NCBI GenBank assembly: GCA_964649535.1
Contig: CAZYTF010000001.1
Location: 1,521-65,520 of the forward strand
Origin: an uncultured Candidatus Saccharibacteria bacterium
GTDB lineage: Bacteria; Patescibacteriota; Minisyncoccia; Phycocordibacterales; UBA918
Direction of reading: 5' to 3'
DNA length: 64,000 nt
Positions within the stretch are counted from its first letter, which is position 1. Every line of letters starts with the position of its first letter. Shown in pieces: positions 1 through 64,000 of this stretch. The position numbers were made by a program, and so were the translations under genes. The notes under the pieces are model-generated. The model did no database searches. It was given only the letters and a program-made list of their open reading frames with translations, and was not told the DNA's origin.

Positions 1-352
1 AACACAAGTACTTTCAGCTATAAAGGGATTATCAAAGTCAAAAGTAAGTCAACTGATTATTGCATATGAGCCAATATGGGCGATTAGTAAGGGTGATGGA
101 AAGGGGAAGACGGCAACTCCTGAAGACGCCCATGAGATGAAGTTATTTATTCAAAAAATCCTCGCTGATTTTTTTGGAAGAAAAACAGTAGATAAAATTA
201 GGATTCTATATGGAGGTTCTGTTAATTCGCAAAATGCAGAAGAACTTTTTGCTGTAGGACAAGTGGATGGTTTTCTTGTGGGAGGTGCAAGTCTAAAACC
301 AAAAGAATTTATTTCAATTATAAATACTGTCGAAACGTATGCCAACACATAA
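1..352 (+). CDS. tpiA: Triosephosphate isomerase, C-terminal part (5' end lies outside the window)
   Basis: In-frame translation from position 2 gives ...IAYEPIWAI...ILYGGSVN...GFLVGGASLKP, which is the TIM signature region. The ORF runs to the stop at 350-352. Confidence 0.8.
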   Translation, partial: TQVLSAIKGLSKSKVSQLIIAYEPIWAISKGDGKGKTATPEDAHEMKLFIQKILADFFGRKTVDKIRILYGGSVNSQNAEELFAVGQVDGFLVGGASLKPKEFISIINTVETYANT

Positions 353-1478
353 ATTGCCTGCCGTTACTGAGTGTACAGATTTGAAAGGAAAATATGTGCT
401 ACTTCGCTCTTCACTCAATGTGCCTATTGCCGACAATCAAATAAAAAATCATTTTAGGATTACTCGAGCTATTCCAACGCTAGAGTACTTAGTTAAAGCT
501 GGAGCTCGCGTTATTCTGTGTGCGCATATTGGTAGAGAAAAAGAGAACACTCTTGAACCAATATTTACATATCTTCAAGATACATTCACCATTCACTTTT
601 CCGATGAGGTTGTTGGGCCACATACAAAAGAAATGCAGGAAGGCCTTAAAGATGGAGAGATTCTCATGCTCGAAAATCTTAGGCGTGACCCGCGTGAGCA
701 AAAAAATGATGCAGATTTTGCACGTTCACTCGCAGACTTGGCAGAGTTGTATGTAAACGATGCATTTGCAGCTTCACACAGAGAACACGCTTCACTTATT
801 GGCGTACCTGCATTTCTGCCTACGTATTTTGGAATCAATTTCCTACTTGAGTATGAAGAGCTACAAAAAGCAGAAAAGCCAGAGAGTCCTTCTTTGTTTA
901 TTCTAGGTGGTGCTAAGTTTGAAACAAAAATGCCACTAGTAGAAAAATTTTTGGATTTGTATGACCATGTATTTGTTGGGGGTGCACTTGCTAATGACTT
1001 TTTTAAAGCTAAAGGTATTGAAATTGGAAAGTCATTGATATCGGATGTAGATCTTACAGGGAGCCCTCTTTTGTCAAACGAAAAAATACTTCTACCGAAA
1101 GATCTCGTTGTTCGAGATGATTCTGGAGCTACTAGAGTTGTCATTGTTGAGGATGTACGACCAGATGAGACCATTGTAGACTCGGGGCCAGCAACAATTC
1201 AGATGCTGGAGTTGTTCATCAGAAATGCAAAAATTATTTTGTGGAATGGACCGCTTGGAAATTACGAAGCTGGTTTCAATACTGAAACACTAGCGCTGGC
1301 TACTTTGCTCGCCAATGCCCCAGGGCGTTCAATGGTGGGTGGTGGAGATACCGTCGCTGCGATTGAGTCACTTGGCTTCCAAGATAAATACACCTATCTT
1401 TCAGGTGCGGGTGGGGCAATGCTTACTTTCTTGGAAAAAGGTTCCTTGCCAGCAATTGATGTTGTTGTAAAAAAGTAA
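339..1478 (+). CDS. pgk: Phosphoglycerate kinase
   Basis: 379 aa. Contains PGK N-terminal motifs (KGKYVLLRSSLNVP, ARVILCAHIGRE), and PGK-like GGA..F. and GGGDT(V)AA motifs towards the C-terminus. The start overlaps the tpiA stop by 14 nt. Confidence 0.9.
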   Translation: MPTHKLPAVTECTDLKGKYVLLRSSLNVPIADNQIKNHFRITRAIPTLEYLVKAGARVILCAHIGREKENTLEPIFTYLQDTFTIHFSDEVVGPHTKEMQEGLKDGEILMLENLRRDPREQKNDADFARSLADLAELYVNDAFAASHREHASLIGVPAFLPTYFGINFLLEYEELQKAEKPESPSLFILGGAKFETKMPLVEKFLDLYDHVFVGGALANDFFKAKGIEIGKSLISDVDLTGSPLLSNEKILLPKDLVVRDDSGATRVVIVEDVRPDETIVDSGPATIQMLELFIRNAKIILWNGPLGNYEAGFNTETLALATLLANAPGRSMVGGGDTVAAIESLGFQDKYTYLSGAGGAMLTFLEKGSLPAIDVVVKK

Positions 1479-1487
1479 GTACCAAAT

Positions 1488-1520
1488 ACAAAAGGAGGTT
1501 TAAAAACCTCCTTTTGTTGT
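1488..1520. terminator. Bidirectional intrinsic terminator between convergent pgk and the HIT gene
   Basis: Hairpin aaaaggaggttt-aaaa-acctcctttt flanked by A/T runs on both strands. Confidence 0.5.
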
Positions 1521-1526
1521 AGTTAC

Positions 1527-1952
1527 TTAATCTAAATCACTTTCATCCGTGCCTTCCATTGCCGCCTGAATTTGAGTTGCGACGACAGCGAGTTCTTCGT
1601 CAGTAGCTTCCATGCCTTCAGACATTATCATACTTAGTGCCTTTTCAGTGTTTTGCATCGGGTAAATTTTTATATGCACGTGAGGAACCTCAAACCCTTC
1701 AACAACCAAGCATGTCCTTTCTGCATTCAGTGCTTTGTCAGAAGCTTTCCCAACCTTTTTGGCGACTTGAAAAAGGTGCAGATACGTATCATCGTCAAGA
1801 TCAAAGGCATAGTCAACATCTTTTTTTGGGATAATAACTGATTGACCTTTAACTGCAGGATTTTTGTCTAAAATGGCAATACAAAGATCGTCTTCATAAA
1901 TAAAATGAGCAGGAACCTCGCGCTTTATGATTTTTGTGAAAATAGAAGACAT
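1527..1952 (-). CDS. HIT-family (histidine triad) nucleotide hydrolase
   Basis: 141 aa with a histidine-triad motif VPHVHIKIYP and a HIT-like N-terminus (FTKIIKREVPAHFIYEDD). Confidence 0.85.
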   Translation of the reverse strand: MSSIFTKIIKREVPAHFIYEDDLCIAILDKNPAVKGQSVIIPKKDVDYAFDLDDDTYLHLFQVAKKVGKASDKALNAERTCLVVEGFEVPHVHIKIYPMQNTEKALSMIMSEGMEATDEELAVVATQIQAAMEGTDESDLD

Positions 1953-1963
1953 GACTGGATATT

Positions 1964-3724
1964 ATGAGATTATTGGAACATGGTACCATAGCTTTCATGG
2001 TTAACTACAGAGTGGCAGATGCTGCCCCCAAAGAGGTCAAAGAAATTCTGTTTGAGTATAGTCCTTTGGTGCAACAATTGCTCTATTCTCGGGGTATTGT
2101 AACGGTCAATGAGGCTCAATCTTTTTTAAATCCCTCATATGAAACTGATTTGCATGACCCGTTCCTTTTGCATGATATGGATATAGCAGTCACGCGAATT
2201 CTTGATGCAATGAAGAAAGATCAGAAGGTAGTTATTTATAGTGATTACGACTGTGATGGAATTCCGGGAGCTGTCATTCTCCATGATTTTTTTAAAATGG
2301 TTGGCTTTGGTAACTTCACTAACTATATCCCCCATAGACACTATGAAGGATTTGGCTTCAGTACCTACGCAGTGGGGAAGCTGTCTGAGGATGCTGTAGA
2401 GCTCATCATTACTATTGACTGTGGGACAACTGACGTTGAAGCTGCGGCACTTGCTAAAGAGAAGGGAATTGATGTCATTATTACTGACCATCATGAACCT
2501 AAACAATCTGAAAAAAAAGAACTAATGTTTCCTCAGGCGCATGCTATTGTGAATCCAAAGATTGGCGATACGTATCCGTTTGGAGGCTTGTGTGGAGCTG
2601 GCGTTGTTTTTAAGCTGGCTCAAGCGCTCATTGCTAAAGGTGTTCAAGAGCACATGTTTGAAATAAAACCAGGCTTGGAAAAGTGGTGGCTCGATATGGT
2701 GGGTATTGCAACTATCGCAGATATGGTGCCACTTACAGGTGAAAATCGTGCACTTGCGTATTATGGACTTCAGGTGCTGAGGAAGTCCCGACGTCCAGGG
2801 CTGCAGCAGCTTCTTCGCAAACAAGGGGTTCAACAAAGGTCACTGACCGAAGACGATATTGGATTTACTATTGGCCCTCGCATTAATGCGGCCTCAAGAA
2901 TGGATAATCCTGAAGATGCGTTTTGTCTGCTCACAACAACCGATGAAGGAGATGCAGGAGCCAGGGCAGCGCATTTGGAAAAATTGAATAATGAACGGCG
3001 AGGTCTCGTTGCTGCAATGACTAAAGAAGCGCATAAGCGACTTAAAGATATTGTTGAGGTACCTGATGTGCTGGTGATGGGAAATCCTGATTGGCGCCCT
3101 GCGTTGGTTGGACTTGTTGCGAATAAGCTGGCGGAAGAATATAAACGCCCGGCGTTCTTGTGGGGACGAGATGGAAATGGGGTAATAAAAGGTTCGTGTC
3201 GCTCAGACGGGCGGGTGAGCGTTGTGCGTCTTATGGAGGGTGTCACAGATCATTTTGATGAGCACGGTGGACACCATCAATCTGGTGGATTTAGTGTAGT
3301 AGAAGGTTCCATACATACCTTCTCGAAAGCACTTAATGACGCCTATGTTGCTTTGGGCGAAGGAGCTCTGATAGATGAAGAGTTACTCGTGGATCTTTCA
3401 TTGGAACTTCACGACATAGATACTGCCTTTTTGCGTGAACAAGTGAGTCTTTCGCCATTTGGTGTACATAACCCAAAGCCATTGTATGAGTTTAAAGATA
3501 TCGAGCCAACTTCGGTAGATATTTTCGGGAAAACAAAAGAACATACAAAACTTTTGTTCGAAACAGCAGGAATCGCTCGTGAAGCAATTGCCTTTTTTCG
3601 TTTGCCAGGACAGTTCTGTGCGGAACCAAAAGTGGGCCAAAAGCTAACGCTTTTGGCCCACTTAGAGCAGTCTTTTTTCATGGGGCGCCAACAAACTCGC
3701 TTACGCATCATAGATATTGTATAG
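1964..3724 (+). CDS. recJ: Single-stranded-DNA-specific exonuclease RecJ (DHH/DHHA1)
   Basis: 586 aa with DHH motifs (VVIYSDYDCDGIPG, ITDHHEP), GGH and a DHHA1-like C-terminus. The exact start is uncertain; the gene is divergent from the HIT gene with an 11-nt gap. Confidence 0.85.
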   Translation: MRLLEHGTIAFMVNYRVADAAPKEVKEILFEYSPLVQQLLYSRGIVTVNEAQSFLNPSYETDLHDPFLLHDMDIAVTRILDAMKKDQKVVIYSDYDCDGIPGAVILHDFFKMVGFGNFTNYIPHRHYEGFGFSTYAVGKLSEDAVELIITIDCGTTDVEAAALAKEKGIDVIITDHHEPKQSEKKELMFPQAHAIVNPKIGDTYPFGGLCGAGVVFKLAQALIAKGVQEHMFEIKPGLEKWWLDMVGIATIADMVPLTGENRALAYYGLQVLRKSRRPGLQQLLRKQGVQQRSLTEDDIGFTIGPRINAASRMDNPEDAFCLLTTTDEGDAGARAAHLEKLNNERRGLVAAMTKEAHKRLKDIVEVPDVLVMGNPDWRPALVGLVANKLAEEYKRPAFLWGRDGNGVIKGSCRSDGRVSVVRLMEGVTDHFDEHGGHHQSGGFSVVEGSIHTFSKALNDAYVALGEGALIDEELLVDLSLELHDIDTAFLREQVSLSPFGVHNPKPLYEFKDIEPTSVDIFGKTKEHTKLLFETAGIAREAIAFFRLPGQFCAEPKVGQKLTLLAHLEQSFFMGRQQTRLRIIDIV

Positions 3725-3731
3725 TCAGGAG

Positions 3732-4154
3732 ATGGAAAAAGTAATTGCGTATACAGATGGGGAAGCCCGAGGCAATCCAGGGCCTGCAGGAATCGGTGTG
3801 TACATACAGAATGAACAAGGAATGCTGTTGAAAGAAATGTCCGATTTTATTGGGAACAGTACTGATGATTTTGCTCAATATCAGGGCGTCATGACTGCAC
3901 TTCAAGCACTTGAAGATATGTACGGAAAGAAGTTGAAAGAAATGGAGTTTGAGATACGGATGGGTAGTGAACTCGTAAAGAAACAGCTAAATCATGAATG
4001 TCAGATAAAGGAACCAGGGATTGTCCCGATGTTTATTGAAATCCACAACATGCGCGTTTCAAGTTTTCCAAATCTTATCATCACACATGTTTCGAGCAAT
4101 AAAAATGCAGAAGCTAACCGTTTAGCTAACGAAGCAATAGAGACTAAAGGATAA
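3732..4154 (+). CDS. rnhA: Ribonuclease H (RNase HI-like)
   Basis: N-terminus IAYTDGEARGNPGPAGIGV is typical of the RNase H fold. The ATG at 3732 lies 8 nt after the recJ stop, which suggests translational coupling; the ORF track starts at a TTG at 3717. Confidence 0.7.
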   Translation: MEKVIAYTDGEARGNPGPAGIGVYIQNEQGMLLKEMSDFIGNSTDDFAQYQGVMTALQALEDMYGKKLKEMEFEIRMGSELVKKQLNHECQIKEPGIVPMFIEIHNMRVSSFPNLIITHVSSNKNAEANRLANEAIETKG

Positions 4155-4240
4155 TCTTCCTTGACCATGGTTTGATTCCATAGTATTTTCCTATTCACCA
4201 CTATTCAATTTCAGAAGTAGTGCGTTCTTTGGAGGAATGA

Positions 4241-4459
4241 ATGACTATTACAACAACAGTCACTAAAAATTCTGGTTTGTCAGCACGCTTGGAATCTTTG
4301 CGTGAAAAACATGAAAAACTTGATACAAAAATTTTGGCAGCTCAAAATTGTGTTTGTCCGGATTCACTCGAAATCACAGAGGATAAGCGCAGGAAGCTTA
4401 AATGCAAAGAAGAGATTTTGCGGATTGAAGAAAAGATTTCGAAGCTCCAGGAAGGGTGA
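4241..4459 (+). CDS. Small coiled-coil protein, DUF465/YdcH-like
   Basis: 72 aa. KRRKLKCKEEILRIEEKISKL resembles the conserved LKKrKLxLKDEI segment of the YdcH family. GGAGG ribosome-binding site 6 nt upstream. Confidence 0.4.
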   Translation: MTITTTVTKNSGLSARLESLREKHEKLDTKILAAQNCVCPDSLEITEDKRRKLKCKEEILRIEEKISKLQEG

Positions 4460-4554
4460 GTTAGTGTCGTTGTTATATTAGGTCGGTGCAGATTACATCG
4501 ACCTCATATGCGATTGTCGTAATAAGGTATATTGATATTTGATACACTACGTAT

Positions 4555-6162
4555 ATGCGTGGTGTATTTTTTTATGTTGCTGTCATAGGATTAGTGTTGG
4601 GTATTTTTGCACGTTCTCTGTATGAGTTTGGGGTAGAGAGTATTGCCTGGATATTGTTTCTAAGTTTCACTGCGGTAGTTATTTGGAAAAGAAGTACCTT
4701 AGTTGCCAGGGAGGAAATTAGTTTTGAAAACAAGTCTTCATGGAATCAGCACTCTTCATTGTCGTTCGTTTTGTTGTGTAGCATCTTCATGCTTTGCATG
4801 TCACTTGGGGCGTTGCGGATGGAAGTAGCCAATTGGAAAGATGGTCAGAGTCAGTTTCTGTCTTCAGTTGGAAAAGAAGTTGCTTTTAGAGGGGTTGTAC
4901 AAAGAGAGCCAGATATTAGGGAAAATGCGACACATCTCTATGTGCGTGTAGATACAGAAATTGTATTGGTGACTACGGACAGGTTTGCAAATATACGTTA
5001 TGGTGATGAGCTTTTTGTGACGGGGAAGCTCATGGAGCCCTCCTCATTTGAAACAGACTTAGGCCGCACTTTTAATTACCCAGGATATTTGAGGGCACGA
5101 GGTGTTGCGTACATGATGCAGTATGCAGACATCGAAAAAGTTTCTTCCGGAAAGGGAAATCGTGTTGTCTCGGCACTTTTGTCTTTTAAGATGCGTTTCA
5201 TGGAGAATATTGAAACGGTGCTACAGGAACCACATGCGGGGCTTTCAGAAGGATTGCTTCTCGGAGTGAAACGTGCACTTGGAGAAGATCTTGAAACTGT
5301 CTTTAGGAAAACTGGCATAATCCATATTGTTGTACTCTCTGGCTATAACATCATGCTTGTTGTAGCGTTTGTCATGTATGTGCTCGCATTTCTTTTGCCA
5401 ATGCGCGCACGTCTTGTGTTTGGAATTGTCGCAGTGTCTGCTTTTGCGCTTATGGTTGGACTGAGTGCAACGGTCGTTCGCGCCAGTATTATGGCGGCAC
5501 TCGTTTTGGTTGCACGTTCGTTTGGTCGAACCTATACCGTTATGCGTGCACTTATGCTTGCTGGCCTTGTGATGCTTTTCATTAATCCCTACTTACCTGT
5601 GTATGATACGGGTTTTCAGCTTTCATTTGTCGCGACGCTTGGACTGATACTGGTTGCTCCGGTTATAGAGGCACGACTTCATCTCGTGCCAACAGTAATT
5701 GGTCTACGTGAATTCCTTACCGCGACACTAGCTACACAACTTTTTGTGATGCCAATATTGCTATACCAAATCGGTGAGTTTTCTGTGGTCTCAGTGGTGG
5801 TGAATGTACTTGTCCTCCCAATGGTTCCTGTTGCGATGCTTTTAACTTTTGCAGCTGGCATGCTTGTGTTTGTTTCTCATACACTTGCATTGCCGATAGC
5901 GTTTGTGGCATACGGGTCACTGACATACATAATTTCTGTAGCAACATTCTTTGCTGCACTCCCGTTCGCATCATTTGTTGTTCCCACATTCCCTTTTGTG
6001 GGTGTGCTTGTTGCGTATGGTGTCCTTGGTTACGGACTTTATTATTTTTCTCATGTTAAAAAAGATACTAAAGATACTCAGACGTTCTCGGAGTGGACGA
6101 TAGAGGAGGCTGCAGATGTAGAAAGAGAAAAAGAAAAGCCTCTGCCTGTGTTCTTTCGGTAG
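4555..6162 (+). CDS. comEC: ComEC/Rec2 competence channel protein (DUF4131 plus Competence domain; no MBL domain)
   Basis: 535 aa polytopic membrane protein. Has an N-terminal OB-like region and the competence-domain motif (IIHIVVLSGYNIM, many TM helices). It ends before any beta-lactamase-fold domain. Confidence 0.75.
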   Translation: MRGVFFYVAVIGLVLGIFARSLYEFGVESIAWILFLSFTAVVIWKRSTLVAREEISFENKSSWNQHSSLSFVLLCSIFMLCMSLGALRMEVANWKDGQSQFLSSVGKEVAFRGVVQREPDIRENATHLYVRVDTEIVLVTTDRFANIRYGDELFVTGKLMEPSSFETDLGRTFNYPGYLRARGVAYMMQYADIEKVSSGKGNRVVSALLSFKMRFMENIETVLQEPHAGLSEGLLLGVKRALGEDLETVFRKTGIIHIVVLSGYNIMLVVAFVMYVLAFLLPMRARLVFGIVAVSAFALMVGLSATVVRASIMAALVLVARSFGRTYTVMRALMLAGLVMLFINPYLPVYDTGFQLSFVATLGLILVAPVIEARLHLVPTVIGLREFLTATLATQLFVMPILLYQIGEFSVVSVVVNVLVLPMVPVAMLLTFAAGMLVFVSHTLALPIAFVAYGSLTYIISVATFFAALPFASFVVPTFPFVGVLVAYGVLGYGLYYFSHVKKDTKDTQTFSEWTIEEAADVEREKEKPLPVFFR

Positions 6163-6253
6163 TCTTCACAAGATAGTATTGTGTTGCATATTAATAATTT
6201 CTTCTCAAAATGGGTATACTAAATTTATATACATCGAGATACAGGAGGTTGTT

Positions 6254-6340
6254 ATGATAATTTTTCATTATCCAGTAAGTTTCCTCATTGTGTGTGTTGT
6301 ACTTCTTTTTCTTAGCGCATTAGTTTTGGGACTTATTTAG
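6254..6340 (+). CDS. 28-aa hydrophobic small ORF (MIIFHYPVSFLIVCVVLLFLSALVLGLI)
   Basis: ACAGGAGG ribosome-binding site 5 nt upstream of the ATG, a single predicted TM helix, and a hairpin plus T-run immediately downstream. It is below the 60-aa cutoff of the ORF track. Confidence 0.3.
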   Translation: MIIFHYPVSFLIVCVVLLFLSALVLGLI

Positions 6341-6352
6341 TATAAGTTGATT

Positions 6353-6389
6353 CGCCTGACTAGGCATGCAGCCTGGTCAGGTGCTTTTT
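6353..6389 (+). terminator. Hairpin plus U-run after the small ORF
   Basis: cctgac...gtcagg stem followed by cttttta. Confidence 0.4.
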
Positions 6390-6437
6390 AATAAAATATA
6401 TTTACCAACGCTTCATTCTCCCTTATACTAAGAAGAT

Positions 6438-7043
6438 ATGAAAAAAGTTAACATTCGCGAATCCCTTGGAGTAGGATGGTCACAATTTAAAAAACGGCCA
6501 TGGTACCTCCTCGGGCTCACGCTTGCAGTTGCGGGATTATTTGTAGTAGCTGGCGTTAATGAAGTGGGGGTTACAGCACTTGCCTATATTGTGTACGGTG
6601 GTTTTATAGCGATACTCCTTAAACATTACGCGGGTCAGGTTGTGGAATTCGATGATTTATTTGATATCGATAAACGGTGGGTTTACTTTGCATTCCTTGG
6701 AATAATCAAAACTTTGTTGATAATGCTTGGTTTTCTCTGCTTCGTAATTCCAGGAATCTACCTTTCTGTACGATGGATGTTTGCTGAACTCTTTGTTATT
6801 GACCAAGGAATGCGACCTGTAGAGGCACTCAGAGCGAGCAGCAAGATTGTCGAAGGACACTGGTGGAAGTTATTTTTGTTCAGCATTGCGGGAGTGTTAT
6901 TGGTAGTAGTGAGTCTCTTTGCGTTTATTGTTGGTGCTGTCATTGCGTGGATTGTCATGCATTTTGCAGTAATCAAAATATATAAAAATTTACAACTCAC
7001 TGAAGTATTGGTTGAAACAGAGGCTCCGTATATTGAAAATTAG
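6438..7043 (+). CDS. Integral membrane protein (DUF975-like topology), function unknown
   Basis: 201 aa with 4-5 predicted TM helices and no catalytic motif recognised. Confidence 0.5.
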   Translation: MKKVNIRESLGVGWSQFKKRPWYLLGLTLAVAGLFVVAGVNEVGVTALAYIVYGGFIAILLKHYAGQVVEFDDLFDIDKRWVYFAFLGIIKTLLIMLGFLCFVIPGIYLSVRWMFAELFVIDQGMRPVEALRASSKIVEGHWWKLFLFSIAGVLLVVVSLFAFIVGAVIAWIVMHFAVIKIYKNLQLTEVLVETEAPYIEN

Positions 7044-7046
7044 AAA

Positions 7047-7091
7047 GCACATAAAAAAGCGGCACCTTTGGGCGCCGCTTTTTTATGTGCT
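7047..7091. terminator. Bidirectional intrinsic terminator (17-bp inverted repeat)
   Basis: gcacataaaaaagcggc ... gccgcttttttatgtgc, lying between convergent genes. Confidence 0.6.
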
Positions 7092-7664
7092 TTACACTCG
7101 ACCTGCGACAACTTCCCAGTTGAGGTTTTCAAAGAAAGCATCGATATACTTTTTCTTTTCACTTGGCGGGTAGTCAAGCATGTATGAATGTTCCCACATG
7201 TCGAGTCCGAATACGATGTGCACATCAGCAAGTTGTCCAATGTGTTGCTCGTCCACCCATGTGCAGACAAGTTTGTGTACTGAAGCATCGAAATATACGA
7301 GCACCCAGCCTACTCCTCTCGTCATTGCGGTGCCAGAAACATGGGCAACGAATCCCTCCCAAGAACCATACTGCTCTTCAGCAAGAGTTTTGAAAGTTCC
7401 TTCAGGGACTTCTTTTGCTCCACCTTCAAACTGCTCAAAATAGTATTCGTGGTTTTTCATCCCTCCGAACTCAAATCCAAGACGACGGTTCACTTCAGCG
7501 AGTGCATACGCATTTTTTTCTGAATCTTGCTTTAGTTCAGCAATTTTTTCATGGATAAGATTCACATGTTTTACGTATCCTGCGTAAAGGCCTAAGTGTT
7601 CTTTAATGGTATTCTCTGAAATTCCTTTAAGTTTGGGAATAGTAAATGTTTTTATTTCGTACAT
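7092..7664 (-). CDS. sodA: Fe/Mn superoxide dismutase
   Basis: 190 aa from MYEIKTFTIPKL. The C-terminus DMWEHSYMLDY and the NHxxYF motifs are diagnostic for Fe/Mn SOD. The annotated 302-aa ORF carries a non-coding 5' extension. Confidence 0.9.
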   Translation of the reverse strand: MYEIKTFTIPKLKGISENTIKEHLGLYAGYVKHVNLIHEKIAELKQDSEKNAYALAEVNRRLGFEFGGMKNHEYYFEQFEGGAKEVPEGTFKTLAEEQYGSWEGFVAHVSGTAMTRGVGWVLVYFDASVHKLVCTWVDEQHIGQLADVHIVFGLDMWEHSYMLDYPPSEKKKYIDAFFENLNWEVVAGRV

Positions 7665-7713
7665 AGTGGTGATTTTACAGACCGGTAATGGTGACCAGTG
7701 TATCATATTCATA

Positions 7714-8577
7714 ATGACAGACACTCTTGCGCGTATGCGTCTCATGATTTTAATTATGCTGCTTCTATCTATGGCAGGGGTGTGGATATTGCCGAAGATG
7801 GAGGAAGAAGAACGGAATCCTGAACTTTTTGTATCCTTCCTTAACATCGGGCAAGGGGACGCTGTGTTTATCGAAACTGCATCAGGGGTACAGATACTTA
7901 TAGACGGCGGTCCAACCTCAGCGATACTTCGCGAACTTGCAGAGGTAATGGATATATTCGATACACACATTGATATTGTCGTCGGGACACATCCTGACAA
8001 AGATCATATTGGGGGACTTGTCGATGTTCTGAATCGATATAACGTTGATACTATTATTACTACTGAGAATGAGTCTGAAAGTGCAGTTTTCCAAGCATTT
8101 AAAGATGCAGTCGCTGCTGAAGAAGCGGATGTTATTCTGGCGCGAAGAGGGCAGATTGTTACGCTCGATGCCAGCACAACTCTTGAGATTTTGTTTCCAG
8201 AAAATAATCCAAAAGACATGGAAAGTAATGCTTCATCGATTGTGCTTAGGCTGACGTACGGAGAAAGTTCTTTTTTATTTACAGGAGATTCACCAAAACG
8301 AATTGAGGAGTACTTAGTGTTGGCAGAAGGGGAGTATCTCAAAAGTGATGTACTTAAGATTGGGCATCATGGTTCACGTACCTCAACATCCGAGATTTTT
8401 CTTGATGAAGTGCACCCTACCTATGCAGTTATTTCAGCAGGCAGAGATAATAGTTATGGACATCCACATGTTGAAGTCACTGACACGCTTTTCAACGCAG
8501 GCGTTCGAATCCTCAATACAGCAGAGGTTGGAAGAATTACTTTTGTATCTGACGGGGAAGGTATACAAGTTAAATAA
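7714..8577 (+). CDS. MBL-fold metallo-hydrolase, ComEC C-terminal (Lactamase_B) domain-like, stand-alone
   Basis: Motifs FLNIGQGDAVFIE, VVGTHPDKDHIGG and KIGHHGSRTSTS match the ComEC-type beta-lactamase domain. The N-terminus has a signal/TM segment. The start at ATG 7714 avoids overlap with sodA. Confidence 0.75.
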   Translation: MTDTLARMRLMILIMLLLSMAGVWILPKMEEEERNPELFVSFLNIGQGDAVFIETASGVQILIDGGPTSAILRELAEVMDIFDTHIDIVVGTHPDKDHIGGLVDVLNRYNVDTIITTENESESAVFQAFKDAVAAEEADVILARRGQIVTLDASTTLEILFPENNPKDMESNASSIVLRLTYGESSFLFTGDSPKRIEEYLVLAEGEYLKSDVLKIGHHGSRTSTSEIFLDEVHPTYAVISAGRDNSYGHPHVEVTDTLFNAGVRILNTAEVGRITFVSDGEGIQVK

Positions 8578-8600
8578 AAAAAGCGGCATGCCCGCTTTTG
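8577..8600. terminator. Intrinsic terminator (aagcgg-catgcc-cgctt)
   Basis: Hairpin with flanking A/T runs between convergent genes. Confidence 0.5.
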
Positions 8601-8602
8601 GT

Positions 8603-9001
8603 CTACTCACTGACAGGCATTCGAGTCAATAACTTTTGGTAATCGGACTCGACGTGCGCTATCGTTCGTTGCGTATGTGCTAGAGCAAGAAGGTATGCAA
8701 TTTCTCTTTGCATACTCTCACTTTCGATTCTTGACTCTGGTGTTGTAAAAATGGTGCTGTAGTACAGTTCGTAACTTGTCAGAATCATGCCCAACACTTT
8801 GCTGACTTCATTCAATCCAAAGTGTTTTGACAGCAACCCAAGTATTTGTCGTTCAGTCCTGACTTGCGTGTGTGAACGAACTGCAAGTTCGGAATTGAAG
8901 TAAAGTTCTTGGCATGCTTTTATCAGCAGTTGCCATCGCTCTGGACTGAGTTTCGTTATACGACGTCGTGAAGATATGTGAATAATGTTTGATTTTCCCA
9001 T
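8603..9001 (-). CDS. Hypothetical protein (possible HTH-containing)
   Basis: 132 aa. AGGAGAAG ribosome-binding site and a TATACT -10 upstream. No confident family. Confidence 0.4.
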   Translation of the reverse strand: MGKSNIIHISSRRRITKLSPERWQLLIKACQELYFNSELAVRSHTQVRTERQILGLLSKHFGLNEVSKVLGMILTSYELYYSTIFTTPESRIESESMQREIAYLLALAHTQRTIAHVESDYQKLLTRMPVSE

Positions 9002-9069
9002 GTTCTTCTCCTAATGTTCTGTGTTCCTGTGCGAGTATAGCAAAAATATGTGCATTAGACAGAGAATAA

Positions 9070-9102
9070 GAAAAAGCCGAACGCTTTGCGTTCGGCTTTT
9101 TC
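9070..9102 (-). terminator. Intrinsic terminator downstream of rpmB
   Basis: aagccgaacgc-tttg-cgttcggctt followed by a T-run. Confidence 0.55.
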
Positions 9103-9118
9103 TTGTATCTTCACAAAT

Positions 9119-9361
9119 CTAAATAAGTTTTGCTTCCTTAAGTGTTTTGTATGCACCGTTCTTTGCGATAGTTCGAAGTGCTTTAGTAGAAACATTTATT
9201 GTTACGTACTTATCAATCTCTGCAACAAATATTCGCTTCTTTTGAAGGTTTGGAGCTCGTTTCGTTTTGCCGCTAGGGTTAAACTGCGTCGCACGAGTAC
9301 GGTTGCTGTATTTTCCTCCGATTTGGGTTTTCTTCCCTGTGATGTCGCATTGCTTTGCCAT
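9119..9361 (-). CDS. rpmB: 50S ribosomal protein L28
   Basis: 80 aa. MAKQCDITGKKTQIGGKYSNRTRATQFNP is a typical bL28 N-terminus. Confidence 0.85.
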   Translation of the reverse strand: MAKQCDITGKKTQIGGKYSNRTRATQFNPSGKTKRAPNLQKKRIFVAEIDKYVTINVSTKALRTIAKNGAYKTLKEAKLI

Positions 9362-9441
9362 ATAATTGGTTTCTTTAGTGGCGCTATCGTACCATAGTCC
9401 TTTGATTCTGCAAGCCTTTTGCAGTAGTATAGTGCTTACTT

Positions 9442-10080
9442 ATGGAAGAACAAATCGCAATCATCATCGCACTTATAATATCAATCGTGCTTCATGAAAT
9501 GGCACACGGCTATGCAGCCAATGCGCTAGGTGACCCAACTGCCCGACTGCAGGGCCGACTTTCACCTAATCCGCTTGTACACATTGATCCCCTTGGTTCA
9601 GTTATTATTCCTGGATTTCTTATACTTGCGGGATCAGGAATTTTGTTTGGTTGGGCAAAACCAGTTCCGTATAATCCGTATAACTTACGAAATAGGAAAT
9701 GGGGTGAAGCGCTTGTTGCAGCGGCAGGTCCAGCCACAAACTTCCTCCTCGCCTTTATTTTTGCAATGATTATTCGTTCTGCAGATATGCTAGGACTTTC
9801 GGCATCGTTTGTTGAGCTTGCAAAATATATCGTGTACATCAACATTCTTCTCGCTTGTTTTAACCTTATTCCATTTCCTCCACTTGATGGGTCAAAGATT
9901 TTTCCAGCTTTGTTACCCTTTAGTGCTCAAATGCAATACCAGCGCTTCGTGAAGACTATCGAGGGATATGGATTTCTAGTTACTTTTATATTTATATTTA
10001 TATTTATAAACCTACTTTGGGGACCATTTTCTTTAATCCTGGGGAATATTTTCGAACTATTCACAGGGATGCGATTTTAA
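9442..10080 (+). CDS. Peptidase M50 family (site-2 protease-like) membrane zinc metalloprotease
   Basis: HEMAHG (HExxH) inside a TM helix and a polytopic topology. A second zinc-ligand aspartate LDGS lies in the predicted last TM helix. Confidence 0.8.
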   Translation: MEEQIAIIIALIISIVLHEMAHGYAANALGDPTARLQGRLSPNPLVHIDPLGSVIIPGFLILAGSGILFGWAKPVPYNPYNLRNRKWGEALVAAAGPATNFLLAFIFAMIIRSADMLGLSASFVELAKYIVYINILLACFNLIPFPPLDGSKIFPALLPFSAQMQYQRFVKTIEGYGFLVTFIFIFIFINLLWGPFSLILGNIFELFTGMRF

Positions 10081-10279
10081 TTAGTTAAAAACGCTGCTGC
10101 AACGTATGTAATTCGGTCATATAAAATTAAGGCATCTTGCGTATCACTCGCAGAGGGTGTGCAGGCCCCTCCTTGTTTGGAGTCGCTTCTGGGCTACATG
10201 CCTATCTGTGATGCACGCCGGTCAACACTGGCTTTTTTTCTTGCAAAAATAACTATATATAGTATTGTAGGCGAGCTTT

Positions 10280-10690
10280 ATGGCAACAATAAATCAATTA
10301 ACAAAACGAAGTCGAAAAGACAAATCAACTAAGTCAAAGGTTGGTGCGCTTCAAGCGGGTTTTAACTCAATTAAAAACCGTACAAACGAATACAACTCTC
10401 CGTTCAAACGAGGAGTGTGTACTCGAGTGACTACAAAGACTCCACGTAAGCCGAACTCTGCGATTCGAAAGATTGCACGTGTTCGACTTTCAAACGGTCA
10501 GGAAATCACAGCGTACATCCCAGGTATCGGCCATACTCTACAGGAACACTCTGTTGTGCTTGTGCGAGGAGGACGCGTGAAGGACATTGGTGTGAACTAT
10601 ACTGTTGTACGCGGTAAATACGATGCGACTGGTGTTGATGCTCGACGACAGGGGCGCTCACGTTACGGCGCGAAAATGCCAAAGGAGTAA
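10280..10690 (+). CDS. rpsL: 30S ribosomal protein S12
   Basis: ATINQL...RGVCTRV...[17 protein letters not shown]...IPGIGH...VRGGRVKD. Confidence 0.95.
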
Positions 10691-11001
10691 TCCTTTAGAA
10701 AGCAGACCGCTTTCAAACAACATTACAAATAGTTTATATTCGCTACAGATAGTAGACGCGACTCAAGCTCCGGCTTCGGAGTCAAACTATGCGAAGAATG
10801 AAAATATGATTTTGTCATACTTCTCATTTCAATCGCTACTAGCTAGCAATTACAGCAGGGTGCAGCGACAGTCAAAGTTTGAGATTTTTTAATCTCTTAC
10901 AGAGACTGTATACCTTGTCGACATTTTTTAAAAAATATCAGGCAAGGTCTTGCGAAAGTCCCATGGACTTTCTCACGCTCCGCTTTTAACAAAAATAAGT
11001 C

Positions 11002-11475
11002 ATGCGACGACCAATTAAAAAACGAAACGTTGTACAGCCTGACATCAAGTTCGGTTCAGTAGACGTTGAACGACTCATCAACTACGTGATGCTTCGCGGA
11101 CAAAAGGAAACTGCACGAAAGATTGTGTATTCTGCGTTTGAAGAAATTAAAAATGCAAAGGAAGGCGGCGGCGACCCACTTGAAATCTTTGAGACAGCAC
11201 TTAAAAATGCTGGACCACAGATGGAGGTACGTTCACGACGTGTTGGTGGTGCAAACTACCAGGTTCCTCGTGAAGTTCGCCCAGAGCGACGTCATGCACT
11301 AGCGCTTCGATGGATTATCGCAGCAGCTCGTGGACACAAGGGAATCCCAATGCACAAAGCGCTTTCCAACGAACTTATGCTTGCAGCTAAGGAAGAAGGA
11401 AATGCAGTGAAGAAGAAGGAGGATACGCACAAGATGGCTGAAGCCAACCGTGCGTTCGCACACTTTGCCTGGTAA
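11002..11475 (+). CDS. rpsG: 30S ribosomal protein S7
   Basis: 157 aa. [15 protein letters not shown]...[14 protein letters not shown]. Confidence 0.95.
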
Positions 11476-11713
11476 CAGACATTTTCTTTGCGATACTGCG
11501 TTAAATGGCCCGAAAATTTGTTCACCGTACGTTACGTACGGCTCACAAATTTTCGGGCTTTTTGACTTGTGACCTAATTTTCAAAGAGCAAAGCGTTTAT
11601 GAAAATAGAAATGCCCTTGTGGTGCTGCCTTTGAAAAACTCAGTTACCATGTTTGCAATTTTTGCTTAAATTAGGCATGCTAGCAATAGTTTGGCATAAG
11701 GGAGAAGAGTATA

Positions 11714-12529
11714 ATGGATGATACCGAAGTCTTCAGATTATCTTTCTTGTTTCCTCATGAAACCAGAGAACAGTTCCCCACAATTACACTTACCTTCAAG
11801 GAGTCACTTTTAAAACCCTTGTTGGAATGGTTTGAAAAAAGAAACACGCATTCTGAATTTTTAGCAGCAACTAAAAAATACCTGGCTGATGATGCCGAAT
11901 TCCAAGAATTGGAAGCAGATTTGTTTGGCAATTCATCGTTTGGATATGGTCGTACTGTTTCTGTCATGATAAGTGGTGATCAGATCACTCTAGGAATCAT
12001 GATAATGAGTAGTAAATACAGTCAGCATTCGGGTCTCATGCTGCATTATATTCTGAACTTTCTCCAAGGCAACCATGAGCCAGCAATGTTTTTGAGTAAT
12101 AGAAAGCAACGCATAAGTCTCTACACCGCAGCTTCGCTAGGGGAAGTTCGGAAAGCTCATGCAGTCGCAGGTTTTATAGGTAAAGAGGTAATCAAGTGGC
12201 TTAGCACTTACACTGAGTCTAGTCCAGATGGAATGCCGTTGCCTGCAGTTGTACGAGATGCGATGCAGAATTCGTGGCACTTCTGTTCCATGAGCCATGA
12301 AGGTCAAGCTATGCCTGATGAATGTCGAGCTTTAGTGACTGGAGATGGACGGTTCTTTTTTGGTTGTTTTGGAGACGCTACGGACTTGGCTATCTATCCA
12401 GATTTAGATTACCAAAAAGGACGCGAGTTCGCAGAGTTTAGTTGTCATAATTTGGATGCCGCTGAACAACAATTGGCGCTCGTGTCTGGCTTAGCTATGT
12501 TGTATAGATTGGTAGAAGAAGATGCTTGA
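11714..12529 (+). CDS. Hypothetical protein
   Basis: 271 aa with no recognisable motif. It is the first gene of the block that separates rpsG from fusA. Confidence 0.45.
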   Translation: MDDTEVFRLSFLFPHETREQFPTITLTFKESLLKPLLEWFEKRNTHSEFLAATKKYLADDAEFQELEADLFGNSSFGYGRTVSVMISGDQITLGIMIMSSKYSQHSGLMLHYILNFLQGNHEPAMFLSNRKQRISLYTAASLGEVRKAHAVAGFIGKEVIKWLSTYTESSPDGMPLPAVVRDAMQNSWHFCSMSHEGQAMPDECRALVTGDGRFFFGCFGDATDLAIYPDLDYQKGREFAEFSCHNLDAAEQQLALVSGLAMLYRLVEEDA

Positions 12530-12585
12530 AGGCAGTCTCTCAAGACTGCCTTTTCTTTTTGCATTAATATCGTACTATTCAACCC

Positions 12586-13020
12586 ATGAACATCACTTTT
12601 ATCGGCATGAGTGGAGCAGGGAAGAGCTATACAGGGAAACGCTATGCGCGGGAGCATGAGATGGATTTTATTGATATCGACAAGGAGATGGAACAAGAGT
12701 ACGGGAAGCCACTGCAGGACATTCTCGATGAACTCGGCGATAAAGTTTTTTTACAAAAGCAGGAGGAACAAGTGCTCGCACTTGAAGGTCTCGATAACAC
12801 TGTCATCTCTCCCGGCGGAAGCGTCGTCTACACAGAACGAGCGATGGAGTTCCTGAAAGCAAACTCAAAAATCATCTACCTCGACGTACCACTTACCGTC
12901 ATCAAAAGTCGCATCAACACAACTAGTCGAGGAATTGTAGGGATTCAAGATAAGACGTTCAACGAACTTTACAAAGAACGTATAAAACTCTACAAAAAAT
13001 GGGCAGATGAGACAGGGTAG
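12586..13020 (+). CDS. aroK: Shikimate kinase-like P-loop kinase
   Basis: Walker A GMSGAGKS, DID, ISPGGSVV (matches ISTGGG of AroK) and a lid region. Confidence 0.65.
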   Translation: MNITFIGMSGAGKSYTGKRYAREHEMDFIDIDKEMEQEYGKPLQDILDELGDKVFLQKQEEQVLALEGLDNTVISPGGSVVYTERAMEFLKANSKIIYLDVPLTVIKSRINTTSRGIVGIQDKTFNELYKERIKLYKKWADETG

Positions 13021-13292
13021 AATTATTTTACTAAACAAAAGTCTACACGTGATATGCAGTACCACATTACTTTTTCCAGTACTACGAGCAGTTCGTTTGA
13101 ACTTCATGCAATAGTATTGCTCAGAAAGCAGCAGATTGAGAAGGGTGAAGGAACATATACGTAATCACTGAAATTATATTCTCGAATGACAAAATTTTTT
13201 CTAACTAAACGAAGGAATTTTGTACTCTGGCAACTACCGAGAATTCTTTAGAGGCTAGCCGAAGAAAATGATTAGTATTGTAAGATATAAAT

Positions 13293-13601
13293 ATGAAAAA
13301 AATTTCAATGCACCTACACGAAATACCATTTCGAGCTATCGAACGTGGTGAGAAAAAAATTGAAGTTCGGTTGTTTGATGAAAAACGGCAGGCTATTTCT
13401 GTAGGTGATGTTATTGAGTTTTTGTTGCGACCAGACAATACTAAGAAAATAGAAAAAAAGATTGTCGCACTACATCGATTCCCTACATTTGCTGATTTTT
13501 ATAATGTATACCCAGCAGAGTTAAGTATCTCAGATGCTCGCGATTACTATTCATCAGAAGATGAACAAAGGTATGGTGTGCTTGCTGTTGAACTTGGATA
13601 A
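13293..13601 (+). CDS. ASCH (PUA-like) domain protein
   Basis: 102 aa. IEVRLFDEKRQAISVGDVIEF fits the ASCH beta-barrel pattern. Confidence 0.5.
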   Translation: MKKISMHLHEIPFRAIERGEKKIEVRLFDEKRQAISVGDVIEFLLRPDNTKKIEKKIVALHRFPTFADFYNVYPAELSISDARDYYSSEDEQRYGVLAVELG

Positions 13602-13699
13602 AAAAACCTCGTTTGTGTAGCTGACAGGGGAGTCATTACTGGACAATAAAATTTGCTTGATTTAGTTTGAACTTTCAAAACATAAACATAAAAAGTTGG

Positions 13700-14737
13700 T
13701 TACTGGTATGTTGTGTTGAGTGATTCAATTCCTTTTACGAGTCCTAAAAATATTTGTTCTTTTGTTTCTTCTGACCATAAGTTGTCAGGTCCTCTTGGGT
13801 CGAGTTTGCGAGAATGTAGTCTTGTTCCGTCCGCTTCGTAGCGCCACCGCTCAAAGGCAGGTCTAATGTCGTTTATAGGCATAGTGATAAGTACCAATTC
13901 ATCAACGTGTGCTTCATGGAGTGCTGTGCTCCGGACACGGTTAAGCTGTCGTTCCTTACGTTCTGTTGCTCCGGTGTTCATTGTAAACTGGATGCCGATA
14001 TGACTTTGTTGTTTTGGCTCGTCAACCTTTACGCCACGTCGTGTATTTGCAACAGTAATAATGAAATCAATTTTGTGCTCGACATCTTCATATACATCGA
14101 CCTCCGCCACTGAAAAAGGCAGGTCCGCATCGAACATTTTCTTTGTTAAAAATGAAAGAAGCATTTTTTCAGCAAGTATGCCTGTTGGCATAGTTTCTAG
14201 ATTAAAATTTACTTCCTCGATGCGCTCATATGTATCACGCTTTCGGTCGTCTGACAGCCTGTTCACTTTTCCGAGCTGCACAAGTTGATTGTCATACTGT
14301 GCTGCCACTATTTTACGTACTTGATTTGACATAATTTTCTTTTGGAACTCTGCGGGGACGGATTGGTCAAATTTCCACCAAAAACCCCACGTATGAGCAG
14401 CTAGTATTTCTCCAATGCTAAGCGTGATTTTGTCACCACCCTTAGTGTGGGTGACAAAGGTGTTGTCGTCACGATATTGTAATTCCCATGCTCCAGGCTG
14501 CTCTTCAAATGCACGCTCTCGTTGGTCGCTTACAGCCTTTACCTCTTTTGACCAAAACTTTTTTCGCCATCTTTTAAGGTTTTTAACAAAATCTAGCTTC
14601 TGTACCTGTAATTCAAGAATGAGGTCGCGAGTGTCTTTATCTACAGTGCGTTCAATAAGTTCAAAAGCTTCTTGATCTCCTATAGTGCCTGCTGATTCCT
14701 GATCTTTCTTAAGATAAGTTTCAAACTTTTCTTTCAT
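13700..14737 (-). CDS. Hypothetical 345-aa protein with a possible PD-(D/E)xK-like segment
   Basis: No family recognised. The segment AEVDVYEDVEHKIDFIITV has a D..ExK arrangement followed by a hydrophobic strand. Confidence 0.45.
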   Translation of the reverse strand: MKEKFETYLKKDQESAGTIGDQEAFELIERTVDKDTRDLILELQVQKLDFVKNLKRWRKKFWSKEVKAVSDQRERAFEEQPGAWELQYRDDNTFVTHTKGGDKITLSIGEILAAHTWGFWWKFDQSVPAEFQKKIMSNQVRKIVAAQYDNQLVQLGKVNRLSDDRKRDTYERIEEVNFNLETMPTGILAEKMLLSFLTKKMFDADLPFSVAEVDVYEDVEHKIDFIITVANTRRGVKVDEPKQQSHIGIQFTMNTGATERKERQLNRVRSTALHEAHVDELVLITMPINDIRPAFERWRYEADGTRLHSRKLDPRGPDNLWSEETKEQIFLGLVKGIESLNTTYQ

Positions 14738-14935
14738 ATGAATAGTATACGTTATGGTGGAACGTCTTGATGTAAAAGGATTATTTGTGTTTACACTATA
14801 GTAAAATAAGCCCCATAAAAATAGTTGGGACTCTACTACTTTTGTCTGTTGTCGTGCAAAGAAGTTGCTATGTTCCAGACACGAGCTCTTGTATTGCCAA
14901 CTGGTTTTGCAAGTGTTGATTCGAGTACACTTGCT

Positions 14936-15118
14936 TTACGCAGTTTTTTTCAAAATCTGATTGAGGTTACTCGGGTGGATATCTTTATTGAAATATCCAA
15001 GCAACCAACTGCGTATTTGCAGTTCTCGCAGATTCGGTTGCCGATACAGGACAGTAATTATCATTGAGGTATTCTGCTTGTCATTTAAACCCAGTGCGTC
15101 AAATACAAGGTTGAGCAT
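14936..15118 (-). CDS. Small protein (60 aa), unknown function
   Basis: Very strong ribosome-binding site (TTAAGGAGGAGATATG). Confidence 0.4.
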   Translation of the reverse strand: MLNLVFDALGLNDKQNTSMIITVLYRQPNLRELQIRSWLLGYFNKDIHPSNLNQILKKTA

Positions 15119-15186
15119 ATCTCCTCCTTAAAGAGCTTTGGCATTTTCGTTCATAATACCTTTCTTGTCACTATAGCGAAAAATAC

Positions 15187-15762
15187 TTAAAGTGCAATTT
15201 TCTTAAGCATATTTTCTAAAAGTACTTTTGTTTCCTCAATGTTGTATGTATCAGTATCTATACAGACACCGTTGGTTTGTGAATATTTTCTTAAGACATC
15301 AACTTCGTCTTCTGCGGGATTTTGTTCGAGGACTGTGAACGCCTCGCGAGTGATTGGCGTCTTCCCTTGTCGTTCGAGGCGCCCGTTGTAACGAATGAAA
15401 CGTGTGTCGGGGGATGCGTCGATAAAAATAAACATGAGTTTTTCTCCTCGTGCATTAGCAACGTCAGTAAGTGTCTTGAGGTCTACTTTGCGACGATTTC
15501 CCTCGATGACGAGGTGTGGCGCAGCAAGAGCCTTGGCTCTTGCTGCGATTTCTTTTGCAAGCCAATCTTCGCCACGTTCTTCTCTGAGTGTTACAAAGAG
15601 ATTTTGCAGGGTTGTTTTATCAGTTGCGTCTAGTCTGTGTTTTGTAGCGATGTCTGCAAGTATCTCTGAATAGCGCATGTACGCTGCGCCGTATTCACCT
15701 GTAAGTACTTCGGTTACTGTTGTTTTGCCGCTGGCAGTCGGTCCAGCAATTCCAAATAACAT
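15187..15762 (-). CDS. P-loop nucleotide/nucleoside kinase-like protein
   Basis: Walker A GIAGPTASGKTT at the N-terminus and a Walker B-like IFIDAS. Size and layout are those of a small-molecule kinase. Confidence 0.55.
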   Translation of the reverse strand: MLFGIAGPTASGKTTVTEVLTGEYGAAYMRYSEILADIATKHRLDATDKTTLQNLFVTLREERGEDWLAKEIAARAKALAAPHLVIEGNRRKVDLKTLTDVANARGEKLMFIFIDASPDTRFIRYNGRLERQGKTPITREAFTVLEQNPAEDEVDVLRKYSQTNGVCIDTDTYNIEETKVLLENMLKKIAL

Positions 15763-15858
15763 AGTATATATATCATAATATAAAAAAATGTCAGAGACGA
15801 CTTTGAAAATATCTCCAAATTTTTATACTTAACACAATTTCTTTTACACTCCTTCTTT

Positions 15859-16869
15859 CTATGAGGGTCGCTTCCCAAACTTTCGTGCAAGTTTGTAGAG
15901 TGCAAAAAGGATTCCAAAAAGAATGGTGAGTTGCACAAAAATAGCATGACCTAAATAGAAAGATACGCTCGCAAGTGTTGCGGTACATAGTGCACTCCAA
16001 ATATTCTTACTTACTAAAATTATTGAATTAAGAAAACTTCCTTCCTTTATTTCCGGCATATCGGGAGTTTCAATTGCAATGCCGTTATTTGTAGTTCTTG
16101 TGATTTGTCCGAACCCATCTTCGTTAACAAAAATTTCTGGGGGAGTGGTTTTTTCGGTCTCTGCTTCCTGACGAACTTCGCGGTAGGTATCTATATTTTG
16201 TTTGGTGGTATTCAAGATGTCCGTAAAGTTTGAAAGTGCAGTATATGCGGGGCTTGGCGTAAGGTATTGTTCAAATCCACGATTTTCTTTAGTTCTGGTT
16301 GCATCGGCGATGCCACCATCGTCGGTGACGTCAGTGTTTGCTTGATTTATGTTGTCTTGTTTTTCATTAAATACGAGTGGATTTGTATTATTTTCTTCTT
16401 CAACAGTGTCACTTATGCCGTCCCCATCATCGTCAATGTCATCTACGTTCCCAACACCATCTTTGTCAGTATCGTAGTCGACAAAAATTATGTCTTCTGC
16501 CAGAGCAGACGTAACTTCCACAGCTTTTGTTGAGGAGCCAACTTTTGAAAGTTCTGTGCGGGAAAGTGAAGCGGAAAGTGTGTGTTCACCATGGTCTGGT
16601 ATCCAATCAGTCCAACTCTCGACAATTCTTCCGTCAAGCGCTGACACTTCCGCCCGCCCTATAACCTTATTATTGTCGTAGAATTCGACACGTCCTGTCA
16701 GGTCCTCTCCTGTGTTGTTGCGAATGGCAACATAAATACGCACTGGTTCATTTGTAAAGATTTTTTCCTGAGAATACCAAAGCCCGTTAATAAGTCCCGC
16801 ATTAAATTCTTGCGCGAACGTACATGGTGTCAGTAGTGTAATGAGTAAAAATAAAAGCACCCACTTCAT
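15859..16869 (-). CDS. Secreted/anchored protein with thrombospondin type-3-like Ca-binding repeats
   Basis: Signal peptide MKWVLLFLLITLLTPCTFA, D-rich repeats DTDKDGVGNVDDIDDDGDGISD, and a C-terminal TM helix plus basic tail. Confidence 0.55.
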   Translation of the reverse strand: MKWVLLFLLITLLTPCTFAQEFNAGLINGLWYSQEKIFTNEPVRIYVAIRNNTGEDLTGRVEFYDNNKVIGRAEVSALDGRIVESWTDWIPDHGEHTLSASLSRTELSKVGSSTKAVEVTSALAEDIIFVDYDTDKDGVGNVDDIDDDGDGISDTVEEENNTNPLVFNEKQDNINQANTDVTDDGGIADATRTKENRGFEQYLTPSPAYTALSNFTDILNTTKQNIDTYREVRQEAETEKTTPPEIFVNEDGFGQITRTTNNGIAIETPDMPEIKEGSFLNSIILVSKNIWSALCTATLASVSFYLGHAIFVQLTILFGILFALYKLARKFGKRPS

Positions 16870-16943
16870 AGATGCATTATATCTTATTGTATATATAAAG
16901 TTTGGTCCGGCGCACTATTCGCGCCGGACCGTGTCGGCCGATC

Positions 16944-17330
16944 CTAAACCAGATTAAGGATTCTTTGACTGGCCATGAGGGGACTGATGAATTCCCCGTG
17001 GCAGTCACACCCAATCTCGTGTGCCACATTCTTGGCTTCTTGCGATCCTCTCACATATCCGAGTGCCTCCATGACACCTCCGACAGTGCCGTCAGTGTAG
17101 ATCCCCATGATTTCGAGCTGTTGTGCCATTATCTCGAAAACTGTTTCCGCAACTGGGAGGTCGGCTACTTTTTCTTTTGTCCAGCCTTCAATTCTTTGGA
17201 TTCCTCCAAGATTCTTCATATGAAGTCGTCCGACCACATCGGCTAAATATCTGATCATATCATCCCGGCTTATGCCGGGTATTCCGCTTTCGGCCGCTAA
17301 TGATCCCGTTGGCATCATGTTCATCGACAT
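16944..17330 (-). CDS. Hypothetical protein
   Basis: 128 aa with a CDCHGE cluster. GC-rich 10-bp hairpin downstream (16903-16932). Confidence 0.4.
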   Translation of the reverse strand: MSMNMMPTGSLAAESGIPGISRDDMIRYLADVVGRLHMKNLGGIQRIEGWTKEKVADLPVAETVFEIMAQQLEIMGIYTDGTVGGVMEALGYVRGSQEAKNVAHEIGCDCHGEFISPLMASQRILNLV

Positions 17331-17489
17331 CTCCTCTTTCTAGGGCATCTGGCTTCCTCCAATGGGGCCAGTCCCAAGGAGGATAGTAGTGCTAGTTTGA
17401 TAAGCTGTCAAATAAATCTGACAAGCTTTTCACTACACAAGGAATGGCAGTTTGATTGCATCGCTCACGTAGTGTAAGCTACGAACCTT

Positions 17490-18968
17490 ATGTCTCAACA
17501 AGGACTTATCTCATTTCATGGTGTTTCGTATGAACACGATGCGACCAAGCCGATTCTCATCGATGCTAATTTTTCTATACGGCGTGGAGCAAAGTTTACA
17601 CTTATGGGCCAAAATGGTGCCGGCAAATCTACACTCTTCGCACTTATCACTGGCACATTAAAGCCAGATGAGGGAGATATTAATATTGCGCCACGCACGA
17701 GTATCGCGGTATCTCGACAAGTCATTCCACGCGATGAGCTCGAACTCACCATGCGAGCTTTTTTTGAAAAGTGTTTCACAGAGAAGATATACGACATTGA
17801 TCCTCGTATTGAGGCGGTGCTTAAGGTGGTAAACCTCTCGCCTGCTAATGCTGAAGTAGCTGCTACATTTAAAGACAGAATCATTGGAAGTTTTTCAGGC
17901 GGCCAACAAGCTCGTCTTTTGTTGGCAAGTGCACTCATTCAGAATCCTGACGTATTACTGCTTGATGAGCCGACAAATAACCTCGACACTGCAGGGATTG
18001 CCCACCTTACAGAATTTTTGAAAGAATATAGAAAGACAGTAATTGTTATTTCCCATGATGCGGATTTTCTCAATGCTTTTACTCATGGTGTGTTGTATCT
18101 CAATGTGCAGAACAGAATCGTAGAACAATATGAGGGTAACTATCACAGCGTATTGAAGGAAATTAAATTGCGTGTAGAAAAGGAGCAGCGAAAAAATGCT
18201 CAGCTTGAGAAGGAAATTCAAGCAAATAAAGATAAATCAAACTTTTTTGCAAATAAGGGAGGTAATATGCGACTCGTCGCTAAACGCATGCGTGAGAAAG
18301 TGGATGAGTATGAAGACAATAAAGTCGATGTGCGTAAGGAGGACAGAACTATTCGTCCCTTTACAATTCCTGTACAAAAAGGCACTCCGCTCAATGTCCT
18401 TCAGCTCAATTCATACAAAGTCATTCGCAATCATAGTCCAAAAGATGTGCCTTGTGATATTACGCTAAAACGCGGACAGCATATGCGAATCATTGGTCCT
18501 AATGGCATTGGGAAGACAACACTTTTAGAATCACTTGCGTCTGGACATGCTGATGGTGAGAAAGTTGCTGACGGGGTTGTGATTGGCTACTATCGACAAG
18601 ATTTTTCAAACCTTGATTTTAATCAAACTGTAGCAGAGTGCCTCATGTCAGTAATGGATAAAAAAATTGAACAAGATATGCGTTCAGCTGCGGCGGGGTT
18701 CCTAATAAATAGCGACATTATTAAAACAAAAATTGGTCTTCTTTCTGAAGGTCAGAAAGGGCTTGTTGCATTTGCGCGATTGGTACTTTTGAAGCCGGGT
18801 CTTTTAATTCTTGATGAGCCGACTAACCACATCAATTTCAGGCATATCCCAGTGATTGCTGAAGCACTCCATACGTTTGAAGGAACGATGATGCTCGTAA
18901 GTCATGTTCCAGAATTTGTCGAACAGGTCAGAATCGATGAGACACTTGATTTAGATAAAAAGAAATAA
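17490..18968 (+). CDS. ABC-F family ATPase (tandem ABC domains, no TM domain)
   Basis: Two Walker A (GQNGAGKST, GPNGIGKTT), two signature (LSGGQQ, LSEGQK) and two Walker B (LLLDEPTN, LILDEPTN) motifs, separated by a charged linker. Confidence 0.85.
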   Translation: MSQQGLISFHGVSYEHDATKPILIDANFSIRRGAKFTLMGQNGAGKSTLFALITGTLKPDEGDINIAPRTSIAVSRQVIPRDELELTMRAFFEKCFTEKIYDIDPRIEAVLKVVNLSPANAEVAATFKDRIIGSFSGGQQARLLLASALIQNPDVLLLDEPTNNLDTAGIAHLTEFLKEYRKTVIVISHDADFLNAFTHGVLYLNVQNRIVEQYEGNYHSVLKEIKLRVEKEQRKNAQLEKEIQANKDKSNFFANKGGNMRLVAKRMREKVDEYEDNKVDVRKEDRTIRPFTIPVQKGTPLNVLQLNSYKVIRNHSPKDVPCDITLKRGQHMRIIGPNGIGKTTLLESLASGHADGEKVADGVVIGYYRQDFSNLDFNQTVAECLMSVMDKKIEQDMRSAAAGFLINSDIIKTKIGLLSEGQKGLVAFARLVLLKPGLLILDEPTNHINFRHIPVIAEALHTFEGTMMLVSHVPEFVEQVRIDETLDLDKKK

Positions 18969-18976
18969 ATAAAAAT

Positions 18977-19008
18977 GCCTCGCCCAAAATTGGGCGAGGT
19001 CTTTTTTT
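18977..19008 (+). terminator. Intrinsic terminator
   Basis: cctcgccc-aaaatt-gggcgagg followed by a T-run. Confidence 0.6.
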
Positions 19009-19015
19009 GAATTGG

Positions 19016-19873
19016 TTACACGCGAGTAATGCTTTCGTAAAACGCACGTTTCGCAGTTTCGTCCCACTCCAACTTAAGAAGTGGATTGCGGGTGTTGTCT
19101 GCACCCATGAATGGGATACAAGAACCGGAGAATCGTACGAAGGTTCTGAAACAGTCCTTAGTTGCAAAGCCGGGTTCATGCGGACAAAATGCATTGAGCA
19201 AATGAAATCTATAGGGTTGTGGTTCGTGTCGTTCTAAACCTATACTCTGCTCATTCAGAGCTTTGAATAAACCCTTCTTGTCTGCAGGTAAAGCTTCGAC
19301 ATCAAACGAATGGCATACAAATCGCGTTGGTATGGCATTTGTGATAGCCAGCTGGTGTTGCGCAACTTGAGGAAAGATTGATGATTTTTGGAATCCGTCC
19401 AAATGAATTCCAGTCTTCCGCTGTGATGTATCTTTTTTAACGTATGACTGCTGAATGGTTAGGTACAAATATTGTCCTTGCAAGTATGGGTTAAATTTTT
19501 CTTCAATACTCAAAATTGAGTCAATGATGTTAGAAAAACAATTCAAGACAACATCTGGAATGTGCACAATTCCATGAGGTACTTTGATGGGCATATCTTC
19601 AATATAGAGACCAGTCTCACTAAAGTGTTTTCTGACAAACGTTTCAGTAGCTGGCCCTGCCCACACCTGACTGCTACTCTCTCTCTTGTGTGAAAAAAGC
19701 GGCAGCTGTGACTTCGGGCGAGCTGGGCTGGCGAGCGAGTTTTGAATTTCTGTATTCACACTTGGAAAAATGTAAGGAAGGTGGGGGATAGCAAGCTTTC
19801 GCTGATCCCAGATGACTCCTTTTTTAAAATCACTAAGTGTATGCTTCCGATATTTATCCATCTGTTTCTCCAT
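19016..19873 (-). CDS. Hypothetical protein
   Basis: 285 aa. Scattered His/Asp motifs (TGIHLDGF, HIPDV) but no confident family. Confidence 0.45.
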   Translation of the reverse strand: MEKQMDKYRKHTLSDFKKGVIWDQRKLAIPHLPYIFPSVNTEIQNSLASPARPKSQLPLFSHKRESSSQVWAGPATETFVRKHFSETGLYIEDMPIKVPHGIVHIPDVVLNCFSNIIDSILSIEEKFNPYLQGQYLYLTIQQSYVKKDTSQRKTGIHLDGFQKSSIFPQVAQHQLAITNAIPTRFVCHSFDVEALPADKKGLFKALNEQSIGLERHEPQPYRFHLLNAFCPHEPGFATKDCFRTFVRFSGSCIPFMGADNTRNPLLKLEWDETAKRAFYESITRV

Positions 19874-20225
19874 CTTTGTAAAAGATCTTTGTAGTGGATT
19901 ATGCAGGAATACGTATATTTATCAAGCTTTTTGAATATGGTCACTCATTTTGGAGGTTTTGTTGCTAACTATAATTTTACCTACTGGAAAGTTTTTTTGT
20001 ATATAGCTATTTGTTATGTACATAGGTATTGTATAATTAAAGGACTTATACATCTAAGTACATACCAATGCGAATTTAATTTTTTGGAGAAATATTTAGT
20101 AGCGTAATCCACAATGTATGGCTGAGCGAATTGCCCACAAAAAAGAAAAGAAGAAACCAAAGAAGGACAAGACAGTGAAGAAATAAATATAAAGGCAGCA
20201 CTTCGGTGCTGCTTTTATATTTACA

Positions 20226-21521
20226 ATGTGCTGTACATCTGCGACTATGTTCTCTATGTCTACAAAAAAACTATGTGTGGGTTTGATTATTTACATCCTT
20301 GTTTTTCCTGGGAATGTTGCGTTGGCAAAAAATGATTCAGATACATTAGAATTACTCACGCATCAAATCACGGCACTTGAGAAATATATTGCACGCACGA
20401 ACCTTCGCATGGGGCTTTCTGAAGCCGTAGCTCTTCCTCGTGAAGACATGCGAGATGTAATAAAAAATGGAGTTGCTTGGCTTGTGGAAGCACAAGAGGG
20501 GACTGGTCATTTTGCATATGAATATTTGCCGTACAGTGATGAGTATAAGTATGGCGACAATATCGTGCGGCAGGCAGGTGCGCTGTACGCACTTACCGAA
20601 GTTGCTCGACGAGATGCTGTGGGAGATATGCATCGGTCTGCTGCTATCGAGGAAGCAGTAGTTTTTTTTGAAAATGCATCACTTGCACACACTTATGAAG
20701 GGAAGGAGGTTCGATGTCTTGCGAGAAACAAGGACAGTAAAACGTGCATCCTTGGCGCAACTGCTCTTGCGCTTGCGGGAGTACTTGGCTATGTTGAATC
20801 TGACCCAGCAAAAGCTAGTACGTACGAACATCTGATAGAAGGGTACATTTCATTTATCATGGCTTCCAAAAAAGAAGCCGCCGGTTTCCGTGATCAGTAT
20901 CGCATAGGGACGGGTTTTGTAGGTGATAAGGAGTCTTCGTTCTCAAACGGCGAAGCCTTGTTGGCTCTTGTTCGTTACTATCAGTATAGTCCGGACCAAG
21001 AAGTAAAAAGAATTATTGATGAAACTTTCTCTTATCTTGAAGTAATACCGTTTGATACCCCGCTGTACCTTTGGGCAATGGCAGCATTGAAAGACATGCA
21101 TGCACTTTGGCCAAGTGAAAAGTACACAACATATGGTGAGAAATTCACCGCTTGGCGCATGGGGTCGCTTTATAGAAGTCATGGCACCACTAGAAATTAT
21201 TGTGCCTCAACGGAAGGTTTGGCAAGCGCCTATACCCTTATTGAAGACTCTGCTTCAAAGGAGGTTCTAGAGCGTCTGCGAACAGAAATTGATTTTTGGA
21301 ATTTAAAAAATGTTGACTTACAAATTACATCAAATGATCTATACCGATTGGCTACACGCGAAGACGGAACGATCTTTTTGGAATTTGTGCAAAATCTGAA
21401 CAAAAGTAGGGGAGGCTTCTTAACAGCTGAAAACGAACTGACACAAAGAATCGATTTTACGCAACATTGTGTCAGTACCTATGTGCAAACGCTGGTTGAT
21501 ATTGATGGGCAGTTATTATAG
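20226..21521 (+). CDS. Secreted protein, possible alpha/alpha-toroid (prenyltransferase/terpene-cyclase-like repeats)
   Basis: Signal peptide. KNGVAWLVEAQEGTGHF resembles the QW-type repeat motif. Family assignment is low confidence. Confidence 0.45.
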   Translation: MCCTSATMFSMSTKKLCVGLIIYILVFPGNVALAKNDSDTLELLTHQITALEKYIARTNLRMGLSEAVALPREDMRDVIKNGVAWLVEAQEGTGHFAYEYLPYSDEYKYGDNIVRQAGALYALTEVARRDAVGDMHRSAAIEEAVVFFENASLAHTYEGKEVRCLARNKDSKTCILGATALALAGVLGYVESDPAKASTYEHLIEGYISFIMASKKEAAGFRDQYRIGTGFVGDKESSFSNGEALLALVRYYQYSPDQEVKRIIDETFSYLEVIPFDTPLYLWAMAALKDMHALWPSEKYTTYGEKFTAWRMGSLYRSHGTTRNYCASTEGLASAYTLIEDSASKEVLERLRTEIDFWNLKNVDLQITSNDLYRLATREDGTIFLEFVQNLNKSRGGFLTAENELTQRIDFTQHCVSTYVQTLVDIDGQLL

Positions 21522-21676
21522 GGACTTACGTTTATAAAAAATTGTAGCTAAAGAATGTTGCCCATTTGTTATATAAATTATGGCAGGGTGTAGGTTTCAA
21601 GCATGCAAATGGCCTAAACAAAACTAGCAAAATCAAGTACCTTGCATTGCATAGTACCTTGTGATAATATTTTGCT

Positions 21677-22087
21677 ATGGCAGATTCGTCACAAGATAGG
21701 AATCCTGGCAGCAATAACGAGCCAGTAATAAAAGACGTTTTGAAATACAATGTCGAAAATGCGCAGTCACAAATGCGAAAGGGTTTTTTGGAATTCCCTG
21801 TTCTTTTGATAATCGGTGCAAAGCCGACATATGCTCCAGATATTCTGAAGCAGCTTAAAAAGGCAAATTTATTAGTAGTAGAGGGTACATTATATCCTCT
21901 CTTATCGAGACTTAAGCGGCATGGCCTTGTTGGGTATGAATGGGAAGAGAGTAAAAGTGGCCCACCACGAAAAATGTACACCGTAACAGTCGAAGGAAAA
22001 GAAGTATTGCAGCAACTAGATGCGTCATGGAAAACTCTAGACACATCAGTAAATACACTAATCAAGCATTATGAAAAAGGTAATTAA
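21677..22087 (+). CDS. PadR-family transcriptional regulator
   Basis: GTLYPLLSRLKRHGLV...PRKMYTVT matches the PadR winged-helix signature. Confidence 0.8.
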   Translation: MADSSQDRNPGSNNEPVIKDVLKYNVENAQSQMRKGFLEFPVLLIIGAKPTYAPDILKQLKKANLLVVEGTLYPLLSRLKRHGLVGYEWEESKSGPPRKMYTVTVEGKEVLQQLDASWKTLDTSVNTLIKHYEKGN

Positions 22088-23306
22088 CATAACACTCGGA
22101 GGAATAGTTTTTGCTATAGAGCAAGATGCGTACGATACACTCGCTTCCTACCTTGAAGATATTAAAAAGAATCTTACTCTGACTGATGACGCCCAGGAAA
22201 TTGTGGGGGACATTGAAAGTGCAATTGCTGAGAAGTTTTCTGTACGCAAGCGTAATGAAAGGGTGGCAGTTACTGATGGGGATGTTGCGGCTGTGGTTTC
22301 TGAAATGGGCAGCCCTGCTGACTTTCGTGAAAGCGAAGATGCTGACACCACAAGTTCAGTGCATGCACAGGTTTCGTCAGACGCGACTGTTAAAAAGCGA
22401 CTGTATCGTGATACTGACGACGCTATCGTTGCTGGTGTTGCTTCGGGGCTCGCCAAGTATTTCGACATCGACCCTGTAATTGTGAGACTTGCTTTTGTTA
22501 TCTCAATTTTCTTCAATGGACTGGGCATCCTTGCATACAGTATCTTGTGGTTAGTTATTCCGAAGGCAGAAACCACTGCACAAAAATACGCTATGCGAGG
22601 TGAGAAGGTGACACTTAAAGAAATCACTGAACAAGTAAAAAAAAATTTGAAAGGTCTTGATGAAGTGGATATGAGTAGTGCAAAAAGTGCATGGACTCCA
22701 ATTCGAAATTTTCTCAACAAAGTATTTATTGTGCTCGGAATTATTGTGCTGGCCTTTGTAAGGATGCTTCGATATCTGGGAGGCTTCTTGGTTCTGATGG
22801 TCGGTGCTTTTTCACTCGCAGCACTAGTCTCTGTATATAGTGTTGTGTTGTTATCTGATCAAATATTTATACCTACTGAAGCTCAGACTGCTGTTAGCAT
22901 TATGGTCAGCAGCGTTTCAGGTATTCTAGCCATCGCCTCTTCTTTTGTTGTTTCTGCTATTCCGTTACTCTTTTTGATTTTGATTGGTGGAAGTTTGCTT
23001 GTAAAACGAAACTTATGTACTGCTTCGAAAACTATTACACTTGTAGTGGTATGGATTATCGCTATCGTACTTGCGGTTACAGCTTCAGCTCTGCAGGTGG
23101 AAAAGGTTATGCATGCTTTGAGTACTGATAGTTTTAAACATGACGAGTACCAAGTCTACATTAATCTAGGAGAAAGTGATGAAAATGAAGACTCAGTTGA
23201 GTTGCGGTGGGGGGATGAAGAAATGTCTATTGTATCTACAGAGTCACAAGATTTGCCTGATGCTCTAGCTTCAGAAGAAAGTTCAATTGAGTTCGATGCG
23301 CAATAA
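22071..23306 (+). CDS. PspC-domain membrane protein (DUF1700-like N-terminus)
   Basis: LYRDTDDAIVAGVASGLAKYFDIDPVIVRLAFV is the PspC domain. Followed by multiple TM helices and an acidic C-terminus. Overlaps PadR, an operon-like layout. Confidence 0.7.
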   Translation: MKKVINITLGGIVFAIEQDAYDTLASYLEDIKKNLTLTDDAQEIVGDIESAIAEKFSVRKRNERVAVTDGDVAAVVSEMGSPADFRESEDADTTSSVHAQVSSDATVKKRLYRDTDDAIVAGVASGLAKYFDIDPVIVRLAFVISIFFNGLGILAYSILWLVIPKAETTAQKYAMRGEKVTLKEITEQVKKNLKGLDEVDMSSAKSAWTPIRNFLNKVFIVLGIIVLAFVRMLRYLGGFLVLMVGAFSLAALVSVYSVVLLSDQIFIPTEAQTAVSIMVSSVSGILAIASSFVVSAIPLLFLILIGGSLLVKRNLCTASKTITLVVVWIIAIVLAVTASALQVEKVMHALSTDSFKHDEYQVYINLGESDENEDSVELRWGDEEMSIVSTESQDLPDALASEESSIEFDAQ

Positions 23307-23391
23307 AATTACAGGATAAAAATGTGTAGATTAAATCTACACATTGACTTATTTAGGTTGCAATTTGGCCATAAAGGGGGATAATTTAGAC

Positions 23392-23871
23392 ATGAGGTTA
23401 TTATCAAACATTTTGTTTGTCGTGAGTGCTATATTTATTTTGGCTTGCGTTGGGTTGTATTTATTTAGTACTGCCCAAATTGCAGAAGCTCCAGTGATGG
23501 ATGTAGGTAGTGTAGACACAGCTGAGTCAGTAGTCATGGTTTCAGTCAATTCTTTTGAAGAGTGTGCAGCAGTTGGTAATCCTGTAATGATGTCTAGTCC
23601 AGCGCAGTGTCGCCACAATGGTGTGCTTTATACTGAGGAAGCTGTAGTTTCAGCTGAGCCGCAAGAAGGTGAAACTGTTTGTTCTCCTGAATCGAAGTTA
23701 GCCGAAGTTTGCACAATGGAATATGCGCCAGTGTGTGGTTTGGTGCAGGTACAGTGCGTGACTACACCGTGTAACCATGTTCCGGAAACTTTTTCAAACG
23801 ACTGCATGGCGTGTGCACAAGAAAATGTTATTTCGTATAAAGAAGGTGAGTGTTCACTAGAAGTTCAATAA
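23392..23871 (+). CDS. Secreted Cys-rich protein with a Kazal-like domain
   Basis: Signal/TM anchor. CTMEYAPVCG...TFSNDCMAC matches the Kazal Cys spacing and the Y-x-PVCG and N-x-C motifs. AAAGGGGG ribosome-binding site. Confidence 0.55.
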   Translation: MRLLSNILFVVSAIFILACVGLYLFSTAQIAEAPVMDVGSVDTAESVVMVSVNSFEECAAVGNPVMMSSPAQCRHNGVLYTEEAVVSAEPQEGETVCSPESKLAEVCTMEYAPVCGLVQVQCVTTPCNHVPETFSNDCMACAQENVISYKEGECSLEVQ

Positions 23872-24197
23872 TTATGTTTGCAATAATAAAAGGTTATATA
23901 GCGTATATAAAAGATAATCCTGAGGGCTTTTGGTTTAAACGAAAAGCATACGGCTATGGTTGGACGCCAGCAACAATAGAAGGTTGGCTTGTGACACTCG
24001 GTTCTTTTCTCTTTATACTCGGCATTGTGTTGCGAGCTGACCGTCTGGAAATTAAAGAAAGTGAAGCGCTTATACAAGTAGTTATCCCGATGTTTACGGT
24101 GATAGGGTTTCTTATTTTGATTTGTTTAAAGACAGGAGAGTCTCCAAAGTGGCAGTGGAAATTGCCAAAAAAATATTTCGAAGACACTAAAGATTAG
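23850..24197 (+). CDS. Small membrane protein, unknown function
   Basis: Two predicted TM helices. The start codon is ambiguous. Confidence 0.35.
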   Translation: MFTRSSIIMFAIIKGYIAYIKDNPEGFWFKRKAYGYGWTPATIEGWLVTLGSFLFILGIVLRADRLEIKESEALIQVVIPMFTVIGFLILICLKTGESPKWQWKLPKKYFEDTKD

Positions 24198-26275
24198 ACT
24201 GCTTGCCATTTTTTTAAAAATTTTGATAGTACAAGTGAGGCAACAAAGATGACTACCGAAAGACCAAGATATTTTGGGTCGAGGGTATTAAATGATATTC
24301 CATCCATTTTGAATGATTCAATATCAAGTGATGCGCCGATTGAAACAAAAGTTGCGGTGCCCAAAAGAATCCCCACAAAAGTCGCTGCAATAAATGGAAC
24401 AAATGCAGTCTTTAGTATCCCCGCAATATAACTCACACCATCAAATGGCAGGAAGATAAGTCGCATGGTTAGTATTGAAATGAATGTATTTTTTTGGAGA
24501 GAGGTAACCCAATTCCCAATGATTGAATCTTCTGGAGATAATCCCTTTCCAAAAAAACGCCCAACGGCATACGCAACACCTGAAGATAAAGTTGCTGCGA
24601 GTATGGTAAGTACAGTACCGCCCCAGAAGCCAAAAAATATACCCGAAAGTATCGTGAGTGCTGTGGCAGGGAAGAAGGTAAGTGGTCGTAGCGCATATAC
24701 CAGCACATAAAGCAGTGGTCCCCAGATGGTCATGGTGATGAAGTCAAAAATCATCAGCGCTGTTTCTGTCGTACCCATTCCATGTGCAGTTTTATAAATA
24801 TAAAGCTGCAAAAGACCCATAAGCCATAGAGCTCCTACAAGAATTTTAGGAGTGTGTTTTTTGAGTAGATATAAAATGTCTGATTTTAAATTTGAAATTT
24901 GCTGGGCAAAGAAATGATCACCTGCTTTCTTGACGACAAGTGAGTACGTTGGATATGCATACATAATGTTGCGCAAACTCCACATGGAAATCTTTTTATC
25001 TAGAGCAAGTGTAAAAATTGATATGAGTTCACCTGCGGATGGTCCGATTATGTTCGCTCCAAGCACGGCCCCATTAAGCCTCTTTGCATACACGACGAGA
25101 AGCCCATCTGTGTCGCTATCTGTTTGAGCTCTATCGTTTTCTAGGAAAGGAACCTCAATGCGCATGACTTCTTTTTCCGTATATTTTTGAAGTGCGTCTT
25201 GGTATGACATGCCGACTTGTGCGATTTCTGGTTCAGTATAGGTTACTTTTGGAACTGCTTTTTTATTGTCTGCACGTAGGAATCCCTTTGAGACAACATG
25301 TGTAACAACTTGCCGTGCGCTATCGTTTGCCGTGTGCGTAAATTTTAAACGTTGTGCAATATCACCAACAGCGTATACATGTTTATTTGAGGTGCGGTGC
25401 TGTTTGTCGACTTGGATGCCGTATGTATCTGCTGCAATTCCTGCGGTGTCTAATCCTTTTGGGAAATTGGGCAAACGACCAACTGCATAGAGGATTTTGT
25501 CATACGCGACACGTACTTCAGTGAGTGTCGATTCGTTACCGTTTTCCTTGATCTCAAATAGGGCTTGTTTGTTTTCGACTTCTTTTATAAACGCATTGAG
25601 GTGTATGGTTATTCCTAAATTGGTGAAAACTTTTTGGATAATAGGCGATACTGCTTCGTCTTCGAGTCGCGCAAAACGGTCGTTTACATCGGCAATGGTT
25701 ACGTTACTCCCAAGCATTGCAAACGCTTGTCCCATCTCCATGCCAATCGGTCCTGCACCTACGATGAGTAATCGTTCGGGAACGGTTTCTAAATCAAAGA
25801 TATTTTGATTTGTGAGAATGTCGTTCTGGCTAATTCCAGGGACGTTAATCATTCGTGGGCTTGAGCCGGTCGCAATGACGGCATGTTTGTAACCAAACTC
25901 TGATTCTTCAATTTTGATAGTGCATGGTGCAACAAATTCCGCTTCTCCAAATTCAACGTCAATACCTTGAGCACGAAACGCCTCAGGAGTTTCGTGCTCC
26001 AAAATACCTTCAACCTTACTTCGTACATATACAAAAGCATTCGTGCGGTATGCTTCATTTTTTTTGTTTTTACCAGAGATAGTGAGTGCACTATGGAATG
26101 ATTTTGCATGATGTAGTAATGCTTTAGACGGTATACACCCGGAGTTGGTGCATTCTCCTCCCATATGTTCTTGTTCTACAAGCAATGTTTTTCTTCCAAT
26201 TTTAGCGAAACCGGTAGCGGCAGTAAGTCCGCCTGAGCCTGCACCAATCACCACAACATCGTAGTCTTTTTTCAT
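24194..26275 (-). CDS. Fusion protein: N-terminal FAD/NAD(P) pyridine-nucleotide-disulfide oxidoreductase (lipoamide/mercuric-reductase-like) plus C-terminal DedA/TVP38 (SNARE-associated) membrane domain
   Basis: DYDVVVIGAGSGG and the redox-active GGECTNSGCIPSK disulfide motif at the N-terminus. The C-terminal roughly 230 aa are polytopic with the DedA-like segment FPATALTILSGIFFG. Confidence 0.8.
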   Translation of the reverse strand: MKKDYDVVVIGAGSGGLTAATGFAKIGRKTLLVEQEHMGGECTNSGCIPSKALLHHAKSFHSALTISGKNKKNEAYRTNAFVYVRSKVEGILEHETPEAFRAQGIDVEFGEAEFVAPCTIKIEESEFGYKHAVIATGSSPRMINVPGISQNDILTNQNIFDLETVPERLLIVGAGPIGMEMGQAFAMLGSNVTIADVNDRFARLEDEAVSPIIQKVFTNLGITIHLNAFIKEVENKQALFEIKENGNESTLTEVRVAYDKILYAVGRLPNFPKGLDTAGIAADTYGIQVDKQHRTSNKHVYAVGDIAQRLKFTHTANDSARQVVTHVVSKGFLRADNKKAVPKVTYTEPEIAQVGMSYQDALQKYTEKEVMRIEVPFLENDRAQTDSDTDGLLVVYAKRLNGAVLGANIIGPSAGELISIFTLALDKKISMWSLRNIMYAYPTYSLVVKKAGDHFFAQQISNLKSDILYLLKKHTPKILVGALWLMGLLQLYIYKTAHGMGTTETALMIFDFITMTIWGPLLYVLVYALRPLTFFPATALTILSGIFFGFWGGTVLTILAATLSSGVAYAVGRFFGKGLSPEDSIIGNWVTSLQKNTFISILTMRLIFLPFDGVSYIAGILKTAFVPFIAATFVGILLGTATFVSIGASLDIESFKMDGISFNTLDPKYLGLSVVIFVASLVLSKFLKKWQAV

Positions 26276-26291
26276 GCATATAGTATATCGT

Positions 26292-26370
26292 ACGTGCTTT
26301 ACTTTTGTTTTTTTAAAAAAGAAAATACCTCATGTGTATTCTCTTTGAGAAATGTACATGAGGTATTGGA
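26292..26370 (-). terminator. 12-bp inverted repeat plus U-run downstream of the gene at 26404..26871
   Basis: aatacctcatgt ... acatgaggtatt, with an A/T run beyond it on the minus strand. Confidence 0.4.
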
Positions 26371-26403
26371 CTGAAAGGCGTCCCCTGAAAGCCTCTCAAA
26401 TTT

Positions 26404-26871
26404 TCAACTACCCTCTGGTGATTTCACCAGCGTTCGGGGCGATGTCATTAACCCTGCTCTCAGGGTTTTATTGAAAGCATCTTGATCCGCTGCTCGACGC
26501 AAGCCATAATTAATGTAGAGTAGGTACTCTGTTTTTTCGGCAATATTTACGCTATTGAGGGTCAGTTTTCCCTCTTTCGCAACAAACGAGAACTCACAAA
26601 GTTTTTTTGGGCAAATCCCGGCAAAGTCAAACTGGACATCTTCGAAGAGGATGAATGGCAATTCAGCATCGTCTCCGATTGTTGCAATTGTTTGCATTTC
26701 GATTCGTTCGTCAGCCAAGGAGGTATTCCCTTGCGGGACTTGTTCTGCAAGGCTGATGTCAACAATTTTCCTGCTATCACCTCCCACGCTTCCTTGGTCA
26801 GCAAGGACCGGAGACAGATTTGCGAAAAAAATGACAGCAGCGAGGGCAGGTGTGATGAACTTACTACGCAT
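26404..26871 (-). CDS. Secreted hypothetical protein
   Basis: Signal peptide MRSKFITPALAAVIFFANLSPVLA. No family recognised. Confidence 0.45.
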   Translation of the reverse strand: MRSKFITPALAAVIFFANLSPVLADQGSVGGDSRKIVDISLAEQVPQGNTSLADERIEMQTIATIGDDAELPFILFEDVQFDFAGICPKKLCEFSFVAKEGKLTLNSVNIAEKTEYLLYINYGLRRAADQDAFNKTLRAGLMTSPRTLVKSPEGS

Positions 26872-27144
26872 TGGATTTTTCTCCGTGTAGCGCTGAGGGG
26901 GTTCGTAGGTACCCCTCAATATACCTGTAGCCCACCATAACATGTTTTATTTGAAAGTCATTAAATGTCCAAAATCACTAGATTTTGAGCTAAAGGCTGT
27001 TGCTAAAGGGTGTGTAATACCGTATAGTACTGGCCAACAAGCCTTACGGCTGTTTTCTATTTGCGTGAGTGGACAGCCTTGGCGTCAGCATTTGCACCAA
27101 TAGGGAGGTTATACATATATATTAGCTAAATATTATAAAAAATT

Positions 27145-29331
27145 ATGGCACGAGCATTTCCACTCGAAAAACTACGCAACTTCGGTATTGTTGCGCACGT
27201 TGACGCAGGTAAGACAACTACATCTGAACGAATTCTGTTCTACACAGGTATGAGTCACAAAATTGGTGAAGTGCACGATGGTGCAACGGTTACTGACTGG
27301 ATGGATCAAGAGCGAGAGCGGGGTATTACTATTACTGCGGCTGCAATTTCTTGTAACTGGTCTAAAACGCTTGAAGAAGATCGAAAGGACAAAAGCAAAA
27401 TGTTCACGTTTAACATTATTGATACTCCAGGTCACATCGACTTTACTGCGGAAGTAAAGCGTTCGATGCGTGTGCTTGACGGTGCTGTTGTTGTATTTGA
27501 CGGTGCCGCAGGTGTTGAGCCGCAAACAGAAACAAACTGGGGATACGCTGACGAAGCTGCAGTGCCTCGAATCTGTTTTGTAAACAAAATGGACAAACTC
27601 GGCGCTGACTTTGACGCTTCAGTAAAGTCTATTGAAGAACGACTTTCAAAGAAAGCATGCCGAATCCAGATTCCTATGGGAGCTGAAGACAACATGCGAG
27701 GCGTGGTTGATCTTATCGCGATGAAGTCATACACATTTGCTGGTGAAATGGGAATGGAAGTTACCGAAGCTGAAATTCCTGAAGAATTCCTTGCGGAAGC
27801 TACTGCTCGACGAGCTGAGCTTATTGAACGTGTTGTGGAACATGATGATGTGCTTATGGAAGCGTTTCTTGAAGGAAACGAGCCAACAAATGAAGATCTC
27901 AAAAAAACACTTCGGAAAGCAGTGCTCGCAAATGAGATTTTTCCAGTCATGACCGGAACGGCTCTAAAAAATATCGGTGTACAGCTCGTGCTCGATGCAG
28001 TGGTGGATTACCTCCCGTCACCACTAGACCTGCCTCCGACTCACGGAACAGATCCAAAAGACGAGGAAGTTGTTGTTGAACGCAACCCTTCTGACGAAGA
28101 GCCATTCTCTGCGCTTGTGTTTAAGCTCCAGGATGACAAATTCGTTGGACAGCTTGCATTCTTTCGTGTGTATTCTGGTGCTGTAAAAGCAGGAAGTTAC
28201 ATCCTCAACTCTTCAACAGGGGACAAAGAGCGAGTAGGACGAATCGTTCGACTTATGGCTGATAAACGAGAAGAAGTCGATGAAGTGTACGCAGGAGAAA
28301 TTGCTGCAGCAGTAGGTATCAAAGAAGTTAAGACTTCGCATACACTTTGTGACGTAAATGCTCCAATTCTTCTTGAAACAATCACGTTTCCAGAGCCAGT
28401 AGTTGCGGTGCGTGTTGAACCTAAGACAAAGCAAGACCAGGAAAAGATGGGTGTTGCACTTAAGCGTCTTTCAGACGAAGACCCAACATTCAAGGTTTCA
28501 ACAGACGATGAAACAATGGAAACGATTATTGCAGGTATGGGTGAACTCCACCTCGACATTATTGTCGACCGTATGAAGCGAGAATTTGGTGTTGAAGCAA
28601 ATATCGGCCAGCCACAAGTTGCGTACCGAGAAACAATTCAGCGCGAAGCTGAGGCAGAGCACAAATACATCAAACAGTCAGGTGGTCGTGGACAGTACGG
28701 TCACGTTAAGATTCGTATCAAGCCACTTGAGCCACTTGCTAAAGATGCAGACGGTGAAGACGAAAAAGTTGCCAAGAATGTGACCCGTGAAGATCACTTT
28801 GAATTTATCAACAGTATTAAGGGAGGTGTTATTCCGCAGGAATACATTTCTCCTGTTATGAAGGGATGTAAGGAAGCAATGGCGCGAGGTGCAGTTGCTG
28901 GATACAAGATGGAAGATGTGTCAGTAGAGCTCTACGATGGTTCATTCCATGACGTGGACTCGTCTGAAATTGCCTTTAAACTTGCCGGCATTAATGCCTT
29001 CAAGGAGGCTGCGCGAAGAGCTAACGCTGTTATTCTTGAGCCGATTATGAAGGTTGAGGTGCGTACTCCAGAAGAATATCTTGGAGATATCAATGGGAAT
29101 ATCTCTTCAAAGCGTGGACAAGTCGAAGCGTCTGAAGAACTTGGAGGTAAAACTATTGTGCACGCAAAAGTCCCTCTTTCAGAAATGTTTGGGTATACAA
29201 ACTCATTGCGTTCGATGACACAAGGACGTGCGTCCATGACAATGGAGTTTGATCACTACGAAGTGGTGCCTCCAAATGTTGCGGAAGAAATTAAGAAAGC
29301 CCGCGGAGTGAAGACTGAAGAGGAGGTGTAA
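27145..29331 (+). CDS. fusA: Elongation factor G
   Basis: 728 aa with the G domain AHVDAGKTT, DTPGHIDF, NKMD, and conserved domains II-V. Confidence 0.95.
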   Translation: MARAFPLEKLRNFGIVAHVDAGKTTTSERILFYTGMSHKIGEVHDGATVTDWMDQERERGITITAAAISCNWSKTLEEDRKDKSKMFTFNIIDTPGHIDFTAEVKRSMRVLDGAVVVFDGAAGVEPQTETNWGYADEAAVPRICFVNKMDKLGADFDASVKSIEERLSKKACRIQIPMGAEDNMRGVVDLIAMKSYTFAGEMGMEVTEAEIPEEFLAEATARRAELIERVVEHDDVLMEAFLEGNEPTNEDLKKTLRKAVLANEIFPVMTGTALKNIGVQLVLDAVVDYLPSPLDLPPTHGTDPKDEEVVVERNPSDEEPFSALVFKLQDDKFVGQLAFFRVYSGAVKAGSYILNSSTGDKERVGRIVRLMADKREEVDEVYAGEIAAAVGIKEVKTSHTLCDVNAPILLETITFPEPVVAVRVEPKTKQDQEKMGVALKRLSDEDPTFKVSTDDETMETIIAGMGELHLDIIVDRMKREFGVEANIGQPQVAYRETIQREAEAEHKYIKQSGGRGQYGHVKIRIKPLEPLAKDADGEDEKVAKNVTREDHFEFINSIKGGVIPQEYISPVMKGCKEAMARGAVAGYKMEDVSVELYDGSFHDVDSSEIAFKLAGINAFKEAARRANAVILEPIMKVEVRTPEEYLGDINGNISSKRGQVEASEELGGKTIVHAKVPLSEMFGYTNSLRSMTQGRASMTMEFDHYEVVPPNVAEEIKKARGVKTEEEV

Positions 29332-29350
29332 GGGTTGAAATATATAATGC

Positions 29351-29381
29351 AAAAAGTGCGAGGGCTAAGCCCTTGCACTTT
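29351..29381 (+). terminator. Intrinsic terminator after fusA
   Basis: 11-bp stem agtgcgagggc/gcccttgcact followed by a T-run. Confidence 0.6.
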
Positions 29382-29388
29382 TTACATA

Positions 29389-29428
29389 TAAAACCCGGTA
29401 GCTCACAAGCTTCCGGGTTGGGTGATTT
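29389..29428 (+). terminator. Second hairpin after fusA
   Basis: aacccgg-(14 nt)-ccgggtt. Confidence 0.4.
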
Positions 29429-29433
29429 TAGTT

Positions 29434-29619
29434 TCAACGCACCTGCTCAATGGTTGCAGATGCAAACTCAGTTTCAGAGTTGCGATATGAAACAATAGGT
29501 CTGCTTTTCTCGATGTGCATCGTGCTGGCAAGCCATATTAGGCATAGCGCAGGCAAGCCCATAACACAAAGTGCTGGCAAGCAGATGTAAAGAGTTCTCA
29601 AGAAACTTCTTTTCATCAT
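29434..29619 (-). CDS. Small membrane protein (61 aa)
   Basis: GGGAG ribosome-binding site and one TM helix. Confidence 0.35.
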   Translation of the reverse strand: MMKRSFLRTLYICLPALCVMGLPALCLIWLASTMHIEKSRPIVSYRNSETEFASATIEQVR

Positions 29620-29703
29620 TACTCCACTCCCTTTGTTGTAAGTACAGGATACTATTGTTCCTCACATTTGCCTAGTATATGATGCAAAAAATACTAAAAA
29701 ACC

Positions 29704-29731
29704 CTTGCAAAAACGCATTGCTCATGTACAA
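29704..29731 (+). promoter_or_regulatory. Sigma70-like promoter for tuf
   Basis: TTGCAA, a 16-nt spacer, then TACAAT, about 190 nt upstream of tuf. Confidence 0.4.
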
Positions 29732-29920
29732 TACCGCCACCGCTTCGGCTTTTTGCTGGAAGTGGAGTAATCATATGATGCTCCTTTACACTCTTGCTGA
29801 GTGAGCAGACGTAGTGCGATGTTCTCGCGGAACTACTTCTGAATGCTCAGACAAAGCTTTTTATTTTATTAAAAGCAGCCGTGTGCGGTAATTTATTAAA
29901 GGTAATTAATCTTACTATTT

Positions 29921-31114
29921 ATGGCAGATTTTGATCGGTCAAAAGCACACGTAAACGTTGGTACTATTGGTCACGTTGACCACGGAAAAACTACGCTTAC
30001 AGCTGCAATTTTGAACGTGCTACACGCACATGAGTCAGAAGGGTATTCAGCTAACCTTAAAGCTGTTGAAGATATTGACAAGGCACCTGAGGAAAAGGCT
30101 CGAGGAATTACTATTTCTCTTTCTCACTCAGAGTACGAAACTCCAACTCGACACTACGCACACATTGATGCGCCAGGTCACGCGGACTACATTAAGAACA
30201 TGATTACTGGTGCTGCTCAGATGGATGGTGCTGTGCTCGTTGTTGCTGCAACAGATGGGGCTATGCCACAAACACGTGAGCACGTTCTTCTCGCAAAGCA
30301 AGTTGGTGTACCAAACATTATCGTTTTCTTGAACAAGTGCGATATGGTTGATGATGAAGAAATGATTGAACTCGTTGAAGAAGAACTTCGTGAACTTTTG
30401 ACAAAGAATGGTTTTGACGGAGCGAATGCTCCAATCATCAAAGGTTCTGGTCTTAAAGCTCTTGAAGAACCAACAGGCGAATGGGGAGATAAGGTGCTTG
30501 AACTTGCGAAAGCGATGGATGAGTACTTCCCGCTTCCAGAACGTGAGCTTGATAAGCCATTTCTTATGCCAGTTGAAGACATTTTCTCAATCGAAGGACG
30601 CGGTACTGTAGTTACAGGACGTGTTGAGCGAGGAGCTGTAAAGGTGGGTGAAGAAATTGAAATCGTTGGTATCAAGGATACTGCTCTTACAACTGTTACA
30701 GGTGTTGAGATGTTCAACAAGCAATTGGATCGAGCTCAAGCTGGAGACAATGCTGGTATTCTTCTCCGAGGTATTAAAAAGGAAGACATTCACCGAGGAC
30801 AGGTACTTTCTGCTAAAGGTTCAGTAACTCCACATACAGAGTTTGAAGCTGAAGTATACGTACTTTCTAAGGAGGAAGGTGGTCGACACACGCCATTCTT
30901 TACAGGTTACAAACCACAGTTCTACATCCGTACAACAGACGTAACGGGAGACGTTACGCTTGCTGAAGGTACAGAAATGGTTATGCCAGGAGATACTGCA
31001 ACTTTCAAAGTGAAGCTTGTAGCTCCAGTAGCTCTTGAAGATCAGCAGAACTTTGCGATTCGAGAGGGTGGCAAGACCGTTGGTGCTGGTGTGGTAACTA
31101 AGATTGTTGCGTAA
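29921..31114 (+). CDS. tuf: Elongation factor Tu
   Basis: [21 protein letters not shown]. 397 aa. Confidence 0.97.
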
Positions 31115-31142
31115 TCAGTATTCGACTTAATCTACAAGAACT

Positions 31143-31496
31143 ATGGCAACATCAGAAAAAAAAGAATCAAAGAAAACAGCAGCATCTGAAATTCAGAAAC
31201 TGCGAATTCGAGTACGTGCATATGAGCACAAGATTCTTGATACAAGTGTAAAGCAGATTATAGATACTGCATTGCGTTTTGACGCAAAAGTTGTAGGTCC
31301 AATTCCGCTTCCGACTGAAATCAAGAAGTACACTGTGAACCGATCATCATTCGTGCACAAAGATGCGCGAGAACAATTCGAAATGCGAACTCATAAACGT
31401 GTTATCGATATCATGAATCCGAGTGCAAAGGTTGTTGAGGCGCTCACTAATCTTTCGCTTCCGTCTGGTGTCAACATCGACGTGAAGATGATGTAG
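31143..31496 (+). CDS. rpsJ: 30S ribosomal protein S10
   Basis: [12 protein letters not shown]...GPIPLPT...RTHKRVIDI. Confidence 0.95.
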
Positions 31497-31644
31497 TAAT
31501 TTCGCCAGAAATAGCGAGTTGCTGCGTTGAACATCGGTAATCAAACGCTCGCCGTACAATACGTACGTCTCGTGTTTGATTCCTCGTTCACCTTGCAGCC
31601 CATCAATTTCTGACAAAATTGTGATAGTTGCTATAGCCAAAAAC

Positions 31645-31679
31645 AAAAAAGTGCGGACCTATGGTCCGCGCTTTTTTGT
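31645..31679 (+). terminator. Intrinsic terminator after rpsJ
   Basis: gcggacc-tat-ggtccgc followed by TTTTTT. A second hairpin lies at about 31700-31735. Confidence 0.6.
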
Positions 31680-32433
31680 GTATACGCATGCAAAAGAAAA
31701 ATCAGCACTTGGGGCCGCTGATTTTTCAAAAAACACATTTCCTCGGCCTGTGGACTTCAGATAATGTATTTGATCGTGTGTGGTGGGAGACCTCTCACTC
31801 TTGCGATTATACCTCCAGCAAGAAGTCAGTGCCTTCCTACGATGCGCTCATAACACCTTTTACAGAGGCGGTAGACTTTAGCAATATTTTTTCAAAATAT
31901 CAGTTAAAGTTTTACAAAGTGCCACCCAGGCACTTTTCACACATCTTACCTTTTATGATGTGTAAAAAGTGCTTTTCTTTCAATAAAAAAGCTCGATGTT
32001 ACATTTTGTGAATGTATAAGCACCGAGCTTCGATTTTTCAGGGTATTGCATTTGGTAGCAAGCACTTTGCTTAACTTTCACCTTGTCAATCCGCCCTGAC
32101 GGGGTCGTGATGGATAGCTTCGTAGGCTACCCATCGGGATCACGGGTGGCGAGGTAATACTCGAAGAGAGAAAGTTCTCCTTTGAAGATGTTTACCACTG
32201 TCGCACGCATAGCCGTACCCCTTTTTTGCAGACAATCGGCACTCTAAAAAATAGAGTTTGGAATCGTGTCTACTATTACAAATTCCGTTACTTACGATAC
32301 TCCTATTCTTTTTGAGACGCAAGTTGTAATATGTAAGTAACCTATTGCAAATAATTGACATTATTCATATATATACTGTATTCTGCATTCTAGAAGTGTA
32401 TCGATTCGTACACAAGCATTGGAGGTATAGGAC

Positions 32434-33549
32434 ATGAAGACACGCTTAATTGAGTTTGGAGTGTTTGTTATTGCAATTGTGCTCATTTGGCATTGGTATG
32501 TTGGTTTGTTTTGGCAACCTTTGTTTTTTGCTGTGCTTCTGGCGGTAACCTTTCATGATTTTTTTGAACGGTTGTGTCGTCAAGTATGGATCAGTGATTC
32601 TATTGCTGCACTGATGGTTGCTATGATTGCGTTGCTGATCCCGGTCATTCCGGCAGTCTTCGCAGTCTACTATTCTATTGGTGTTGCTGATCGTCTGATT
32701 AGTGCACTACGCATACCGACATCGGATGAATATTTGTGGTTGTCAGAAATCGTAACAGAACTTAATGAAAGAGTTCCATTTCTGGCTGAATATCTCCAAC
32801 TTGATGGAGGAGGTATTGATTCGTTTACGAAACTGTTGACGAGTAACTGGAATGGAGTTGCGTCTGTCAGCCGATCAATTATTGGCACTGTATATACAAG
32901 CTTTGCGGGTATAATGTTTGGCATTGTTGTCGCACTCTTGGCTCTCTACTACTTTCTGAAAGATGGGAAGAAGTTGCTTGCTTTCGTAAAAAAGGCAGCG
33001 CCAGTGCGTGTCGAGTTCGTGACTCGCGCATTCGATGAGTTTGTGCAGATGACGCGTGCAATGGTTAAAGTGACCATCATCGTTGGGTTTGTGCAGGGTG
33101 CTATTGGTGGGGCAGCCCTTTGGTTTGTCGGCACGCCGTCTGCACTCATGTGGACATTTGCCATGATGCTGCTTTCCATGATGCCCATACTGGGTGCTGG
33201 TATAGTGCTTGTTCCGACATCAATCATCTACTTCTTCACAGGAGACATGGTGAGTGGCTCGGTTGTGTTGGGGACATTTGCGTTTGTGTCGGTGGTGGAT
33301 AATATCCTGAAGCCGAAAATCATTGGCGGTGATATGTCACTGAATGAAGGTTTGATTTTGCTTTCGGTTGTTGCTGGCTTGGCAACATTTGGAGCTATCG
33401 GCATGTTTGCTGGACCAATTTTGTTTGCATTGCTTACTGCAATGATTGATGTCTATCTGCGCATGGCTAGTAGTACGTTTGAATCTAAGCCGTGGCAGCC
33501 GTATACGCCACCGCCACCTGTTTTTCGTACACACAAACATCGTGTGTGA
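32434..33549 (+). CDS. AI-2E family transporter (PerM/YdiK-like) membrane protein
   Basis: 371 aa with about 8 TM helices and the length and Gly-rich helices typical of UPF0118/AI-2E. Family call from topology and composition. Confidence 0.55.
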   Translation: MKTRLIEFGVFVIAIVLIWHWYVGLFWQPLFFAVLLAVTFHDFFERLCRQVWISDSIAALMVAMIALLIPVIPAVFAVYYSIGVADRLISALRIPTSDEYLWLSEIVTELNERVPFLAEYLQLDGGGIDSFTKLLTSNWNGVASVSRSIIGTVYTSFAGIMFGIVVALLALYYFLKDGKKLLAFVKKAAPVRVEFVTRAFDEFVQMTRAMVKVTIIVGFVQGAIGGAALWFVGTPSALMWTFAMMLLSMMPILGAGIVLVPTSIIYFFTGDMVSGSVVLGTFAFVSVVDNILKPKIIGGDMSLNEGLILLSVVAGLATFGAIGMFAGPILFALLTAMIDVYLRMASSTFESKPWQPYTPPPPVFRTHKHRV

Positions 33550-33793
33550 AATGCAAAGCGTCTGGGATTTATCTCAGGCGCTTTTTACTTGCATATACTT
33601 TGAATATCAGTATACTAACGACCAGCTTTAGAAGACCTATGTTCGGTGATATGTGGCTTGCCACATTGAGAACCAATGGGCACAAAACCGCGTTTTTTTG
33701 CGGGACTTGTGTCCCGCCTAAAACGCGGTTTTGTTTATCCTCTCGAGGGTATCGGGTCTAATAAGGCAACTTTATTAGATAGTTCAAAAATAA

Positions 33794-34414
33794 ATGAAGT
33801 TTATTTTAGGGACAAAGGAAGGAATGACACAGGTGTTTGACGCAAACGGTGTCTGTCACCCTGCAACGATTCTTCGTGTTTCTCCAGCAACTATTACGCA
33901 AGTAAAAACTGCTGAGAAAGATGGATACACTGCAGTGCAGGTTGCATCAGGAGCACAAAAAGAACATCGTGTGAACAAAGCGCAGAAAGGACACCTTGGT
34001 GGCTCTTTTCAACACGTTAAAGAATTCCGACCTCGTACAAATTATGAAGAATCAGTTGATGGTCTTGAAAAAGGTCAAGTGATTGATGCTTCTGTATTTG
34101 AAGCTGGTGATACAGTGGTTGTCGCAGCGATTTCAAAAGGTAAAGGGTTTCAGGGTGTGGTGAAGCGATATAACTTCAAAGGAGGTCCTGCTTCACACGG
34201 CCAGAAGCACTCACATCGAGAACCAGGTTCTATTGGGGCTACAGGTCCAGCTCGTGTATTTAAAGGTATCCGAATGGCAGGACGCATGGGTACTGATAGA
34301 ATTACAGTAAAAAACTTGCAGGTATTGCAGGTTAATAAAGATGAAAATGTATTGCTCATTCGTGGCGCAGTACCTGGTCGAAAAGGAACATTAGTAGAGG
34401 TACGTAACGTGTAA
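33794..34414 (+). CDS. rplC: 50S ribosomal protein L3
   Basis: ILGTKEGMTQVFD...FKGIRMAGRMG. Confidence 0.95.
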   Translation: MKFILGTKEGMTQVFDANGVCHPATILRVSPATITQVKTAEKDGYTAVQVASGAQKEHRVNKAQKGHLGGSFQHVKEFRPRTNYEESVDGLEKGQVIDASVFEAGDTVVVAAISKGKGFQGVVKRYNFKGGPASHGQKHSHREPGSIGATGPARVFKGIRMAGRMGTDRITVKNLQVLQVNKDENVLLIRGAVPGRKGTLVEVRNV

Positions 34415-34418
34415 GTAT

Positions 34419-35111
34419 ATGCATATGGAAACAAAAGTATTCACACAAGAAGGAAAAGAGAGCGGAAAAGTCACACTCCCAGACGCTGTGTTTGGAGTTG
34501 CATGGAACGCTGACCTTATCCACGAGGTGGTTGTCTCTATGCAGAGCAATGCACGGCAAAGTACTGCACACACAAAAGATCGAAGTGAAGTCGCCGGTGG
34601 CGGTAGAAAGCCATGGAAGCAAAAGGGGACTGGTCGCGCGCGACATGGTTCACGACGTTCACCGATGTGGGCTGGTGGTGGTATAGCACACGGACCTCGA
34701 AACGAAAAAGATTACTCCAAGAAGATCAATAAGAAGGTAAAAGCTAAAGCACTTGCCGTAACGCTTTCAAAGAAGTTTACTGACGGAGAAGTTATCTTCG
34801 TAGATGCACTGAGCTTTGAAGCGCCAAAGGCTGCTGATGCAAAAAAGGTTGTTGCAGCACTCGCGAAAGGTTCAGGCAATGAAATGCTTGTATCAAAGCG
34901 AACAAATGCAGCGCTCATTGTGCTTTCAGATCGGGATGAAAACGCTGAGAAGAGTTTTCGTAACTTTGGGAACATGGAAGTCATGCAAGCAAAGGATATA
35001 AATCCAGTCGACCTTCTTACCTATAAGTATGTTGTTGTAGCAAATCCAGCAAAGGCTCTTGAGATGCTTGAGTCACGTATTGGTTCTACACAATTAAGTA
35101 AGTCAAATTAA
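34419..35111 (+). CDS. rplD: 50S ribosomal protein L4
   Basis: [15 protein letters not shown]. Confidence 0.9.
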
Positions 35112-35112
35112 T

Positions 35113-35496
35113 ATGGCACTCTTTAGTCGAAACAAAGAAAAAAACACTGGAGAGAAAAACGCGGCAGCGAACGTGACGAAGAAGCCTGTGGCTTCGAGTG
35201 CACTTCCAACAGATCGCAACCTTTCTGCGGTAATTATTAAGCCTCGTATTACTGAAAAAGCAGCAACGCAAGGCGAACGCAATGTATATACGTTCATCGT
35301 CCGTCGAGATGCAACAAAGTACGATGTGCGGGATGCAGTAAAGGAACTCTTTAATGTGACGCCGGTAAAAGTGAATATCGTCAATAAATCACACAGACAA
35401 TTTATGTCACGAAGTAAGAGTCGAAAAATAACAGAAAAAGGAATGAAAAAGGCATATGTGTACCTTAAGCAAGGTGACCATATTGACCTCGCATAA
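35113..35496 (+). CDS. rplW: 50S ribosomal protein L23 (with N-terminal extension)
   Basis: [10 protein letters not shown]...YTFIV...A.K.DV..AVKELF.V. Confidence 0.9.
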
Positions 35497-35513
35497 CCTG
35501 TAAGAATTATATT

Positions 35514-36365
35514 ATGATAAAAAAATATAAACCAACATCTGCAGGTCGTCGTGACGGTTCTGTTATTGACTATAAAAAAATACTTACGACGACAAGAAGT
35601 AAGCCACTTAAGTCGCTTACAAAAGGGAAGCGCTCAACTGGTGGACGCAATAGTCAGGGACGTACCACAACATGGTACCGTGGGGCTGGAAATAAGCGAA
35701 AGTATCGAGCTGTTGACTTCAAGTTTGAAAAGAAAGATATTGAAGCAAAGATTGAGACAATCGAGTATGATCCATACCGATCAGGATTCATCGCACTTGT
35801 CTTGTACAAGGATGGTGAACGACGATATGTACTTGTGCCACAAGGCATGAAGGCTGGAGACACATTTATTGTGTCAGAAACAGCAAAGGCAAAAACTGGA
35901 AATCGTTTGCCGCTTGCAAACATTCCTGTAGGTACTTACGTGTACAGCATTGAGATGAAGCCGGAAGCTGGTGCTCGTATCGCACGTTCAGCAGGTAACT
36001 ATGCAGAAGTAGTTGCTCATGATGCGGGATACACACAGTTGAAGATGCCGTCTACTGAAATTCGAAAGATTCTTTCTACATGTTGGGCTTCTATCGGTGA
36101 GGTTTCAAACGAAGAACATCGTTTAGTATCTATTGGTAAGGCTGGTCGTGCACGACACATGGGACTTCGACCAAAGACTCGTGGTACTGCAAAAAACGCT
36201 GTGGACCACCCACATGGAGGTGGTGAAGGTAAGTCTCCTCGAGGTCATAAACGATCTCGTACAAAACAAGGTCGTCCAACCGGAAAAGGACAAAAGACAC
36301 GTTCACCGAAGAAACATTCAAACAAACTTATTGTTTCACGACGTAAAGTTGGGAAGCGGCGATAA
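35514..36365 (+). CDS. rplB: 50S ribosomal protein L2
   Basis: IKKYKPTSAGRR...GGEGKSP. Confidence 0.95.
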   Translation: MIKKYKPTSAGRRDGSVIDYKKILTTTRSKPLKSLTKGKRSTGGRNSQGRTTTWYRGAGNKRKYRAVDFKFEKKDIEAKIETIEYDPYRSGFIALVLYKDGERRYVLVPQGMKAGDTFIVSETAKAKTGNRLPLANIPVGTYVYSIEMKPEAGARIARSAGNYAEVVAHDAGYTQLKMPSTEIRKILSTCWASIGEVSNEEHRLVSIGKAGRARHMGLRPKTRGTAKNAVDHPHGGGEGKSPRGHKRSRTKQGRPTGKGQKTRSPKKHSNKLIVSRRKVGKRR

Positions 36366-36383
36366 GAGTAGTGTGTTACACAA

Positions 36384-36411
36384 AAAGCCGGCGCTTTGCG
36401 CCGGCTTTTTG
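36384..36411 (+). terminator. Intrinsic terminator immediately after rplB
   Basis: aagccggcgc-tttg-cgccggctt followed by TTTTT. Confidence 0.6.
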
Positions 36412-36499
36412 TGTATAAAGTGTTGCTACTTTTTTACTAGTTTGACGCAGGATTTTTTCTATATATATTAAAAATACTTGGCAATTGTTCTGCCAAGTA

Positions 36500-36754
36500 T
36501 CACTTCTTCTCCTTCACGCAGAGGAGGGGGCCTTTATGAGCTCTGAGGTATTTTTTATTTTCTGAACACTTTGCCCATGCGCGCATTGATCGCCTTCCGC
36601 GCAGCCAAGCTTCTTTTTCGCTTAGTGCGTTAGTGACGAGGACAACTTCATTGCTCTTGTCGCTGTCAGGAACACGGTCGCCGCTCAAAAGGTCCTGTTT
36701 TATGACCACGGCAACAAAACGTTTTGGTTGTTTGAACGCAATAACATTTTTCAT
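36500..36754 (-). CDS. Small protein (84 aa), possibly toxin-like (weak BrnT-like C-terminal pattern)
   Basis: AGGAG ribosome-binding site. EVVLVTNALSEKEAWL loosely resembles the RIISAR-AT..E..Y motif of DUF497. Confidence 0.35.
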   Translation of the reverse strand: MKNVIAFKQPKRFVAVVIKQDLLSGDRVPDSDKSNEVVLVTNALSEKEAWLRGRRSMRAWAKCSENKKYLRAHKGPLLCVKEKK

Positions 36755-36842
36755 GAGGTTCTCCTAAGAACTTTTTAAATATTCAAACACGTCTATCTAA
36801 ATTTGACAATAGCTGTTGCAAAGTATAAGAGAATCTTCTTCC

Positions 36843-37160
36843 CTATACCCCTGGCTTCCGTTCTCTTTCCTTGAAACTGAAGTTCTGCAGTTTCTTGCTG
36901 TTTTGAAGCGCATGAAACACTTCCCTTGGTTTGTCTGCGTGTACCGCAATTTTTTGGACACTCTGACCTGTGATGATGAGTTCTATGCCGGCTGTTGTGT
37001 ACGCAGCTGTTACAAAGCGAGAGCTTGATCCTTTTCGACTTTGTGTTTTTATCATGCCAGGAGCAATCATTTTGACGCCATTAAGCCGTTTTAGTACAGA
37101 TACAACTAACGCAGCGGTTTCAGTCAGTGTTGTATGTTCTTTTCCACGGGGTTTTGCCAT
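36843..37160 (-). CDS. Hypothetical small protein (105 aa)
   Basis: Basic N-terminus MAKPRGKEH. No Shine-Dalgarno sequence. Weak HU/IHF-like pattern only. Confidence 0.3.
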   Translation of the reverse strand: MAKPRGKEHTTLTETAALVVSVLKRLNGVKMIAPGMIKTQSRKGSSSRFVTAAYTTAGIELIITGQSVQKIAVHADKPREVFHALQNSKKLQNFSFKERERKPGV

Positions 37161-37186
37161 AGGGGGAGCATAGCATAAAAAATGTA

Positions 37187-37222
37187 AAAAAAGCCGCGAA
37201 TTTTCGCGGCTTCACTCTTTTT
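37187..37222 (-). terminator. Terminator downstream of the membrane-protein gene
   Basis: aagccgcgaa-tttt-cgcggctt followed by a U-run on the minus strand. Confidence 0.5.
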
Positions 37223-37227
37223 GTGCA

Positions 37228-37557
37228 TTATCGTTTAAATGCCGGCCACTTTGTGAACAGCGCTTTGAAACTTGTTGAAAAAGCGGTTTCAGATTCGTCT
37301 GATAGTTTCCTCTTATGAAACCATATAATCCAAGCTATTATGGCAAAAATAGAAGATATGAACCAGTATGAAACAAAAACCAAAAATAGTCCTCCGTAAA
37401 GCAGTACGGTACTCGGCCTACGTAACACTTCATTTGTATTTATGTCGTGTAACACTTGGGTAGTCATTGACGCTGCTAACACTAGCAAAAACACCCAGTT
37501 TATAATCAGCCTGACCACATGGTTTTGAGGCATTGCGGAACTTTTTCTCGGTTTCAT
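37228..37557 (-). CDS. Small membrane protein (109 aa)
   Basis: Three predicted TM helices. Confidence 0.4.
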   Translation of the reverse strand: MKPRKSSAMPQNHVVRLIINWVFLLVLAASMTTQVLHDINTNEVLRRPSTVLLYGGLFLVFVSYWFISSIFAIIAWIIWFHKRKLSDESETAFSTSFKALFTKWPAFKR

Positions 37558-37628
37558 GTAAGAACTCCTTTCAATAGTTAGTTAACTCTTTTTCCAGTAT
37601 CGAGTCAAGCCTCTTGTGCTTCAATTTT

Positions 37629-37657
37629 ATTGACTTTTGCCCTTATTTCCCGTACTA
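37629..37657 (+). promoter_or_regulatory. Sigma70-like promoter for rpsS and downstream genes
   Basis: TTGACT, a 17-nt spacer, then TACTAT. About 160-nt leader before rpsS. Confidence 0.4.
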
Positions 37658-37816
37658 TAGCGCACGTTCTAACCTCGTTTTGGATTCGCTCCTGGTAGGG
37701 CAATCCCTAACAAAAACCGTTACACTTTGAGCGTTTTACGCTCGAGGGCAGAATAAAATTATTAGTTTGTGGCTACTGTAAGACCACTGGTTTTTATGTA
37801 GTCGTATTTCATTCTT

Positions 37817-38146
37817 ATGTCACGATCTCTTTATAAAGGGCCGTATGTTGAAGAGAAGCTCCTAAAGAAAATTGCAGGCAAAAAGCCTAGCGATACAGGA
37901 TCTATCAAGACATGGGCCCGTGATTCGGTGATTGCTCCGGAAATGGTTGGCTTCACATTTGGAGTTCATAACGGAAAAGACCATATTGACGTACTTGTTA
38001 CGGAAGATATGGTGGGTCATCGTCTCGGTGAATTTTCACCAACGAAGAAATTTTATCGCCATGGCGGTAAAATGCAGAAAGAGCTTGATATCAAGAAGAA
38101 GGAGTCTGAAATTGCTGCTGCTAAAGCAGCAAAAGCAGCCTCATAA
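37817..38146 (+). CDS. rpsS: 30S ribosomal protein S19
   Basis: [10 protein letters not shown]...HNGKDHI...[10 protein letters not shown]. Confidence 0.95.
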
Positions 38147-38160
38147 CCTAACCTGGATAT

Positions 38161-38484
38161 ATGAAAGCAGTTTTGAAAAACTACCGACAGTCTCCACGTA
38201 AGGTTCGCCTTCTTGCAGATCTCGTTCGAGGAAAAAAAGTAAAGGAAGCTCTTGCATTACTACAGTTTGCTGATAAAAAAGCAGCTGAGCCCTTTGCAAA
38301 AGTTGTACGTTCAGCAGAAGCAAATGCCACTCAGGCTGGAGCAGACGTGAGCAAGTTGATTATCAGCAAAGTGACTGTCGACAAGGGTACGATCATTAAG
38401 CGTTTTATGCCACGAGCACGTGGAAGCGCTTCACGTATCAACAAACGAAACAGTCACATTACCGTTGAACTCGGTACTAAGTAA
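38161..38484 (+). CDS. rplV: 50S ribosomal protein L22
   Basis: YRQSPRKVRLLADLVRGK. Confidence 0.95.
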   Translation: MKAVLKNYRQSPRKVRLLADLVRGKKVKEALALLQFADKKAAEPFAKVVRSAEANATQAGADVSKLIISKVTVDKGTIIKRFMPRARGSASRINKRNSHITVELGTK

Positions 38485-38496
38485 TAAGGAAATTCT

Positions 38497-39216
38497 ATGA
38501 CACACATAGCACATCCGTACGTACAACGACTGGGTATCAACCGTGACTGGAAAAGTCGTTGGTTTACAGCTGACCCAAAGAAGTACCGCGAATATATCCG
38601 CACAGACGCTGCTATCCGAAAGCTCCTTGCAAAGAAGCTCAAGGGTATGTCGATTGATGTGGTAGAAATCGAGCGTGACGAAAAGACACTCCGTGTCCTC
38701 ATTAAAACTGCACGACCAGGACTTGTCATTGGCCGCAGTGGTGAAGGAGCTATTAAGCTTAAAAAGGACGTTGATATGCTTTTGCGTACGCTCAAGCTTT
38801 CAGAAAAACCGGATATTAAAATTGATATTGAAGAAGTTCGTTCTATTGAAACGAGCTCTGCGATTGTTGCCCAAATGATTGTTGAAGGACTTGAGAAACG
38901 AATGCCGTTTCGTCGTGTTTTGAAGCAAACAGTTGAGAAGGCAATGGCAAACCGTGATGTTCAAGGTGTTCGTATTATTGTTGCAGGTCGCCTCGGTGGC
39001 GCTGACATGGCACGACGCGAAGAACTTAAAAAAGGTCGAATCCCCCTACAAACCCTTCGTGCTGACATCGACTTTGCTCGAGAGCGCGCTAATCTTCCGT
39101 ATGGTGTGATTGGTGTGAAGGTTTGGATTTATCGAGGTGATGTGTTTGGCGATCGAAAAGCAGGTCAACAAGAAGAGAAGCGACCAGCTCCACGTCGACA
39201 ACCGCGCAACGTGTAA
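38497..39216 (+). CDS. rpsC: 30S ribosomal protein S3
   Basis: KH domain plus S3 C-terminus (GVRIIVAGRLGGADMARRE). Confidence 0.95.
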   Translation: MTHIAHPYVQRLGINRDWKSRWFTADPKKYREYIRTDAAIRKLLAKKLKGMSIDVVEIERDEKTLRVLIKTARPGLVIGRSGEGAIKLKKDVDMLLRTLKLSEKPDIKIDIEEVRSIETSSAIVAQMIVEGLEKRMPFRRVLKQTVEKAMANRDVQGVRIIVAGRLGGADMARREELKKGRIPLQTLRADIDFARERANLPYGVIGVKVWIYRGDVFGDRKAGQQEEKRPAPRRQPRNV

Positions 39217-39226
39217 CTAACTACGT

Positions 39227-39661
39227 ATGTTATTTCCTAAAAAAGTGAAACACCGAAAGTGGCAAGTGATGCGACAGAGTGAAGAAAAGCGAAACTCGCC
39301 AGAAACACGCGGTGTAACTGTAGCTTTTGGATCATATGGTCTCAAGGCAACTACAGCATCGAGAGTGAAATCAAATCAAATTGAAGCAGCTCGTCGTGTT
39401 ATCTCACGAACACTCGGTAAAACAGGTAAGATTTGGATTCGAATTTTTCCAGACCGCCCGGCAACAAAAAAAGCTGCTGAAGTAGGTATGGGTAAGGGTA
39501 AGGGTGATCCAGAATACTTCATGTTTGAAGTAAGCCCAGGTCGTATTTTATTCGAAGTAGACGGTGTCTCTGAAGACATTGCGAAAGAAGCAATGCGAAA
39601 GGCGGCTGCAAAGCTCCCGCTGAAAGCAAAGTTTGTACATCGTAATGAGACACGTGTGTAA
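39227..39661 (+). CDS. rplP: 50S ribosomal protein L16
   Basis: LFPKKVKHRKWQ...GMGKGKG. Confidence 0.95.
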   Translation: MLFPKKVKHRKWQVMRQSEEKRNSPETRGVTVAFGSYGLKATTASRVKSNQIEAARRVISRTLGKTGKIWIRIFPDRPATKKAAEVGMGKGKGDPEYFMFEVSPGRILFEVDGVSEDIAKEAMRKAAAKLPLKAKFVHRNETRV

Positions 39662-39670
39662 AGTAAACAT

Positions 39671-39889
39671 ATGAGTAACTACAAAGAAATCCAAAAGAAG
39701 AGCGACAAGGACTTGGTAGCACATGTTGCTGAAAAGCGTGAAGAGGCACGAAAGTTCCGGTTTAATGTTGCGGGAGCAGGTACACGAAATGTGCGTGCAG
39801 TCCGAAATGCTAAGAAGGAAATTGCTCGTTCTCTTACAGAACTGAACACACGTTCAAAAAAGACTGAGTCTAACGAGAACTCTAAATAA
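39671..39889 (+). CDS. rpmC: 50S ribosomal protein L29
   Basis: 72 aa helical protein with an L29 pattern. Confidence 0.9.
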   Translation: MSNYKEIQKKSDKDLVAHVAEKREEARKFRFNVAGAGTRNVRAVRNAKKEIARSLTELNTRSKKTESNENSK

Positions 39890-40164
39890 TGCGTATGAGT
39901 AACACAGAACAAGGAGAGGCAACAACTCCAAAAGGTCGCGTATTTCGCGGCACAGTTGTCAAATCTGCGATGCAAGATACTTGCACAGTGGCTGTTGAAC
40001 GATATGTAAAACATCCAAAGTACAAGAAGTATCAGCGACGCACACAGAAATTCCTCGTACATGATGCGGGTAATACTGCAGCAGTAGGGCAAAAGGTCGA
40101 AATTAGAGAGACACGTCCTGTTTCGAAGCGAAAAAGTTTTGAGCTAGTTCAAAACTCCAAATAG
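39889..40164 (+). CDS. rpsQ: 30S ribosomal protein S17
   Basis: RVFRGTVVKSAMQDTCTVAVERYVKHPKYKKY. Confidence 0.9.
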   Translation: MRMSNTEQGEATTPKGRVFRGTVVKSAMQDTCTVAVERYVKHPKYKKYQRRTQKFLVHDAGNTAAVGQKVEIRETRPVSKRKSFELVQNSK

Positions 40165-40167
40165 CCT

Positions 40168-40539
40168 ATGATTCAACCACAATCACTAGTAAAAATCACC
40201 GACAACTCTGGCGGTAAGATTGGCCGAGTATTCAAAGTACTTGGAGGCTCAAAGAAACGATATGCCGAACTCGGTGAGTTGGTAATTCTTTCTGTACAAA
40301 CAGCAGAACCACGAAAGCAAACCAAGAAGAAGGATATCGTGTGTGGCGTTGTTGTACGGCAGAAGAAGCCGTTTCGACGAAAAGATGGTTCATATGTTTC
40401 ATTTGACGATAATGCTGTAGTGCTTATCGACAAAGAGAAAAAAGAACCAAAAGCAAACCGTGTGTTTGGTCCTATTCCTCGAGAACTTTCTGAGGCAGGT
40501 TTTCAAAAAATTGTTTCATTAGCACCTGAAGTTGTTTAG
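40168..40539 (+). CDS. rplN: 50S ribosomal protein L14
   Basis: MIQPQSLVKITDNSGGK. Confidence 0.95.
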   Translation: MIQPQSLVKITDNSGGKIGRVFKVLGGSKKRYAELGELVILSVQTAEPRKQTKKKDIVCGVVVRQKKPFRRKDGSYVSFDDNAVVLIDKEKKEPKANRVFGPIPRELSEAGFQKIVSLAPEVV

Positions 40540-40694
40540 CAAAATAATAATTATAAAATAATTATATATTTTGCTTATGCAGACGTTCAGTAGTTTCGAC
40601 CTTCATAGGGAGAAAATACGTTTACGTCTTGCGTAGCAGTCCAACTTTTAAGAGAAAATGAGATTGTTAAGCAAAATAAGGATATAAAACTATT

Positions 40695-41006
40695 ATGAAA
40701 ATAAAAAAAGGAGACAGCGTAATTGTCATCGCCGGCAAGGATAAAGGTAAGAAGGGGAAAGTACTTCTGACACTTCCTAAAACTGAACAGGTTGTTATTG
40801 AGGGAATCAATGTAGCAACAAAGCACTTGAAAAACCGACGGGTACGCTCACAAGGACAGATTATCGAAAAAAGTATGCCACTGCATGTTTCAAACGTCGC
40901 ACTTGCGATTGATGGAAAAGGCGTGCGTGTGGGGTACACGGTCGAACAAGATGGTGACAAGTCTAAGAAGGTCCGTGTTGCACGTCCTTCAGGTAAGAAA
41001 ATATAA
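40695..41006 (+). CDS. rplX: 50S ribosomal protein L24
   Basis: KIKKGDSVIVIAGKDKGKKGKV. Confidence 0.9.
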   Translation: MKIKKGDSVIVIAGKDKGKKGKVLLTLPKTEQVVIEGINVATKHLKNRRVRSQGQIIEKSMPLHVSNVALAIDGKGVRVGYTVEQDGDKSKKVRVARPSGKKI

Positions 41007-41008
41007 GT

Positions 41009-41563
41009 ATGACTACAACTACAACAGCGACAATGAAAGCCAAGTTGGCAGATACATTTGAGTCACTCAAGAGTGTATTTGGGTACAAGAATGTCATGGA
41101 GGCACCAAAGATTGAGAAAGTAGTTATTTCAACTGGTGTTGGAAAGATTGATGATAAGCACAAACTTGCGCTTATTGAAGATAGGCTTGCAAAAATTACT
41201 GGTCAGAAACCATCGCCACGACCAGCAAAACAATCTATTGCATCGTTTAAGCTTCGTGAGGGAGATATTATTGGGTACCAAGTAACACTACGGGGTGCGC
41301 AAATGAATAGTTTCCTCGACAAGCTTATCCATGTTGCATTGCCACAAACACGCGATTTTCGCGGACTTAACGCATCTGCAATTGATGAAATGGGAAATAT
41401 GACACTCGGTATCAAGGAACATACAATCTTCCCTGAGACTACAAATGACGAACTAAAAGACGTCTTTGGACTTGCGATCACTATCGTAACGACAACAAAT
41501 GATATAAAAGAATCCGAAGCACTCCTTCGATACATCGGCTTACCGCTGAAAAAAGCTGAATAG
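41009..41563 (+). CDS. rplE: 50S ribosomal protein L5
   Basis: NVMEAPKIEKVVIS...REGDIIGYQVTLRG. A Thr-rich N-terminus; an alternative start lies at 41033. Confidence 0.9.
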   Translation: MTTTTTATMKAKLADTFESLKSVFGYKNVMEAPKIEKVVISTGVGKIDDKHKLALIEDRLAKITGQKPSPRPAKQSIASFKLREGDIIGYQVTLRGAQMNSFLDKLIHVALPQTRDFRGLNASAIDEMGNMTLGIKEHTIFPETTNDELKDVFGLAITIVTTTNDIKESEALLRYIGLPLKKAE

Positions 41564-41570
41564 CTTTTTA

Positions 41571-41592
41571 GAAAGCAAACTGCTTTGCTTTC
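41571..41592 (+). terminator. Hairpin after rplE
   Basis: gaaagcaaa-ctg-ctttgctttc. Confidence 0.45.
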
Positions 41593-41798
41593 GACAGGGG
41601 TAAGAGTCAAAGGCATGTTTCCTTCTCCTTGCGTAGAGAAGAAAACAGTCGAGACCGGGGAGGAAGTTCTTATGAGCGTAAGCGAATTAGAAACTTGACC
41701 CTTCCTTTGAAAAAAGAAGAAGTTGAGGAGGCTGCGTAAACACTTTTCACGCAGCACAAACGTAACGGTTTGGGTTAATTCTCAAAGTATAGAATAAC

Positions 41799-41830
41799 AA
41801 AAAGGCAGCACCCAGGTGCTGCCTTTTTGT
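41799..41830 (+). terminator. Intrinsic terminator
   Basis: ggcagcacc-cag-gtgctgcc followed by TTTTT. Confidence 0.55.
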
Positions 41831-41836
41831 GTGATA

Positions 41837-41864
41837 TTGACAAAAAAGCTTTATTATGTATAAT
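41837..41864 (+). promoter_or_regulatory. Consensus sigma70 promoter for hflK
   Basis: TTGACA, a 16-nt spacer, then TATAAT. Confidence 0.5.
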
Positions 41865-41928
41865 AATGACAGAATTCTGTGCAATAGTGGCGCAGTTTTT
41901 TGTTTTTTAGAACAGAAAGGGTACTACC

Positions 41929-42933
41929 ATGACATTTCGTGATAATCACACTAAGCCAGATGAAGGTTTTGAGGGGATTGAACAAAAAATTCTTTCCGAA
42001 TGGCCAAAATATCTTCTGCGTGCAGTACTCGCACTCGGCTTGATTTTTGCAGTTCTCAACAGCTGGTATACCGTCGATAAGGACGAGGAAGCGACAGTCC
42101 GCCGTTTCGGCGCACACATCGCAACCACTGGTCCTGGTCTGCACTTCATGATTCCCTTCGTGGATAAGGTGCAAAACACATCAGTGACAACTGTGCACCG
42201 GATTGAGATTGGTTTCCGCACAACGTCTGTTGAGGACAACACCCCTCAGTATGCAGCGTCTTCTGAAGAAGCTGAGATGCTGACTGCCGACGACAACATT
42301 GCGAACATTGATTTTGTCGTTCAGTACCGCAGCAGCGATGCTGCCAAGTGGCAGTTCAGTGTCATGGATCCAGAAAAGACACTGAATCTCATGGCTCAGG
42401 CTGCAATGCGATTGATTATTGGCCGGTCTGACTTTGACCGGGCAGCAACAATCGGTAAAGCTGAAATTCAAGACGAAGTCCGTGATGTGCTGCAAGCCTA
42501 TTCCGACTCTGTTGAAACGGGCGCGCAGATTGTTTCGGTTCAGCTTCAAGATGTGCAGCCGCCGGCACCTGTTATTGAAGCATTTAAGGACGTGGTGACC
42601 GCTCGTGAAGAGCGTGAGACTCTCGTCCAGGTCGCGAATCGACATGCAAACAGGGTATTGCCGCAGGCACGTGGTGAAGCTGCGCAGATTACAAACTCTG
42701 CAAATGCATACTCAAGCGAGCGTGTTGCAGAAGCTATGGGTGATGTTGCTCGGTTCAATGAAGTTTTGGTTAAGTACCAGGCTTCGCCGGAAGTTACTGC
42801 TCAACGACTGATTTTTGAAACGCAGGAAAAGGTCCTGCGTGGTCAGACAATCGTGGTGGACCCCAGTGAAGGTGGTCTTCTGAAATTCTTCAACATTGAT
42901 GGTTCGGGCATTCCGACCGCAACACAGAAGTAA
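41929..42933 (+). CDS. hflK: SPFH/band-7 protein HflK
   Basis: N-terminal TM helix and an SPFH core (VRRFGAHIATTGPGLHFMIPFVD...). About 52% GC, against about 42% in the flanks. Confidence 0.8.
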   Translation: MTFRDNHTKPDEGFEGIEQKILSEWPKYLLRAVLALGLIFAVLNSWYTVDKDEEATVRRFGAHIATTGPGLHFMIPFVDKVQNTSVTTVHRIEIGFRTTSVEDNTPQYAASSEEAEMLTADDNIANIDFVVQYRSSDAAKWQFSVMDPEKTLNLMAQAAMRLIIGRSDFDRAATIGKAEIQDEVRDVLQAYSDSVETGAQIVSVQLQDVQPPAPVIEAFKDVVTAREERETLVQVANRHANRVLPQARGEAAQITNSANAYSSERVAEAMGDVARFNEVLVKYQASPEVTAQRLIFETQEKVLRGQTIVVDPSEGGLLKFFNIDGSGIPTATQK

Positions 42934-42943
42934 GGGAAACGTT

Positions 42944-43690
42944 ATGACTCATGCTGATACAGCTACTCCTCGACCGCGCCGCCGGATGCGGAACAGAATC
43001 CTTTTGGGGATTCTCCTCGTCGCCATGGTTGGGCTGAAGACTAACCTGACTGTTGTCGATGAGACAGAACGGGCCGCCGTCTTCTTCTTCGGTGACCCTG
43101 TCCGTAATCTTGACGAGCCAGGTGTATACCTGACTCCGTTTTGGCAAACGGTCACCGTCATGGACAACCGCTATCGGTTGTACGATAGCAATCCAAGTGA
43201 AATCATCACTGCAGACAAAAAGACTGTGGTGACTGATGACTTCACGCTCTGGCGTATTGGGGACCCAACTAAGTTTATCCAAGCTGTTGGAACTCCAGCC
43301 TCGGCGCTGAAGCGCATCGATGACGACGTGTTCTCGCAACTCCGTCGCTCTTTTGGGGCACGGAACTATGAAGACATCGTGGTTAACGACCGAGAAGCTA
43401 TCATTGCGACAGTAACTGATCGTGCAGGCCGTACGTTGGCGACAATCTCGATTGATGTCGCCATGGTGCTCACAAACCGTGTTGAGCTGCCGCCTGAAAA
43501 CAAGCAGGCAGTCTACACACGGATGAGTGCTGAACGCCTGCAACAGGCGCAACAGTACCGTTCTGAAGGGGAAGCGGCTCGCTGCACAGAAAGCAGCGTA
43601 ACGTTCTTTAACGCAATACCCGGCGGGAATTTATTCCGCCGGTTTTTTTATACAAAACCATTGACTTTAGGCGTATTTTTGGTACTCTAG
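42944..43690 (+). CDS. hflC: SPFH protein HflC, apparently truncated at the C-terminus (possible pseudogene)
   Basis: TM plus SPFH core (ERAAVFFFGDPVRNLDEPGVYLTPFWQTV). The HflC-like sequence stops near 43590 (..QQYRSEGEAAR); the remaining reading frame runs through an intrinsic terminator hairpin. Confidence 0.6.
   Translation: MTHADTATPRPRRRMRNRILLGILLVAMVGLKTNLTVVDETERAAVFFFGDPVRNLDEPGVYLTPFWQTVTVMDNRYRLYDSNPSEIITADKKTVVTDDFTLWRIGDPTKFIQAVGTPASALKRIDDDVFSQLRRSFGARNYEDIVVNDREAIIATVTDRAGRTLATISIDVAMVLTNRVELPPENKQAVYTRMSAERLQQAQQYRSEGEAARCTESSVTFFNAIPGGNLFRRFFYTKPLTLGVFLVL
43619..43649 (+). terminator. Intrinsic terminator at the island's right edge
   Basis: cccggcgggaat-tt-attccgccgg followed by TTTTTTT. 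Confidence 0.6.
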
Positions 43691-43928
43691 TCCTCGACAT
43701 GAGATGTTGCTTCCTTCAGGAAAATACAGCTCGTGAAGGCGAGTTTTATTTGAAAACGAGCCGGATTATTAGGGAGTAAGTTGTGACATCTTCACAATAC
43801 TGCTCTAAAACTAAGTACGAGAAGTGGAGTAACTTCGAGTTCCGACGTCCAGCAATTTGCTCTAGGAAAGGAGCAAATTGGGACGTAAATTCAACATAGT
43901 CGCTTCGCTCCTTGTTTCATTTAATTTA

Positions 43929-44114
43929 ATGGCACGAAAGTCAATCATTATTCGGTCCCTACGGGTTCCGAAATTCAAGTCTCGTGTTGTCCGACGTTGC
44001 AACCAGTGTGGTCGTAAACGAGGATACATGCGCGATTTTGACCTTTGTCGTATTTGCTTTAGAGAGCAAGCGAACGAAGGACATATACCAGGTATAAAGA
44101 AATCATCATGGTAA
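43929..44114 (+). CDS. rpsN: 30S ribosomal protein S14, type Z (61 aa, zinc-binding)
   Basis: MARKSIIIRSL...CNQCGRKRGYMRDFDLCRICFRE. Confidence 0.9.
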   Translation: MARKSIIIRSLRVPKFKSRVVRRCNQCGRKRGYMRDFDLCRICFREQANEGHIPGIKKSSW

Positions 44115-44503
44115 GCGATACAGTAGGGGATTTCATCATTCAGCTTAAGAACGCTGGTATGGTAGGAAAAGAAAATGTATCACTTCCATACTCGAAGCTT
44201 AAGCATTCAATTGCAACTAAGCTTGCAGAAAAGGGGTACATTGCATCTGCAGGTATGCAGGGCAAAGCAGTTACGAAAACACTCGAAGTTGCACTCAAAT
44301 ACGACGCATCAGGTAATCATCAGATTCGTGGAGTGAAACGCGTTAGTAAACCAGGTCGACGGCTCTACGCAAAAGCAACTGAAATTTATCCAGTTAAGTT
44401 CGGGAAGGGCAATATGTTCATCTCAACACCTGCAGGTATCCTCACCGATGACGAGGCTCGCAAGCAGAATGTTGGTGGAGAGCAGCTCTTCATGATTTGG
44501 TAA
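44108..44503 (+). CDS. rpsH: 30S ribosomal protein S8
   Basis: DTVGDFIIQLKNAG...ISTPAGILTDDEAR. Confidence 0.95.
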   Translation: MVSDTVGDFIIQLKNAGMVGKENVSLPYSKLKHSIATKLAEKGYIASAGMQGKAVTKTLEVALKYDASGNHQIRGVKRVSKPGRRLYAKATEIYPVKFGKGNMFISTPAGILTDDEARKQNVGGEQLFMIW

Positions 44504-45042
44504 TTATGAGTCGTCTAGGAAAATTACCACTTGAGCTACCAACAGGTGTCACTGTGACACTCGTTGACCATGTAGTAACAGTGAAGGGCCCAAAAGGTGA
44601 ACTCACCTTGCCAGTTAAAGATGATGTTGTTGAAATTAAGATTGAAAACAACGTTGTAACAATGTTGCCAGGCGTAGATAAGCCAGAAGCGAAAGCGCTC
44701 TGGGGAACGTACGCTTCAATCGTGCGAAGTATGGTCGCTGGTGTTACAGAAGGTTTCGAGAAGAAGCTTGAAATTGAAGGGGTAGGATACCGTGCTGAAG
44801 CACAAGGACAAAAACTTACAGTGAGCGTTGGATTTTCACATCCTGTGATCATTGAAGTTCCTGAAGGCATTACAGCAATTGTAGAGAAAAACGTTATCAC
44901 TATTAGTGGTATTGATAAGCATGCTGTTGGACAGTTTGCAGCTAACGTTCGAAGAGTAAAGGAGCCTGAGCCGTACAAAGGTAAGGGAATTCGGTACCAA
45001 GGTGAATACATTATTCGTAAGCAAGGTAAGAAGGCTGTTTAG
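44497..45042 (+). CDS. rplF: 50S ribosomal protein L6
   Basis: SRLGKLPLELPTGV...KGKGIRYQGE. Confidence 0.95.
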   Translation: MVIMSRLGKLPLELPTGVTVTLVDHVVTVKGPKGELTLPVKDDVVEIKIENNVVTMLPGVDKPEAKALWGTYASIVRSMVAGVTEGFEKKLEIEGVGYRAEAQGQKLTVSVGFSHPVIIEVPEGITAIVEKNVITISGIDKHAVGQFAANVRRVKEPEPYKGKGIRYQGEYIIRKQGKKAV

Positions 45043-45055
45043 TCTCATAGAGCGT

Positions 45056-45406
45056 ATGAATAAATCAACTAAGAAAATTCAAAATCGGACTCGTCGACAT
45101 GCACGAATTCGGTCACGTGTATCTGGGACAGCAACAAAGCCACGTCTTGCCGTTTTCCGGAGTAATCGCTTTGTGTACGCACAATTGATTAACGATGAAG
45201 AAGCAAAGACACTTGCGTCGGCTGATTCACGAAAAGAAAAGGGTGCAAATATGACTGAGAAAGCTACAGCTGTCGGACAGTCAATTGCAACACAGGCTAA
45301 AAAAGCAGGAATTGAAAAGGTAGTCTTTGACCGAGGAGGGTTCCAGTACTTAGGTGTCGTTGCGGCACTTGCAGATGGAGCACGAGCAGGTGGACTCCAG
45401 TTTTAA
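45056..45406 (+). CDS. rplR: 50S ribosomal protein L18
   Basis: PRLAVFRSNRFVYAQLIND...VVFDRGGFQYLGVVAALADGAR. Confidence 0.9.
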   Translation: MNKSTKKIQNRTRRHARIRSRVSGTATKPRLAVFRSNRFVYAQLINDEEAKTLASADSRKEKGANMTEKATAVGQSIATQAKKAGIEKVVFDRGGFQYLGVVAALADGARAGGLQF

Positions 45407-45426
45407 CTAATTAACACATTTATAAA

Positions 45427-46104
45427 ATGAGCGAAGAAAAAAAGCAGGAAGCTACAACGCCGGAAGTCGCAGTCGCGACACCAGCACCAGAAGCCACAAA
45501 GGCTTCTACCGATGCACCCGCTACTGTTTCTTCTGCAACGCCAGCAACTGGTGAAGCAGGACAGCCAGCAACAGGGAATCGACCAGCTCGAGGACCACGA
45601 GGTGCGCGAGGAGGTGATAGAGCGCGTAATCCACGTCGACCACGACGTGGTGGACGACGAGACGACCGCGCACGTCAGGAGTATGAGCAAAAAATCATCA
45701 GTATCCGTCGAGTTACTCGTGTGATGGCTGGAGGACGACGATTCTCATTCTCAGTTGCAATGGTTATAGGTGATAAAAAAGGCAAGGTTGGTGTAGGAAT
45801 CGGCAAGGCTGGTGATACGCAGCTTGCAATTGAGAAAGCGATGCGAGATGCAAAGAAATGTCTCATTACTGTCCCCATGAACAAGGACGGACACCTTCCA
45901 CATGACGTGCATACTAAGTATGCATCAAGTGAAGTAATGATTATGCCAGCACCAGGTCGAGGACTTGTTGCCGGTTCATCAGTACGAACCGTACTTGAAC
46001 TTGCGGGAGTAAAAGATGTGACCGCAAAGATTTTCTCACGAAGCAAGAACAAACTAAATAATGCTCGAGCAGCTATTGAGGCACTTAAGCAGTTGAAAGC
46101 CTAA
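45427..46104 (+). CDS. rpsE: 30S ribosomal protein S5 with a roughly 60-aa low-complexity A/T/P/R-rich N-terminal extension
   Basis: IRRVTRVMAGGRRFSF...GIGKAGD core. N-terminal MSEEKKQEATTPEVAVATPAPEA...RGARGGDRARNPRRPRRGG. Confidence 0.9.
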   Translation: MSEEKKQEATTPEVAVATPAPEATKASTDAPATVSSATPATGEAGQPATGNRPARGPRGARGGDRARNPRRPRRGGRRDDRARQEYEQKIISIRRVTRVMAGGRRFSFSVAMVIGDKKGKVGVGIGKAGDTQLAIEKAMRDAKKCLITVPMNKDGHLPHDVHTKYASSEVMIMPAPGRGLVAGSSVRTVLELAGVKDVTAKIFSRSKNKLNNARAAIEALKQLKA

Positions 46105-46115
46105 ATTATACGAAT

Positions 46116-46565
46116 ATGCAATTACACGAACTAAAACCAACAACTCCTCGAAAGACTGAAAAGCGAATCGGTCGTGGGGGAAAGCGTGGTAAAACTTCAG
46201 GAAAGGGTCATAAAGGTCAAAAGGCACGAGCAGGAAATAGTACTCGACCTGAGATGCGGGAAATCATCAAGAAGATTCCAAAACTTCGTGGTCACGGTGT
46301 AAACCGCGCGAAGACTGTAAATAATGAACGGATACTTCCTACTATTGTGAATGTTGCTGCACTAGAAACAGCTTTCGAGGCTGGAGCAGCAGTAAACCCA
46401 AATGCACTTGTTGCAGCTGGTGTTATCGGAAATCGTCGAAAGAAAGCCCCAACGGTAAAGATTCTTGGAAATGGTGAGCTTACTAAGAAATTAACAGTAA
46501 CTGGATGTATTGTTTCTGCTTCAGCTAAAGAAAAGATTGAAAAAGCTGGAGGGAGCATCGCATAA
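46116..46565 (+). CDS. rplO: 50S ribosomal protein L15
   Basis: RIGRGGKRGKTSGKGHKGQKAR. Follows rpsE directly, so there is no L30 gene. Confidence 0.9.
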   Translation: MQLHELKPTTPRKTEKRIGRGGKRGKTSGKGHKGQKARAGNSTRPEMREIIKKIPKLRGHGVNRAKTVNNERILPTIVNVAALETAFEAGAAVNPNALVAAGVIGNRRKKAPTVKILGNGELTKKLTVTGCIVSASAKEKIEKAGGSIA

Positions 46566-46580
46566 GGTATACTGAATTCT

Positions 46581-47855
46581 ATGGAAAAATTCATACAAAA
46601 GCTCAAGATTATGGTGACCGACAAGTCAATTCGGAATCGGATTCTTTTTGTACTCGGTGCACTTGCAGTCTTTCGAGCACTTGCAACAATCCCCGTGCCC
46701 GGTGTTGATCACACTGTGTTGGAGCAGTTTTTCTCAAACAACCAGTTCCTGGGCCTTCTAAATATTTTCTCAGGAGGGGGCCTTGCTAATCTCTCGATCG
46801 TTATGCTCGGTGTAGGTCCGTATATTACGGCTTCTATTATCATGCAACTTATGACCGTGATGTCTCCAAAAATGAAGGCAATGCAGTCTGAAGACGGAGA
46901 GGCGGGGAGAGCTAAGTTTATGCAGTACAGTCGTATGCTCACTCTTCCACTGGCGATCCTGCAAGCATTTGGTTTCTTGACTCTTTTGCAAAGTCAGGGA
47001 GTTATTGCAGGCCTTTCACCATTTGGATTTGTGGTGAACGTTGTATTGGTGGTTGCTGGCTCGATACTCCTTATGTGGGTTGGTGAGTTGGTGACTGAGT
47101 TTGGTATTGGGAACGGTGTTTCCATCATCATTTTTGCTGGTATTGTTGCGGGTATCCCGCAAACAGTGAGCCAGCTTGGGTATGCATTTGCTGATCCATC
47201 TCAACTCCCGCTCTATGTTGGCTTTATCTTCATTGCACTCGCAATCATTTATGCAGTTGTGGTGATGACAGAAGCAGAGCGACCCGTGCCGATAACTTAT
47301 GCAAAGCAAAGTCGAGGGACAAAGACATATGGTGGCTCAAGTTCGTACCTGCCACTTCGTCTTAATCAGGCTGGAGTAATTCCAATTATCTTCGCACTTT
47401 CGATTATGCTATTTCCGCAGATGATCTTGAACATTCTTTCTGCGTTTAGTCTTCCGTGGGTGCCCGGTGCGATTGATACTATGAATCGACTGTTGAGTAA
47501 TCAGATTCTTTATGGAGTAGTTTACTTTGCGCTCGTCTTCCTCTTCACCTTCTTCTACACTGCGGTGACGTTTGATCCTGATTCAATTGCAAAGAACTTG
47601 CAGCGAAATGGAGCGTTCATTCCGGGCATTCGGCCAGGCGGACATACTTCAGAGTATTTAGGAAACCTCATTACGCGACTTACGCTCGTTGGTGCTGGAT
47701 TCCTTGGATTTGTAGCTGTTTTTCCAGTTGGTATGCAGGTAGTTACCGGAGTAACTTCTCTTGCGATTGGAGGTACCGCACTTCTTATTGTGGTTTCAGT
47801 GGTCCTTGACTTGATTCGTCGGGTTGACGCACAAGTCAGTCTTAGAGAGTACTAA
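46581..47855 (+). CDS. secY: Preprotein translocase SecY
   Basis: 424 aa with 10 TM helices and SecY motifs (GVGPYITASIIMQL). Confidence 0.95.
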   Translation: MEKFIQKLKIMVTDKSIRNRILFVLGALAVFRALATIPVPGVDHTVLEQFFSNNQFLGLLNIFSGGGLANLSIVMLGVGPYITASIIMQLMTVMSPKMKAMQSEDGEAGRAKFMQYSRMLTLPLAILQAFGFLTLLQSQGVIAGLSPFGFVVNVVLVVAGSILLMWVGELVTEFGIGNGVSIIIFAGIVAGIPQTVSQLGYAFADPSQLPLYVGFIFIALAIIYAVVVMTEAERPVPITYAKQSRGTKTYGGSSSYLPLRLNQAGVIPIIFALSIMLFPQMILNILSAFSLPWVPGAIDTMNRLLSNQILYGVVYFALVFLFTFFYTAVTFDPDSIAKNLQRNGAFIPGIRPGGHTSEYLGNLITRLTLVGAGFLGFVAVFPVGMQVVTGVTSLAIGGTALLIVVSVVLDLIRRVDAQVSLREY

Positions 47856-47869
47856 AAATTTTACAATTA

Positions 47870-47905
47870 AAAAGTGCCGCACCTGAAAGGTGCGGCACTT
47901 TTTAA
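47870..47905. terminator. Bidirectional intrinsic terminator
   Basis: agtgccgcacc-tgaaa-ggtgcggcact, flanked by A/T runs. Confidence 0.6.
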
Positions 47906-47960
47906 TATTTTTGTTTAGCAATCACGGTTATCCTAGAGGATAGCTGTGTACTCGCATAGT

Positions 47961-48530
47961 TTAATTAGTAAGCCACGCATTGTATGCATTGATAATTGCT
48001 TCCTTTGCTTCCTCTGGAGTGTTTGTCTTTGTGTCAATAACTAAATCGTAATTCTGGATATCATAGGGGTTGGCATGATATAGGCTTGCATAGCGCTTTA
48101 TTTCGCTAGTGAGACGTTTTTCGAGAACGGTCGCATATTCAGTTGGGTTATGCGGGATGTCTTCAGCCTGCATCCGTTCCTCACTCATATTTGTAAGTAT
48201 TCGAGTAGCTGCTACAGATAGCTCAAGGTCTAGATATACTTTAAATGAATATGGCATCCAATGCCAAGCCATCCGTGAGTCAATAACTAACTCATCATTT
48301 TTTCTGCCCATATCTTGCAGTTTTTTATCAACAAGATGATCAATCTTTTTCTCAGTTTCAGCCAGGACATTTACTTCATATATGTCTATCCCTCGTTCTT
48401 TTGCAATAGTGCGGAAAAGATCTCCTGAAGAAAAATGAGTATATCCAAGTTCAGATGCGATTAGTTTTGATGTTGTTGATTTGCCACTCCCCGGTTTGCC
48501 TGCCAGTGTGATAATGTGTTTCTTTTCCAT
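47961..48530 (-). CDS. Cytidylate kinase-like (CMP kinase family 2 / AAA) nucleotide kinase
   Basis: LAGKPGSGKSTTSKLIASELGYTHFSSGDLFR. Confidence 0.6.
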   Translation of the reverse strand: MEKKHIITLAGKPGSGKSTTSKLIASELGYTHFSSGDLFRTIAKERGIDIYEVNVLAETEKKIDHLVDKKLQDMGRKNDELVIDSRMAWHWMPYSFKVYLDLELSVAATRILTNMSEERMQAEDIPHNPTEYATVLEKRLTSEIKRYASLYHANPYDIQNYDLVIDTKTNTPEEAKEAIINAYNAWLTN

Positions 48531-48590
48531 AATCGCATTACCATACCATCATCTTGTAATTTTGTGTAACTCACGTAAACTGCTTTAGTT

Positions 48591-49190
48591 ATGGATACAA
48601 AAACAGTTATTTTTATAGGTCCACAAGGAAGTGGAAAGGGTACGCAAATTGCCAAATTAGATGCGGTGTTGCGAGTAGTCGATCCAACACAACGTATCGT
48701 TGACATTCAAACAGGTCGTCGTTTTCGTGCACTTGCTGCAAAAAGTGAAGGGTATACTGAAACACACGTTTCAGAGACACTTAATAGTGGGGTGCTACAG
48801 CCTCTTTTTCTGTCTATTAATCTATGGGGTGACGCTATGCGTGAACATGTGGATGACACATGTCATCTATTGATCGATGGTTTTCCGAGGATTGTTGATG
48901 AAGCTCGTGTGCTTGAAAGTGCGCTAGCATTCTATAAGCGAAATGATATAGATATCATCAATCTCGATACTCCTGAAGATGTAGTTCGTGCACGCATGGA
49001 GGGACGCGGACGTACTGATGATACTGCAGATTCGATTGAAGCTCGGCTACGTTGGTATCGTGAAGAAGTGGTGAGTGTGATTGCATATTACAAAACGCGT
49101 GAAGGTGCGACGGTGCACAACATTGATGGGACACTTTCTATTGATGGAGTTCATGAAGCAATTGTTTCAGCGCTTGGCGTCAAAAAATAG
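48591..49190 (+). CDS. adk: Adenylate kinase
   Basis: IGPQGSGKGTQ and an AK fold. Short LID without a Cys4 zinc site. Confidence 0.9.
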   Translation: MDTKTVIFIGPQGSGKGTQIAKLDAVLRVVDPTQRIVDIQTGRRFRALAAKSEGYTETHVSETLNSGVLQPLFLSINLWGDAMREHVDDTCHLLIDGFPRIVDEARVLESALAFYKRNDIDIINLDTPEDVVRARMEGRGRTDDTADSIEARLRWYREEVVSVIAYYKTREGATVHNIDGTLSIDGVHEAIVSALGVKK

Positions 49191-49205
49191 CACTGTTACC
49201 TATAT

Positions 49206-49982
49206 ATGGCAATAACAATCAAAACAGCTGAAGATATCGAGTTAATGCGCACGGGAGGAAAAATCCTTGCGACTATTCTTGATGAACTTGAGAAAGAGGC
49301 GAAAATTGGAAATACAACACTTGATATAGACGATCGCGCAATGGAGCTTATGGAGCAGTACGATGTTGAGCCGATGACGCTTGGGTATCATGCACATTTT
49401 GCACCACGGCCATATCCAGCTGCGACGTGTATCTCAATTAATGATGTGTTGGTTCACGGCATTCCAAATGAGAGTCCTGTCGAAATTTTAGATGGTGACG
49501 TTGTCAGTATAGATGTCGTTATTGCATATAAAGGTATGGTTGTTGATTCTGCTCGAACGGTTGGTGTGGGAGCGATATCTGAGGAAGCACGTCAGTTAAT
49601 TCATATTACTCAAAAGGCACTCGATGCCGGCATTGCGGCTGCTAAAGCTGGTGGCAAGGTAAGTGATATTGGTGCAGCAATTGAAAAAATTGTTCCGAAA
49701 CAGTTTGGTCTCGTCGATGCATTTTGTGGTCACGGTGTTGGGTATAGTCTTCATGAAGAGCCTGAGGTGCCAAACTTTAAAACCTATGGTGACAGTCCAG
49801 TACTTAAGCCAGGTATGGTACTCGCTATTGAGCCGATGATTACACTCGGAAGTAAGGATGTCGAGATCCTTGAGGACGGCTACACTGCAGTCACCGTTGA
49901 TGGCTCTCTTTCTGCCCACATGGAACACACGGTGCTGATTACAGAAGCTGGCCCTGAGAAATTAACGAAAAGTAGTAAGTAA
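49206..49982 (+). CDS. map: Methionine aminopeptidase type I
   Basis: Pita-bread fold with metal-ligand residues (D, D, H, E, E) in conserved positions: HGIPNE, VDSARTV, FCGHGVG. Confidence 0.95.
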   Translation: MAITIKTAEDIELMRTGGKILATILDELEKEAKIGNTTLDIDDRAMELMEQYDVEPMTLGYHAHFAPRPYPAATCISINDVLVHGIPNESPVEILDGDVVSIDVVIAYKGMVVDSARTVGVGAISEEARQLIHITQKALDAGIAAAKAGGKVSDIGAAIEKIVPKQFGLVDAFCGHGVGYSLHEEPEVPNFKTYGDSPVLKPGMVLAIEPMITLGSKDVEILEDGYTAVTVDGSLSAHMEHTVLITEAGPEKLTKSSK

Positions 49983-50073
49983 AAATTGGGAGAGGTACCT
50001 CGCTTGCTCTTGAAAAACATCCAAATTACTGTATACTGCTGCGGTAATTTAAACCTTATTTTTAAACATATTT

Positions 50074-50679
50074 ATGTCACGAAAACCACATCAAGAACGA
50101 TCGCTGATCATTCTTAAGCCAGATGCAGTACAGCGATCACTTATGGGTGAGATTATTGGTCGTTTTGAGCGAAAAGGACTTAAGTTCGTTGCATTTAAAT
50201 TTGTCACTCCTGATGCAGATCATCTTTTTGCACATTATAATAAAGATGACGCGTGGTTTGAAAAGAAGGGTGCAAATATGATTCAAAACCTTAAGGATCA
50301 AGGGAAAAAAGAGGAAAAAAGTGCACTTGAGTACGGTAAGGATATTATCCGAGCAGTAATTAAAGAAATGCAACAATCACCAGTTCTTGCTATCGTGGTT
50401 GAGGGAAATGGTGCGATTGATCAGGTTACAAAACTAGTAGGGACAACAGAGCCTGCAACTGCTGACATTGGAACTATCCGTGGTGACTTCACTATTGATA
50501 CCTACTCACATTCAACCTATGAAGATCGCTCAATTCGAAATCTTATCCACTGCTCAGACGTACCCGAAGAGGCAGAGCGTGAGATTGCACTCTGGTTCGA
50601 TGAGTCAGAAATTATGGACTACACGACTGCACAGGAGCGTATTATGTACAATACACATTTTGATGGAGAGAAGGCATAA
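50074..50679 (+). CDS. ndk: Nucleoside diphosphate kinase with a roughly 40-aa insertion
   Basis: LIILKPDAVQR, GTIRGDF and an NxxH..D active site. Insert NKDDAWFEKKGANMIQNL...EMQ between the Kpn loop-like regions. Confidence 0.85.
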   Translation: MSRKPHQERSLIILKPDAVQRSLMGEIIGRFERKGLKFVAFKFVTPDADHLFAHYNKDDAWFEKKGANMIQNLKDQGKKEEKSALEYGKDIIRAVIKEMQQSPVLAIVVEGNGAIDQVTKLVGTTEPATADIGTIRGDFTIDTYSHSTYEDRSIRNLIHCSDVPEEAEREIALWFDESEIMDYTTAQERIMYNTHFDGEKA

Positions 50680-50685
50680 AGTCTA

Positions 50686-50722
50686 AAAACGCTGTGGTCT
50701 TTAGACCACAGCGTTTTTTTTT
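50686..50722 (+). terminator. Intrinsic terminator after ndk
   Basis: aaaaacgctgtggtc-ttta-gaccacagcgttttttttt. Confidence 0.65.
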
Positions 50723-50961
50723 GTTTTTCTTTGAGTCTCAAAACACTCAATGATATACTATACATGGGACCACTTTACGTATGTTCCGATTAAATATTTT
50801 TGCAGGGCTGCCTGAACTCGCGGGAAATAATGAGAACCGTGCAGTATATGTACAGATTTCAGACATGACTCGGATAGGGTGCCCACCTGGAATTCCCAGG
50901 AGCATACGTCGTGGTTCCCACGATAAAACCCCACAGCGTGGGGTTTTATCGTGTTAATATA

Positions 50962-51351
50962 ATGACACAGTTTATGTTGCAACTTACTACCATCTTTTTT
51001 CTCATTTCATTTTCCATGCTTGCGGGTATTCACTATATTGCAGGGCATCTCTTTTTATATTGGAGGTTGCCGTGGTTTGATATTCCGATGCATCTTTTTG
51101 GAGGGATGGTTGTAGCGCTGGGTTTTTTCGCACTTCGAGATTTGCGTTTGTTCCGAGATTCGTTTCTTCGACCGGTAGTGGTTGTAGCGTTGGTGCTCGG
51201 GGTAGCTCTGATCTGGGAATTATTTGAAGTAGTTATAGGGATGCCAATTGACGCAGGTTATGTACTCGATACAGGAACTGATATTTGCATGGGTCTCCTG
51301 GGAGGATATTTGGGATATTTTGTTGGAAATAGTTTAAGAAGTTTACATTGA
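50962..51351 (+). CDS. Small membrane protein
   Basis: Four predicted TM helices. The 5' part of the listed ORF overlaps a palindromic terminator, so the start is set at ATG 50962. Confidence 0.4.
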   Translation: MTQFMLQLTTIFFLISFSMLAGIHYIAGHLFLYWRLPWFDIPMHLFGGMVVALGFFALRDLRLFRDSFLRPVVVVALVLGVALIWELFEVVIGMPIDAGYVLDTGTDICMGLLGGYLGYFVGNSLRSLH

Positions 51352-51352
51352 T

Positions 51353-52714
51353 ATGTCTTCAGTTTTAGGTTTTTATGGAGGAGTTGGAAGCGTCACTGGG
51401 GCTAATTTTATGCTCGATACTGGGGATGTTTCACTTTTGGTTGATTGTGGACTTGTACAAGGTGATCGCTTTGCTCAACAAGTGAATGCTGATCCTTTCG
51501 TATATAATCCAGCAGATATTGATGTGTTGCTTGTGACACACGCGCATGCCGACCATATAGGACGCATTCCAAAGCTTGTGAAAGATGGTTTTAAAGGCAT
51601 TATTTATTCTACTGAACCAACTCGCGATTTTTCAAGTATTATGTTGCGCGATGCACTTAAGGTTATGCAATACGAAAAAGAGCGGTATGGAAATGAGGTG
51701 CTGTACGGTGGAAGTGACATAGATGCCGCACTATCGCTATGGAAATCCGTTCCTTATAATGAAGCTATTCAGCTTGGAGAAGGGCTCACCGCCTACTACA
51801 CAGACGTTGGTCATATTCTTGGTTCAGGTCTTGTACATATTGAGCGTAATGGGAAGAAGATAATTTTCACAGGAGACATCGGCAATAAACCGCAACCGCT
51901 CCTTGCTCCTCCAGTTATACCAAAAGATTACGACTATATCGTGATGGAAAGTGTCTATGGGGACCGTCAGCATGAACAAGTTGAGGAGCGCACTGAGCTT
52001 TTAAAGGGATATATCGAGGAGGCTCGTCGCAAGAAGGGCACGCTAATCATTCCCGCATTCTCACTTGAGCGGACGCAAGGAATGCTACTTGAGATAAACA
52101 ATCTTGTCGAAAGTGGGGAGATAGAGCCCTTGCCAGTTTTTCTTGATTCGCCATTGGCGATTTCAGTTACTGAAATGTATCGCAAATATCCTCAGTATTT
52201 AAAGCCTGAAGTGCAGGAGCAAATTAAAAATGGAGATGACATTTTTGATTTTGAAGGGCTCTCGTTCACACGAACAGTTAAGGATTCACAAGACATTGGA
52301 AAAGAGAAAGGAGCAAAAATTATTATTGCGGGGAGTGGCATGAGTCATGGAGGTCGTATCCGTGGGCACGAGAAGCGTTATCTTGATGATCCGAGCACGA
52401 TATTGTTGCTTGTGGGGTATCAGTCAGTCGGAAGTCTCGGTCGCCTGCTCCAGGATGGTGCACAAAAAGTGCGTATTGATGAAGATTTCGTGAAAGTAAA
52501 AGCTCGCGTTGCACAAATTCGTGGGTATTCAGGACATGCTGATCGAGATCAATTACTTGAGTTTATTGCCGAAGGTGGTGAAAAGGCTAAGCAAGTGTTC
52601 GTCACAATGGGAGAGGAACATGCCTCATTATTTTTAGTACAACGACTCCGTGATTATCTAGGACTGAATGCTACAGCTCCATCATTAAATGATGAAGTTG
52701 AAATTGATTTTTAA
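51353..52714 (+). CDS. Beta-CASP family MBL-fold ribonuclease (CPSF/RNase J-like)
   Basis: MBL motifs (HAHADHIG, D, H) followed by beta-CASP and an RNA-specificity C-terminal region. 453 aa. Confidence 0.7.
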   Translation: MSSVLGFYGGVGSVTGANFMLDTGDVSLLVDCGLVQGDRFAQQVNADPFVYNPADIDVLLVTHAHADHIGRIPKLVKDGFKGIIYSTEPTRDFSSIMLRDALKVMQYEKERYGNEVLYGGSDIDAALSLWKSVPYNEAIQLGEGLTAYYTDVGHILGSGLVHIERNGKKIIFTGDIGNKPQPLLAPPVIPKDYDYIVMESVYGDRQHEQVEERTELLKGYIEEARRKKGTLIIPAFSLERTQGMLLEINNLVESGEIEPLPVFLDSPLAISVTEMYRKYPQYLKPEVQEQIKNGDDIFDFEGLSFTRTVKDSQDIGKEKGAKIIIAGSGMSHGGRIRGHEKRYLDDPSTILLLVGYQSVGSLGRLLQDGAQKVRIDEDFVKVKARVAQIRGYSGHADRDQLLEFIAEGGEKAKQVFVTMGEEHASLFLVQRLRDYLGLNATAPSLNDEVEIDF

Positions 52715-52849
52715 AAATGAACAAAGGAGTGTGACTATTATTGTAAATTTTGTTCCGAACTCGCCGCTGCCGTAGGGCAAATTCCTGGAGTACTCAAATT
52801 TACTTATTTTTTAAAATATTCTTTTATGTAAAGTATTGGTCATGCAACA

Positions 52850-52883
52850 AAAAGAGCGGCGCCTTTGGCGCCGCTCTTTTTGT
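52850..52883. terminator. Bidirectional terminator between the beta-CASP gene and rplT
   Basis: agagcggcgcc-tttg-gcgccgctct, flanked by A/T runs. Confidence 0.6.
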
Positions 52884-52890
52884 ATCTCTG

Positions 52891-53235
52891 CTACTTAGTC
52901 TGTTCAATAACTCGTGCAAATGATTCAGGGTTTTCTTTTGCGAGAGTCGCAAGTACCTTTCGGTTCAGTCCAATTTCTTTGTCAGAAAGTGCCTTGATAA
53001 AGCGACTGTACTTCATGTCATAATTTTGAAGTGCAGCATTGATTCGCGTTGTCCAAAGACGACGGAAGTCACCTTTCTTATCTTTACGGTGATCAAAGGC
53101 GTGAAGTTGTGCATGGTATATCGCCTCACGTGCCTCACGTTTCTTGGTGCTGCGACCAAATCTGTAGCCTTTAACTTGTTCGAGAATATTTCGACGACGC
53201 TTTTGCGCCATGATTCCTCCTTTTACTCGTGACAT
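52891..53235 (-). CDS. rplT: 50S ribosomal protein L20
   Basis: RVKGG..AQKRRRNILEQVKGYRF...RRLWTTRINAA. Confidence 0.95.
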   Translation of the reverse strand: MSRVKGGIMAQKRRRNILEQVKGYRFGRSTKKREAREAIYHAQLHAFDHRKDKKGDFRRLWTTRINAALQNYDMKYSRFIKALSDKEIGLNRKVLATLAKENPESFARVIEQTK

Positions 53236-53261
53236 AATTGTGTAATTAGCTAATAAAATAC

Positions 53262-53453
53262 TTACGCACCTGTACCTGGCAGAAAACGACGTGTAATCCG
53301 CTTTGAAAGTGTCAGTAATTGTGTACGCTTTCGACGTAATCGTTGCTGACCTGTTTGTCGAGCATTAAAGTGATTTTGGCCTGGCTTTCGAGCAACAAGC
53401 TTCCCATTTTTGGTCACTTTAATCCGTTTTGTGTATGACTTGTTTGTTTTCAT
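53262..53453 (-). CDS. rpmI: 50S ribosomal protein L35
   Basis: 63-aa basic protein, KTNKSYTKRIKVTKNGKL. Confidence 0.9.
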   Translation of the reverse strand: MKTNKSYTKRIKVTKNGKLVARKPGQNHFNARQTGQQRLRRKRTQLLTLSKRITRRFLPGTGA

Positions 53454-53572
53454 AATATTCGCTTTATAGGCAAAAAGTGGTGCAAATATAACCTATTTTG
53501 GTTTGTTTGTCCACTCTTTTTAGATTCCAAAAGAGTAATTATTGGAATTGATATATGCAAGGGTCGAAATGA

Positions 53573-54244
53573 TTAGACCATTCCGTCCTCAAGAAGTTCG
53601 TCGAGAGACTTTTTCTTTGACTTCGTGCCCCCTGAAGCTTCATTTACTTTCTCAACATCTTTCGGCTTTTCGTCATCTTTAATAATCTTAGGTCCTTTTA
53701 CGCTTTTCCCTAGTCGCTCAAGTGTGCACGTAAATCCTTTAGGGCTTTTTTTAATCTCGTCTGCAAGTTTATATTCTGCTGGAATAATCTTAAGAAACCG
53801 TTCGAGTCGTTCTTTGAGGAACGCTGGCTCCATGTATTTGTATCTGCCCCAGAGGAATAGGTCTACTTTTACGCGGTGACCATCGTTCAGCCATTCGGAA
53901 GCGCGCTTTGCTTTGAGTGCCTGGTCGTGCTCTCCAGTTCCTATCTTCACTTGCACGCTCTTTGTTTCAGTGACATGAGACTTTGCTTTCACCTCACTTG
54001 CTTTACGCTTTGTTTCGTACCGGTATTGGCCGAAATCCATTATCTTTGCTACTGGAGGATTTGCTTTTGGGGAAATTTCAATAAGATCAAGGTTTGCTTC
54101 GTCAGCTGCTTTGAGCGCTTCTTCACGTGTGATAACGCCAAGATTTTCGCCAGACCCACCAATAACACGCATTTCTTTTGCGCGAATAGCGTCATTAATA
54201 CGTGTCCTGTTATCTGGTCTGAATGGTCTCTGTGGTTTGCTCAA
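53573..54244 (-). CDS. infC: Translation initiation factor IF-3 with a Lys-rich C-terminal extension
   Basis: RINDAIRAKEMRVIG...EEALKAADEANLDLIEISP. Non-ATG (TTG) start, as is common for infC. Confidence 0.9.
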   Translation of the reverse strand: MSKPQRPFRPDNRTRINDAIRAKEMRVIGGSGENLGVITREEALKAADEANLDLIEISPKANPPVAKIMDFGQYRYETKRKASEVKAKSHVTETKSVQVKIGTGEHDQALKAKRASEWLNDGHRVKVDLFLWGRYKYMEPAFLKERLERFLKIIPAEYKLADEIKKSPKGFTCTLERLGKSVKGPKIIKDDEKPKDVEKVNEASGGTKSKKKSLDELLEDGMV

Positions 54245-54385
54245 GTTTGTTTGATCTTATGTAGTAAATTGCAGTGGGGACTGCGTATGCAAAAAACGGC
54301 CCTAACCGCTTTTCCCAATACACTAACTATTGGTGCATGAAATGTACCACATATATGTATAAAAATGAAGGTGGGGACGATTTAA

Positions 54386-54820
54386 TTAGCCTAAAAATTT
54401 TGCTGCTGTGTAGGCACCTATCCAGCCTGTTGTCGAAATAATTCCGCTCACAATAAGAATTAGTTTTTCGTTTTTTGACAGAGATGAAAATGGTTGTTCT
54501 TGTGCCAAACGCATATGCTTCCCAATAAAAATAGCATTAACCACCAGCATCACAATAAAGAGTATTTTTAATCTAAAAGCAGTGAGAGACAGGAGATACG
54601 CTGGATATGTCGAGAACATTAAAGCTCCAGCTATGATTGTAATAATTAATCCAATCCATATAGCTGTGTGTAGATAGGACATGCGCTTTTGGGGAAGTGT
54701 GTGCATTTTTCCAAAAAGCCACAACGCACCATGTGCATCAGCAATGATGACTAGTAAAAGGGTGAGTGTTACAGAGAACACGTGGATAGGGAGAAGTGGT
54801 AGTGAAAATATAAAATCCAT
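54386..54820 (-). CDS. Membrane protein, unknown function
   Basis: 144 aa with four TM helices. Confidence 0.45.
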   Translation of the reverse strand: MDFIFSLPLLPIHVFSVTLTLLLVIIADAHGALWLFGKMHTLPQKRMSYLHTAIWIGLIITIIAGALMFSTYPAYLLSLTAFRLKILFIVMLVVNAIFIGKHMRLAQEQPFSSLSKNEKLILIVSGIISTTGWIGAYTAAKFLG

Positions 54821-54919
54821 TCCGTATAGTATATCGTATAGTTTTATGTACGCTAATTAATCAATGTACTTGTGAGAGAAAGTGGAAAGCATGTGCATCT
54901 TAGGTGTGGTTAATGGAGT

Positions 54920-55363
54920 TTAAGATAATTTCTTTTGATGACAGGTGGTACATTTACAACCCCCAGGACCAATAATGTCTCTCATGTAGTCTTTCCCGTA
55001 ATTGTAAGTAAACTCCTCCCCAGCTTTAATATTTTTGCAAGCCCGAATATAAATTCGGTCGTCATCTTCATCATGCTCGGCTTCGCAATTTGGCTTGCAT
55101 GCATGATTTATATAGCGTGCTGTGTTTTTTCTGTTTTTGCCATCAATTACGAGCGTGTCAGTAACTTCGAAAAGATATCTCCCCCCTCGTCGGTTTGCTT
55201 CATCTTCACTAATTCTGTCCCCTGTATACTCAATAATGAGTTGTTCTTTTTGTATAGCTTCCCCGGCAAAAAGACCCAAGCCAGCACTCGATCGTTTTAC
55301 GCTAACCTTCGGTCGGTATAAATCGTCAAACATAATGCGGTTGAGTATAGCAAACAAAAACAT
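54920..55363 (-). CDS. SET-domain protein (putative lysine methyltransferase) with a post-SET Cys cluster
   Basis: GLGLFAGEAIQKEQLIIEYTG, RYINHACKPNC and EEFTYNYG are the SET signatures. C-terminus CKCTTC. Confidence 0.75.
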   Translation of the reverse strand: MFLFAILNRIMFDDLYRPKVSVKRSSAGLGLFAGEAIQKEQLIIEYTGDRISEDEANRRGGRYLFEVTDTLVIDGKNRKNTARYINHACKPNCEAEHDEDDDRIYIRACKNIKAGEEFTYNYGKDYMRDIIGPGGCKCTTCHQKKLS

Positions 55364-55374
55364 CTCTCACAGGG

Positions 55375-55402
55375 TTGACTGTAAAATTGTGTATTGTACA
55401 CT
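55375..55402 (+). promoter_or_regulatory. Sigma70-like promoter for the NrtR-like gene (near-leaderless)
   Basis: TTGACT, a 16-nt spacer, then TACACT, with the ATG 8 nt downstream. Confidence 0.35.
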
Positions 55403-55409
55403 AAGATAC

Positions 55410-56081
55410 ATGCATAAAGCCCCAGAAGAATTCAGATTTGCTGCAATAGCGGTAGATATTGTTGTTTTTGGTATTAAAGATAATACGCTTTGTTTGTTGC
55501 TTGACGAAGTCAACAGACCTCCTCATTATCAAAATATAGACGCTTTTATTGGTGGTCTTATTGGTGTTGATGAAACTGCAGACGATGCAGTTGTTCGTCA
55601 TTTGCGCGACAAGGCTGGTATTAAAAATGTGTATACAGAACAGCTCTATACATTTAGTAACATTAACCGTGACAAACGGAACCGAGTTATTTCAGTGAGC
55701 TATATGGCAATTGTCCGGCCAGATGTTGTTGAGCGTTATGTGCACTCGAGTGCTCACTGGACTCCTGTAGCTCCTTTATTAAAACTTGCGTATGACCATG
55801 ATGAAATGCTGAAAGTCGGCTTAGCTCGTTTGCAAGGTAAGTTGGGGTACACAACAATCGTGCAGTATCTTTTGCCTACAGAGTTTACGCTTACAGAAAT
55901 GCAACAAGTATACGAGCTTGTTACTAAAAAAGAATTTGATAAACGGAACTTCAGAAAGAAAGTGCTGGCACTAGACATTATTAAAGAGACAGGGAATGTG
56001 CAAGAGGGAGTTAAAAATAGACCTGCAGCACTCTATGTTTTCAGAAATAAAAACGTTCAAGAACTTCAATTATTTGTATAA
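55410..56081 (+). CDS. Nudix-related transcriptional regulator (NrtR-like: Nudix domain plus C-terminal winged helix)
   Basis: N-terminal Nudix fold with a degenerate box (IGGLIGVDETADDAVVRHLRDKAGI). The C-terminal roughly 90 aa resemble the NrtR wHTH. NAD-salvage genes lie nearby. Confidence 0.6.
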   Translation: MHKAPEEFRFAAIAVDIVVFGIKDNTLCLLLDEVNRPPHYQNIDAFIGGLIGVDETADDAVVRHLRDKAGIKNVYTEQLYTFSNINRDKRNRVISVSYMAIVRPDVVERYVHSSAHWTPVAPLLKLAYDHDEMLKVGLARLQGKLGYTTIVQYLLPTEFTLTEMQQVYELVTKKEFDKRNFRKKVLALDIIKETGNVQEGVKNRPAALYVFRNKNVQELQLFV

Positions 56082-56083
56082 AA

Positions 56084-56120
56084 AGAGTGCCGTCACCCAT
56101 TTATGGGTAACGGCACTTTT
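56084..56120. terminator. Bidirectional terminator
   Basis: agtgccgtcaccca-ttta-tgggtaacggcact. Confidence 0.55.
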
Positions 56121-56123
56121 GTT

Positions 56124-57113
56124 TCATGCTGCTTTAGAAGCTTTTCTAAGTACATATTTGTCAAGTACCTTTCGAGCATCAAATACAAATTGATCGGGAG
56201 GTATTTTCTCCCAGTCAGCAGCGGATGCTGTACAAGGTTCAGTTTTTCCTGGCTCGCCACTGTTCATCGTTCCAAATACTCTGGAGCGATAGAGAAGGGA
56301 GACTTTGTCACCCCGAGGGTCACGTCCGTCATTGCAAAGTGTCGTGATGAACTCGGATTCGTGTATAGACAAGCCTGTCTCTTCAAGTTGTTCCCACATC
56401 ACTGTGTTTTGAGCTGACACATGAGGGTCGATATGTCCGCCAGTGAAGGCGAAGCCGGGAGGGTTGTTCAGTCGCTTGACCATAACAAATTCACCCGACT
56501 CTGTTTCTGCAATGTTGTCTACGCAGTATGAGACATCAGCGCGCAGTGTGTTGCCGATTGTTGACAGCACACTGTACACAGGATAGTTGCCGAGCTTTGC
56601 TCCTCGTCCATTCAGGAAGGGGAGTTCGATGACGGTCATAAACGCTGCGACAGTGCCACCGAGCTTTTCAATCAAACGACATCCGGCTTCTGCAGTGCCA
56701 CCGGTCGCCAGTAAGTCATCAATGAGGACGACAGCTTTTCCGGCAAGATCCATCTCATTGAGATAAAGCTCATCGAGACCGTACTCTTTTTGATACGTGA
56801 CGAACACAGTGGGTGGTGGCAACTTCCCCTTCTTCCGAAGCTGCAAGAAGCCAATACCGAGACGTTCTGCAACTGCAGCGCCGAAGATAAAGCCACGAGC
56901 GTCAAAACCTCCGATGTAATCAATCGTACGACCGTGTTTCTTTGACCAGCTTGCGCACCGTTCTGCGAAGAGATCGGTGACAAGTGTCAAAGCACCTGGA
57001 ACTCCCGTCAGGTCTTGTGAATTCCAATAGAGTATCCCTGGCTTTGGAAAGTCGGGAATTGGAGTAAACAAATGTGGCAAGTCTTGCACAGTGAGTTTTG
57101 TCATGTTCTTCAT
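56124..57113 (-). CDS. apt: Fusion: adenine phosphoribosyltransferase (N-terminal) plus Nudix hydrolase (C-terminal)
   Basis: APRT motifs DFPKPGILYWN, ARGFIFGAAVA, VVLIDDLLATGGT. The C-terminal roughly 150 aa carry a Nudix box-like GGHIDPHVSAQNTVMWEQLEETGL. Confidence 0.75.
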   Translation of the reverse strand: MKNMTKLTVQDLPHLFTPIPDFPKPGILYWNSQDLTGVPGALTLVTDLFAERCASWSKKHGRTIDYIGGFDARGFIFGAAVAERLGIGFLQLRKKGKLPPPTVFVTYQKEYGLDELYLNEMDLAGKAVVLIDDLLATGGTAEAGCRLIEKLGGTVAAFMTVIELPFLNGRGAKLGNYPVYSVLSTIGNTLRADVSYCVDNIAETESGEFVMVKRLNNPPGFAFTGGHIDPHVSAQNTVMWEQLEETGLSIHESEFITTLCNDGRDPRGDKVSLLYRSRVFGTMNSGEPGKTEPCTASAADWEKIPPDQFVFDARKVLDKYVLRKASKAA

Positions 57114-57209
57114 CCTTTCAATGAACCATTCCGTAGCTACTGTACCTTAAGTTTTTAAAAGATAAAGCAATAGAGTACAAATCGTAACAAAAAAGATACA
57201 CTACATGAA

Positions 57210-57240
57210 ATAAAAAAAGCGGCACTGTATGTGCCGCTAC
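57210..57240 (-). terminator. Intrinsic terminator downstream of prs
   Basis: agcggcac-tgtat-gtgccgct followed by a U-run on the minus strand. Confidence 0.55.
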
Positions 57241-57271
57241 AGGCCTTCTTCTGTAAGCGTTTGAGTCTTTA

Positions 57272-58354
57272 TCAGTCAGTTGCTGCCCACTCGTCTTTAA
57301 CTCCTCCGATGCTCCCATCAACAGTGATTAGTTTTAGAACCAACTCTGCCATGAATTTTGCATAGGTGACTCGCACAATGAGTGGGTTATCCTTGTAGTA
57401 TTTTTTTTCACGCGGCAAGGTGTCCAGCGTAAAGATTTTAAATTTTGCTGCTGCTATCTTTGCTTCAGCAGAAGTCAATTTCCCCTTTTTGTCACCATCA
57501 ACGCGTTTCGGACTCATGACATTGTGTGCAACAGCACCGTAGCCTTTCTTTGCTCCCATTTTTAAGGCAAGCATGAGTGAATCTAGTAACGTTCCCATCG
57601 TACCGCCAATATCATCGTAGCCAATCATCGTGTGACTTGTATCACCTACAATTTTGATTGCCTTGCTTCCGCTTTTGTCACGACGCTTGTCAACAATGGC
57701 GATATCGAGACCGGGGTCTGTTTTTTCTGCACAATCACGTCCACGCTTTGACCCTCCAACATCCGTAGCGAGTATGCGCAAAATTCCTTCCTGAATCTCT
57801 TTTGCGAAATACTTCCTGAAAAATGGAGCAAAAATGACATGTGCAGGAATATTAAGTACTTCAATTGTGTCATAGAAGCCCGCAATTTGTGGTGCGTGCA
57901 AGTCAAAGGTGACGAGGTATTTTATGATCCCAAACCCTTCGAGTTTGCGTGCCAAGTCTTTTGCAGTAAGTGGCTGACGGTACATCGGGCGTTCTTGGCG
58001 TGAGTAGGGGAGATAGGGCGCGACGAGAAAAACCCTACCAACCCCCGATGCTTTCAGTGCCCCAAGAGCTATCTCAAGTTCTTGAATGCGGACGTTGATG
58101 TCGCCAGTAAAGTTCCTCGGAGTAAAGTCCCAAAAAAGAATTATTAGCTTGTTGCGAACATTTGGTTTGATGGTTGTGCAGAGTTCCCCGTCACTAAAGA
58201 CGTCAATGTCAATAACGCAGTCACGCGTGTATTCAATCGGGACACCTCTGTGTTGGAGCTGCCGAGCAATTTTTTTTGTGACAGGGTCCATGTTTCTGGA
58301 CGTCATTATCACAATGCCGTCTTTGCACCAGGAAAGTAGTTGGGGGATAGCCAT
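57272..58354 (-). CDS. prs: Ribose-phosphate pyrophosphokinase (PRPP synthetase) with a C-terminal extension
   Basis: VIMTSRNMDPVTKKIA, DGE, a PRPP-binding loop DKRR..SG, and DDIGGTMGT. Start at ATG 58354 with a GGAG ribosome-binding site. Confidence 0.85.
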   Translation of the reverse strand: MAIPQLLSWCKDGIVIMTSRNMDPVTKKIARQLQHRGVPIEYTRDCVIDIDVFSDGELCTTIKPNVRNKLIILFWDFTPRNFTGDINVRIQELEIALGALKASGVGRVFLVAPYLPYSRQERPMYRQPLTAKDLARKLEGFGIIKYLVTFDLHAPQIAGFYDTIEVLNIPAHVIFAPFFRKYFAKEIQEGILRILATDVGGSKRGRDCAEKTDPGLDIAIVDKRRDKSGSKAIKIVGDTSHTMIGYDDIGGTMGTLLDSLMLALKMGAKKGYGAVAHNVMSPKRVDGDKKGKLTSAEAKIAAAKFKIFTLDTLPREKKYYKDNPLIVRVTYAKFMAELVLKLITVDGSIGGVKDEWAATD

Positions 58355-58459
58355 ATCATTCTCCTTTTCAATGAACTCGTTTCTCCAATACTCTACACAA
58401 CCATGCCTAAAAGTACAGGAGTGATTGATAATTTGTAACAAAAAGAATACACTTGAATA

Positions 58460-59194
58460 ATGCAATTAAAAGACATATTTAAACGACTTGGGTACCCTAA
58501 ACATTCCGACACAATCTACGAGGTCCTTACACAAAGCAAGGAGACACTTTCGGTGTCTGCACTTGCAGAACAGTGTGGTGTTTCTCGAGTCGTTGTATAT
58601 CGCTGTGTTGAAAAACTTGAAGAGGATGATTTGATAGTGAGAGACATAGTCGGCCGCCGAACGTACTATAAAACTTCAAGTCCTCATAAACTTACGGAGG
58701 CAATGCGGTGTGTAGAAGATGAGTCAGCACAAGTGGTGAAACAACATATACAAACACGCGAAAAAGATGTGCCACACAATGTGCGATTCCTTCATGGTGC
58801 TCGTGGCATTCGCGAAGCATTTGATGATGTCATTACGCATACTAGGAAAGGGGATACATTCTTCCGATATACGTCTGAGCGAGATCTTGAAAAGGTTAAT
58901 GCCTACCTATCGAAGGAATATCGACTACAACGTGACCAGAAGAAGTTAGAGCGACTGGTAATCAGTAATCCAGTTTCTGGTACACAAAAGAAATCGAGAC
59001 TTGAACGTTTTATTAAATATATTCCTACCGACGCAGATCAGTTTGAGCACAATATTGTTGAACTAATTTACGGCAGTCGCGTCTGTATCATTGACCTCAA
59101 CCTTGAAGAAGTGATGATTATTGATAATCAGCAACTAGCAGACTTTCAAAAGGTGATATTCAAACTACTCTACAAACGCCTCTCAAACGAGTAG
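58460..59194 (+). CDS. TrmB-family transcriptional regulator
   Basis: N-terminal HTH (LSVSALAEQCGVSRVVVYRCVEKLEEDDLI) plus a TrmB-like C-terminal domain. Confidence 0.55.
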   Translation: MQLKDIFKRLGYPKHSDTIYEVLTQSKETLSVSALAEQCGVSRVVVYRCVEKLEEDDLIVRDIVGRRTYYKTSSPHKLTEAMRCVEDESAQVVKQHIQTREKDVPHNVRFLHGARGIREAFDDVITHTRKGDTFFRYTSERDLEKVNAYLSKEYRLQRDQKKLERLVISNPVSGTQKKSRLERFIKYIPTDADQFEHNIVELIYGSRVCIIDLNLEEVMIIDNQQLADFQKVIFKLLYKRLSNE

Positions 59195-59264
59195 ATATTG
59201 ACAGAAAACAAAATAATGGTATTTTACAAACAAAGAGTTTTTTGAAATTAGAAGGGAAAACACC

Positions 59265-60653
59265 ATGGAAAACGTTGTTACGCTGCCAGTATTAAAAGGG
59301 CAAGGGTTTATCCTGCGCCATTTTGAATCAAACGACGCTGCTTCGCTGCAGCATCACCTCAACGATGAACGAGTGGCTCGCAAAGTGAGTCATATACCGT
59401 TTCCGTATACCATCGACCATGCACGAGATTGGATTTCTCGTACTGAAAGTTCAGTGTGCCTTAATTCCAATCGTATCGATTTTGTAATCGACATTGGCGG
59501 CGAAGCCGTGGGCTCAGTTGCCTTCATCAATATCGAAGGACATAAAGCTCAGTTGAGTTACTGGCTTAGTCCTGACTACTGGGGCAAGGGTATTGTCTCT
59601 GAGGCAGTGAAATTACTGCTCAGCTTTGGCTTTGTGATGCTGCCGCTTGAACGTGCCTATGGGTACGTATATAGCGAAAATACTGCTTCCGCCCGTGTGC
59701 TCCAAAAGTGTGGCTTTCGTTTTGAAGGTACACATAATCGAGAGTGGCGTAAGGTGATTGACGAAGAAGTGAAATTCTTCGATTCAAACTTTTATGCCGT
59801 ACTCCGGTCTGACGTGTTTCGGGAAGTTCGTGATGTGGTTGTATTCAAGTCTGACACTGAGGAGTCCGATCTCGCAAGTAAGGGGTTGGCACGTCAGCTC
59901 AGTGAGGTTGGTGTTAAGGTTCAGATAGCACATCGTGCCGATGAACTCACCGCTCCATTCAGTCTTGCCATTTCTGTGGGTGGTGATGGACAAATGATGA
60001 GAACTGTCCACACCATGTCGCCACTTTCTGTGCCAACTCTGGGCCTTAACGCCGGTAATGTTGGGTTTTTGACGAGTGCGAGAGTTAATCCCCTTGGGGT
60101 GAACCAGTCAGTGTTTCAGCGGATAGTTCAGGGAAACTTTCAGGTCGAACAGCGTCTGGGCATTCAATTTGAATTTGAAGGGCAGTCCTATGGCCCATTT
60201 TCTAATGAGGTTTTACTCAAAGTACCCAAGGGTATGGCGAGTTATGTCCTTAGCGTAAACCAAGAACAAGTATATGCGGACATGGCAGCTGACGGTATTC
60301 TTTTGGCAACAGCAACTGGTTCAACTGGATATAACACCGCTGCTGGAGGACCGATTATTTGGCCTGATTCTCGCAGTGTGGTTGCAACCGCTCTGAATCC
60401 GACAACGTTCAATGTGCGTCCGATTGTGTTTGGTCAACTTGCACAAGGAGGGGAAATATCACTTGGCGTAGCGAAACTGCACCATGATATTGAACCAGTT
60501 GTGTCCGCAGATGGAAAAGATCAGCTTGAAGGAAAAGGGTTGCGCTCGGGCGATGGGGTGGTGATACGTAGGTACCCTCGTCCAATGCTCTTTGCAACGT
60601 TTGGAAGTAGTTCATACCTCCATGCATTAAAAGAAAAAAAGGGATTTATGTAA
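59265..60653 (+). CDS. nadK: Fusion: GNAT (RimL-like) N-acetyltransferase plus NAD kinase
   Basis: GNAT motif A (GYWLSPDYWGKGIVSEA) at the N-terminus. NAD kinase motifs GGDGQMM, NAGNVGFL and ATATGSTGYNTAAGGPI at the C-terminus. Confidence 0.75.
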   Translation: MENVVTLPVLKGQGFILRHFESNDAASLQHHLNDERVARKVSHIPFPYTIDHARDWISRTESSVCLNSNRIDFVIDIGGEAVGSVAFINIEGHKAQLSYWLSPDYWGKGIVSEAVKLLLSFGFVMLPLERAYGYVYSENTASARVLQKCGFRFEGTHNREWRKVIDEEVKFFDSNFYAVLRSDVFREVRDVVVFKSDTEESDLASKGLARQLSEVGVKVQIAHRADELTAPFSLAISVGGDGQMMRTVHTMSPLSVPTLGLNAGNVGFLTSARVNPLGVNQSVFQRIVQGNFQVEQRLGIQFEFEGQSYGPFSNEVLLKVPKGMASYVLSVNQEQVYADMAADGILLATATGSTGYNTAAGGPIIWPDSRSVVATALNPTTFNVRPIVFGQLAQGGEISLGVAKLHHDIEPVVSADGKDQLEGKGLRSGDGVVIRRYPRPMLFATFGSSSYLHALKEKKGFM

Positions 60654-60665
60654 ACTTAAGAAGAT

Positions 60666-60693
60666 GGGCGGCGAGTAACACACGCCGCCCTTT
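60666..60693 (+). terminator. Intrinsic terminator
   Basis: gggcggcg-(10 nt)-cgccgccc followed by TTTT. Confidence 0.5.
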
Positions 60694-60877
60694 TATATAC
60701 ACCATACATAGTGTCGGCTTGAAATTAAGAATTAATAGTATAAGATAGTGTCAGATATACACAAAGTAACGTATGGTAGTTCATTGAAACCTGAGCGGGA
60801 ACATAGACAAAACGCCATTTTAATGGTACTTTTCGACGAAATTGTACATCGCTCTTATAGAAAAACAGGAGAAAGAC

Positions 60878-61501
60878 ATGGCTAAAGTTAACAACTCATT
60901 GAACCACCAAATGTTCAAGCTTGCAGCTCCCGGCGCAGGTGCGATGGTCTTCCAGGAGTTGGATTCGAATACGTTTCGCGTTCTCCTCGCTATGAGGACA
61001 GCGCTTGTCGGACTGGGGCTTGGTATTACAGGCGGTGGGTTCATCGAATGTGGCGCTATCGACGCTCTGCAAGTGGACACCATCATTCAGACAGCTGATG
61101 AGGCCTATCGTGAGTTGTGTCAAGAGAATCTCGGCTTTGAAAATGTTGTTGATATTGATACATTCCTGCTTCACGCGCAGCCTATTGCACTCGTACATGC
61201 TCGTACAAATGACGTTAACCGCGTCCATTCTGTCAACATGTATGGCTTTCGTGCAAACGATAGCCAGTGGAACAGGATTGCTGCGCTTGAACCGGGTCTC
61301 GACAAAGAACGTACCGGACCGCTGCTTGAACACATTGTGCGATGGAAAGGGAAAATCGACCGTCGCGAGCCAGAGCGGTTTGTAACGATTGAGGATGCGC
61401 GTGGCAGATTCCTTGAACGCCATGACTTTCACCACAAGCATGAAATGCACACTGTTGCCTCAATTGCGTGGCATGCTCAAAATGGACGGCTGTTGCCCTA
61501 G
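60878..61501 (+). CDS. Hypothetical protein inside the NAD-salvage cluster
   Basis: GGAG ribosome-binding site 6 nt upstream of ATG 60878. 207 aa with no family recognised. A long antisense ORF is rejected. Confidence 0.45.
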   Translation: MAKVNNSLNHQMFKLAAPGAGAMVFQELDSNTFRVLLAMRTALVGLGLGITGGGFIECGAIDALQVDTIIQTADEAYRELCQENLGFENVVDIDTFLLHAQPIALVHARTNDVNRVHSVNMYGFRANDSQWNRIAALEPGLDKERTGPLLEHIVRWKGKIDRREPERFVTIEDARGRFLERHDFHHKHEMHTVASIAWHAQNGRLLP

Positions 61502-61510
61502 GAGTAAACC

Positions 61511-62170
61511 ATGTTGAAAAAAAGAGTAGGGATTCTCGGAACCTCCGCGAATCCCTTGCATGAGGGTCATGTCGCCCTCGCGCTTGAAGCACTTGCTGTT
61601 GCGCAGCTTGATGAAGTCCTTTTTATGGTCAACCAAAATCCATTTAAGGAGGTCAACGGCTTTGCACCAGTTGCGCATCGTTTGCACCTTGCTCATCTTG
61701 GGGTGCGCGCAAGTGGTCATCTCGGTAATGGTTTGAAAGTAAGTGAGTTCGAAGTGGTACTTCGTCAACTGGGCACTGAGAATGCAACAGCAGTAATGCT
61801 CGCACATTTTTCAAAGGCATATCCTGAACTCCAGCCAGTCTGGATGATGGGCACTGATAACTTTGTGTCTCTGCATACGTGGGGCGGTTGGCGCGACATC
61901 ATGGAGAAATACCCCGTTGTTGTGTTTGGACGCGATCAGAGCAGAGACGTTGCTCAGTATTCGATTGCTGCTACACAGTATCAGACACATGAGCGTGACG
62001 TCGTAAATTTTGATTGCGAACCTGGCACCTGGTGTTTTGTCGATGGAGTTTCTCACCTCGCATCGTCGACCTTGATTCGGGAGGCGTTGCTTCGGAAGGA
62101 GAAGCCCGAGTTCATTTGTGATGAGGCTGTTGCGTATATTCGAAAGTATCAACTATTCGGATGTGTGTGA
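61511..62170 (+). CDS. nadD: Nicotinate-nucleotide adenylyltransferase (NadD-like cytidylyltransferase fold)
   Basis: GILGTSANPLHEGH, a (H/T)xGH motif variant. About 220 aa. Confidence 0.7.
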   Translation: MLKKRVGILGTSANPLHEGHVALALEALAVAQLDEVLFMVNQNPFKEVNGFAPVAHRLHLAHLGVRASGHLGNGLKVSEFEVVLRQLGTENATAVMLAHFSKAYPELQPVWMMGTDNFVSLHTWGGWRDIMEKYPVVVFGRDQSRDVAQYSIAATQYQTHERDVVNFDCEPGTWCFVDGVSHLASSTLIREALLRKEKPEFICDEAVAYIRKYQLFGCV

Positions 62171-62176
62171 TGAGAT

Positions 62177-62267
62177 TCAGAAATTCTCATACCTGTCCGA
62201 CGACGCGAACCTCGCGCCGTCGGACACTATTGAGAGTTCCAGAGTTGGAATTCGTGGACGTTCTTTA
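62177..62267 (+). repeat. Copy 1 of a 91-nt structured element (GC-rich hairpin core gtccgacgacgcgaacctcgcgccgtcggac)
   Basis: Identical at 90 of 91 positions to 63139..63229. Starts right after the nadD stop and ends about 25 nt before the pncA-like start. Confidence 0.5.
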
Positions 62268-62292
62268 CAAGAGAAAAAAGGAGTAAGTCAAA

Positions 62293-63123
62293 ATGATACG
62301 TCGTCTTGCATTTATTATAGACCCACAAAATATGTTCATGACGTTGCCAGGAATGCCGTTGCCGGTGTTTGGTGCTGACCAGGACATGCTGCGTGTTGCA
62401 GTACGTCTGTTGCTCTATCCATTCTATTATGACGAAATCGTGGTTACGCTCGATACACACACTGAAGATCATATCGGGCACCCCGGACGGTGGTTGAATG
62501 ACCAGGGTCAGCAACCTCTGCCATTTACCGTTATTACTTCGGCTGAATACGAGGCAGGGAAGTGGTGTGCGGCCGATCCAGCGGACCAGGTATGGCAAGG
62601 TGACTACCTGCGACTGCTTGAAGCAACTGGTCGTGTGCATACTGTCTGGCCAGTGCATGGTCGGAAAGGTCATTTCGAACATAAGGTGTACAAGCCTCTG
62701 AAAGCCGCACTCGATACGTGGGAGCGCATTACTGGCAAGAAGGTGCGGTACATCGAAAAAGGTATGCATCGTGACACTGAGCAGTTTGGCGTGTTTGGTG
62801 CAAATGTCCCAATCACTGGAGCATCTGAGACAGAAATCAACATGGAACTGCTTGGCGAAGTAAACAGCTTCGATGCAACCCACTACTTTGGTGAAGCTTC
62901 CAGTCATTGTGCAAAGGACTCTGTTACACAGAACCTTGCGCATATACCTGAAGTTGATTTCTCCAAGTACACAGTCTTCCGTGACTGTATGTCGCCTGTT
63001 GCTGCAGTGGTTGATGAAAAAACTGGTGACGTGATTGTTGACTTTCCTGCACAAGCTGAAGCATGGTTTCATGAGCTGCAGGCAAAAGGAGTCAATGTCG
63101 TTAAGGCCGAAGATTACTTTTGA
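62293..63123 (+). CDS. pncA: Isochorismatase-family nicotinamidase-like protein
   Basis: LAFIIDPQNMF (compare IVDVQNDF), TLDTHTEDH, VWPVH, and catalytic-Cys context GEASSHCAKDSV (compare ATDHCV). Confidence 0.6.
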   Translation: MIRRLAFIIDPQNMFMTLPGMPLPVFGADQDMLRVAVRLLLYPFYYDEIVVTLDTHTEDHIGHPGRWLNDQGQQPLPFTVITSAEYEAGKWCAADPADQVWQGDYLRLLEATGRVHTVWPVHGRKGHFEHKVYKPLKAALDTWERITGKKVRYIEKGMHRDTEQFGVFGANVPITGASETEINMELLGEVNSFDATHYFGEASSHCAKDSVTQNLAHIPEVDFSKYTVFRDCMSPVAAVVDEKTGDVIVDFPAQAEAWFHELQAKGVNVVKAEDYF

Positions 63124-63138
63124 CACCTGAGCAATTTC

Positions 63139-63229
63139 TCAGAAATTCTCATGCCTGTCCGACGACGCGAACCTCGCGCCGTCGGACACTATTGAGAGTT
63201 CCAGAGTTGGAATTCGTGGACGTTCTTTA
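63139..63229 (+). repeat. Copy 2 of the 91-nt structured element
   Basis: Same sequence as copy 1. Starts 15 nt after the pncA-like stop and ends about 32 nt before the pncB start. Confidence 0.5.
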
Positions 63230-63261
63230 ACAATTGAATAGAGAGAAACAGGAGTGAAACG

Positions 63262-64000
63262 ATGATTAAGAATCTGCTCTGGAATCCTGACGTGCCGATT
63301 GTCCGCCGTGCGGATGAAAACGACGTATACAAGATTCTGATGATGTATCTCATTTGGAAGTACTATCCGAATCTTCGTGTGAAGTTTGGTTTCAAAAATC
63401 GCACAAAGACAGTTGTATTGTCAGAGTATGTTGATCTGCTTGAACTGCAGGAACAGCTTCGCGAAACTGCAAAACTTCAGTTCACTGAAGAGATTATCGC
63501 AGTGTATCGTACCTGGGATATGTTCCCTGAAGATTTTCTTCAGGCACTTGCAGACATCAAGCTTTCTGCACCAACGGTGTACAAGGAAGATGGACAGCTG
63601 AAGATTGATATCGAAGGTCTTTGGTTTGAAGTGACCCTCTGGGAGATTTATATTCTATGTACGGTTTCTGAGTTGTATGGTCGAGCACGTGCGCGTGCCG
63701 AAAGTATAACTGAGGCAGCACTGTGGAAACAGGGCAATATCCTGCTGAGTGAAAAGATTAAGCTTTTCAAGGCAAATCCTGATTTGCGTATTGCGCAGTT
63801 TGGTCTGCGCCGTCGCTTCAGTGTGCTTTGGGAAGACCACATTACTGAGCGTCTATTGACCGAATGTCCTGGTGTCATCACTGGGGTATCCAACATGTAT
63901 ATTGCGGACAAGTTCGGAATGCCTGCACAGGGTACCAATGCTCACGAATTGCCTATGGCTCTTACGGCGCTTGCGCGTCATGAAGGTCCAGAAGCAATGC
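63262..64000 (+). CDS. pncB: Nicotinate phosphoribosyltransferase (N-terminal part; runs off the window)
   Basis: DVYKILMMY... and GTNAHE near the window end. Open reading frame to position 64000. Confidence 0.8.
   Translation, partial: MIKNLLWNPDVPIVRRADENDVYKILMMYLIWKYYPNLRVKFGFKNRTKTVVLSEYVDLLELQEQLRETAKLQFTEEIIAVYRTWDMFPEDFLQALADIKLSAPTVYKEDGQLKIDIEGLWFEVTLWEIYILCTVSELYGRARARAESITEAALWKQGNILLSEKIKLFKANPDLRIAQFGLRRRFSVLWEDHITERLLTECPGVITGVSNMYIADKFGMPAQGTNAHELPMALTALARHEGPEAM

Follow-up and report, generated by a model that had tools for sequence, protein, structure and literature searches.

A minimal SET-domain protein in a Patescibacteria genome as a probable lysine methyltransferase of an endogenous protein

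The SET gene and its surroundings

An open reading frame of 147 codons, counted from the first ATG, occupies 54920..55363 on the minus strand of the window, i.e., the whole stretch of 64 kb that was analyzed. Because the alignment of 52 homologs places the conserved start of the family at the second ATG (M11, nt 55333), with M-x-D-D-x-Y-R-P forming the N-terminus of nearly all of them, the coding sequence of the SET-domain methyltransferase is set to 54920..55333 (minus strand), corresponding to 137 aa from M11 with the stop codon included. The length of 147 aa given in the initial annotation thus holds for the open reading frame but not for the protein as it is conserved in the family. Both gene calls, of 137 aa and of 147 aa, exist in databases for exactly this gene, and the 137-aa product (P0001) is present in public collections. 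The upstream in-frame extension MFLFAILNRI, read from the sequence as ten codons from the alternative ATG (55334..55363, minus strand), showed no conservation upstream of SET in related loci, a similar stretch in one of them (L003) excepted, and is probably a 5' leader or promoter rather than coding sequence. Within these ten codons, TGCTATACT looks like an extended -10 box, which would be compatible with a putative promoter. The protein of 137 aa has a mass of ~15.6 kDa and a pI of 6.8, and the GC content of its gene amounts to 41% versus 43% for the window. Contigs from ENA metagenomes, up to 165 kb long, match the window itself at 100% identity, and the protein is also recorded on a contig of 260 kb.

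The order of genes on the minus strand is SET, a gene for a 144-aa predicted membrane protein without family assignment (54386..54820), and infC, rpmI and rplT, which together lie downstream of SET at 52891..54244 (Pfam IF3_N/IF3_C, Ribosomal_L35p and Ribosomal_L20). The adjacency to infC-rpmI-rplT that had been described is therefore correct with regard to proximity and common strand, but the membrane protein gene intervenes. Beside SET, this latter gene recurs in no more than a handful of very close relatives (L001, L094, L109 and L127). On the other side, a divergent intergenic region of 76 bp (55334..55409) separates SET from the gene for an NrtR-family Nudix/winged-helix regulator (55410..56081, with its ATG at 55410), which is divergent from SET. 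Beyond NrtR lies a NAD/nucleotide-salvage cluster comprising a phosphoribosyltransferase-Nudix fusion, a PRPP-synthetase-like gene, a wHTH regulator, a GNAT-NAD kinase fusion, a NadD-like gene and NAPRTase, and the remaining window consists mostly of a ribosomal-protein/EF-G/EF-Tu/SecY super-operon region. Co-regulation with NrtR was considered and rejected, as this genome alone has the NrtR gene and the NAD-salvage cluster next to SET. A 12-bp near-palindrome in the intergenic region (55392..55403) has five matches in the window, compared to 5.8 expected by chance.

Sequence motifs, predicted fold and family

In agreement with the proposed domain identity, for which the lack of a SET HMM match had been named as the refutation, Pfam SET (PF00856) was hit over profile positions 1-105 of 105 with 89.6 bits (E=2.1e-25), far over the gathering cutoff of 22.4. 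The SET signatures claimed at first sight (GLGLFA, NHxCxPN and EEFTYNY) are likewise all present in the translated sequence, as is the post-SET CxCxxC cluster, here in the form CKCTTC. GxG, (R)Y-x-NH-x-C-x-PN and E-L-x-Y/F-x-Y can all be aligned with KMT2D/KMT2C. Residue conservation was taken from the alignment of 52 homologs at 69-81% identity; single residues are numbered here in the 137-aa protein and motif ranges in the 147-aa translation. The N-terminal SET motif GLGLFA (55265..55282, minus strand, residues 28-33), which contains the GxG of the AdoMet pocket, aligns with GLGLYA of KMT2D/KMT2C, with G18, L19, G20, L21 and F22 being invariant. For the core motif NHACKPN (55088..55108, minus strand, residues 86-92; pseudoknot and AdoMet binding), the counterpart in KMT2D is NHSCAPN; N76, H77, C79, P81 and N82 are invariant, and the Cys of this motif is expected to be the fourth zinc ligand. 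The C-terminal motif EEFTYNY (54998..55018, minus strand, residues 116-122), to which EELTYDY corresponds in KMT2D, comprises the invariant Tyr as well as the Phe/Tyr-switch position. Here, E107 and Y112 do not vary, conservation of Y110 reaches at least 90%, and in distant representatives the first Tyr position is occupied by Y, F, I, L or V, the second Tyr remaining constant. According to published work, the position of the first Tyr of ELTYDY is the Phe/Tyr product-specificity switch in MLL1, and a Tyr at this position weakly suggests a mono- or di-methylating enzyme. In the short post-SET CKCTTC (54941..54958, minus strand, residues 136-141), the presumed Zn site, C126, C128 and C131 are invariant. 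Further invariant residues are E35, Y36, G38, R49, G50, G51, Y53, L54, F55, R73 and Y74. As seen from the alignments with KMT2D/KMT2C, the invariant residues match the positions that form the AdoMet pocket and the pseudoknot and provide the catalytic Tyr and the zinc ligands in characterized SET enzymes, and all catalytic and structural determinants are held invariant under strong purifying selection.

All four presumed zinc Cys are thus without exception among the 52 homologs, but their spacing follows CxCxxC and not the canonical CxCxxxxC. This short form occurs well beyond the window gene: among the best 150 50%-identity cluster representatives, 93 carry CxCxxC, while CxCxxH (3), CxCx4H (11) and CxCx4C (6) are found in others. 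The occasional exchange of Cys for His at the last post-SET position fits a metal ligand; zinc binding by CxCxxC together with the NHxC Cys, and closure of the channel, are assumed. The CxCxxC post-SET is shorter than in any characterized SET protein that was compared. After NHxCxPN, an acidic hairpin loop (CEAEHDEDDD, 55058..55087, minus strand) was recognized in the homolog alignment as specific for the subclade of the window, in which it follows the pattern E-A-E-H-D-E-[DE]-[DE]-D, with A85 and H87 invariant and E84, E86, D88, E89 and D92 at least 90% conserved among the 52 homologs. From more distant Patescibacteria SETs the loop is missing, CEIDTPKGRI or similar being found there instead. 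A docking surface for a basic partner would be a possible function of this loop, which, along with the near-neutral pI, may be regarded as a weak hint at such a partner.

The AlphaFold2 model built on the 52 homologs was confident (mean pLDDT 83, pTM 0.76) and features the SET beta-fold with a knot-like C-terminal threading. Its comparison with the PDB by Foldseek gave 372 matches at E<=1e-3, headed by MLL1, MLL3, MLL4, EZH2 and NSD. Moreover, the family includes tandem double-SET proteins (P0122, 264 aa; P0127, 352 aa; P0222, 335 aa). Read as Rosetta-stone fusions and combined with the analogy to a viral minimal SET, these suggest that the single-domain protein may work as a homodimer.

The existence of bacterial SET proteins as such has been recognized since about 2003-2007. 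The statement that they are uncommon proved to be exaggerated, since 1,002 clusters at 90% identity came out of the word-indexed search at E<=1e-3, most of them representing Patescibacteria proteins of 130-145 aa; the best 120 show 68-100% identity and almost all lie in this length range. Likewise, the exhaustive search of a library of 1.84 billion 50%-identity cluster representatives yielded 9,119 representatives at E<=1e-3, 1,095 at E<=1e-10 and 16 at E<=1e-30. Bacterial SET proteins were listed in more than 500 bacterial genomes by a review in 2014 (PMC3980110). Relatives at 45-76% identity in a species-level genome collection belong to MAGs titled Candidatus Kaiserbacteria, Paceibacteria/Paceibacterota, Adlerbacteria, Nomurabacteria, Woesebacteria, Saccharibacteria and Patescibacteria group, with the closest syntenic loci being titled Candidatus Kaiserbacteria, Paceibacteria or Paceibacterota, which speaks for the window stemming from Patescibacteria. 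A few bins labeled Gammaproteobacteria or Kapaibacterium contain relatives of ~50% identity, followed at 38-47% by Burkholderiales (Polaromonas, Rhizobacter, Ralstonia) and Acidobacteria. The SET gene is an uncharacterized member of a known enzyme class and belongs to a large prokaryotic minimal-SET subfamily with the short CxCxxC that is common in Patescibacteria; no paper linking SET domain and Patescibacteria was found in the literature searched. A phage origin of the gene was rejected, as a search of viral contigs with the family patterns gave no SET relatives.

Probable role in the cell

The protein is best explained as a stand-alone, cytoplasmic, AdoMet-dependent protein-lysine N-methyltransferase with little beyond the SET core which acts on an endogenous, probably basic, protein (probability about 0.6). 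The enzyme class by itself, i.e., an active stand-alone AdoMet-dependent protein-lysine methyltransferase, is very probable. As in the homologous KMT2/SET1/EZH2-type enzymes, the knot-like active site would be built from GxG, (R)Y-x-NH-x-C-x-PN and E-E-x-T-Y-x-Y, with AdoMet bound at one face and the substrate lysine entering a narrow aromatic channel from the opposite face, and the C-terminal CxCxxC would bind one zinc ion jointly with the NHxC Cys, closing the channel. In the absence of their partner proteins, KMT2-type SET domains show weak activity, and the stand-alone version may need a partner as well.

Most likely, the substrate would be an abundant endogenous and probably basic protein, e.g., a nucleoid-associated protein or a component of the translation apparatus, a host protein being less likely. 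Host histones on the one hand and ribosomal or DNA-binding proteins on the other had been put forward as an even choice; of these, the host side lost ground, and the evidence leans toward an endogenous cytoplasmic target. An endogenous target is favored because neither a signal peptide nor a hydrophobic N-terminus was found in the SET protein, its pI is 6.8 and the GC content of its gene is typical of the window. It is further favored by the absence of secretion, defense or phage associations: no secretion-system genes were detected within 8 kb on either side of SET, and PADLOC gave no defense match for SET or its 144-aa neighbor, by which a role in a defense system was rejected. In addition, the conservation of SET approaches that of IF3, L20 and RNase J, with 56-76% identity versus 67-85%, 66-81% and 65-75%, respectively, in the same genome pairs, and dN/dS was about 0.11 in the one usable pair, synonymous sites being saturated in four of five pairs. 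Such conservation appears housekeeping-like, unlike that of a fast-evolving effector. The occurrence of relatives in free-living Burkholderiales and Acidobacteria points in the same direction, as do the precedents for endogenous prokaryotic SET targets, namely MC1-alpha, methylated by Go1-SET (PMC3980110), and Hc1, methylated by cpnSET (PMC10117894). No HU-like gene was found in the 64-kb window by tblastn with E. coli HupA as query. Another version, in which the protein would be a conserved housekeeping "writer" of lysine methylation that acts on the nucleoid or ribosome of its own cell, and closely related, as a prokaryotic protein, to the catalytic core of eukaryotic SET1/KMT2 (40% identity), is rather unlikely, but milder and more probable than a transfer of SET into a prokaryotic host.

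The position of the gene might also indicate that SET methylates a ribosomal protein or IF3, L35 or L20 and that its location near infC reflects functional coupling or co-expression, an explanation that we consider unlikely. Ribosomal proteins are basic and often methylated in bacteria, translation genes dominate the window and the minus strand showed no clear intrinsic terminator from SET to infC. Furthermore, infC-rpmI-rplT follow downstream on the same strand in the SET-anchored genome loci of the nine closest lineages (SET identity at least 56%). Avoiding the ascertainment bias of SET-anchored loci, anchoring by IF3 provided 26 metagenome loci (IF3 63-86% identical, at least 6 kb of upstream DNA), 17 of which carry SET upstream of IF3, always on the same strand and 0.5-6.7 kb away; every SET-bearing locus of the clade has SET upstream of infC in this orientation. 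Nevertheless, SET was not found upstream of IF3 in 9 of the 26 loci, and the genes between SET and infC vary by lineage and include an opposite-strand gene in at least five genome loci. Opposite-strand genes and varied inserts over such differing distances argue against a conserved operon. The more distant Patescibacteria SET loci (45-54% identity) have other, unrelated neighbors, none of them carrying infC-rpmI-rplT, and the conservation of RNase J, DUF2238, NDK and MetAP on the other side of the same loci lets shared ancestry account for the synteny. According to the simplest reading, the linkage of SET and infC is a gene order inherited within a single order-level clade and altered by insertions and by occasional loss or relocation; SET-infC-rpmI-rplT represents a clade-specific synteny and does not look like a functional operon. 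ORF clustering across 34 Patescibacteria-type SET loci revealed no neighbor conserved family-wide, and deduction of the substrate by guilt-by-association was abandoned, as the recurrence of infC-rpmI-rplT, RNase J, acetate kinase and phosphoketolase was confined to the subclade of the window. An M15-peptidase-like gene recurs in six other SET loci in both orientations, probably incidentally.

Patescibacteria are widely thought to be attached to host cells, and SET could be an effector that is moved from the epibiont into the host cell and methylates host proteins there. The known hosts of Patescibacteria are prokaryotes without histone H3/H4 tails, and this explanation is regarded as quite improbable. 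Secreted nucleomodulins make up most of the bacterial SET proteins studied by experiment (PMC10117894). Eukaryotic histones are methylated by chlamydial NUE, Legionella RomA/LegAS4, Burkholderia BtSET and Bacillus BaSET, and there is a weak domain-level match of the window protein to the LegAS4 equivalog model. Against an effector stand the missing signal peptide or hydrophobic N-terminus and the lack of secretion genes nearby, the large distance of the LegAS4 match from the model cutoff along with the lack of ankyrin repeats, a conservation near that of IF3 and L20 and the relatives of ~40-46% identity in free-living Burkholderiales and Acidobacteria. Signals of the T3SS/T4SS type may nevertheless be present without being recognizable from the sequence. 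The special case of SET being passed into a bacterial or archaeal host and methylating nucleoid or ribosomal proteins of that host is still more doubtful; if true, a SET-domain effector would for the first time be known to act from one prokaryote on another.

A metabolite rather than a protein lysine may be methylated by a SET fold, as BurB was shown to methylate free methionine (PMC12542666). For the window gene, which adjoins the nucleotide/NAD-salvage cluster in this genome, a corresponding activity on small molecules is very improbable: that adjacency is confined to this genome, and BurB/MSMT, a 172-aa SET-fold methionine S-methyltransferase, is 16% identical to the window protein and ranks below lysine methyltransferases with 35-40% identity. 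The window protein also retains lysine-methyltransferase signatures, i.e., the Tyr pair of ELTYDY and the post-SET Cys cluster which would close the channel. The BurB/MSMT gene is located in a DMSP/malleicyprol pathway cluster, which is absent around the window SET, with no burI/burD/burE-like genes nearby. Finally, a catalytically dead or purely structural, PR-domain-like pseudoenzyme, to which a secondary Pfam match to the PRDM2 PR domain (PF21549; 27.9 bits, just over the cutoff of 27) and the generally poor activity of KMT2-type SET domains alone could be related, hardly deserves consideration in view of the far higher score of the SET model (89.6 bits) and the conservation of AdoMet-binding, catalytic and zinc-ligand residues in 52 homologs (69-81% identity), a pattern of active enzymes.

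Work on bacterial SET proteins has treated them almost exclusively as weapons directed at eukaryotic chromatin. The small size, abundance and strong conservation of the present family and its retention in very reduced genomes suggest a useful endogenous role, and the minimal SET family constitutes a clean and tractable system in which a native substrate of a prokaryotic SET enzyme may be sought. With ~15.6 kDa, a shortened SET-I and the short CxCxxC, the window protein comes close to a minimal catalytic unit but still shares 35-40% identity with the SET1/KMT2 core, which makes it relevant to ideas deriving eukaryotic histone methyltransferases from prokaryotic SET proteins. Current understanding is left unchanged, as domain, chemistry and bacterial occurrence were already known and will not surprise the specialist.

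Comparison with known SET-domain enzymes

By sequence, the best matches in the PDB were the catalytic SET/post-SET domains of KMT2D, KMT2C, yeast SET1, EZH1/2, NSD1-3 and ASH1L, with E values of about 3e-18 for the single sequence and 7e-25 for the family profile and with all catalytic motifs aligned. Both sequence and structure identify the KMT2/SET1 enzymes (Trithorax/COMPASS; yeast Set1 6ven_N, MLL1 7w6a_C and MLL4 4z4p) as the closest catalytic domain. In contrast to their multidomain architecture with N-SET/WIN and WDR5-RbBP5-ASH2L-type partners, the window protein consists, within its 137 aa, of SET core and post-SET only and features no N-SET, WIN motif or other domains. Its SET-I is ~8 residues shorter than that of KMT2D, as seen from an alignment gap, its post-SET reads CxCxxC instead of CxCxxxxC and an acidic insertion of two residues is found in the hairpin after NHxCxPN. 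As bacteria possess neither WRAD partners nor histone H3, the substrate must differ from that of KMT2/SET1.

The kinship with the Legionella effector that had been considered found no support. LegAS4/RomA (NCBIfam NF043024) was matched with 37.5 bits compared to an equivalog cutoff of 550 bits and over profile positions 26-140 of 439, the window protein lacks ankyrin repeats, a nuclear localization signal and a T4SS context, and LegAS4 ranks structurally below the eukaryotic KMT2/SET1/EZH2 enzymes. With regard to size, the protein resembles the chlorovirus vSET and other minimal viral SETs, which with about 116-130 aa are likewise restricted to the SET core. The top match in a library of viral structures was M1IDW8, a chlorovirus-type minimal SET of 116 aa (TM 0.70/0.81, 24% identity). 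In work of Manzur et al. from 2003, vSET is said to function as a dimer, to which the tandem double-SET fusions in the family of the window protein form a parallel.

The small SETs of Burkholderiales and Acidobacteria (134-194 aa), a group including BtSET relatives, share 38-47% identity over the whole SET core and a similarly small size with the window protein. NHACKPNC occurs in every locus retrieved from this group, but this peptide belonged to the search patterns, so that its constancy reflects ascertainment. Compared with the window protein and its CxCxxC, these relatives have longer C-terminal tails and a different post-SET, i.e., the canonical CxCxxxxC in Burkholderiales and CxCxxxC in Acidobacteria. 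Among chlamydial SETs, the homolog NUE is in addition a secreted protein with host histones as its target. As a functional model for the proposed endogenous lysine methyltransferase, we favor Go1-SET of Methanosarcina mazei and cpnSET, small prokaryotic SETs likened to the window protein by their described function, which is directed at the organisms' own DNA-binding proteins.

Genes flanking the SET gene

The gene for the minimal SET-domain methyltransferase is adjoined by an NAD/nucleotide-salvage cluster (window positions 55410-58465), which comprises an NrtR-family regulator with Nudix and NrtR winged-helix domains (55410-56081, + strand), a phosphoribosyltransferase-Nudix fusion of 329 aa (56124-57113, - strand) and a PRPP-synthetase-like protein matching the N-terminal domain model only (57272-58465, - strand). 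Beyond position 58465, the salvage cluster continues with a wHTH regulator, a NadD-like gene and NAPRTase. Among the SET loci compared, the adjacency of NrtR and SET was found in this genome only. The cluster also includes a single ORF of 462 aa (59265-60653, + strand), in which a GNAT acetyltransferase domain at the N-terminus (Acetyltransf_3, E 4e-28) is joined to a complete NAD kinase part (NAD_kinase and NAD_kinase_C); this fusion looks like an unusual architecture.

Between SET and infC, a predicted multi-pass membrane protein of 144 aa is encoded (54386-54820, - strand). No family could be assigned to it, its sole Pfam match being a sub-threshold one to Cyt_bd_oxida_II, and it recurs beside SET and infC in very close relatives only (loci L001, L094, L109, and L127).

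Ribosomal-protein operon and further genes of the window

The S10 ribosomal-protein operon of the window is interrupted at two places, namely by an AI-2E family transporter gene between rpsJ and rplC (32434-33549, + strand) and by a gap of ~1.4 kb between rplB and rpsS (about 36400-37800), inside which two small ORFs, 84 and 105 aa in length, lie on the opposite strand and have no Pfam match. Despite abundant translation genes, ARAGORN detected no tRNA or tmRNA genes in the 64 kb of the window (1-64000). Genes for RecJ (1964-3724) and ComEC (4555-6162) are present as well. Furthermore, an ORF of 693 aa (24194-26275, - strand) encodes both a pyridine-nucleotide-disulphide oxidoreductase (Pyr_redox_2/Pyr_redox_dim) and a membrane domain of the VTT/DedA type, a combination that likewise appears to be an unusual fusion.

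Relatives of the SET protein

Relatives with ~50-52% identity also occur in bins not labelled Patescibacteria, namely on a 509-kb contig labelled Candidatus Kapaibacterium (L023) and at two loci labelled Gammaproteobacteria (L017 and L018). The post-SET cysteine cluster reads CxCxxC in L018 and L023, whereas L017 features CxCx4H. These occurrences suggest that the gene was transferred horizontally or, alternatively, that the contigs were mis-binned.

Among the closest cluster representatives, three natural proteins carry two SET copies in tandem (P0122, 264 aa; P0127, 352 aa; P0222, 335 aa), and the longer proteins P0206 and P0215 likewise contain two copies each. The existence of such natural tandem double-SET proteins suggests that single-domain minimal SETs work as dimers.

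Follow-up and report, generated by a model that had tools for sequence, protein, structure and literature searches.

An adenine phosphoribosyltransferase-Nudix fusion encoded next to a prs-like gene in a conserved NAD gene cluster

The genomes of Parcubacteria and related bacteria are tiny and encode no de novo synthesis of nucleotides, so that these organisms depend on salvage, and the upkeep of their NAD and adenylate pools has largely been inferred. Fusions of an ADP-ribose pyrophosphatase with an NAD enzyme have been described before, such as NadM-Nudix and COG1058-PncC. In NadM-Nudix (Synechocystis slr0787, Francisella; PDB 2QJO, 2QJT) an NAD-pathway enzyme carries a C-terminal Nudix domain, and the gene lies in NrtR-linked NAD clusters. 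The consensus site of the regulator NrtR is palindromic, spans 21 bp and has GT-N7-AC as its core, and NrtR-controlled prs-nadV operons are known from Shewanella oneidensis and Acinetobacter, the published rationale being that Nudix cleavage of ADP-ribose yields ribose-5-phosphate for PRPP (PMC2330246). Within the NrtR family perturbed Nudix signatures accompany the loss of ADP-ribose hydrolysis, and proteins that have lost the activity retain ADP-ribose binding (PMC2330246, PMC6800001). A further related system is phage NARP1, which consists of Adps and Namat. The Adps of SPbetaL1 and the Prs of B. subtilis share 27% identity, and the Nudix enzyme NudC turns ADPR-PP into PRPP in vitro (bioRxiv 10.1101/2024.02.11.579819, PMC13586617).

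A gene for an adenine phosphoribosyltransferase (APRT) with an additional Nudix domain was analysed together with its surroundings in a window of 64,000 nucleotides, which is the whole stretch of DNA under study. The following genes were found around it:

55410..56081, + strand: nrtR-like regulator gene, 223 aa, Nudix domain and NrtR winged helix
56124..57113, - strand: APRT-Nudix fusion ORF, 329 aa
57272..58357, - strand: prs-like gene, 361 aa if translated from the ATG at 58357 (a public gene call starts at 58291)
58460..59194, + strand: winged-helix (wHTH) regulator gene, HTH_11/TrmB-like, 244 aa, divergent from prs
59265..60653, + strand: GNAT acetyltransferase-NAD kinase fusion, 462 aa
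60878-61501, + strand: conserved 207-aa protein
61511-62170, + strand: cytidylyltransferase-like candidate NMN/NaMN adenylyltransferase
62293-63123, + strand: conserved 276-aa protein
from 63263, + strand: start of pncB, which runs past the window end at 64000

The fusion ORF was a single unbroken reading frame encoding two domains. Its true start is likely to be the second ATG at 57104 (MTKL...), because AAGGA is present 8 nt ahead of this codon and the resulting N-terminus agrees with those of the relatives. At least 60 relatives with the same architecture were retrieved (35-57% identity), and those with names belonged to Parcubacteria, Paceibacterota or Kaiserbacteria; by analogy with them, the bacterium analysed here is taken to be of the Parcubacteria type. 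The identical protein was present on six contigs from NCBI, JGI, ENA and Logan. The six contigs and the 60 and more relatives exclude an assembly artefact. The APRT-Nudix fusion is real, and its parts are well known. A profile scan of genome contigs, which picked generic APRT motifs, returned among the matches listed one fusion locus, from Candidatus Kaiserbacteria, which was identical to locus L001. A structure prediction from the single sequence was unusable (pLDDT 33), and it was rerun with a 61-sequence alignment, which yielded a confident single body (pTM 0.92). No enzyme assay of any member of the fusion family was found in the open-access literature searched. The two domains and the Nudix box were located as follows:

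56556..57086, - strand: APRT domain, residues about 10-186, with DARGF (71-75), RKKGKLP (93-99), KEYG (109-112) and DDLLATGGT (132-140)
56154..56531, - strand: Nudix domain, residues about 195-320, with RDPRG at 264-268 and FDAR at 311-314
56370..56438, - strand: Nudix box, residues 226-248, GHIDPH-V232-SAQNTVM-W240-EQLEETGL

The N-terminal half had the APRT fold. It matched Pfam Pribosyltran (residues 52-186, E=1e-12) and passed the NCBIfam APRT equivalog model NF002636 with 158.3 bits (cutoff 125); the scores for four other close equivalog models, including TIGR01090 (143 versus 185.85), were below the respective cutoffs. The PRPP loop VVLIDDLLATGGT and the DARGF, RKKGKLP and KEYG motifs were all found, they could be aligned with R67, R87/K88, E104/Y105 and D127/D128 of human APRT, and the catalytic motifs were invariant across 61 members of the fusion family. 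The sequence argues convincingly that this half would be an ordinary adenine phosphoribosyltransferase, which converts adenine and PRPP to AMP and PPi. One family-specific change was observed, i.e. W or F at the position of human APRT R27. An altered base specificity due to the Trp at this site was considered and rejected, because the same position varies (K, Y, R) in ordinary unfused APRTs. Compared to a stand-alone bacterial APRT (E. coli Apt, PDB 2DY0), the fusion carries about 140 extra C-terminal residues, which form the Nudix domain and are joined via a conserved V-x-Y-C-x-D junction. The database name is plain "adenine phosphoribosyltransferase", and thus the current label conceals half of the protein.

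The C-terminal half belonged to the Nudix superfamily (PF00293), with a match at residues 202-317 (E=1.3e-8, 35.4 bits versus a cutoff of 21.1). For this half, the profile of the fusion family matched 2yyh (1e-21), 2fml, 3i9x and AraR, and also Shewanella NrtR (3gz8/3gz5) and NadM-Nudix (2qjt/2qjo), which have the RDPRG and FDH motifs in common. The neighbours with known ligands, by profile and by structure, were binders or hydrolases of ADP-ribose. Among the 149 nearest Nudix relatives, drawn from 1.84 billion representatives, the recurring fusion partners were PRT (17), Macro (5), NMN adenylyltransferase-like (5) and NrtR wHTH (1) domains; the Macro, adenylyltransferase and NrtR partners are all related to ADP-ribose or NAD. 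By these sequence affinities the Nudix half is placed in the NrtR/NadM-Nudix clade, which binds or hydrolyses ADP-ribose. The neighbours, the fusion partners and the genomic context together indicate that it likely splits ADP-ribose to AMP and ribose-5-phosphate.

Like NadM-Nudix, the fusion is encoded in an NAD cluster, and a NadM-Nudix-like protein of 303 aa is encoded in the same cluster in a related genome (L009). In contrast to NadM-Nudix, the domain joined to Nudix is APRT, a type I phosphoribosyltransferase, and not a nucleotidyltransferase, and the APRT fusion is known here from its sequence. The effector domain of NrtR (Shewanella NrtR with ADP-ribose, PDB 3GZ8) belongs to the same Nudix subfamily, sharing RDPRG and, with the relatives of the fusion, FDH. 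However, NrtR lacks the catalytic glutamates and has a DNA-binding domain, whereas E241, E244 and E245 are still present in the fusion, which lacks a wHTH.

The Nudix box of the copy in the window was not intact. It reads G-x5-V-x7-W-E-Q-L-E-E-T-G-L in comparison to the canonical GX5EX7REUXEEXGU, so that the structural Glu is replaced by V232 and the Arg by W240; E241, E244, E245, the glycines of the box and RDPRG are retained. In the relatives the box was canonical (Glu in 59 of 60, Arg in 60 of 60). In addition, the copy in the window has FDAR (311-314) where relatives show FDH, FDAH or FDTH, with Ala/Arg at positions 313/314 in place of the His. All 60 relatives have this C-terminal His, as do at least 90% of the 149 nearest Nudix domains. 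Hence, three residues with a conservation of 98-100% among the 60 relatives (E232V, R240W and the C-terminal His) have been lost in this copy alone, compared with conservative changes only in its APRT half. The loss of three near-invariant residues makes the hydrolase activity of this copy uncertain, and hydrolysis may be weak or altered. The V232/W240 pair was noticed only on follow-up and had been missed in the initial annotation.

The neighbouring nrtR-like gene encodes a protein that matched NrtR_WHD (PF21906, 79.2 bits) and NUDIX (PF00293, 26.8 bits) and thus has the two domains of the family; its score for the NCBIfam NtrR model (113.6) was far under the equivalog cutoff of 400. The catalytic motif of its Nudix domain is dead, with R-H-L-R-D-K instead of REUxEE. 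The prs-like protein scored 128.9 bits with TIGR01251 (cutoff 113) and far under the cutoff with every equivalog model. Its motifs FSDGE, RQER, HAPQI, DKRR and DDIGGTMGT could be aligned with the Prs proteins of B. subtilis and Burkholderia. The gene encodes a divergent protein of the Prs family with all Prs catalytic motifs, and the divergence is unusually high (about 99 bits versus PDB PRPS entries). Taken together, the initial annotation had named all four proteins or domains correctly, as judged by HMM: an APRT with a complete set of PRPP-binding motifs fused in one ORF to a C-terminal Nudix domain, an adjoining prs gene and, as neighbour, a Nudix plus wHTH NrtR-like regulator. The significant Nudix match, the absence of which had been named as its refutation, and the proposed comparison with other genomes bore out the fusion, and the suggested link of the Nudix enzyme to ADP-ribose is backed by the affinities described above.

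The arrangement of the genes was found to differ from that annotation, which had placed the fusion directly upstream of prs and divergent from nrtR in a compact purine and ADP-ribose salvage module. In fact, the fusion is located downstream of prs on the same strand (-), and it is convergent to nrtR, with stop codons 42 bp apart. The divergent gene is the HTH_11/TrmB-like wHTH gene beyond prs, and therefore the divergent regulator of the initial annotation is not NrtR. The flanking genes are not purine genes but NAD genes (pncB, adenylyltransferase-like, NAD kinase and nadE, which is next to pncB on a longer public contig of this genome). The cluster thus comprises nadE, pncB, the NMN/NaMN-adenylyltransferase-like gene, the GNAT-NAD kinase fusion, wHTH, prs, the APRT-Nudix fusion and nrtR. 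The conserved 207-aa protein was tested as a third Nudix protein, and it had only matches of E~0.6 to NUDT15.

This NAD salvage/recycling neighbourhood was conserved in seven other genomes, and the complete cluster was present in L006, L008, L009 and the longer contig of the genome analysed here. In seven of seven related loci prs lies immediately upstream of the fusion, often overlapping its start. A wHTH gene divergent from prs was found in five of the six informative loci, and only four of seven loci had an NrtR gene at a distance of up to 6 kb from the fusion. The prs-nadV operons resemble this arrangement, because they also have a dedicated prs just before a PRPP-using phosphoribosyltransferase gene and an nrtR gene alongside. 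Here, however, the PRPP user is APRT-Nudix and not NadV, and nrtR is convergent. A further difference was revealed by an inspection of the intergenic regions, which contain the following elements:

55375..55402, + strand: promoter-like TTGACT-16-TACACT, ending 7 nt ahead of the nrtR ATG, leaderless-type
56086..56117, no strand assigned: likely intrinsic-terminator hairpin between the nrtR and fusion stops, 14 pairs flanked by an A-run and a T-run
57118..57126, - strand: leader motif GTTCATTGA, just 5' of the ribosome-binding site of the fusion
57184..57201, - strand: operator-like element GTGTATCTTTTTTGTTAC ahead of the fusion gene, repeating the one before prs
57218..57238, - strand: terminator-like hairpin plus T-run directly past the prs stop, which parts prs from the fusion in this genome
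58368..58376, - strand: leader motif GTTCATTGA, 5' of the prs ribosome-binding site
58435..58452, - strand: operator-like element GTGTATTCTTTTTGTTAC between prs and the wHTH gene, overlapping the wHTH promoter TTGATA-17-TACACT
60747..60763, + strand: candidate NrtR box AGTGT-N7-ACACA (GT-N7-AC core), upstream of the gene for the 207-aa protein

The hairpin at 56086..56117 is likely to be a bidirectional intrinsic terminator shared by nrtR and the fusion. The cassette of operator and leader is doubled, being present before prs and before the fusion, both here and in L009. Its operator-like elements consist of AGTGT/ACACT half-sites with a spacing of 12 bp and do not have the GT-N7-AC layout of the NrtR sites. 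The box at 60747-60763 was the only one of the latter type in the window, and in L006, L008 and L009 a candidate box occupied the corresponding position. From the conservation of these motifs we infer putative regulator-to-site assignments, and via the shared upstream elements the expression of the fusion seems to be tied to the NAD cluster. A comparison of the whole window with Rfam gave no match that reached the gathering threshold, and for the region 55300-63400 a limit of E<=5 brought no meaningful match either. A leader of 91 nt occupies 62177-62267 and 63139-63229. A pattern scan of metagenomes for the pncB-leader element yielded 36 stretches, of which only one (L098) looked homologous.

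On balance, with a confidence slightly above even, the fusion is regarded as a two-domain enzyme of an NAD-recycling cluster that works in a route from ADP-ribose via ribose-5-phosphate to PRPP. The Nudix half would split ADP-ribose from NAD-consuming enzymes into AMP and ribose-5-phosphate, the Prs encoded just upstream would turn the latter into PRPP, and the PRPP would be used by the fused APRT half for adenylate salvage and by PncB for the conversion of nicotinate to NaMN. Both the ribose phosphate of spent NAD and its adenine nucleotide would in this way re-enter the pool. Channelling fails to explain the fusion, because the fused activities are the first and the third step and thus non-consecutive. 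For the copy in the window the caveat applies that its Nudix box lacks the structural Glu/Arg pair and the clade-wide His, in contrast to the canonical relatives. This opens the unlikely alternative that the Nudix half has become a pseudo-enzyme in this genome, which senses ADP-ribose or a related nucleotide and tunes the fused APRT allosterically. The three changes at nearly invariant positions next to an APRT half with conservative changes only, the precedent of NrtR, in which a dead Nudix domain senses ADP-ribose, and the predicted single body, which suggests a fixed domain interface, are in line with such a sensor. However, the metal-binding or catalytic glutamates, the box glycines and RDPRG are all kept, and the Val/Trp pair could stand in for the Glu/Arg salt bridge. 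Furthermore, the relatives all look catalytically intact, so that sensing would not be the ancestral role of the family. Quite improbable is a mere family resemblance to ADP-ribose enzymes with a different substrate, such as NADH/NAD, 2'-phospho- or O-acetyl-ADP-ribose, ApnA, an oxidised purine nucleotide or PRPP. Nudix specificity can be read poorly from sequence, and the best PDB neighbour 2yyh is itself uncharacterised and carries the label "8-oxo-dGTPase domain" without an assay. Against this stand the known ligands of the neighbours, the Macro, NMNAT and NrtR wHTH partners in the clade, which indicate ADP-ribose, and the position of the gene within an NAD cluster with an ADP-ribose-type regulator.

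Two further readings, which concern the gene pair as a whole, are both very hard to uphold. Phage NARP1 likewise has a prs-family gene directly before a phosphoribosyltransferase-type gene in an ADP-ribose/NAD context. By analogy, the prs-like enzyme would make ADPR-PP from ADP-ribose, the Nudix half would cut it to AMP and PRPP, and PRPP would pass directly to the fused APRT. In this order the fused activities become consecutive and the labile PRPP is protected, NudC sets a precedent for a Nudix enzyme that performs the second reaction, and the prs-like protein is about as distant from canonical PRPS as the phage Adps. However, it scored only 64.8 bits with the phage prs family phrog_619 compared to 128.9 with the cellular TIGR01251, and a tblastn search of 50,697 phage records returned only 35 weak matches. 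The Prs-like sequences in phage records were 29-33% identical, and several of the 35 matches fell in contigs that are short, lack annotation and were deposited as phages of Listeria, Enterococcus or Staphylococcus. A membership of the gene in the phage Adps/NARP1 group is therefore unsupported, and it does not specifically resemble phage Adps. The adjacent gene encodes a type I APRT-Nudix instead of a Nampt-like Namat, the surroundings are cellular and not viral, a search for defence systems around the fusion gave only a trivial match of the PRT loop to ShosT, and the small genome would still require a real Prs for PncB. If true, an ADPR-PP route of this kind in a cellular organism would explain both the domain fusion and the constant prs partner. 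The module of the initial annotation, i.e. purine and ADP-ribose salvage with the fusion upstream of prs and controlled by a divergent NrtR, has in its favour the four correct domain calls and the NrtR gene next door. It conflicts with the order and strands of the genes, with the identity of the divergent regulator, with the sole GT-N7-AC box in the window preceding another gene (60747), with the lack of NrtR within 6 kb in three of seven related loci and with the NAD genes around it.

To the fusions known for ADP-ribose pyrophosphatases and NAD enzymes, a type I phosphoribosyltransferase is added as a new partner. The natural Val/Trp-for-Glu/Arg variant is a test case for how much drift of the Nudix box is tolerated before activity is lost. 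For the organisms that carry it, the conserved pair of prs and APRT-Nudix within a pncB/nadE/NAD-kinase cluster with two regulators is a testable proposal of how the ribose phosphate and the adenine of spent NAD may be recovered.

The fusion gene comprises one unbroken open reading frame for 329 amino acids, in which Pfam models detected a phosphoribosyltransferase domain (residues 52–186, E=1e-12) and a NUDIX domain (residues 202–317, E=1.3e-8, 35.4 bits versus a gathering score of 21.1). The N-terminal half passed the NCBIfam equivalog NF002636 for adenine phosphoribosyltransferase (APRT) with 158 bits (cutoff 125). It was thus verified with HMMs that an APRT is joined to a C-terminal Nudix domain, as the initial annotation had claimed, and that the Nudix match is significant. 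The two-domain architecture was also recovered by comparative genomics, which revealed 64 clusters with 35–57% identity to the fusion, both domains and the same conserved junction. The identical protein has been recorded from NCBI, JGI, ENA and Logan, on 6 contigs, which, like the 64 clusters, shows that the fusion did not arise by an error of assembly. Its second ATG, at 57104 (MTKL...), has a better ribosome-binding spacing and agrees with the N-termini of the relatives. Named relatives belong to Candidatus Parcubacteria, Paceibacterota and Kaiserbacteria. In databases the protein is called "adenine phosphoribosyltransferase" or has no name, and no description of an APRT-Nudix fusion was found in the literature searched.

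The genes around the fusion are:
55410–56081, plus strand: NrtR-like regulator (nrtR)
56124–57113, minus strand: APRT-Nudix fusion
57272–58357, minus strand: prs-like gene
58460–59194, plus strand: HTH_11/TrmB-like winged-helix protein, 244 amino acids
59265–60653, plus strand: GNAT acetyltransferase (residues 16–152) and NAD kinase (residues about 226–422) in one ORF, 462 amino acids
60878–61501, plus strand: conserved 207-aa protein
61511–62170, plus strand: adenylyltransferase-like protein
62293–63123, plus strand: conserved 276-aa protein
from 63263, plus strand: pncB

According to strands and coordinates the fusion follows prs and is not directly upstream of it, as had been proposed. Likewise, nrtR was thought to be divergent from the fusion, but the two genes are convergent and their ends are 42 bp apart. 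They share a hairpin of 14 pairs that has an A-run and a T-run at its sides and resembles a bidirectional terminator. The gene that is divergent from prs encodes the winged-helix protein, a regulator other than NrtR. On its other side nrtR adjoins a gene for a SET-domain protein of 147 amino acids (PF00856, 89.6 bits; 54920–55363, minus strand); methyltransferases with this domain are uncommon among bacteria.

For comparison, seven related loci were examined. All seven have prs directly 5′ of the fusion, and the two genes often overlap at the start of the fusion. Of six informative loci, five have the winged-helix gene divergent from prs, and nrtR was convergent, adjacent or one gene off, in four of seven. 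Three of the loci (L006, L008, L009) continue with GNAT, NAD kinase, an unknown protein of ~215 amino acids (in L009 a NadM-Nudix-like one of 303 amino acids stands in its place), a cytidylyltransferase-like gene, a second unknown protein (~280 aa), pncB and nadE. The genes of the window form the same series, which pncB and nadE complete on a longer public contig. The neighborhood is therefore an NAD salvage and recycling cluster, and the purine part of the proposed "compact purine and ADP-ribose salvage module" has to be given up; the ADP-ribose part stands by inference from the affinities of the Nudix half. No defence-system signal was found in the context of the fusion. GNAT and NAD kinase are separate adjacent genes in L008 and L009, and the GNAT deserves attention because acetylation is reported to control NrtR (PMC6800001). 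The 207-aa and 276-aa proteins had no Pfam, NCBIfam, PHROG or PADLOC match; the former contains a Nudix-box-like stretch (GGGFIE...AYRELCQENLGF), with profile matches to NUDT15 at only E~0.6. Either may carry out a missing step of NAD salvage, e.g., as a nicotinamidase analogue. A Paceibacterota relative (L004) encodes an ADP-ribosylglycohydrolase (PF03747; 10074–10505) ~6 kb from its prs-fusion pair, which may supply free ADP-ribose locally.

The structure of the fusion, modeled from a 61-sequence alignment, was confident (pLDDT 96, pTM 0.92). The PRPP-binding motifs noted initially were found again: DARGF, RKKGKLP, KEYG and DDLLATGGT align with R67, R87/K88, E104/Y105 and D127/D128 of human APRT and do not vary across the fusion family. 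At the position of human R27 Trp or Phe is typical of the family, which is no warning sign, as unfused APRTs vary there (K, Y or R). From alignment and model we take the N-terminal half to be a working APRT.

A profile of 27 Nudix domains of the family matched best to Aquifex 2yyh (1e-21), and further to the NrtR-like 2fml, 3i9x, Bacteroides AraR, Shewanella NrtR (3gz8/3gz5) and the NadM-Nudix ADP-ribose pyrophosphatases 2qjt/2qjo; an RDPRG and a C-terminal FDH motif are common to the matches and the family. A phmmer search with the Nudix half of the window against 1.84 billion representatives yielded 370 hits. Recurring partner domains in the best 149 of these were PRT (17), Macro (5), cytidylyltransferase-like (5, of the NadM-Nudix type) and the NrtR winged helix (1). 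The Macro, adenylyltransferase and NrtR partners are each related to ADP-ribose or NAD, and together with the profile matches this supports ADP-ribose as the putative ligand.

The copy in the window has a perturbed Nudix box (G-x5-V232-x7-W240-E-Q-L-E-E-T-G-L), which is canonical in 60 relatives, and a C-terminal FDAR versus FDH, FDAH or FDTH. The three changed positions are 98–100% conserved across the family. This copy keeps the three later glutamates, the glycines and RDPRG, and where its APRT half deviates the changes are conservative. In NrtR proteins perturbed signatures go along with a loss of ADP-ribose hydrolysis, and hydrolysis by Slr1690 became 600-fold faster once its signature was restored (PMC2330246); MsNrtR did not regain activity when the three mutated Nudix-box residues were reverted (PMC6800001). 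V232 and W240 may either stand in for the Glu/Arg pair or cripple the enzyme.

The fusion carries its own copy of a cassette also found before prs, an operator-like element (GTGTA-N7-TGTTAC, exact matches in the 64-kb window only at 57184 and 58435) followed after ~50 nt by the leader motif GTTCATTGA. The cassettes lie in register at a distance of 1250 bp, and a terminator-like hairpin follows prs (57238–57218). The cassettes can be aligned to the regions 5′ of prs in L004, L007, L008 and L009, and L009 has a separate copy 5′ of its fusion gene. In L008 the element is perfectly palindromic (AGTGTAAC-N6-GTTACACT). Each leader motif lies 10–100 nt 5′ of a start codon of the NAD cluster; it is kept in leaders of related loci, and a close variant, GTTCTTTA, precedes pncB (63222) and the 276-aa gene (~62260).

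Leader motif GTTCATTGA, the only three exact occurrences in 64 kb
57118–57126: before the fusion
58368–58376: before prs
60779–60787: before the 207-aa gene

NrtR sites are published as 21-bp palindromes with the core GT-N7-AC (PMC2330246). A palindrome that agrees with this consensus lies just 3′ of a −10-like TATAAG and 5′ of the unknown gene preceding the adenylyltransferase-like gene, with orthologous sites in L006, L008 and L009. This palindrome, and not the elements before prs and the fusion, is probably where NrtR would bind in the cluster.

Conserved palindrome TAGTGT-N7-ACAC(T/A)A
Window: 60747–60763
L006: 4028–4044
L008: 2494–2510
L009: 1842–1858
L004: 5472–5488
L098 (metagenome stretch from a pncB-leader pattern scan): 1442–1458

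Both nrtR and the winged-helix gene have a good promoter-like site (55375–55412, 58425–58462) with a −10 TACACT, also a half-site in the operator-like elements, ending 6–7 nt before the ATG, and no ribosome-binding site; their mRNAs are probably leaderless. The leaders of the 276-aa gene and pncB contain a 91-nt direct repeat (62177–62267 and 63139–63229, 99% identical). It contains a long hairpin, conserved in the basal arms (TTCTCA...TGAGAG) and variable in the GC-rich upper stem; a second, small one (GAGTTCC/GGAATTC) and then the motif GTTCTTTAACAA follow. L006 and L008 have this architecture 5′ of their orthologous genes, and it also occurs in L098. RNAalifold predicted 20 pairs from 7 copies, 14 with compensatory changes. 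The repeat had no Rfam match; a new cis-regulatory RNA of NAD genes is one possible explanation, a conserved terminator/promoter unit another. No Rfam family reached its gathering score in the whole 64-kb window, which thus lacks tRNAs, rRNAs and known riboswitches.

Recycling of spent NAD is the best-supported reading of this cluster. The Nudix half would cleave ADP-ribose to AMP and ribose-5-phosphate, Prs would convert the latter to PRPP, and PRPP would be used by the fused APRT and by PncB. The same rationale was published for NrtR-controlled prs-nadV operons (PMC2330246). Weak points are that the two fused activities represent nonconsecutive steps, that the Nudix box of this copy is perturbed, and that the prs-like protein is unusually divergent. 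It has ~99 bits versus the best PDB PRPS entries, is 29–33% identical to Prs-like sequences from phage records, passes the cutoff only for the broad TIGR01251 model, and has a Pfam match in the N-terminal domain alone. All catalytic motifs are present, and compared with the ~317-aa canonical Prs it has a C-terminal extension of ~70 residues. Because of this divergence it was compared with Adps, a Prs homologue in the phage NARP1 system that makes ADPR-PP (PMC13586617). With an Adps-like activity the order could be reversed, i.e., the Nudix half would act on ADPR-PP after the Prs-like enzyme and before the fused APRT. This order is possible but unlikely, as membership in the Adps clade was not supported: the cellular Prs model scored 129 bits versus 65 bits for the phage family phrog_619, and 50,697 phage records yielded only 35 weak matches.

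Compared with the nearest known systems, the fusion shares the Nudix clade with NadM-Nudix but has a different partner domain, and it shares the logic of prs-nadV under NrtR but has a different PRPP consumer; plain APRT is the third. For the NAD metabolism of candidate-phyla bacteria the fusion is of moderate interest, and to a specialist it would come as no surprise.

Follow-up and report, generated by a model that had tools for sequence, protein, structure and literature searches.

Towards its end, the window (the whole stretch of DNA analysed; 64,000 nucleotides) carries a cluster of genes related to NAD salvage: nrtR, an adenine phosphoribosyltransferase (APRT)-Nudix fusion, prs, an HTH regulator, a GNAT-NadK fusion, nadD, pncB and nadE, the last of which comes after pncB on the parent contig (Table 1). 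The GNAT-NadK gene is an uninterrupted open reading frame with an ATG start, and its product consists of a GNAT domain (aa ~1-181), a linker of ~8 residues and a NAD kinase (aa ~190-462). That both domains are complete and lie in one polypeptide, GNAT first and NadK second, as proposed in the preliminary description, was borne out by the reading frame, Pfam and motifs. The promoter-like site upstream of this gene had the top sigma-70-like score within 55000-63500 (10/12 consensus matches; putative), and the terminator-like hairpin downstream had an RNA fold of -18.6 kcal/mol (z = -4.57 vs shuffles).

Table 1. Positions in the window of the fused gene, its parts and its neighbours
Feature	Position	Strand	Description and basis
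nrtR (Nudix-related, ADP-ribose-responsive repressor family)	55410..56081	+	Pfam NUDIX + WHD_NrtR
Adenine phosphoribosyltransferase-Nudix fusion	56124..57113	-	Pfam Pribosyltran + NUDIX; NF002636, 158 bits > 125-bit cut-off
Ribose-phosphate diphosphokinase (Prs)	57272..58291	-	Pfam Pribosyltran_N; TIGR01251, 128.8 bits > 113-bit cut-off
TrmB/ArsR-like winged-helix regulator	58460..59194	+	Pfam HTH_11 + TrmB; immediately upstream of fused gene
Promoter-like site, TTGACA-16 nt-TATTTT with TG extension	59198..59225	+	Directly 5' of fused gene; consensus match
Shine-Dalgarno-like GAAGGG	59251..59256	+	Purine-rich, ATG 8 nt further on; sequence reading
GNAT-NadK fusion gene	59265..60653	+	462 aa + stop; ORF, Pfam domains
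GNAT domain, RimJ/RimL/YdaF/MccE class	59265..59807	+	aa 1-181
Predicted acetyl-CoA pyrophosphate-binding loop	59580..59606	+	aa 106-114, WGKGIVSEA; between beta4 and alpha3
N139-x-x-S142 segment	59679..59690	+	MAFFT alignment with S. typhimurium RimL
Inter-domain linker	59808..59831	+	About aa 182-189
C-terminal NAD kinase	59832..60650	+	aa 190-462 (273 residues); Pfam PF01513 + PF20143
GGDG motif	59979..59990	+	aa 239-242; G239, G240, D241, G242 invariant in alignment A1
NAGNVGFL motif	60048..60071	+	aa 262-269; N262, G264, V266, G267, F268, L269 invariant
TGSTGY, glycine-rich NAD-binding loop	60315..60332	+	aa 351-356; T351, G352, S353, T354, Y356 invariant
Terminator-like hairpin GGGCGGCG...CGCCGCCC then UUUUAUAU	60666..60698	+	Stop codon 13 nt before
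Palindrome TAGTGT-N7-ACACAA (putative NrtR operator)	60746..60764	.	Overlaps -10 of promoter-like site 60719-60746
Conserved 196-aa protein	60911..61501	+	First gene past putative operator
NadD-type nicotinate-nucleotide adenylyltransferase	61511..62170	+	Pfam CTP_transf_like; NF000843, E 2.7e-39
Conserved 276-aa protein	62293..63123	+	Between nadD and pncB
pncB (nicotinate phosphoribosyltransferase)	63262..64000	+	Cut at window end; tblastn with L001 PncB

The nrtR gene product matched NCBIfam NF050029 (E 4e-33, under the model's cut-off), and nrtR is directly upstream of the fused gene, on the same strand, in three related clusters (L084, L085 and L087). Homologues of the winged-helix regulator recur in the NAD clusters L086, L088, L093 and L096. 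The 196-aa protein had no Pfam or NCBIfam match, and the 276-aa protein had no Pfam, NCBIfam or PDB sequence match. Orthologues of the former are in the same place in L005, L084 and L086, and those of the latter were found in L005, L085, L088, L089, L091 and L093. Our impression is that the 196-aa protein may be a degenerate Nudix protein and the 276-aa protein an isochorismatase-like nicotinamidase; a BLASTP comparison of the former with L085's NMNAT-Nudix-like protein gave no match.

The motif TAGTGT-N7-ACACAA had a single match within the window, at the promoter-like site that precedes the downstream salvage genes, and an operator-like copy (TAGTGT-N7-ACACxA) was found at 55385-55403, upstream of nrtR. 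The motif is at the equivalent position in L005, L084-L089, L091-L093, L096 and L100. As a palindrome that overlaps a -10 box, it is read here as a putative NrtR operator. The fused gene's own promoter region (59195-59264) contained no operator-like palindrome, the copies in the window being those at 55385 and 60746. A riboswitch was also considered for this motif, and rejected: no Rfam match was obtained at E <= 1 in 55000-63500.

The two halves of the fused protein

All Pfam matches of the fused protein exceeded the gathering cut-offs. In the N-terminal half, Acetyltransf_3 (PF13302) matched aa 16-152 over profile positions 3-138 of 138: E 3.7e-28 and 99.4 bits, against a cut-off of 25.4. 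The nearest structures were YdaF, RimJ and RimL, and the fold was closest to the RimJ/RimL/YdaF/MccE class. The term "RimL-like", used previously, was therefore appropriate for the fold class, but not for orthology, because the scores were far under the NCBIfam equivalog cut-offs for RimL (NF007539; 25.3 bits vs 184) and SpeG (NF011709; 44.1 bits vs 218); judged by these scores, the GNAT domain should not carry either of these names.

The acetyl-CoA pyrophosphate-binding loop of GNAT enzymes, after beta4, has the form Q/R-x-x-G-x-G/A. The predicted loop of the fused protein, which in the model lies after strand 94-101 and before or at the start of helix 110-125, is W-G-K-G-I-V in the window and W-R-R-G-L-A in the orthologue consensus (WRRGLAxxA over the loop in the family), and the latter fits x-x-G-x-A with Trp, not Gln/Arg, at the first position. 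The GNAT motif reported in the preliminary description had one wrong letter: the sequence reads SYWLSPDYWGKGIVSEA, not GYWLSPDYWGKGIVSEA. G109 did not vary in A2 and A3, the alignments of GNAT alone, and among the 19 fused orthologues it was kept in 17 (P0007 has N and P0014 has K), and A114 was invariant in A2 and nearly so in A1 (the 19 fused orthologues). In a MAFFT alignment, S142 corresponded to Ser141 of RimL, the proposed general acid of that enzyme (PMC4964394); this position was Ser or Thr in every fused orthologue, and N139 was invariant among them. E160 was nearly invariant in the NAD-linked clade and one residue off the register of RimL E160 (MAFFT), leaving the placement of the general base ambiguous. 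The GNAT domain was conserved more than NadK in 93% of the orthologue pairs (mean identity 62% vs 53%). The GNAT half is predicted to be an active acetyl-CoA-dependent N-acetyltransferase.

In the C-terminal half, Pfam NAD_kinase matched aa 226-274 (40.1 bits; cut-off of 25.5) and NAD_kinase_C matched aa 320-422 (50.3 bits; cut-off of 23.7). A phmmer search of the PDB gave E 1.7e-21 to 7mh7, and Foldseek retrieved 1u0r, 7qvs, 7mh7, 2an1 and 4hao (NadK of M. tuberculosis, P. aeruginosa, Salmonella and Yersinia) with E ~1e-21 and target-normalised TM scores of 0.77-0.80. The first motif is GGDGQ in the window copy and GGDGT in most orthologues, an NE motif is at aa 314-315, and TGSTGY adjoins the sole low-confidence stretch (aa 354-360) of the AlphaFold2 model. 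The best NCBIfam model, NF002306, scored 117.5 bits, below the NadK equivalog cut-off of 316, because of CPR divergence; this lowers confidence in exact functional equivalence, not in membership of the family.

The AlphaFold2 model of the full protein had a mean pLDDT of 85.4 and a pTM of 0.73, in which strand 168-180 is directly followed by strand 190-195. In 19/19 orthologues, 9-13 residues separated the invariant Y177 from the first strand of NadK. An internal start giving free NadK was also considered, as an in-frame GTG (V191) in the window is preceded by GGGAA at a distance of 9 nt, and was rejected because no Shine-Dalgarno sequence with a start codon is conserved in the linker DNA of L084-L087.

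Family motifs and predicted folds were kept in both halves, with purifying selection on both, in support of the previously suggested bifunctional enzyme. GNAT-NadK appears to be a real bifunctional protein of a tiny, symbiotic bacterium of the Paceibacterota (CPR/Patescibacteria), the catalytic competence of both halves being predicted from sequence.

Relationship to known enzymes

The view that NadK is normally stand-alone was broadly right: nearly all other NadK matches listed had no domains besides those of NAD kinase, at lengths of 260-300 aa. The fused protein shares the two-domain fold (target-normalised TM of about 0.8), together with GGDG, NxGxxGFL, NE and TGSTxY, with stand-alone NadK/PpnK (1u0r and 7mh7), and in sister clusters plain NadK has the place taken here by the fused gene. 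It differs in the additional N-terminal GNAT of 181 aa, in the score below the NCBIfam equivalog cut-off and in GGDGQ. RimJ/RimL/YdaF/MccE GNATs are free-standing genes, whereas the GNAT described here is embedded in NAD salvage clusters. In AAC(6')-Ie/APH(2'')-Ia, a bifunctional aminoglycoside-modifying enzyme, the kinase fold is protein-kinase-like and a single antibiotic is the substrate of the two halves; on the other hand, the kinase of the present fusion is NadK, with no indication of a substrate common to its halves.

An exception to stand-alone NadK is MJ0917, a characterised archaeal NADP phosphatase/NAD kinase (PMC8553519). MJ0917/MMP1489 of methanogens (NF010678) likewise have an N-terminal enzyme domain on NadK, and the partner acts in NAD(P) homeostasis; however, it is an IMPase-fold NADP phosphatase, so that synthesis and breakdown of NADP are opposed, whereas the partner here is GNAT. 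Only the NadK part of the NF010678 model was matched by our protein (profile 347-533; 89.8 bits vs the cut-off of 493), which has GNAT in place of the IMPase-fold domain. In the literature searched, we found no description of characterised prokaryotic NadK fusions besides MJ0917/MMP1489, and no paper on a fusion of NAD kinase with a GNAT/acetyltransferase domain, or on CPR and NadK, that described the present fusion.

Occurrence and gene arrangements in related clusters

The 462-aa protein is encoded identically on five contigs, which derive from no fewer than three ENA samples, and a search for the same fusion in other genomes gave 18 further full-length homologues with 41-50% identity, for a total of ~20 orthologues. 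No in-frame stop or frameshift was present between the domains: the frame was identical on the five contigs and continuous in the ~20 diverged orthologues. At 90% identity, the fused orthologues formed 19 clusters, in which GGDG, NxGxVGFLT and TGSTxY were invariant and the GNAT core was conserved. All of them are metagenomic and, wherever a taxon was given, from CPR only. In an exhaustive HMMER search of 1.84 billion representative proteins, the GNAT-NadK fusion was found in only two representatives. As candidates for convergent fusions elsewhere, those proteins listed by this search with several matching stretches that we examined were rejected: their best stretch was in the GNAT part and, judged by lengths and stretch counts, their sizes (338-398 aa, or 523-1754 aa where 3-9 stretches matched) fit tandem GNAT repeats. 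P0289, whose best stretch was in the NadK part, could not accommodate both domains in its 398 aa.

A jumbo phage with a NAD-reconstitution pathway was considered as the source of the DNA because NAD genes were present, tRNAs were absent and the contig is 260 kb long. This was rejected: no DNA match to phage records was obtained, the fusion was absent from phage records, and the window contains genes for EF-G, an EF-Tu-like protein, RecJ, RNase J, IF3, L35 and L20, against a phage origin.

The GNAT lineage was found in the NAD cluster in four states: fused with NadK, as a separate and coupled gene upstream, alone in the NadK position, and after nadE. In the fused relatives (L084-L087), the order is nrtR, GNAT-nadK, either the 196-aa protein with nadD or a ~310-aa Nudix-domain protein (which may be NadM-Nudix-like), pncB and nadE. 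As separate genes, GNAT is followed by its stop codon, an 11-nt spacer with GGGAAA and the nadK ATG in L091/L092, and its stop codon overlaps the nadK start in L005. In L093, a lone GNAT with its own terminator hairpin occupies the NadK position; in L096 and L098-L100, GNAT (43-45% identity) is directly past nadE, and NadK is absent within 8 kb. The same clusters with plain NadK, and without GNAT, were found in L088-L090. GNAT homologues below about 43% identity had neither a NAD context nor any other conserved context. In neighbor-joining (NJ) trees with bootstraps, the deep nodes, on which the order of fusion, fission and loss depends, were unsupported.

Since GNAT is present in NAD clusters without an adjacent NadK, the link appears to be that of GNAT to the NAD cluster, NadK being only one partner. 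Because of the four gene arrangements, and because GNAT was conserved more than the kinase, GNAT is, on these comparative grounds, an accessory enzyme of the whole NAD cluster and not merely a regulatory appendage of NadK.

Possible roles of the acetyltransferase in NAD(P) homeostasis

The NadK half would catalyze the last step from nicotinate via NaMN (PncB), NaAD (NadD) and NAD (NadE) to NADP (NadK). We propose, with about even chances of being correct, that GNAT acetylates a target tied to NAD(P) homeostasis as an accessory of the NAD cluster, and is fused with NadK in a bifunctional protein here. An acetyl group would be moved to an amino group of this target, which is probably a protein and not a pathway intermediate, because we know of no Preiss-Handler intermediate with a suitable amine, and which would not be NadK alone. 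The short linker of fixed length would keep both activities 1:1 and co-located. That the acceptor is a protein is our inference, as is what the fusion serves for. NrtR and NadK are the most obvious candidate targets in the cluster, because acetylation of the NrtR repressor or a NAD kinase can set NAD(P) levels elsewhere: acetylation of K134 in M. smegmatis NrtR sets NAD(P) levels, non-enzymatically with acetyl-phosphate as the donor (PMC6800001), and acetylation of K76/K304 in human NADK2 affects NAD(P) homeostasis (PMC9873681). In neither system, by contrast, do the genes of the pathway include a dedicated acetyltransferase, separate or fused.

Among the alternatives, direct control of NadK, in which GNAT acetylates a NadK lysine (in cis or in an oligomer) or senses acetyl-CoA and NADP synthesis tracks acetyl-CoA status, is possible, although we consider it unlikely. 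The fusion is covalent and its linker is short and constant in length, so that GNAT and NadK may form an intimate interface, and a defined arrangement of the domains would agree with the pTM of the full-length model; F251, R296, G310-P311-F312 and G396, conserved only in GNAT-associated NadKs, could form such an interface. Both split versions are translationally coupled, which is typical of complex-forming proteins, and human NADK2 is a precedent in being switched off by acetylated K76 and K304 (PMC9873681). On the other hand, the GNAT lineage persists in NAD clusters with no adjacent NadK (L093, L096, L098-L100), and sister clusters (L088-L090) use NadK without GNAT. An acceptor lysine specific to GNAT-associated NadKs was sought by comparison with GNAT-less sister kinases and none was found, K406 and K458 being equally conserved in the latter. 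Furthermore, GNAT retains residues of the catalytic type and outdoes the kinase in conservation, unlike a degenerate sensor.

GNAT is a promiscuous domain, and fusion or operon membership is possible without a mechanistic link. The loss of a stop codon between neighbours may have joined a housekeeping RimJ/RimL-like N-terminal acetyltransferase, with a ribosomal or some other protein as its substrate, to NadK without functional coupling. The nearest structures (YdaF, RimJ and RimL), the JGI names of some stand-alone relatives ("ribosomal protein S5-alanine N-acetyltransferase" or "RimJ/RimL family") and the notoriety of GNAT domains for promiscuous fusions are in line with this incidental origin, which is nevertheless improbable: NAD genes accompany GNAT repeatedly, in four arrangements and in lineages at 43-60% identity, more distant GNAT paralogues lack a NAD context, the RimL equivalog score was 25 bits vs 184, and the fusion was retained as its halves diverged to 41-50% identity.

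MccE and RimL acetylate aminoacyl-adenylate antibiotics. The GNAT half might similarly N-acetylate an amine-bearing nucleotide or pyridine antimetabolite that might else be taken into the salvage pathway or poison it, in an organism living wholly by scavenging. The position aligned with RimL W41, equated with the adenine-stacking residue 453 of MccE via an index offset between chains, is Phe/Tyr in the fused clade, and the rest of the cluster consists of nucleotide-handling enzymes; however, this aromatic residue is not kept in the after-nadE clade (His, Asn and Ser), the pathway offers no nameable candidate substrate, and fold similarity is the sole footing of this protective role, to which we assign a low probability. 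The chance that a sequencing or assembly error joined two adjacent genes is practically negligible, since, although the relatives L091 and L005 do have a split GNAT/NadK pair, the open frame is the same in at least three independent assemblies and the diverged orthologues share it together with the linker length.

Control of bacterial NADP synthesis, as currently understood, is mainly by feedback inhibition by NAD(P)H, and the coupling of acetylation to NAD(P) has so far been observed only in indirect form, through acetyl-phosphate on NrtR and acetyl-lysines on human NADK2. The conserved fusion and its split and unfused counterparts raise the testable hypothesis that a dedicated enzyme couples acetylation to NAD(P) supply. 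In its furthest form, the NAD salvage/NADP module of a CPR clade would have gained an acetyltransferase of its own that depends on acetyl-CoA, with NAD(P) supply set enzymatically by acetyl-CoA status and with NadK, NrtR, another cluster protein or a nucleotide-like molecule (a new step in NAD metabolism) as the target. This is put forward tentatively and may well not hold; if true, NAD(P) homeostasis would for the first time be seen under the control of an acetyltransferase encoded within the pathway, most explicitly so in the fusion with NadK. The fused, split and unfused variants place a user of acetyl-CoA beside NAD synthesis, NADP synthesis and the ADP-ribose-sensing NrtR, and the anonymous "GNAT family N-acetyltransferase" genes of CPR thereby gain a likely functional context. 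The automatic names of the fused proteins were "GNAT" or "NAD kinase", both never together.

Domain structure of the GNAT-NadK protein

The fused gene was a single uninterrupted ORF (462 aa) in the ORF listing of the window, with an ATG start and GAAGGG 8 nt upstream of it. All Pfam matches were above the gathering cut-offs: Acetyltransf_3 at aa 16-152 (E-value of 3.7e-28; entire profile covered), NAD_kinase at aa 226-274, and NAD_kinase_C at aa 320-422, bearing out the preliminary description of one ORF with GNAT followed by NAD kinase. The kinase motifs named there were all located in the translation as GGDG (aa 239-242), NAGNVGFL (for NxGxxGFL; aa 262-269), and TGSTGY (aa 351-356), and the NE pair corresponded to aa 314-315. 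The GNAT motif was also present, with one letter misquoted (correct reading: SYWLSPDYWGKGIVSEA). A stop codon or frameshift between the domains, proposed as grounds for rejecting the fusion, was countered by the occurrence of the identical 462-aa protein in three or more ENA samples (five contigs), and a word-indexed search found the same fusion elsewhere: 18 further full-length fused proteins (41-50% identity), followed by stand-alone NadKs of 260-300 aa. The fusion is genuine, its earlier account is accurate save for that one letter, and an artefact is hardly credible.

In an alignment of 19 fused sequences, the NadK signature residues were invariant, as was a GNAT core consisting of R70, D72, G83-F87, A95, Q96, W100, N139, E154, W161, D173, and Y177. 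The mean pairwise identity among fused orthologues was 62% for the GNAT half and 53% for the kinase half, the former being higher in 93% of orthologue pairs, and 9-13 residues separated the last GNAT strand from the first NadK strand in every orthologue. The whole-chain AlphaFold2 model had a mean pLDDT of 85.4 and a pTM of 0.73, and its kinase part superposed on the NadK structures of M. tuberculosis, P. aeruginosa, Salmonella, and Yersinia (E-values of ~1e-21; target-normalised TM of 0.77-0.80). The kinase half did not reach the NadK equivalog cut-offs of NCBIfam, as can be expected given how far this CPR protein has diverged; by Pfam, motifs, and fold, it belongs to the NadK family and is a predicted kinase. 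The GNAT half belongs to the PF13302 RimJ/RimL/YdaF/MccE class; its NCBIfam scores against the RimL and SpeG equivalogs were well short of the cut-offs, and it is orthologous to neither. In the alignment with S. typhimurium RimL, S142 (Ser or Thr in all orthologues) matched the proposed general acid S141, and E160 was nearly invariant but one residue out of register with the RimL general base E160.

The first kinase motif reads GGDGQ in this copy and GGDGT in nearly all fused orthologues. GGDGT has been linked to the use of polyphosphate in addition to ATP (review, PMC8553519), and the phosphoryl-donor preference of the GGDGQ copy may, therefore, differ.

NAD salvage cluster around the fused gene

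The fused gene lies inside a complete cluster for nicotinate (Preiss-Handler) salvage and ADP-ribose recycling. Sequence features on both sides suggest that it is transcribed separately: upstream is the promoter-like site with the highest score in the region, and downstream is a strong terminator-like hairpin. The palindrome behind the hairpin overlaps the -10 element of the next promoter-like site (salvage genes), and a weaker copy is located just upstream of nrtR. All related clusters inspected had TAGTGT-N7-ACAC(T/A)A in the corresponding position (L005, L084-L089, L091-L093, L096, and L100), and no Rfam family matched the palindrome region. We infer that NrtR of this CPR lineage probably uses the palindrome as its operator.

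Features of the NAD cluster and of related loci. L-numbers denote loci or contigs of relatives (L084-L087, fused; L088-L090, plain NadK; L091/L092 and L005, split; L093/L094, GNAT only; L096, L098/L099, and L100, GNAT after nadE; L001, parent contig)
Feature	Position	Strand	Remarks
SET-domain protein (137 aa)	~54920-55333	-	L001 5656-6069
Palindrome, weaker copy	55385-55403
nrtR	55410-56081	+
APRT-Nudix fusion	56124-57113	-	APRT part above NCBIfam cut-off; Nudix domain C-terminal
prs	57272-58291	-
TrmB/ArsR-like winged-helix regulator	58460-59194	+	immediately upstream of the fused gene
Promoter-like site	59198-59225		TTGACA-16-TgTATTTT
GNAT-nadK	59265-60653	+
Kinase motif GGDGQ	59979-59993
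Terminator-like hairpin	60666-60690		-18.6 kcal/mol; z -4.6
Palindrome	60746-60764		TAGTGT-N7-ACACAA
196-aa protein	60911-61501	+	no match in Pfam or NCBIfam
nadD	61511-62170	+
276-aa protein	62293-63123	+	no match in Pfam, NCBIfam, or PDB sequence
pncB	63262 to window end	+	cut by window end
nadE	beyond window	+
Nudix-domain protein (302-321 aa)	L085 9550-10515; L087 9594-10502; L089 9041-9955; L091 7568-8476; L093 8807-9739
ADP-ribosylglycohydrolase (PF03747)	L084 14698-15684; L085 14935-15906; L086 14888-15901; L088 6764-7804; L091 9539-10474; L093 10675-11658; L005 10065-10958

APRT-Nudix, the second fusion protein of the cluster, was conserved beside prs in L088, L089, L096, and L100, and suggests the coupling of ADP-ribose hydrolysis with AMP/PRPP recycling. 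The TrmB/ArsR-like protein, with homologues in the NAD clusters of L086 (fragment), L088, L093, and L096 (two copies), may be a second regulator. By eye, the 196-aa protein resembles a degenerate Nudix box (GGGFIECG...AYRELCQENLG), and the 276-aa protein appears to have an isochorismatase-like N-terminus (FIIDPQNMF) where nicotinamidase would be expected. In several relatives, a single protein of 302-321 aa matching Pfam Nudix (and, in L089 alone, weakly cytidylyltransferase) replaced the 196-aa protein and NadD; this protein is possibly a bifunctional enzyme of the NadM-Nudix type. An ADP-ribosylglycohydrolase gene was a frequent member or neighbour of related NAD clusters, and was absent from the part of this cluster within the window. 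The SET-domain gene, between the IF3-L35-L20 operon and nrtR, also adjoined the cluster in L084 and L093; the conservation of a bacterial SET methyltransferase in this CPR neighbourhood is unusual.

Distribution and arrangements of the GNAT lineage

When 1.84 billion 50%-identity representatives were scanned exhaustively with HMMER, just two of them, P0167 and P0018, were fused; the lengths and stretch counts of other multi-stretch proteins fitted tandem GNAT repeats, not NadK fusions. Among 185,579 GTDB species representatives, this GNAT was paired with NadK at two loci, both in CPR MAGs: a fusion in Paceibacterota (L004) and a split gene pair in Parcubacteria (L005). The sole fused relative with a taxonomic name was from a 'Candidatus Paceibacterota bacterium' MAG (MEX0918011.1). 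The flanking order RNase J, L20, L35, IF3, and SET was common to the window and L084 (same contig as L004). The architecture is real, conserved, and confined to one small CPR clade. The host is a CPR/Patescibacteria bacterium (NCBI phylum Minisyncoccota), and the window and parent contig encode RecJ, EF-G-like and EF-Tu-like proteins, RNase J, IF3, L35, and L20. A large phage with NAD-rebuilding genes was ruled out: phage records gave no match at the nucleotide level, and in tblastn searches, phages had NadK or GNAT only as separate genes.

Four fused relatives (L084-L087) shared the order nrtR, GNAT-nadK, 196-aa protein and nadD (or the ~310-aa Nudix-domain protein), pncB, and nadE. L088-L090 had the same cluster with a plain NadK of 261-276 aa and without GNAT. 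A search with the GNAT half alone revealed stand-alone GNATs (54-59% identity). In L091/L092, within the same cluster, GNAT ended at TAG, and an 11-nt spacer that included GGGAAA separated it from the start (ATG) of nadK (279 aa); in L005, the GNAT stop overlapped the nadK start. In L093/L094, GNAT alone occupied the NadK position; behind it were a terminator hairpin and the putative operator palindrome, and nothing was left of a kinase. A metagenome scan added three sequence-distinct loci (L096, L098/L099, and L100) in which GNAT (43-45% identity) directly followed nadE in convergent orientation to prs, and NadK was absent within 8 kb. In neighbor-joining trees, this clade was apart from that containing all fused, split, and GNAT-only forms, with deep nodes unsupported. 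All homologues more distant than these (below ~43% identity) had neither nearby NAD genes nor any other shared context. These four arrangements indicate that the GNAT lineage is tied to the NAD cluster, the NadK fusion being one of them.

This fusion of two well-known domains, restricted to a small CPR clade, is new: no description was found in the literature searched, and automatic annotation gave the protein one of two names, 'NAD kinase' or 'GNAT family N-acetyltransferase'. Among prokaryotic NadK fusions, a description of a characterised protein was found for MJ0917 alone, the NADP phosphatase/NAD kinase of methanogens; the domain joined to its kinase is not a GNAT, and its logic is clear (PMC8553519). 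AAC(6')-Ie/APH(2'')-Ia also joins a GNAT to a kinase and is structurally close to the GNAT half, but the parallel is formal: its kinase is unrelated to NadK. The fusion is of less value in itself than as part of the fused, split, and unfused series, in which an acetyltransferase lineage belongs to the module of NAD salvage and NADP synthesis.

Possible role of the acetyltransferase

The C-terminal half is predicted to be the NAD kinase of the cell, and the N-terminal half a predicted active acetyl-CoA-dependent N-acetyltransferase that would serve the whole NAD module; the fusion would then secure equimolar and co-localised production of GNAT and NadK. We give about even chances to GNAT being an accessory enzyme of the cluster as a whole. 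Direct control of NadK by its GNAT half is possible, but doubtful. In its favour are the short linker of fixed length, the translational coupling of the split forms, and the conservation of F251, R296, G310-F312, and G396 in GNAT-associated NadKs only; against it, GNAT-only clusters and NadK clusters without GNAT both exist, and no lysine is conserved solely in GNAT-associated kinases. Since the fusion blocks the kinase N-terminus, any acetylation of the fused NadK would have to be on a lysine. Given the four arrangements, it is unlikely that a housekeeping Rim-type enzyme was fused to NadK incidentally. A protein is a likelier acceptor than the Preiss-Handler and ADP-ribose intermediates, since these lack an ordinary amine. 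An MccE-like small-molecule role of GNAT is quite improbable. In M. smegmatis NrtR, the acetylation of K134, with acetyl-phosphate as the donor, is needed for the repression of NAD synthesis (PMC6800001), and acetylated K76 and K304 occlude the active site of human NADK2 (PMC9873681). Based on these precedents, NadK and NrtR are the first candidate acetylation targets.
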